Assembly: GCA_024407725.1 (NCBI GenBank)
Contig: JAKSVZ010000018.1
Location: 1 to 12,662, forward strand
From: Opitutales bacterium
GTDB lineage: Bacteria; Verrucomicrobiota; Verrucomicrobiia; Opitutales; UBA9783
DNA: 12,662 nucleotides
Direction: 5' to 3'
Part shown: positions 1 to 12,662 of the stretch, piece by piece
How the letters are laid out: each line of letters opens with the position of its first letter
How positions within the stretch are numbered: position 1 is the first letter of the stretch
The notes under the pieces: generated by a model
The model's input: the letters and a program-made list of their open reading frames with translations, nothing else
Databases searched by the model: none
What the model was told of the DNA's origin: nothing
Translations under genes and position numbers: made by a program

Positions 1-25
1 AAAAAAATGGTGATATTCCGGTAGT

Positions 26-616
26 GTGCACCGCTTTACAGAAGAGGGATTAAAAGAAATTAGCGATTTAGGAACTGATTTTTTTGATAGTGTTGCGGCG
101 GTTGGAATGCATCATGCTTATGTTCATGGGCTGTTGGAACATACGGTGCATGTAACGCGTTTAGTTGGTGCTTTATTGCCTTTTTATTCCGATATTAATG
201 CGGATTTAGCGCTTGCGGGAGCTATTTTGCACGACATCGGTAAGGTATTGGAGTATCGCTATGCCCCAGAAGGCATTGAACGGACGCCCATCGGACGTTT
301 GCAAGGGCACGTGGCCTTGGGTTATCGTTTGGTCCATGATGCAGCCGTAAAGAGCAAACTGCATCCAGGATGGCAAGAGCGCTTAGAGCATGTTATCTTA
401 GCCCATCAAGGGGAGTTGGAATGGGGAGCTGCGGTTTTACCTTCCAGCCCAGAAGCGATTTTGGTGAGCTTGGCGGACAATGCAGATGCGAAATTAGCTA
501 TGGTTCATACGCAATTGAAGCGAACGGTAGCAACTCAGCCATTTTCTGAAAAAGATCTAGGATTAAACACCTGTTTGTTGACCCAAGCGGTTCCTGATCC
601 GGATGAAGCTCATTAA
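26..616 (+). CDS. HD-domain metal-dependent phosphohydrolase, resembling the C-terminal HD half of YhaM-type 3'-5' exoribonucleases
   Basis: 196-aa ORF. HD signature is present (GMHHAYVHGLLEHTVHV ... AGAILHDIGKV ... LAHQGELEWG ... ADNADAK), collinear with the HD half of B. subtilis YhaM as I recall it. The GTG start at 26 lies 13 nt after an in-frame TGA (11-13). YhaM-type proteins normally have an N-terminal OB-fold that is not visible here, so the 5' end is uncertain. Confidence 0.6.
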   Translation: MHRFTEEGLKEISDLGTDFFDSVAAVGMHHAYVHGLLEHTVHVTRLVGALLPFYSDINADLALAGAILHDIGKVLEYRYAPEGIERTPIGRLQGHVALGYRLVHDAAVKSKLHPGWQERLEHVILAHQGELEWGAAVLPSSPEAILVSLADNADAKLAMVHTQLKRTVATQPFSEKDLGLNTCLLTQAVPDPDEAH

Positions 617-619
617 GCT

Positions 620-1342
620 ATGGAAGAACGCTTACAAAAGGTAATTGCACGCTTGTATGGTATTTCGCGCCGCCATGCAGAGGAACTGATTGCCGAAGGG
701 AGCGTGTTGGTTAATGGTATCAAGGCGTGTTTGGGCGCCAAAATTGATTGCGGGCGCGATTGCGTCATTATCGGTAATCAAAAAATTTCATCGAGTGCTT
801 TACAGAGGAATTTTAAGCAAGAGGTTTGGATGCTTTTTAAGCCTCAGGGAGTGGTTTGTACGCACGACAATCCTATTTCCAACAATACGCTGGAACCTTA
901 TGTGCCCGCTCCTTTGCGGCGCCAAAAATGGTTGTTTATCGGACGTTTGGATAAAGATAGCGAAGGGCTGTTGTTGTTAACCAACGATGGGGATTTTGCA
1001 AATCGTGTGGCGCATCCTTCTGCCAACATTGAAAAAGTGTACCGAGTGCATTTGGATCAACCCTTCAATTTAGCTCATGCGAATGCGTTAAAGCAGGGAC
1101 GTTCGTGTCAGGGCGAATGGTTGCATTTTCATTCAATCCGCGTGGTAAATTCCCGTAAAATTGATGTGGTGCTCCATCAAGGTAAACGTCGGGAGATTCG
1201 GCGGCTTTTGTTATCCTTTGGTTATCAAGTATTGCGGTTGAAGCGGTGGAAAATCGGCTCATTGATTTTGGATAAACGATTGGCTCCAGGGCAATCACGG
1301 CGCTTAACCCCACAGGAACTGCGTCTGATATTTGAGCATTAA
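620..1342 (+). CDS. Pseudouridine synthase, RsuA/RluB/RluF family, with N-terminal S4 RNA-binding domain
   Basis: 240-aa ORF. S4-like N-terminus (RLQKVIARLYGISRRHAEELIAEGSVLVNG) and the catalytic-Asp motif GRLDKDSEGLLLLTNDG typical of this family. The ATG is 3 nt after the upstream stop, suggesting an operon. Confidence 0.85.
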   Translation: MEERLQKVIARLYGISRRHAEELIAEGSVLVNGIKACLGAKIDCGRDCVIIGNQKISSSALQRNFKQEVWMLFKPQGVVCTHDNPISNNTLEPYVPAPLRRQKWLFIGRLDKDSEGLLLLTNDGDFANRVAHPSANIEKVYRVHLDQPFNLAHANALKQGRSCQGEWLHFHSIRVVNSRKIDVVLHQGKRREIRRLLLSFGYQVLRLKRWKIGSLILDKRLAPGQSRRLTPQELRLIFEH

Positions 1343-1410
1343 TTCGGGGATTTTATCCAGCAGGTTCGTAGAGAACAGGGTTGGCTTTTGAGAAAATTTT
1401 TCTTATAGTA

Positions 1411-2307
1411 ATGCTACGAAAATCAACCCAAAATTTTGTGGAACATAAAGCGAAGCTATTGTTAGGAATTCCGGTTGCGGATGGCATATTGCAAGAAGTC
1501 CAGTCAGGCGTAGCTCGCTTGAAGGGGCGTCCGCCGTATGTGGTTTTTTTGCGCGTTGGTGAAGATGGCGCATCCATTACCTACGTGCAGCAAAAGGCAA
1601 AAAAAGCAGCTTTTGTGGGCATGCGTAGCGAAACCAAAGTATTTCCTGAGTCTATTGCTGAAGCTGATTTAGTGCGTGAAATTCAACGCCTCAATGAGGA
1701 TGCTACGGTTGATGGTATTTTGGTGCAAGCGCCATTGCCGCCGCATTTGGATTTCGTAAAGATGGTCAATCAAATCGCTCCTGAAAAGGATGTGGATGGG
1801 CTAAGTTCTTACCATTTTGGGCGTTTGTGGCAAAATCAGGATGCATTGATTCCGTGTACCCCAGAGGGCATTATGGCTTTGTTGCGGTATTACGGTATTA
1901 CGGTGCAAGGAAAGCATGTGGTGATTGTCAACAGCAGCCTGATTGTTGGTAAGCCCCTTTGTGCTTTATTGATTCAACAAAAAGCAACGGTTACCTTATG
2001 TAATGCGTATACGAACGACCTAGCGTCCATTACCCAACAGGCGGATATTTTGGTGCTAGCCTGCGGTTGCCCCCATGCTTTTGGCAAAAAATTTGTTAAA
2101 GCGGGAGCGGTGGTGATTGATGTAGGCACCACGCGCGTTCCTGCGAATAATGACCGTGGGTATGTTTTGCAGGGAGATGCGGATTTTGATGCTCTTCAGG
2201 ATCACGTACAGGCAATTACTCCTGTTCCGGGTGGAGTTGGCCCTCTGACCGTTGCAGGCGTTATCCACAATACCTTAAAAGCTTATTATTTATGCCATCC
2301 CCAATAA
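1411..2307 (+). CDS. folD: Bifunctional methylenetetrahydrofolate dehydrogenase / methenyltetrahydrofolate cyclohydrolase
   Basis: FolD motifs: DGILVQAPLP, IPCTPEGIM, LIVGKPL, TPVPGGVGPLTVA. The ORF track starts at TTG 1381; I prefer ATG 1411. GTG 1438 is an alternative that matches typical FolD N-terminal length. No clear SD precedes any of the three candidates. Confidence 0.9.
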   Translation: MLRKSTQNFVEHKAKLLLGIPVADGILQEVQSGVARLKGRPPYVVFLRVGEDGASITYVQQKAKKAAFVGMRSETKVFPESIAEADLVREIQRLNEDATVDGILVQAPLPPHLDFVKMVNQIAPEKDVDGLSSYHFGRLWQNQDALIPCTPEGIMALLRYYGITVQGKHVVIVNSSLIVGKPLCALLIQQKATVTLCNAYTNDLASITQQADILVLACGCPHAFGKKFVKAGAVVIDVGTTRVPANNDRGYVLQGDADFDALQDHVQAITPVPGGVGPLTVAGVIHNTLKAYYLCHPQ

Positions 2308-2921
2308 GACCTGTTCCTTTATTATTACCTCCGGCGCCCATGAGTTTGCGGTTATTAGCGGCCCTGTGTGATTTCATGATCATTGGCTTATGTTGTTTGT
2401 TCTTCATTGGGAAGTTATGGATGCCGATGTACGCAACCGATGCGATGCTTGAATTTAATTGCTTGCTAGATACGTACATGCCCAATTTGTTGCAGGGGCA
2501 ATGGGAACCTTTGTTGGAGCAGATCAAACATTCTCCATCGTTGCTAAATTTGTTTCAATCGATAGACCATTTTATCTTCCTCAATACGTGGATTTATTAT
2601 GCCGTCAACGCCTGTTTTCTACAGGGAGGAACGGTAGGAAAGGAGATTTTTAATCTACGAGTGTTAAGTATTTATAATCTGCAACCGCAACCGATCTTCA
2701 ATCGAATTATTCGCTCGGGTCTTTTAAGCTTTTGTTTATTGACGGCTTGGCCATTTTTAATGGTGATGACCGGCTGCTTTATGGCCATTAACAAATTGCA
2801 TCGTGGCTTTCACGACCAGCTATGCCAAACCTATGTGGTTCGGTGTTCAGCGCTAGAACAGATGAAAACCCAAATCGTCCAAGCGGTTCAGCAAGCGGTC
2901 GATGCCGACAAAAACGCTTAG
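2292..2921 (+). CDS. RDD-family integral membrane protein
   Basis: 209-aa hydrophobic ORF. The R/D pair near the N-terminus (SLRLLAALCDFMIIGL) and the C-terminal HDQLCQTYVV match the Arg-Asp-Asp pattern of the RDD family, and there are several hydrophobic helix-length segments. The start is either ATG 2292, overlapping the folD end by 16 nt, or ATG 2340. Confidence 0.65.
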   Translation: MPSPIRPVPLLLPPAPMSLRLLAALCDFMIIGLCCLFFIGKLWMPMYATDAMLEFNCLLDTYMPNLLQGQWEPLLEQIKHSPSLLNLFQSIDHFIFLNTWIYYAVNACFLQGGTVGKEIFNLRVLSIYNLQPQPIFNRIIRSGLLSFCLLTAWPFLMVMTGCFMAINKLHRGFHDQLCQTYVVRCSALEQMKTQIVQAVQQAVDADKNA

Positions 2922-4156
2922 GCCATTGGGCTGCGTTTGGCAGGTTTTCTTTTGAAAGGATGCTTATTATGCCGATGAAACGGCTTATGGGGCGCTTGTG
3001 GCTGTTCCATGGGAACAAAATCGTTCCAAAAGCGTTTGGCCGATACAATGGGTAACGTTTGCTGAATTTTCTTTTCGATCGCGCGCAACAAAGGTTTTTC
3101 TTCGGCGTCGCAAAAGGAATACGCTATGCCGCATTTGCCGGCTCTTCCGGTACGTCCGATGCGATGGACATAGCTTTCAGGCTCATTGGGCAGATCGAAA
3201 TTGATTACATGGCTTACGTTGGAAATATCGATTCCACGCGAAGCTACATCGGTTGCTATTAAAATTCTACTGGTGCCTTGCTGAAATTCTTTCAATGCTC
3301 GCTGACGTTCACGCTGGGATTTATCCCCATGCAGCACGCAATTAACAATGTTAGCTTGCCGTAACCGTCGTCCAATGCGATCGGCGCCATACTTTGTTTT
3401 TGAGAAAACAATCAGGCGTTCGCAGTTTTCTTGCTCGATAATATGCTGTAATAGCTCCTGTTTTTGAGCTTTTGGCATAAAGATCAAAAATGAATCGATG
3501 GTGGACGTAACGGTGGCAGGAGGAGCGACTTCTACTCGCTTGGGTTGCTTCAAAAAGGATTGAACTAAGTGTTCAATGCCTTTGGGAAAGGTTGCAGAAA
3601 ACAGTAGGGTTTGGCGCTGAGTTGGCAATAGCCCCATAATGCTTTTAATGGCCGGCAAAAATCCCATGTCGAGCATGCGGTCGGCCTCATCGAGTACGCA
3701 ACAACTTACGTTGTTTAAAGGCAATAAGGAGCGTTTGTGTAAATCCATTAAACGCCCTGGGGTCGCGACCAAAATATCGATACCCTTTTTAATGGCTCGA
3801 ATTTGGGGATTTTCGTTAACACCGCCGAAAATAGCACCCCAACGCAGAGGAGTATGGCGTCCGTAACGCTTTAAATGTTCCGCTATCTGCAAAGCCAATT
3901 CGCGCGTAGGTACCAAAATTAAGGCTTTGGGTGAGCGACCCGATTGTGCCAATGGCTTCGTGAGTAGGTTTTGTAAAATGGGCAAGGAAAAGGCAGCCGT
4001 TTTCCCTGTTCCGGTTTGAGCAATACCTAACAGGTCATGTCCTTGGAGAATGAGTGGAATAGCTTGATCTTGAATTTGGGTTGCCTGAGTGTAATGCGCT
4101 TCGTCGATTGCTTGTAGCAATAAAGGATCTAAATGGAAGTCCGAAAACAGCGTCAT
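2918..4156 (-). CDS. ATP-dependent DEAD-box RNA helicase (RhlE-like, basic C-terminal tail)
   Basis: 412-aa ORF with the full motif set: Q motif (F..F.L...LLQAI....YTQATQIQ), AQTGTGKT, PTRELA, DEAD (VLDEADRMLDMGF), SAT, ARGID-like (VASRGIDI) and HRIGRTGRAG. The C-terminal tail is Lys/Arg/His-rich. Confidence 0.92.
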   Translation of the reverse strand: MTLFSDFHLDPLLLQAIDEAHYTQATQIQDQAIPLILQGHDLLGIAQTGTGKTAAFSLPILQNLLTKPLAQSGRSPKALILVPTRELALQIAEHLKRYGRHTPLRWGAIFGGVNENPQIRAIKKGIDILVATPGRLMDLHKRSLLPLNNVSCCVLDEADRMLDMGFLPAIKSIMGLLPTQRQTLLFSATFPKGIEHLVQSFLKQPKRVEVAPPATVTSTIDSFLIFMPKAQKQELLQHIIEQENCERLIVFSKTKYGADRIGRRLRQANIVNCVLHGDKSQRERQRALKEFQQGTSRILIATDVASRGIDISNVSHVINFDLPNEPESYVHRIGRTGRAGKCGIAYSFCDAEEKPLLRAIEKKIQQTLPIVSAKRFWNDFVPMEQPQAPHKPFHRHNKHPFKRKPAKRSPMA

Positions 4157-4164
4157 AAGAGGTA

Positions 4165-4193
4165 ATAAAAAGGAGATACGTCGGGCTTGTCAA
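4165..4193 (-). promoter_or_regulatory. Candidate sigma70-type promoter for the DEAD-box helicase gene
   Basis: On the minus strand: TTGACA (4193-4188), a 17-nt spacer, then TTTTAT (4170-4165), with only 8 nt to the ATG at 4156. No SD is visible. The -10 lacks the conserved A at position 2, so this is a hexamer match only. Confidence 0.3.
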
Positions 4194-4272
4194 TAGACTT
4201 CTAGGCTTTTAAAGGAGGCAATGATTTTAGGTTGAATTGGTGGAAGGTTTGGGCTTAACTAAAAGAAGTATT

Positions 4273-5391
4273 ATGAACATTTTTGTTCCTAAAGAGATGG
4301 AGGCTGAGACCCGTGTGGCAGTTACCCCAGAGAGCGTTAAAAAACTTATTGCCTTGGGCTGTTCGGTTACGGTTGAAGCATCAGCAGGAGAAAAAAGTGG
4401 CTTTGTAGATGCAGCGTATCAGGAAGCGGGTGCGCACCTAATTGCTTCAGAGCAACGGCAGGAAACGTTGCGCCAAGCGGATGTGATCGTGAACGTTTTG
4501 CCGTTAGCATTAGAGGATATTGCTTGTTTGCAGCCCAAAGCATGGCATATCAGTTTTTTGGATACGTTTCGTTATGCAGACGCGCTGGCAGCATTCCAGA
4601 AGCAACAAACGAATGTTATTAGCCTAGAGCGTATTCCCCGTACCTCATTTGCCCAAAAGATGGATGCGGTTAGTTCGCAGTCCAATTTGGCAGGTTATGT
4701 TGGGGTGCTCAAGGGTATCGCTTGTTTGAAAAAAGCTGTACCGATGTTTGTAACGGCTGCAGGAACCTTACAACCCGCGCGCGTTTTTGTTATCGGAGCA
4801 GGAGTAGCAGGTCTTCAGGCGATTGCAACCGCTAAACGCTTAGGAGCTAGGGTGGAGGCATTTGATACACGCCCAGAGGTTGAAGAACAGGTGCGTTCGG
4901 TAGGCGCAAAATTCGTCAAAATTGATTTGGGTGAAACCGGCACAACGCAACAAGGCTATGCAAAATCATTGACCGATGAGCAATTGCAGCGCCAACGTGA
5001 ATTGTTGGTAACCACCTGCGCTCGTGCAGACATCGTGATTACAACAGCAAAGGTTTTTGGTCGTAAAGCGCCGATTATCATCAATCAGGCCATCCTAGAT
5101 GCCATGCAACCCAATAGCGTTGTGGTTGATTTGGCGGTTGAAGCAGGAGGAAATACGGAAGGATTGATTGCCGGTCGTACGATACGTACCCATAAGGGCG
5201 TTTATATTTTAGGCGAAGGTTATTGGGAACGTAATGTTCCCATGGCAGCTTCCCAACTGTTTGCGAATAATATAGTAGCGTTCATGCAGCATATATTGGA
5301 TACTGAAAGCGCTCAAATCAAACAGGACGAAAGCGATTCCATCTTGAGCAGTTGCTGGGTCCTTAAGGACGGCCAAAACCGCTTAAAATAA
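4273..5391 (+). CDS. pntA: NAD(P) transhydrogenase alpha subunit, soluble dI part (PntAA-type)
   Basis: The N-terminus MNIFVPKEMEAETRVAVTPESVKKL and the core AGY..V......TAAGTLQPARVFVIGAGVAGLQAIATAKRLGARVEAFDTRPEVEEQVRSVGAKFV match PntA rather than alanine dehydrogenase. No C-terminal membrane helices, hence the split pntAA form. The ORF track begins at TTG 4237; ATG 4273 fits family N-termini. Confidence 0.85.
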   Translation: MNIFVPKEMEAETRVAVTPESVKKLIALGCSVTVEASAGEKSGFVDAAYQEAGAHLIASEQRQETLRQADVIVNVLPLALEDIACLQPKAWHISFLDTFRYADALAAFQKQQTNVISLERIPRTSFAQKMDAVSSQSNLAGYVGVLKGIACLKKAVPMFVTAAGTLQPARVFVIGAGVAGLQAIATAKRLGARVEAFDTRPEVEEQVRSVGAKFVKIDLGETGTTQQGYAKSLTDEQLQRQRELLVTTCARADIVITTAKVFGRKAPIIINQAILDAMQPNSVVVDLAVEAGGNTEGLIAGRTIRTHKGVYILGEGYWERNVPMAASQLFANNIVAFMQHILDTESAQIKQDESDSILSSCWVLKDGQNRLK

Positions 5392-5425
5392 GCCAATATA
5401 GATGGACTTTGCCCGGGCTGTTCCC

Positions 5426-6280
5426 TTAGAAGGTTCTTCCTACGCCCAAATAGATTTGGTCGGAATGCATGGTGCCGAAGGGGAGGCTATGGTCATAAAG
5501 CTTTGAATCTGATGCTTGATGCAAGCCGATATGGCGGTAACCGACTTCAAATAAGGTTTCGAATTTCTCTGCGCGTACAAATAGGGTCATGCTGTACAAC
5601 AACGAACCGGCATGGACATACTTAGAAGCATGTGAAAAATAACACTGACTATTAGCTACCATAGCTCCTCCCTGTAGATAATCAAACCACTGAATCACGT
5701 TAAATTTGGTGCAGATATATGCACCACCAATTCCGCCACCAATACCGATGGATAGGTAATCGAGTAAATACTGCTCCCAATAGACATTGAGCTGAGCACC
5801 GGCAATGCGTTGATTCTTAAAATAATGGCATCGATGATGGCGCAACCAACAATTATTGGCGTCAAATCGAAAAACATCGACGATAATATCTGGAGCAGGT
5901 AGTATTATTTCTTCAACATTCGATGTAGGACGATGGGAATCTTTCCCTTTTAGATAAGCTCCTAGTAGTTCAACTTCAATCCCTACGGCGCCGAGGTCAA
6001 AAATATCAAATCTTCTTCCTAAAGCCACCGATCCGTTATAAGAATGATCATATTGGAATTTGCCCTGTAGACAATCGGGGGTATTGCGATATAAATCAAA
6101 AGTAATACGATGACTGTCTTGAACAAGATAGGGTTCCGTCCATTCTTCATAGGGGATAACCTCTCCTTTAAAATCTCCGAAACCGGAGCGTACCATTACG
6201 TAACCCAAACAGGGCGTGCTTATTCCTAACCCTAGGCTTAAGGTGCCTAAAACCATCCATTTGTGAATTTTGGTTCCCAT
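5426..6280 (-). CDS. Predicted outer-membrane beta-barrel protein, paralog A (uncharacterised family)
   Basis: Start re-called at ATG 6280 (MGTKIHKWMVLGTLSLGLGISTPCLG...), preceded by the SD AAGGAAG. It has a hydrophobic signal peptide, a Gly-rich GIGGGIGGAY block and a terminal ...IYLGVGRTF with C-terminal Phe, a BAM beta-signal-like feature. It is clearly paralogous to 11631-12575. Function is inferred from sequence features only. Confidence 0.75.
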   Translation of the reverse strand: MGTKIHKWMVLGTLSLGLGISTPCLGYVMVRSGFGDFKGEVIPYEEWTEPYLVQDSHRITFDLYRNTPDCLQGKFQYDHSYNGSVALGRRFDIFDLGAVGIEVELLGAYLKGKDSHRPTSNVEEIILPAPDIIVDVFRFDANNCWLRHHRCHYFKNQRIAGAQLNVYWEQYLLDYLSIGIGGGIGGAYICTKFNVIQWFDYLQGGAMVANSQCYFSHASKYVHAGSLLYSMTLFVRAEKFETLFEVGYRHIGLHQASDSKLYDHSLPFGTMHSDQIYLGVGRTF

Positions 6281-6295
6281 ATCTTCCTTGACTTT

Positions 6296-6355
6296 GGGAT
6301 CCTTCTTGCGGGGGATCCTTCTTGCGGGGGATCCTTCTTGCGGGGGATCCTTCTT
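6296..6355. repeat. Perfect tandem direct repeat, 16-bp unit GGGATCCTTCTTGCGG x 3.75 (gene-sense CCGCAAGAAGGATCCC)
   Basis: Read directly: units at 6296-6311, 6312-6327 and 6328-6343, plus a partial 6344-6355, with no mismatches. The array ends 15 nt upstream of the paralog A start codon. Confidence 0.97.
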
Positions 6356-6362
6356 AGAAGAA

Positions 6363-6391
6363 ATTGTGAGTGCAGTTTTTATACTTTGCAA
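6363..6391 (-). promoter_or_regulatory. Weak candidate promoter for OMP paralog A
   Basis: On the minus strand: TTGCAA (6391-6386), a 17-nt spacer, then CACAAT (6368-6363). The predicted TSS at about 6356 is the distal edge of the tandem repeat, which would put the whole array in the 5' UTR. The -10 is weak (4/6). Confidence 0.25.
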
Positions 6392-6407
6392 GCTTTTTTT
6401 ACTTTTT

Positions 6408-6436
6408 TTGAAAAGGTACTGTTTATGCTTTATAAT
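6408..6436 (+). promoter_or_regulatory. Candidate sigma70-type promoter for glgP
   Basis: TTGAAA (6408-6413), a 17-nt spacer, then a consensus TATAAT (6431-6436), 20 nt upstream of the glgP ATG. An A/T-rich tract lies immediately upstream (6391-6407). Confidence 0.5.
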
Positions 6437-6456
6437 AATAGAGAACCTCGACTCCT

Positions 6457-8892
6457 ATGATTCTTTCTAAAGAAGCTTTGAAGGCGTCTATTCAGCGCCA
6501 TTTATATCAAACCATTGCGCGACCCATTCATGCTGCAACCAAGCACGATTGGTGGTTAGCGAGTTGTTATGCCATCAATGAGCATATTTTGCAGCATTTG
6601 ACGGAAAACCAAGCGATTCAAAAGCAAAAGGATGTAAAGCGTGTGTATTATTTCTCGCTTGAGTACCTGATTGGTCGCTTGCTCAACACCAATGTAGATA
6701 ATTTAAACCTTAAAGAGACGCTTATAGACGTTCTGAAAGATTTTGGGCAAGACTATGATCTGATTCGTCATGAAGAGTGTGACATGGGGCTTGGTAATGG
6801 TGGATTGGGGCGCTTGGCGGCGTGTTTTATGGATTCGCTGGCGACCCTTGATTATCCGGCGGTTGGTTATGGAATTTTGTATGAATTTGGGCTGTTTAAG
6901 CAAGCAATTCATGACTTGAAGCAGGAAGAATTGCCGGACAGCTGGTTAACCTTTGGCAATCCTTGGCGGTTGTTGCGCTCTGATCGTACACAAAGGGTGC
7001 ACATTGGTGGGCATTTGGAGTCTTATCAAACCGAAACGGGTGAGCAGCGGCAACGTTGGGTAGGAACAAAAACCATTTTGGGGGTACCTTGGGATATTCC
7101 GATTGTTGGGTACCATGGAACCACGGTTAATTATTTACGGTTGTGGGAATCGCGTGCGTCAGAAGATTTTGACCTCAAAGTGTTCAACGAAGGAGGGTAT
7201 ATTGAAGCGGTTCGCGATAAGGCTTATGGAGAAACCATTTCCAAAGTATTGTATCCGAACGATCGTATTGAAAATGGGAAAAAATTGCGTCTCATGCAGG
7301 AATACTTTTTTGCTTCCTGTTCGTTGCATGACATTATCCGTCGTTATAAGCGCGCGCATAATTCTTTTAACGAATTTGCGAAAAAGGTAGTAATTCAGTT
7401 GAATGATACCCATCCTGCAATTGCTATTCCGGAATTGATGCGCATTTTTATCGATGAAGAAGGCATGGATTGGCAATCTGCATGGGATTTATGCCGATCG
7501 GTTTTTGCGTATACCAACCATACCTTGTTGCCGGAAGCGCTCGAGCGTTGGAGCGTTCCGTTAATTCAGCAACTTTTACCGCGCCACCTACAGCTGATTT
7601 ACGAAATCAATCAGTGGGTGTTGGATAAAGAGGTGTCTGTAAAGTGGCCTGGCGATGACAATAAGCGCCAGCGGTTGTCATTGATCGAAGAAGGAAATCC
7701 GCAGTACGTTCGTATGGCATTTCTATCGATTGTGGGAAGCTTTTCGGTCAATGGGGTGGCAAAGTTACACACCCAGTTGCTTAAGGAGCAATTGTTCCCT
7801 GAATTTAATGAGCTATATCCCCATAAATTTAACAACAAAACCAATGGGGTAACGCCTCGGCGTTGGATTCAATCCATCAATCCGCGCTTGGCCACTTTTA
7901 TCACACGTACCTTGGGGCATGATCGTTGGTTAACGGATTTAGAGCAACTGAAACAGTTAGAAAAATATGTTGATTCCGATGAGCATTTGAATACCTATCG
8001 GGCGATTAAACAGGCCAACAAGCGGGATTTTGCTCAGTATCTTCAATCGGAGTGTGGTATTGAGGTAGACCCCACTGCTTTATTTGATGTACAAATCAAG
8101 CGCATTCATGAATACAAACGGCAGCATTTGAGCTTATTGTATGCACTCAAGCTGTATAGCGATTTATTGAACGGCAAACGTTCGACCGATTTCAAGCGCG
8201 TTATTATTTTCGCCGGTAAAGCAGCGCCAGGGTACTATTTTGCTAAGGAGATTATTTATGGTATCAATGTGTTGGCGCAGCATGTTAACCAAGATCCAAA
8301 GATCGAAGGAGCGCTCAAGGTGATTTTTGTTCCTAATTACAATGTGACCTTAGCCGGTAAAATCATTCCTGCAGCGGATTTGTCAGAGCAAATTTCAACG
8401 GCAGGTAAAGAGGCGTCAGGCACCGGTAATATGAAATTGGGGCTCAATGGAGCGTGTACCATTGGAACGTTGGATGGAGCTAATATCGAAATGCTCGATC
8501 ATGTGGGAAAGGATAACATCTTTATTTTCGGTCATACCGTTGAGGAACTGGATGCATTGCGCCGTAAGGGTTACCATCCGTACGATTATTATCGGGATAA
8601 TCCAACCCTGCATCAGTTGTTGGATTGGATGAACAGCGACTGTTTTATGCAGAACGGCCAATATCCTTTGCGGTCGATTCGAGATAACCTCTTGAATGGC
8701 GATCCATTCTTCGTACTGGCTGACTTTCAGGCTTATTGCGAAATGCAAGATACCTGCGAACGTATTTGGCAACAGCCCCGTTTGTGGACCCAAAAAGCTT
8801 GGCTTAATACCGCCCGCTTAGGTTATTTTTCCAGCGACCGTACCATCCGCGATTACGTCAAGGATATTTGGAAATTACAGGTGTTGCATTAA
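6457..8892 (+). CDS. glgP: Glycogen/maltodextrin phosphorylase (GT35)
   Basis: 811-aa ORF of the expected length. It carries the pyridoxal-phosphate Lys motif EASGTGNMKLGLNGA and other family blocks (LGNGGLGRLAACF, NDTHPA, TNHT). Confidence 0.95.
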   Translation: MILSKEALKASIQRHLYQTIARPIHAATKHDWWLASCYAINEHILQHLTENQAIQKQKDVKRVYYFSLEYLIGRLLNTNVDNLNLKETLIDVLKDFGQDYDLIRHEECDMGLGNGGLGRLAACFMDSLATLDYPAVGYGILYEFGLFKQAIHDLKQEELPDSWLTFGNPWRLLRSDRTQRVHIGGHLESYQTETGEQRQRWVGTKTILGVPWDIPIVGYHGTTVNYLRLWESRASEDFDLKVFNEGGYIEAVRDKAYGETISKVLYPNDRIENGKKLRLMQEYFFASCSLHDIIRRYKRAHNSFNEFAKKVVIQLNDTHPAIAIPELMRIFIDEEGMDWQSAWDLCRSVFAYTNHTLLPEALERWSVPLIQQLLPRHLQLIYEINQWVLDKEVSVKWPGDDNKRQRLSLIEEGNPQYVRMAFLSIVGSFSVNGVAKLHTQLLKEQLFPEFNELYPHKFNNKTNGVTPRRWIQSINPRLATFITRTLGHDRWLTDLEQLKQLEKYVDSDEHLNTYRAIKQANKRDFAQYLQSECGIEVDPTALFDVQIKRIHEYKRQHLSLLYALKLYSDLLNGKRSTDFKRVIIFAGKAAPGYYFAKEIIYGINVLAQHVNQDPKIEGALKVIFVPNYNVTLAGKIIPAADLSEQISTAGKEASGTGNMKLGLNGACTIGTLDGANIEMLDHVGKDNIFIFGHTVEELDALRRKGYHPYDYYRDNPTLHQLLDWMNSDCFMQNGQYPLRSIRDNLLNGDPFFVLADFQAYCEMQDTCERIWQQPRLWTQKAWLNTARLGYFSSDRTIRDYVKDIWKLQVLH

Positions 8893-9249
8893 AACCAGTA
8901 AAATTGGTTTGATAGTTGTTCAATTTTGGTTGTTATAAAATTTGTGGTACAAGAACAACCATTGTCTGAATTACTTTATCGCAAATGGCAACCCTTAAAA
9001 GCCTGTAAAGTGTTATTACCCCAGTTGTTTCGGTGTAAAAACATGGAGATTCGATATGCTATTTGGTATCGTTTACAAGATTACTTTCGTATATGATCAT
9101 GTTTAGATTTACATTATAATATCCAGAAGGTTTTAGAGGAGCAAAATACCCAGTATAAATCGCATGATTATGGGCAATCGTACTTTTATCAATCCTGTAA
9201 ACCGGCTAATATAAGCGGTTTTCGTAATACAGAAGCACGGATTGCGTCT

Positions 9250-9744
9250 ATGCAATTAGCCTCTTATGTAAAAGGAGCAAGGGTTATGGATATAGGCTGT
9301 AGTTTTGGTTTTTTAAGTATTGAGCTTGCGCGTTTTGCCGAATCTATAACAGGGTTTGATATCAATCCTTATTGTATCAGAATTGCGGATATAGTTGCGC
9401 ATTACCTACAGGTGAACAACACGCGTTTTTTGCCTATAACGTTTGAAGATTACCAGGAACAGGCTGAGTATGATGTTGTGCTATCTTTGGCGAACCATCA
9501 TACGTTTGACCAAAATACTCATCAATCATTACAAAGTTATTTTCAAAAGTGTGCGACTTATTTAAAACCTGGTGGATTGTTATTATTTGAGTCTCATGCA
9601 GTTTGCTATGAAACCCCTGAACAATTAGAAAAGGTTATTCAGGTTATAGCGCAATTTTTTGACATACGTGAGCGGCGAGTGCTGAACAAAGGTAATCGTG
9701 TCTCAGATAGAGGCCGTACCTTTTGCGTATGTGTTAAGAAATAA
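9250..9744 (+). CDS. Class I SAM-dependent methyltransferase (core; possibly N-terminally truncated or a pseudogene)
   Basis: Motif I VMDIGCSFGFL lies 13 aa after the ATG, followed by an acidic post-I residue (FD) and LKPGGLLLFE (motif IV-like). No SD precedes 9250. The same frame is open upstream to 8902 apart from one TGA at 9094 (see findings). Confidence 0.6.
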   Translation: MQLASYVKGARVMDIGCSFGFLSIELARFAESITGFDINPYCIRIADIVAHYLQVNNTRFLPITFEDYQEQAEYDVVLSLANHHTFDQNTHQSLQSYFQKCATYLKPGGLLLFESHAVCYETPEQLEKVIQVIAQFFDIRERRVLNKGNRVSDRGRTFCVCVKK

Positions 9745-9770
9745 AGCAAGTTGTAAGCTTGATTATAGAG

Positions 9771-9800
9771 TTGCTGTCGTTTTATCGGAATCGTTAAGAT
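9771..9800 (+). promoter_or_regulatory. Candidate promoter for kdsA (leaderless geometry)
   Basis: TTGCTG (9771-9776), an 18-nt spacer, then TAAGAT (9795-9800), with 6 nt to the A of the kdsA ATG at 9807. No SD. Hexamer match only. Confidence 0.25.
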
Positions 9801-9806
9801 AACATT

Positions 9807-10628
9807 ATGTCTATCTTTCATCCCGATAAATTTCTATTGATTGCGGGTCCGTGTGCTATTGAAACGGAGGCGGTTTGTGAACAAGTAGCGTCTGTGTTGG
9901 CGACGTTACAGCAACAGTACGCTTCCAAATTGGATGTTGTATTTAAAGCTTCGTTTGATAAAGCAAATCGGACGCAGGTAACCAGCGCGCGTGGGGTTGG
10001 AATGGAGCGTGGGTTGGCTATTTTAGCTGATATTCATACGCGTTATGCCTTGCCGGTTACTACCGATGTTCATGAAAGTCATCAGGCGGCAACAGTTGCC
10101 AAAGTATGCGCTATGTTGCAAATTCCTGCGTTTTTATGCCGGCAAACGGATTTGTTGCGAGCAGCGGCAGAAACGGGACGGTGTGTTAGTGTGAAAAAGG
10201 GGCAGTTTTTGTCTCCGTTTGATATGCGTTATGTAGCTGAAAAACTGCAGCATTTTCATGCCAAAGAAACGATTTTAATGGAGCGCGGTACTACGTTTGG
10301 CTATGGAAACCTAGTGGTTGATATGCGTGCGTTTGATATTTTGAAACAGACGCATTGTCCGGTAGTGTTCGATGCGACTCATAGCTTGCAATTGCCAGGG
10401 TGCGGTACGCAAACAACCGGCGGTGATCGTGGTTACCTTCCGTCTTTATCCAAAGCAGCTTTGGCTGCGGATGCAGATGGGCTATTTGTCGAGGTGCATC
10501 CTGACCCTGCATCGGCTTGGTCGGATTCAGCCACCCAACTGCCTTTAAATCAACTGCCGGCCTTGATGGAACAATGGCTCGCGCTGTGGGAATTGAACCG
10601 TACGTTGCCCAAAATTAACTTAGCCTAA
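9807..10628 (+). CDS. kdsA: 3-deoxy-8-phosphooctulonate (KDO-8-P) synthase
   Basis: 273 aa with KdsA blocks: LIAGPCAIE, FKASFDKANR, KKGQF, ERGTTFGY.NLVVDMR, FDATHSLQLPG. Confidence 0.93.
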   Translation: MSIFHPDKFLLIAGPCAIETEAVCEQVASVLATLQQQYASKLDVVFKASFDKANRTQVTSARGVGMERGLAILADIHTRYALPVTTDVHESHQAATVAKVCAMLQIPAFLCRQTDLLRAAAETGRCVSVKKGQFLSPFDMRYVAEKLQHFHAKETILMERGTTFGYGNLVVDMRAFDILKQTHCPVVFDATHSLQLPGCGTQTTGGDRGYLPSLSKAALAADADGLFVEVHPDPASAWSDSATQLPLNQLPALMEQWLALWELNRTLPKINLA

Positions 10629-10636
10629 GTTTTAAC

Positions 10637-11560
10637 GTGGATGTTGCTACGCGTATCGTTTTTTGTGCCTCATCGGAAATAGCCTTTCCTTGTTTGGATT
10701 ATTTGCAGAGTAATCCGGCGGTGCATTTATGCGGGATTTTAACGCAACCGAGCCGTGCGAAGGGTCGCGGGCAGGTTGTTAGCTTGAATGTAGTGGGGCA
10801 ATGGGCGCAGCAGCGTGGTATTCCTTTTTATCCTGCCGATCGAATGGACGAAGCAACCCTGCAGTGGGTTAGCGATTTATCGCCGGATGCAGTATTGGTG
10901 ATGGCTTTTGGACATATCTTGCCCCAACGCTTTTTGTCCATTCCACCGCTGGGTACGTGGAACCTCCATGTATCGTTATTGCCGAAGTACAGAGGGGCTT
11001 CTCCTATCCAAACCGCTTTGTTAAATGGGGATAGGGAAACAGGGGTAACCTTTATGCGTCTGGTGCCCAAATTAGATGCAGGGCCGTATTTATTGCAGGA
11101 AACCGTGTCGATTGAGCCTCAGGACACGAGTATTACCTTGGGCGAAAAATTGGCTCATAAAAGCGCGGAAATATTGGCAAAAGCACTTCCTTTGTTGACT
11201 CCATCGGTCAATTGCACTCCGCAGGTAGATAGCCAAGCAACGTTTTGCAAAAAGATTTCGAAAGCCGATGGTGCGTTGGATTTTAACCAACCGGCGGTTG
11301 TTTTAGAGCGCCAAATTCGTGCTTTTCAACCTTGGCCCGGTTTATACTTTTTTAAAGACGGAATACGGTATAAGGTGCTTCAAGCGCATTTAGCAGATGT
11401 AACGACTCATTGCCCACCCGGAACCTTTATCGTTAACGCTCAGCGCACAACCCTAACTCTTGCTACTGCCGATGGCTATTTGGCAATCGATCAGATTCAA
11501 AAAGCGTGCGAACGACCCATGTCCATCGTTGACTTTTTACGCGGGCATCCACAATTTTAA
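10637..11560 (+). CDS. fmt: Methionyl-tRNA formyltransferase
   Basis: 307 aa. The formyltransferase core is HVSLLPKYRGASPIQTALLNGD, with N-terminal RIVFCASSEIAFPCL and a C-terminal Fmt domain. GTG start 8 nt after the kdsA stop, suggesting an operon. Confidence 0.9.
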   Translation: MDVATRIVFCASSEIAFPCLDYLQSNPAVHLCGILTQPSRAKGRGQVVSLNVVGQWAQQRGIPFYPADRMDEATLQWVSDLSPDAVLVMAFGHILPQRFLSIPPLGTWNLHVSLLPKYRGASPIQTALLNGDRETGVTFMRLVPKLDAGPYLLQETVSIEPQDTSITLGEKLAHKSAEILAKALPLLTPSVNCTPQVDSQATFCKKISKADGALDFNQPAVVLERQIRAFQPWPGLYFFKDGIRYKVLQAHLADVTTHCPPGTFIVNAQRTTLTLATADGYLAIDQIQKACERPMSIVDFLRGHPQF

Positions 11561-11630
11561 CAAATAAAAAAACCGGGCAAAACTGTGTCTGGCTTGAAAG
11601 ACAAGGGGACATACCTCCCAATAAGCGTTT

Positions 11631-12575
11631 TTAGAACGTCCGTCCTACGCCCAAATAGATTTGGTCGGAATGCATGTTAGCGAGTTTATCGATCGTCATA
11701 CCATACATTTTGTTGTCAAACATCTGGTGCAGCCCGATATGGCGATAACCAACTTCAAATAATGTATCAAATTTCTCTGCCCGTAAAAAGAGCATGAAGT
11801 TATACAACAACGCTCCGGTATGGGCATACTTGCGATTTTGATTAGGCTTTAAACCACCGCCCCACCAAACGTAGTGTCGACGGAATATATTAACGATTAC
11901 AGAATCCAACACTTCCCATTTTTCCAAGGTTGAAAATTTGGTGCAAACATAAGCTCCGCCAATTCCTCCCCCGATACCAGCAGATAACCAATCCAAAAGG
12001 TACTGTTCCCAATAGATGTTGGTTTGTGCACCCACGATCCGTTGATTTTTTAGGTACATCGGAATAATATGAGCCATATGCACGTTGTTTACATCCTTAT
12101 ATTGTACCATAAGGAAATCTGGGCGTGGTAGATTCACATGATCCATATGATCGTGATGATCTTGTCCAGTACCTTCTACTAACCTAATCTCAACCAGTTC
12201 TCGGTTTTTGCTATCATAACGCGCATAAGCCCCTAGGATTTCTAGCTCGATTCCTAAAGCCCCTGTATCAAATACGTCGAAGCGTCGGCCTAAGGCTACC
12301 GATAGATTGTGATGATCTTTGTAATCAAAGCGTCCCTTGGTACACGTACCATCACGTACGAGGGTAGTAGCGTTATTCCACTCAAGGTTAGCATCAGCCA
12401 AAACACCCCACGCATTGGCCGTCCAGCTTGGCAAGGTTCCCTGCTGTTTATTTTGGCTAATATCGTCTGCTTTTAATTCGCCAAAGCCACTACGTACCAT
12501 GACGTAACCGTAACAGGGGGTTGTTATTCCTAAACTTAGGCTTAAGGCGCCTAATGCCATCCATCTATGGATCAT
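11631..12575 (-). CDS. Predicted outer-membrane beta-barrel protein, paralog B (uncharacterised family)
   Basis: 314-aa ORF with ATG 12575 preceded by the SD AGGAAGG. Signal peptide MIHRWMALGALSLSLGITTPCYG. It shares these blocks with paralog A: GYVMVRSGFG, SVALGRRFD.FD.GA.GIE.E.LGAY, KNQRI.GAQ.N.YWEQYLLD.LS.GIGGGIGGAY.CTKF, RAEKF.TLFEVGYRHIGLHQ and MHSDQIYLGVGRTF (C-terminal Phe). Confidence 0.8.
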   Translation of the reverse strand: MIHRWMALGALSLSLGITTPCYGYVMVRSGFGELKADDISQNKQQGTLPSWTANAWGVLADANLEWNNATTLVRDGTCTKGRFDYKDHHNLSVALGRRFDVFDTGALGIELEILGAYARYDSKNRELVEIRLVEGTGQDHHDHMDHVNLPRPDFLMVQYKDVNNVHMAHIIPMYLKNQRIVGAQTNIYWEQYLLDWLSAGIGGGIGGAYVCTKFSTLEKWEVLDSVIVNIFRRHYVWWGGGLKPNQNRKYAHTGALLYNFMLFLRAEKFDTLFEVGYRHIGLHQMFDNKMYGMTIDKLANMHSDQIYLGVGRTF

Positions 12576-12593
12576 GTTCCCTTCCTTTTTATC

Positions 12594-12662
12594 GGGAACC
12601 CTTATTGCGGGAACCCTTATTGCGGGAACCCTTATTGCGGGAACCCTTATTGCGGGAACCCT
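12594..12662. repeat. Perfect tandem direct repeat, 15-bp unit GGGAACCCTTATTGC x at least 4.6, truncated by the window end (gene-sense GCAATAAGGGTTCCC)
   Basis: Read directly: units at 12594-12608, 12609-12623, 12624-12638 and 12639-12653, plus a partial 12654-12662 running off the window. The array starts 18 nt upstream of the paralog B start codon. Confidence 0.97.

Follow-up and report, generated by a model that had tools for sequence, protein, structure and literature searches.

The window, by which we mean the whole 12,662-nucleotide stretch of DNA analysed here, carries two paralogous genes on its reverse strand, each preceded by a perfect tandem-repeat array. Gene A (MJ218_03600, 5426–6280) encodes a protein of 284 aa ending in GVGRTF, and was listed as P0046 in the family search; gene B (MJ218_03625, 11631–12575) encodes 314 aa. 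Array A (6296–6355, reverse strand) has a period of 16 and 3.8 copies (3.75) of the unit GCAAGAAGGATCCCCC, each unit containing a GGATCC palindrome and a Shine–Dalgarno (SD)-like AAGGA. Array B (12593–12662, reverse strand) has a period of 15 and at least 4.7 copies of GCAATAAGGGTTCCC; it is truncated by the contig end, and the promoter of B lies outside the window. Both arrays gave 100% matches in TRF and in an independent exact-period scan.

In gene-sense order, array A is followed by the non-repeated leader aaagtcAAGGAAGat (6295–6281, 15 nt) and the ATG at 6280–6278, and array B by ATAAAAAGGAAGGGAAC (12592–12576, 17 nt) and the ATG at 12575–12573. Direct reading places an AAGGAAG SD of gene A at 6289–6283; that of gene B lies at 12587–12581, beginning 6 nt past the array end. 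A second element is found at the start codon itself. The box UGGGAACC of A (6272–6279, reverse strand) overlaps the start codon and shows complementarity to the GGAUCCCA stretch of unit A. The corresponding GGGAAC box of B (12581–12576) is non-coding, lies directly 5′ of the ATG and is perfectly complementary to the GUUCCC of unit B.

When the window was simulated 300 times with a first-order Markov model, no such array appeared; arrays A and B are real and improbable by chance. Their units agree at 12 of 15 positions and differ in length by 1 nt; with all rotations and any single deletion permitted, a match this good arose from just 1 of 500 shuffled units. These results reproduce the first-pass annotation of this DNA, which had described a perfect 16-bp × 3.75 array 15 nt before the ATG of gene A, a similar leader array at paralog B, the 12/15 resemblance of the two units, and zero divergence within arrays together with divergence between loci. 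The same annotation had, in addition, taken 5426–6391 as the gene, and this has to be revised: the interval is a mechanical TTG ORF of 321 aa that crosses the array, whereas the gene in fact begins with the ATG at 6280. Since this ATG has an AAGGAAG SD and is immediately followed by a signal peptide, which is conserved in the family, array A is non-coding. A coding repeat was likewise rejected on the grounds that a 16-bp unit shifts the frame with each copy.

Upstream of array A lies a putative promoter (6363–6409, reverse strand) composed of A-tracts (6394–6409), a −35-like TTGCAA (6391–6386), a 17-nt spacer and a −10-like CACAAT (6368–6363). With 8/12 consensus positions matched, its score is too low to pass the sigma-70 promoter scan, and the transcription start predicted from this 8/12 match (approximately 6355–6357) coincides with the start of the array. 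There is little other room for a promoter of A, because a divergent glgP promoter matching the consensus at 11/12 positions occupies 6408–6436. Moreover, all seven loci that were aligned keep AAAAAAGCTTGCAA in front of their family gene, 19–25 nt ahead of each array, giving a leader layout of an A-tract-GCTTGCAA box, ~17 nt, a weak −10, the array and the start codon. Two other readings of this region were rejected: sigma-54 recognition of GCTTGCAA, for which no TGGCAC was found at the correct distance, and a leaderless mRNA using the TATAAG of the unit as −10, for which the spacing is wrong and no −35 lies at the correct distance.

A lineage-specific family of predicted outer-membrane barrels

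The A and B proteins share 47% identity (E = 2e-85). Protein A begins with MGTKIHKWMVLGTLSLGLGISTPCLG and ends in YLGVGRTF, the terminal F being invariant in 42 sequences. The AlphaFold2 model of B (pLDDT 85.3, pTM 0.78) is all-beta, with long strands and an N-terminal helix, and all 21 Foldseek matches in the PDB at E ≤ 1e-3 were outer-membrane (OM) barrels (OmpA, OmpX, Ail, FadL and Legionella porins), with low TM-scores of 0.2–0.35. The signal peptide, the C-terminal aromatic residue and the confident all-beta model matching only OM barrels agree with the barrel predicted in the first-pass annotation, and the family very probably consists of OM beta-barrels.

These features are shared with the small OM barrels (OmpA N-domain, OmpX/Ail, NspA and OpcA), which include the best Foldseek matches (probability ~1.0). 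In contrast to them, A and B have no Pfam match, are larger (284–314 aa), and align to them with TM-scores of ~0.3 and identities of 8–10%. Rfam gave no match in the window or the leader. The A/B proteins form a new, lineage-specific family of predicted barrels without known relative. The family search returned 68 proteins, of which ~15 come from the source metagenome-assembled genome (MAG; ‘Opitutales bacterium’). A scan of a genome collection gave one related genome, UBA3869, on which a literature search found nothing, and a scan of metagenome contigs gave four short rumen contigs, none with useful leaders. The host clade is a small, gut/rumen-type group of Verrucomicrobia (Opitutales-type MAGs), and the source species is also present in SRR17543914.

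Leader arrays among paralogs and relatives

At least five of the ~15 paralogs in the source MAG carry leader arrays, a count that covers the paralogs with readable upstream DNA, all but ~10 of them. The five arrays use five different units of 9, 15, 15, 15 and 16 bp. Besides A and B, these are the arrays of MJ218_01355 (unit ATTAGTTTA, at least 3.8 copies), MJ218_02040 (CTTATAAGGAAATGA, at least 3.7) and MJ218_03920 (ACTTCTTACATAGGT, at least 4.6), all three at contig ends. In related genomes, 6-, 15- and 16-bp arrays occupy the corresponding position, always 3′ of the conserved A-tract-GCTTGCAA box: CTTATAAGGAAAC[GA]C in 3.8, 4.8, 5.8 and 5.8 copies, CTTTATAAGGAAATAA in two copies and AAAAAT in 5.5 copies. 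Single-copy versions of the leader also occur among the relatives, so the family-wide range is 1–6 copies of units of 6–16 bp. In the majority of readable family copies, promoter and start codon are separated by a perfect short tandem repeat; a repeat tract near the start of a surface-associated gene, the arrangement expected of a contingency locus, is found at A, B and more than 10 further family loci. The gene-plus-array layout noticed at the first pass therefore recurs well beyond paralog B. From one paralog to another the units show partial relatedness at most, and each array is internally perfect.

Throughout the fetched loci (~170 kb), perfect arrays with a TRF score above 60 were found only upstream of family genes, and no comparable array was detected by TRF upstream of any non-family gene in the same ~170 kb. 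This confinement to one gene family and one position, where arrays arose repeatedly with unrelated units, bears on the possibility that the leader is simply a slippage hotspot, in which, for example, quasi-palindromes beside a strong promoter stabilise slipped intermediates and arrays come and go without any selected effect on expression. Such a neutral origin would account for the great diversity of the units, some of which have no recognisable signal; for the single-copy leaders of otherwise similar genes, which indicate that an array is not required; and for MJ218_02040, where the repeated segment has merely slid so as to include the ATG. The palindromic content could likewise come from mutational bias rather than function. 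Against it, in addition to the confinement, a 5′ UTR lengthened from ~10 to ~90 nt, with strongly self-pairing RNA that takes in the SD, would hardly be neutral, and the A and B units are complementary to a start-codon box that is conserved in coding and non-coding form alike. We regard the neutral explanation as possible but unlikely.

A and B have a common 5′ module made up of the unit, the AAGGAAG SD, the GGGAAC box and the DNA encoding the signal peptide. Their barrel bodies, however, are not closest relatives (A–B 56%, B–MJ218_01355 69%), and the leaders of B's nearest counterparts differ, the closest paralog, MJ218_01355, having (ATTAGTTTA)n and the positional ortholog a single CTTTATAAGGAAATAA. 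These relationships indicate that 5′ modules are swapped or replaced and that arrays arise repeatedly. The proposal that gene and array were inherited together is accordingly too simple.

Copy number differs by whole units between close relatives. At the tsf locus, alleles with 1 and 5.8 copies have flanks 97.45% identical over 2945 nt, and at the ffh locus 4.8 and 5.8 copies occur in sequences 95.7% identical over 7816 nt. Whole-unit polymorphism of the kind seen at contingency loci, as predicted by the expanding and contracting repeats suggested at the first pass, is therefore documented at related loci, A and B themselves being known from one genome. A further comparison, of L004 with L020 as orthologous tRNA-adjacent loci (3.8 versus 2 copies), was discarded, as ARAGORN showed that L004 has only a 3′ fragment of tRNA-Ser. 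Both of the two independent sample pairs with the same protein have identical arrays, so that switching is not extremely fast, and slippage is expected to be much rarer for units of 15–16 bp at 2–6 copies than for classical 1–7-bp tracts.

Spurious tandem extension or collapse by metagenome assemblers would be an alternative source of the arrays, and four of the five source-MAG arrays do lie at contig ends. Array A is nevertheless internal, with unique flanks, as are the arrays of L004, L019, L020–L024 and L027, and these internal arrays came from different assemblers and studies, on two occasions in identical form. Furthermore, a one-copy allele should have junction k-mers that could not arise from a multi-copy template. 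An assembly artefact is extremely improbable.

Copy number is unreliable at the four contig-end arrays, and the breaks there could reflect heterogeneity without being proof of it. For annotation, it should be borne in mind that such arrays break metagenome assemblies and that gene callers run ORFs through them, as in P0004, P0012, P0029 and the TTG ORF of the window.

Predicted leader folds and possible roles of the arrays

Most units are self-complementary (GGAUCC, GGG..CCC, CCUUAUAAGG), and in the 16-bp variant CUUUAUAAGG the self-pairing is kept only through G·U pairs. Array leaders folded much more stably than shuffled sequences, with RNA folding z-scores of −8.7, −8.0, −6.3 and −5.9, and of −2.4 for A and −2.1 for B. 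In the minimum free energy fold of A, the last unit (GGAUCCCA) is base-paired to UGGGAACC at the AUG, with the SD lying in a loop; in that of B, the last unit pairs with the GGGAAC box, GUUCCC being a perfect partner. The predicted cost of opening the region from the SD to AUG+4 alternates with unit number, by 3.85 kcal/mol for A (0.43 ± 0.48 for shuffled units) and 6.2 kcal/mol for B (0.47 ± 0.65), and none of 100 shuffled units for A, and none of 100 for B, reached the observed alternation. Moving the transcript start of A 7 nt upstream lowers the predicted alternation to 1.4 kcal/mol. The predicted stems of leaders of the CCUUAUAAGG type take in the functional SD itself. The ATTAGTTTA, AAAAAT and ACTTCTTACATAGGT arrays have little or no self-complementarity, and RNA pairing is consequently not a universal mechanism.

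Our preferred reading, to which we give about even credence, is that the arrays are family-wide hypervariable leader minisatellites, probably transcribed, which modulate each OM-barrel paralog as a contingency or rheostat locus. Replication slippage or unequal recombination would add and remove units, and the array would be transcribed as essentially the entire 5′ UTR. Because most units are self-complementary and, in A and B, also complementary to the GGGAAC start-codon box, they would shape the leader fold, and we infer that unit number sets this fold and the accessibility of the SD and AUG; it probably also sets the stability of the mRNA 5′ end. The output of each paralog would then be set independently, heritably yet reversibly, producing a population with mixed surface-protein repertoires. 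Such an arrangement points to phage, protists or the host exerting strong diversifying pressure on the cell surface.

The alternation in the predicted opening cost raises a narrower and rather doubtful possibility, namely an RNA parity switch. Units would pair two by two, and an odd unit would occlude the ribosome-binding site (or, in the CCUUAUAAGG type, release it), so that a one-unit change would toggle translation ON or OFF; many paralogs would have acquired the switch separately, each time from unrelated units. If true, it would be a non-coding, structure-based counterpart of frame-shift phase variation, and alternating expression with unit number would be a new coupling of DNA slippage to translation.

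The leader might instead be constitutive, its SD-like AAGGA/AAGGG and 5′ hairpins offering ribosomes standby sites, enhancing translation or stabilising the 5′ end of the mRNAs of abundant OM proteins, in the manner of STAB-SD or the ompA leader, with copy-number change incidental. AAGG[AG] is present in six of eight unit types, several arrays would put stable hairpins at the mRNA 5′ end, and major OM protein mRNAs in other bacteria depend on stabilising leaders. The absence of an SD-like motif from the ATTAGTTTA, AAAAAT and ACTTCTTACATAGGT arrays, however, makes it less likely that multi-SD standby sites explain every case, and burial of the functional SD in the CCUUAUAAGG type also speaks against a constitutive role. 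A copy number of 1 to ~6 between close relatives would moreover be odd for an optimised constitutive element, and we consider this explanation improbable.

A role at the DNA level would require the palindromic cores (GGATCC, CCTTATAAGG), recurring every 15–16 bp just past the promoter, to bind a dimeric repressor or a nucleoid protein, with copy number setting the degree of repression. Several units do have perfect 6–10-bp palindromes, regularly spaced and directly downstream of the −10 region. Paralogs in one genome nevertheless have different cores (GGATCC, GGGTTCCC, CTTATAAG) or none, so that several regulators would be needed, and no regulator gene is linked within the window. The L020 variant CTTTATAAGG, moreover, is palindromic only as RNA with G·U pairs. 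Taken together, an operator array is very unlikely.

Comparison with known repeat-driven systems

To our knowledge, nearly all that is understood of repeat-driven surface variation comes from a few human pathogens, with units of 1–7 nt. The preferred reading of leader minisatellites would carry it into an uncultured lineage of gut/rumen Verrucomicrobia, to units of minisatellite size and to a barrel family of ~15 genes with private leader arrays. Neither A (16 bp, 3.75 copies) nor B (15 bp, at least 4.7 copies) is a simple-sequence tract in the usual sense of a long tract of 1–8-nt units.

Direct repeats near start codons, with whole-unit indels, are also known from the TAACTGA heptamers of Beggiatoaceae and cyanobacteria, which end a few nt from start codons, often replace the canonical ribosome-binding site and show unit-increment indels between strains (PMC4679880). 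The heptamers, however, are one genome-wide unit in front of many unrelated genes, whereas the units described here are gene-specific and confined to one family. Neisseria opa, Helicobacter hop/sabA and Treponema tpr resemble the present case in being large paralogous OM-barrel families with a tract for each copy, which allows combinatorial surface variation, and in sabA a promoter-proximal tract provides rheostat-like tuning (PMC4081817). Their units are of 1–5 nt and either coding, with frame switching, or promoter spacers, in contrast to the minisatellite-sized, non-coding arrays found here downstream of the promoter.

In Moraxella catarrhalis, the uspA2 (AGAT)n and uspA1 poly-G tracts lie between the transcription start and the ATG of surface proteins, as the arrays do relative to the predicted start. 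According to PMC4679880, citing Attia and Hansen (2006), AGAT repeats in the 5′ UTR of uspA2 set its expression; copy number is described there as strain-dependent and as setting the expression level. Those tracts are tetranucleotide or homopolymeric, with 6–23 copies at a single gene, whereas the present arrays are family-wide with diverse long units.

The analogy drawn by the first-pass annotation with Haemophilus influenzae hmw1A/hmw2A proves apt: there the 7-bp (ATCTTTC)n repeats act as a transcribed 5′-UTR hairpin, pairing with a G-rich downstream arm (PMC12721329). In both cases, a tandem repeat lies between the promoter and the ATG of paralogous surface-protein genes, each paralog having its own tract, and in A and B the units are predicted to pair with the downstream GGGAAC start-codon box, an effect that shuffled units fail to reproduce. 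The differences are considerable. The hmw repeats are 7 bp in ~11 or more copies and belong to a two-partner-secretion adhesin; here, in Verrucomicrobia and upstream of a predicted barrel protein, units are 6–16 bp in only 1–6 copies and completely different between paralogs. Furthermore, the units here are self-complementary, which predicts an alternating rather than a monotonic dependence on copy number. By analogy with hmw and uspA2, the leader arrays may represent a new variation on contingency-type 5′-UTR repeats.

Leader arrays A and B in the window

Tandem-repeat analysis (TRF) of the window, a complete 12,662-bp contig from a MAG labelled 'Opitutales bacterium' at NCBI (locus tags MJ218_), gave two perfect arrays, in the leaders of the paralogous minus-strand genes MJ218_03600 (gene A) and MJ218_03625 (gene B). 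Array A (6296-6355; in gene sense (GCAAGAAGGATCCCCC)n, 16 bp x3.8) is followed by aaagtcAAGGAAGat and the ATG at 6280, and array B (12593-12662; (GCAATAAGGGTTCCC)n, 15 bp x4.7), which reaches the window end, by ATAAAAAGGAAGGGAAC and the ATG at 12575. An exact-period scan of the window recovered arrays A and B and no others, and none of 300 Markov-simulated windows contained an array like either. The two units are identical at 12 of 15 positions, a match equalled by 1 of 500 shuffled units when free rotation and one deletion were permitted. As both arrays end 6 nt upstream of the same AAGGAAG Shine-Dalgarno (SD) sequence, they lie at homologous positions. The two perfect arrays with related units described in the first-pass annotation were therefore recovered by both methods; the interval it gave as gene A (5426-6391) is a mechanical TTG ORF, the biological start being the ATG at 6280.

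A putative promoter of gene A, TTGCAA (6391-6386), a 17-nt spacer and CACAAT (6368-6363), matches the consensus at 8 of 12 positions and was not called by the promoter scan; its layout would place the transcription start (TSS) at ~6355-6357, on the array's first base. Back to back with it, ~16 bp from its -35 box, is a strong sigma-70-like glgP promoter (6408-6436, plus strand; TTGAAA-17-TATAAT, 11/12), which leaves essentially no space for another promoter of A. All aligned leaders share an A-tract-GCTTGCAA box, with AAGCTTG invariant within it, and their arrays start 19-25 nt downstream of this box. At the related locus L022, a good TAAAAT -10 element with 17-nt spacing overlaps the first repeat unit. 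From these layouts we infer that the array is transcribed as 5' UTR; that the arrays act at the DNA level, as operators, seems improbable.

A family of predicted outer-membrane barrels

The 284-aa protein of gene A and the 314-aa protein of gene B share 47% identity (E = 2e-85); both possess an N-terminal signal peptide and a C-terminal ...GVGRTF, the final Phe of which does not vary across an alignment of 42 sequences. A Pfam search matched neither. With this alignment as input, AlphaFold2 gave a confident model of B (pLDDT 85.3, pTM 0.78), with long beta strands throughout except for the signal helix. Foldseek comparison of the model with the PDB returned OmpA, OmpX, Ail, FadL and Legionella porins at E <= 1e-3, with NspA and OpcA just above; the PDB matches are outer-membrane barrels only, though their TM-scores are low. 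The signal peptide, terminal Phe, all-beta model and barrel-only matches together support the barrel prediction of the first-pass annotation, in what appears to be a new family. A 12-bp x2 repeat within the coding sequence (5724-5747), also present in L003, L008, L015 and L019, encodes GIGGGIGG, a motif that is invariant across the family, and represents a conserved strand or turn rich in glycine rather than a variable repeat.

A family search found 68 proteins, ~15 from the MAG of the window and the remainder from related metagenome assemblies, Verrucomicrobia bacterium UBA3869 being the sole related genome among GTDB representatives. Records of MAG proteins under GCA_024500515.1 (JALNLU01...; L001, L002, L016-L018, L025 and L026) are exactly CDS-long and look like a gene-by-gene deposit, not a MAG assembly.

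Three more paralogs in the window's genome have leader arrays, with units unrelated or differently phased: MJ218_01355 ((ATTAGTTTA), at least 3.8 copies), MJ218_02040 ((CTTATAAGGAAATGA), at least 3.7, the unit holding an SD and an in-frame ATG) and MJ218_03920 ((ACTTCTTACATAGGT), at least 4.6). Among related loci, (CTTATAAGGAAAC[GA]C) is present in 3.8 copies in L004, 4.8 in L019 and 5.8 in L023 (two loci) and L024, (CTTTATAAGGAAATAA) in two in L020 and L021, and (AAAAAT) in 5.5 in L022 (9969-10001), while read-through translation implies ~5 copies in the leader of the family protein P0029. The L005 and L027 leaders contain a single-copy unit, and the divergent subfamilies L006 and L008 have no leader array. 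Throughout the fetched DNA (~170 kb), perfect arrays with a TRF score above 60 occur solely before family genes. The leader array is a family-wide feature and not a single element.

The L022 array adjoins the ATG directly, with no SD, and its leader would be pure A/U; translation of at least one family member must therefore begin without an SD. In MJ218_02040 (L025 1-60), the 15-bp unit creates at least four in-frame starts, each with its own SD; translation from the more upstream of these would extend the signal peptide by MTYKE repeats.

Of the five arrays known in the window's genome, four are at contig ends, a position that possibly reflects long or heterogeneous arrays and is not diagnostic. 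Contigs of the MAG and its relatives repeatedly end within leader arrays (window 12662; position 1 of L015, L025, L026 and L003), and gene callers run ORFs through them, giving 'partial' proteins with TSYIG, EMTYK or YKETP repeats; the arrays are a hazard for annotation and assembly. We consider it very improbable that the arrays are themselves assembly artefacts.

Copy-number change and exchange of 5' modules

At the tsf-OMP locus, L005 (UBA3869) has exactly one unit and L023 and L024 have 5.8, the alleles differing by exactly five units of 15 bp between flanks 97.45% identical over 2945 nt. The ffh-OMP locus has 4.8 units in L019 versus 5.8 in L023, at 95.7% identity over 7816 nt. L027, a contig of 199 kb from a related species, carries the positional ortholog of gene B (P0017), with the glgP-methyltransferase-kdsA-fmt-OMP order of window 6457-12575 retained; its leader has one CTTTATAAGGAAATAA in the place of the window's GCAATAAGGGTTCCC array of at least 4.7 copies. 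These three comparisons indicate that, over short evolutionary scales, arrays appear, disappear, change length and are replaced by others, and the whole-unit differences among relatives agree with the expanding and contracting repeats proposed earlier. By contrast, in each of two pairs of independent samples with the same protein, the arrays are identical. Such variation as a neutral by-product of slippage is unlikely, yet the most credible of the alternatives. Between L005 and L023, the OMP gene body at the tsf locus is only 79-89% identical, against the 97.45% of its flanks; this barrel gene appears to evolve or recombine far faster than its neighbours, as expected of a surface antigen.

Genes A and B have a 5' module in common, made up of homologous units, AAGGAAG SD, GGGAAC box and ~85% identical signal-peptide DNA. 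When whole proteins are compared, other paralogs are at least as close to A as B is (56%), and the closest paralog of B is MJ218_01355 (69%), whose leader differs. In the L020 and L027 genomes, copying of a complete 5' module between paralogs has carried along a fragment of a tRNA-Ser 3' end: the promoter of one paralog is directly preceded by an intact tRNA-Ser(GGA) (L020 9816-9905), and the 3' fragment only is joined to the same promoter in L004 (~2805-2835) and L027 (~3905-3935) and, judged by read-through translation, for P0009 and P0029. Together, the shared module, the non-closest gene bodies and this copying suggest that 5' modules either move or are made alike by gene conversion. Joint inheritance of gene and array, as first proposed, is thus an incomplete account.

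Predicted leader folding and relation to known repeat systems

In most units the core is self-complementary: GGAUCC in A, GGG..CCC in B and the 10-nt palindrome CCUUAUAAGG in another type, of which CUUUAUAAGG is a 16-bp variant that self-pairs as RNA only, through G.U pairs. Array leaders fold far better than dinucleotide shuffles (z = -8.7, -8.0, -6.3 and -5.9), with weaker scores for A (-2.4), B (-2.1) and MJ218_02040 (-2.35); the (ATTAGTTTA)n, (AAAAAT)n and (ACTTCTTACATAGGT)n leaders fold no better than shuffles. In the predicted fold of A, the last unit (GGAUCCCA) pairs with UGGGAACC, overlapping the AUG, and in that of B, GUUCCC is the exact complement of GGGAAC immediately 5' of the AUG; the SD is in a loop in both. 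The GGGAAC box is conserved though coding in A and non-coding in B.

We computed the ensemble free-energy cost of unpairing the region from the SD to AUG+4 for artificial alleles of varied unit number. With unit addition, the opening cost alternates 3.7 / 7.9 kcal/mol in A and 10.8 / 3.8 kcal/mol in B, with amplitudes of 3.85 (0.43 +/- 0.48 for shuffled units) and 6.2 kcal/mol (0.47 +/- 0.65), respectively, equalled by 0/100 shuffles for either gene. A CCUUAUAAGG-type leader showed comparable alternation (~7 kcal/mol). With the TSS of A placed 7 nt further upstream, the amplitude is 1.4 kcal/mol. This sequence-based prediction supplies a specific mechanism: through leader folding, unit number would set translation by altering SD/AUG accessibility, and it might also affect how stable the 5' end of the mRNA is. 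A constitutive translational or stability element is a rather doubtful reading of the same leaders. Our favoured explanation, to which we give about an even chance, is that the arrays are hypervariable minisatellites, transcribed within the leader, and that they modulate each OMP paralog through the RNA structure of that leader. The observation in the first-pass annotation is confirmed, and its contingency-like interpretation is partly supported and extended.

A contingency locus is defined functionally, by a high switching rate together with an effect on expression. The closest studied case is the 7-bp repeat of H. influenzae hmw, located in the transcribed 5' UTR, where its action depends on a hairpin of the repeats and a G-rich arm that is processed by RNase III (PMC12721329). 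The other repeats between promoter and start codon are the (AGAT)n of M. catarrhalis uspA2 and the poly-G of uspA1 (PMC4679880), and the T-tract of H. pylori sabA is a rheostat (PMC4081817). Unlike these systems, the arrays described here have units of 6-16 bp, low copy number, self-complementary units and unit sequences that are unrelated between paralogs of a single family, and belong to another phylum. They resemble known contingency and 5'-UTR repeat systems in location, surface-protein target, a tract per paralog and whole-unit polymorphism. Rather than being a proven member of the class, the arrays appear, from sequence and predicted RNA folds, to work like a contingency or rheostat locus.

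Follow-up and report, generated by a model that had tools for sequence, protein, structure and literature searches.

What is a tandem array of perfect 15-bp units doing directly in front of a gene for a predicted surface protein? It could encode a repetitive N-terminus, bind a factor, set the expression of the gene behind it or do nothing. The window, that is, the whole stretch of DNA analysed, is a complete 12,662-bp contig of a rumen-type Opitutales MAG (locus tags MJ218_xxxxx), and the array of its paralog B meets the end of this contig.

Tandem arrays in the leaders of paralogs A and B

On the minus strand, leader array B (12593..12662) consisted of at least 4.7 perfect copies of GCAATAAGGGTTCCC (transcribed strand) and was cut by the contig end. 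It was followed by a unique 17-nt leader, ATAAAAAGGAAGGGAAC (12592..12576), which carries the SD-like AGGAAGGG at 12586..12579, and by the ATG of paralog B at 12575. The array was seen in TRF (15-bp unit, 4.7 copies, 100% matches, score 140), in the sequence itself and in a pattern search. These results agreed with the preliminary description, which had counted at least 4.6 perfect copies beginning 18 nt upstream of the ATG and had the array running past position 12662; it is indeed cut off by the end of the contig and not only by the edge of the window.

Leader array A (6296..6355, minus strand) contained 3.8 perfect copies of the 16-bp unit GCAAGAAGGATCCCCC (transcribed strand, 100% matches, TRF and sequence), and between it and the gene lies the unique leader AAAGTCAAGGAAGAT (6281..6295, minus strand) with an SD-like AAGGAAG. 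The unit lengths proposed earlier, 15 bp in B and 16 bp in A, were thus both recovered by TRF. Within the window both family genes have an array and no other gene does (TRF). A pattern search for GCAANAAGGNTNCCC with at most two mismatches found 11 sites against 1.2 expected, a number reached in none of 200 shuffles, and 8 of the 11 matches fell inside arrays A and B.

An orphan family of predicted outer-membrane barrels

Paralog B (MJ218_03625; 11631..12575, minus strand) encodes a protein of 314 aa with a signal peptide, while paralog A (MJ218_03600; 5426..6280, minus strand) encodes one of 284 aa. The two proteins are 47% identical (E=2e-85), which supports the paralogy assigned to them earlier, and they have in common an N-terminal signal peptide and a C-terminal ...YLGVGRTF. 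The AlphaFold2 model of B was a confident beta-barrel (pLDDT 85.4, pTM 0.78, alignment of 39 sequences), and its structural neighbours in Foldseek, all weak, were outer-membrane barrels only (Legionella porin III, OmpA, FadL, Ail and OmpX). The signal peptide, the C-terminal F, the model and these neighbours predict that the family product is a surface-exposed outer-membrane beta-barrel.

Neither protein had a match in Pfam, NCBIfam or the PDB sequences. The family comprised 68 matches at 90% clustering, of which at least 15 are paralogs from this MAG alone, and a profile search against 1.84 billion protein representatives found no more than 15 clusters at 50% identity. Orthologues were only 52-72% identical, while the neighbours of the ~71%-identical ones (loci L002 and L013; fmt, kdsA and glgP products) were 88-98% identical. 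The region coding for the signal peptide (the 5' cassette) was better conserved than the remainder of the family gene. The family is an orphan one, lineage-restricted, narrow and fast-evolving. At least some of the family samples came from cow rumen (PRJEB21624; 10.1101/162578). A search for literature on the UBA3869 lineage found nothing, and nothing on this lineage was found in a preprint on rumen-ciliate symbionts.

Arrays across the family

Loci for comparison came from UBA3869 (the GTDB representative), from assemblies in ENA and Logan, and from NCBI records which, though limited to the CDS, include arrays. The scan of genome contigs found family loci in one species only, UBA3869, and the scan of metagenome contigs found four short loci. 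About 240 kb of clade DNA was scanned with TRF for perfect arrays of at least two copies and a score of at least 64. All of the arrays recovered in this way stood directly 5' of family genes, and no other place had one; beyond the two arrays of the window, at least 13 further perfect arrays were located 5' of homologs.

The unit CTTATAAGGAAACGC was present in 4.8 copies at L013, in 6.8 copies at L020 and in at least 1.6 copies at L002, where the contig ends. The unit CTTATAAGGAAACAC was present in 3.8 copies at L003, in 4.8 copies at L025 and L027 and in 2.8 copies at L026, while CTTATAAGGAAAAGC was found in 2.8 copies at L023 and L024, TTTATAAGGAAACGC in 1.7 copies at L021 and L022, the 16-bp CTTTATAAGGAAATAA in 2.0 copies at L017 and L018, and AAAATA in 5.5 copies at L019. 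In the same MAG as the window, at least 3.8 copies of ATTAGTTTA, at least 4.5 copies of ACTTCTTACATAGGT and at least 3.5 copies of CTTATAAGGAAATGA precede MJ218_01355, MJ218_03920 and MJ218_02040, respectively, each of them reaching a contig end. Contig ends coincide with five arrays in all. The unit types of the related genomes were CTTATAAGGAAAC(G/A)C, CTTTATAAGGAAATAA and AAAATA, and unit lengths across the paralogs were 6, 9, 15 and 16 bp. A single copy was present at L004, and none at the more distant members L005/L009, L007 and L028.

Comparison within one genome showed five different units before five paralogs of the MAG (A, B, MJ218_03920, MJ218_02040 and MJ218_01355). Comparison of the syntenic tsf-OMP-MFS locus in three genomes showed (AAAATA)5.5, at least 3.8 copies of ATTAGTTTA, or a single CTTATAAGGAA; arrays have originated independently at this one position. 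Across the sequences compared, what is conserved is that a tandem array stands there, and not which sequence it has.

The units of the window, at 15 and 16 bp, are longer than the usual SSR unit, and only two arrays of the family have units of 6 or 9 bp. SSR units at contingency loci are usually 1-9 bp long, which gives high slippage rates; the tracts of the window are a minisatellite-type variant and not a classical SSR.

Copy number varies between related strains

The B locus is syntenic with L002, L013 and L023/L024. The fmt product is 92% identical to that of the window at L002 and 88% identical at L013, and at L002 the kdsA and glgP products are 90% and 98% identical, respectively (amino acid); L023/L024 keep the gene order across the whole window, but paralog A is absent from them. 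An exact look-up of B yielded only an NCBI record of CDS length. L021/L022 were found via the neighbouring ffh gene, and the Ffh of this locus is 98% identical to that of L013. The promoters and arrays of the B orthologues described here come from related strains and not from the strain of the window.

Among the fmt-linked orthologues of B, the array had 4.8 copies at L013, 1.7 at L021/L022, 2.8 at L023/L024 and at least 4.7 in the window. In three samples whose flanking sequences are near-identical, one identical 285-aa protein (P0024) followed 4.8, 2.8 and 4.8 copies, respectively. Collapse of the arrays during assembly is unlikely, since independent assemblies of one variant agreed (L017 with L018, L021 with L022, L023 with L024 and L025 with L027). 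Copy number varies between closely related strains at one locus, and array lengths, which had been expected to differ between isolates, differ at the orthologous loci of related strains and even in front of one and the same protein. The arrays show features typical of actively slipping minisatellites.

Position of the arrays relative to a promoter-like box

A promoter-like box of paralog A was located at 6363..6400 on the minus strand and is composed of an A-tract (6400..6394), GC, a -35-like TTGCAA (6391..6386), a 17-nt spacer and a -10-like CACAAT (6368..6363). The predicted +1 (~6356/6355) is the first base of array A, which begins at 6355. Alignment of the family upstream regions showed that AAAAAGCTTGCAA is invariant in 10 of 10 and is followed by a spacer of 14-17 nt and by CA(N)(A/G)AT, which stands 0-7 nt before the first unit. 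The final unit, ending in CTTATAAGGAA, abuts the ATG in many loci, so that no room is left for a promoter downstream of the array. The box of A scores 8/12 against the sigma-70 consensus, which is below the threshold of our promoter scan; the scan found only the divergent glgP promoter. Its conservation nevertheless suggests that the AAAAAGCTTGCAA box is the promoter.

On the question of whether the leader is transcribed, the -35/-10-like box lies just upstream of the arrays, the promoter of B itself being off the contig. From this arrangement we infer that the arrays make up most or all of the 5' UTR and are transcribed. A promoter within the array was rejected by inspection, the periodicity of the units being unable to set -35/-10-like hexamers 16-18 nt apart. 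Tracts of polyC or polyA adjoin the -35-like box in several loci.

Resemblance of the units to the translation-initiation region

The unit of MJ218_02040, CTTATAAGGAAATGA, corresponds to CTTATAAGGAA-ATGA and is a full copy of the leader plus the start codon. At the place of the ATG the other unit types have ACGC, ACAC or AAGC, and the upstream units of MJ218_03920 have ATA instead of ATG. An SD-like AAGG was present in 7 of the 10 unit types; an SD-like 4-mer at the proper spacing was found in only 10 of 61 other genes of the lineage, groES, groEL and rpsB being among those that have one. The units of A and B have AAGG(A/G) but no start codon at SD distance, and only the unique leader beside the ATG qualifies. 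The units of MJ218_02040, which keep AAGGAA-ATG, are an exception to this.

The arrays resemble a translation-initiation region that has been duplicated in tandem, with the upstream starts usually disabled, and descent from such a duplicated region would account for the AAGG in 7 of the 10 unit types. A ribosome-related role is possible for units of the A and B types.

Proposed function

The array is non-coding (see below), found only at this family in the DNA scanned, placed after a promoter-like box, and variable in units and in copy number. On balance, we favour the reading that it is a hypervariable leader minisatellite which acts as a contingency-type expression dial, or rheostat, of the outer-membrane barrel gene. 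The array would form the promoter-proximal part of the 5' leader and belong to a family-wide class of leader minisatellites. Such arrays would originate when the translation-initiation region (the SD-like AAGG, either alone or together with the start codon) is duplicated in tandem, and slipped-strand mispairing or unequal recombination would then add or remove whole units. The number of units would alter the length, the structure or the 30S-binding capacity of the transcribed leader. The expression of each paralog would then be set independently, heritably but reversibly, and the surface-protein repertoire of the population would be diversified. For copy B a translational effect would be the most likely route, since every unit contains an SD-like AAGGG and a GUUCCC complementary to the GGGAAC before the AUG.

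The earlier suggestion that the array is probably regulatory was upheld in this form; its transcription and its effect on expression are suggested by its position and by analogy with known systems. Against a dial weigh the family members with a single copy or no array at all, and a promoter box that scores only 8/12 against the sigma-70 consensus. Units of 15-16 bp are also expected to slip less often than classical SSRs of 1-7 bp, and switching could be slow, giving strain-level variation rather than true phase variation.

We put forward only tentatively a reading in which the arrays are start-codon-less copies of the ribosome-binding region whose number digitally encodes translation, slippage driving a combinatorial switch of the porin repertoire across at least 15 paralogs. 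The CCUUAUAAGG units would pair with their neighbours, giving a parity switch that turns on or off (odd/even) with each unit gained or lost, while the units of A and B would be decoy or standby 30S sites, or anti-RBS partners through the pairing of GUUCCC with GGGAAC.

Predictions of RNA structure differed between unit types. CCUUAUAAGG is a perfect 10-nt palindrome, and the arrays of related genomes that contain it folded far better than shuffles (z = -5 to -8.5; unit-shuffle p = 0.002-0.014). In the ViennaRNA model of these arrays, the opening energy of the initiation region alternated between ~5 and ~11-13 kcal/mol with each added unit. In the window, array A (p=0.29) and array B (p=0.32) folded no better than arrays built from shuffled units, and the units of A and B were no more self-complementary than shuffled units, so that no specific RNA structure was supported for them; the units of L016, L014 and L019 also folded no better than shuffled units. 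For B there was no parity effect, the opening energy being 9.3-9.9 kcal/mol at 1-12 full units and 10.9 kcal/mol at none. An RNA-hairpin or parity model was accordingly rejected for the family as a whole and for the window.

The only specific structural feature of B was a predicted stem of 6 bp, in which GGGAAC (-6..-1) pairs with GUUCCC from the last unit; the opening energy for B was at the 88th percentile of 59 background genes. Predicted accessibility flips with the TSS that is assumed. A long hairpin with a complementary arm, of the kind known from hmw, was not seen in the arrays of the window, significant self-pairing being found only in CCUUAUAAGG-type arrays. Rfam 15 gave no matches at gathering score in the whole window. 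If the digital encoding of translation were true, it would represent translation-level phase variation via a duplicated initiation region in a non-pathogenic, SD-poor member of the Verrucomicrobiota.

Alternative explanations

The other explanations, from the most to the least probable, are that the array is a neutral by-product, that its units are specific binding sites, that it codes for an N-terminal repeat and that it arose as an artefact of assembly. The first of these is unlikely, though it deserves to be taken seriously. The leader would be a hotspot of slippage or duplication, perhaps as a result of strong transcription, and copy number would drift without an effect on expression. Neutral drift would fit with the difference in unit sequence between paralogs and with the paralogs that are without arrays. 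It would not lead one to expect arrays tied exclusively to one gene family across ~240 kb, or unrelated units that arose repeatedly at exactly the same position of orthologous loci. Insertions of 15-100 nt that separate promoter and start codon, often SD-like or strongly self-pairing, are also unlikely to be silent.

Slightly less probable is an array of sequence-specific sites in which each unit binds a DNA or RNA regulator, or the 30S subunit via AAGG, and serves as an operator, a decoy or a standby platform. The preliminary description had argued for binding of this kind from the core GCAA.AAGG.T.CCC, which A and B do have in common. The presence of AAGG in so many unit types, when so few other genes have an SD-like 4-mer, points in the same direction, as does CCTTATAAGG, a perfect 10-bp palindrome such as is expected for a dimeric DNA-binding protein. 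However, the core is common to A and B only; other paralogs of the same MAG carry ACTTCTTACATAGGT, CTTATAAGGAAATGA and ATTAGTTTA, and the argument from the core to a binding site applies to A and B but not to the family. Five different units occur in one genome, two of them without AAGG, and no single factor could recognise all of them; a common DNA- or RNA-binding factor was therefore rejected. An operator or iteron would present one recognition sequence at all co-regulated genes, whereas here five units stand at five paralogs. The (AAAATA)n and (ATTAGTTTA)n arrays have no SD-like or palindromic core, and AAGG itself is explicable by descent from a duplicated initiation region. Since the presence of the array is conserved and its sequence is not, a mechanism dependent on copy number or length is indicated rather than a common factor. 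Of what had been claimed earlier, a non-coding array acting at the nucleic-acid level was supported, with stops upstream of the arrays, while sequence-specific binding was not supported in the form proposed.

It is very improbable that array B codes for an N-terminal (AIRVP)n repeat with a start codon beyond the contig end. The ATG frame of B is open through all visible units, the MJ218_02040 paralog has an in-frame ATG in each unit, and two paralogs were annotated by NCBI as partial CDSs running through their arrays. However, the visible array contains no start codon, and an open frame is expected by chance (p ~0.79 per 5-codon unit). Upstream of the array, the frame is closed by a stop in the complete loci L013, L020, L021, L004, L017 and L019, two of which (L013 and L021) belong to orthologues of B, and no start codon lies between that stop and the array. 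The preliminary description would have been refuted by an upstream in-frame start leading into an AIRVP N-terminus. Units of 16 bp shift the frame at each copy, and the signal peptide must be N-terminal; the conserved one (M-x-K-R...) begins at the annotated Met in ~60 homologs. A coding repeat was rejected on account of the in-frame stops of the complete loci, and the arrays are non-coding as judged from these sequences. The same conclusion had been drawn earlier from unit length, an argument that does not hold for B, where the unit length of 15 is divisible by 3 and the frame is open; it is the stops and the signal peptide that sustain it. Over-extended ORF calls such as (TSYIG)n, (TPYKE)n and (EMTYK)n result from the arrays and are artefacts of annotation.

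That array B is a spurious repeat produced by assembly can be dismissed in spite of its location where a short-read MAG contig ends, since array A is fully flanked in the same window, arrays of the same kind are internal and fully flanked in independent assemblies from different assemblers, and assemblers are expected to break contigs at repeats. The arrays account for the assembly breaks at these genes in the lineage, and they mislead gene callers into repeat-peptide N-termini.

Comparison with known systems

For a few pathogens, repeat-driven variation of surface proteins is textbook knowledge; in Verrucomicrobiota, and in commensals or possible symbionts of the rumen, it is to our knowledge essentially undescribed. 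The dial proposed here, if expression is set by copy number, would be a cheap and reversible means of surface diversification, perhaps under pressure from phages, protozoal grazing or the host. Of the features of a contingency locus, a perfect repeat by the gene, copy-number variation between strains and a predicted surface product were found here, while the unit is not that of a short SSR.

In H. influenzae, the hmw1A and hmw2A genes have a transcribed 5'UTR tract of heptamers, (ATCTTTC)n, which sets the level of the adhesin (PMC12721329; PMC8262952). As in hmw, the tandem array lies between the promoter, or here its candidate, and the start codon of a surface-protein gene, and each paralog has its own tract. 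Copy number in hmw varies within and between strains and sets the protein level; here variation between strains was observed, and an effect on expression is suggested by that analogy. The two differ in that the unit is 7 bp in hmw and 15-16 bp here (6-16 bp across the family), and in that hmw requires a G-rich partner arm and RNase III, while no such arm is evident here. Unit sequence also differs between the paralogs of this family and seems to be derived from the initiation region.

In M. catarrhalis, the number of upstream repeats, AGAT(n) for uspA2 and G(n) for uspA1, leads to graded high, mid or low expression (PMC7302503). There too repeat number varies before the ORFs of outer-membrane proteins, which are antigenically variable, and the effect is graded rather than on/off. 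The uspA units are tetranucleotides or homopolymers in tracts 29-132 bp upstream, unlike those described here, and they belong to pathogens under immune selection rather than to a rumen commensal or possible symbiont.

Phase variation by promoter SSRs is known from nadA (TAAA) and porA (polyG) of N. meningitidis, hifA/B (TA) of H. influenzae and vlp (polyA) of M. hyorhinis (PMC3899988). The contingency logic applied to surface-protein families is similar, and the polyC/polyA tracts by the -35-like box of our loci resemble these SSRs. However, promoter SSRs alter the -35/-10 spacing or the number of transcription-factor sites upstream of the TSS, while the arrays of this family lie downstream of the -10-like hexamer. 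In M. hyorhinis the vlp genes, too, have a common, conserved 5' cassette, which comprises the promoter and the signal peptide.

Direct repeats of TAACTGA stand just before the start codons of 169 unrelated genes in Beggiatoaceae, Cyanobacteria and Bacteroidetes (PMC4679880). Like the arrays described here, these are short direct repeats a few nucleotides before start codons in genomes with few canonical RBSs, and a post-transcriptional role was proposed for them. One heptamer at 169 unrelated genes suggests a common binder, whereas here many units are found at one family. The arrays of this family are distinct from the known systems in their units of 15-16 bp, in the diversity of the units between paralogs, in their apparent derivation from the initiation region, and in the phylum and habitat in which they occur.

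Divergence and gene content at the fmt-linked locus

Comparison of paralog B, the fmt-linked gene for a predicted outer-membrane beta-barrel protein (OMP) at positions 11631-12575 of the window, with its orthologues at loci L002, L013 and L023 showed that identity between genomes was just 52-72%. In L002 and L013 the OMP was about 71% identical to paralog B, whereas the products of the adjacent genes fmt, kdsA and glgP were 88-98% identical to those of the window. These comparisons identify the fmt-linked OMP as a fast-evolving, predicted surface protein. The first 75 nt of the OMP genes, which encode the signal peptide, were more conserved among paralogs than the rest (e.g. 93% versus 74%).

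The related loci L023/L024 matched the gene order of the entire window (HD, rluB, folD, RDD, DEAD, pntA, glgP, kdsA, fmt, OMP) except for two regions that they lack, 5426-6455, which holds paralog A and its array, and 8893-9806, which includes a 164-aa SAM-methyltransferase-like ORF (9250..9744, local GC 0.39). Paralog A, array included, and the SAM-methyltransferase-like ORF both look like lineage-specific insertions or losses.

Translation starts and reading-frame calls

An SD-like 4-mer was located 5-12 nt 5' of the start codon in just 10 of the 61 non-family genes from all clade loci examined. The lineage appears to be poor in Shine-Dalgarno sequences, the exceptions being groES, groEL, rpsB and the OMP family, all of them highly expressed.

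The array of MJ218_02040 (L030:1-60), a family gene from the same MAG as the window, retained an in-frame ATG in every unit CTTATAAGGAAATGA, with AAGGAA before the ATG, and the NCBI annotation of this gene is a partial CDS whose reading frame includes the array. Initiation at multiple units could, from the sequence, produce (MTYKE)n extensions N-terminal to the signal peptide.

A mechanical ORF at 5426..6391 takes as its start codon the TTG within paralog A's -35-like TTGCAA box and reads through array A, giving a spurious 37-aa N-terminal extension (6391 to 6280) that a gene caller could adopt. The 12-bp, 2-copy repeat reported by TRF at 5724-5747, found at the equivalent position in all homologs, encodes GIGGGIGG, an invariant barrel motif; this repeat is coding and has no relation to the leader arrays.

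Sequences upstream of the promoter-like box

A polyC(6-11) tract followed by polyA(6-8) was found directly 5' of the invariant AAGCTTGCAA box in L003 (2854-2870), L025 (9883-9900), L017 (9926-9941) and L004 (2929-2942), while paralog A has an A7 tract only (6394..6400). tRNA-like 3' ends (…GGTTCGAATCC…GCCA) also directly precede the box of several family genes (L003, L017, L025). Tract length was unequal among orthologues (C9A8 in L003 versus C11A7 in L025-27), and the polyC/polyA tracts may represent a second layer of simple-sequence variation in the family genes.
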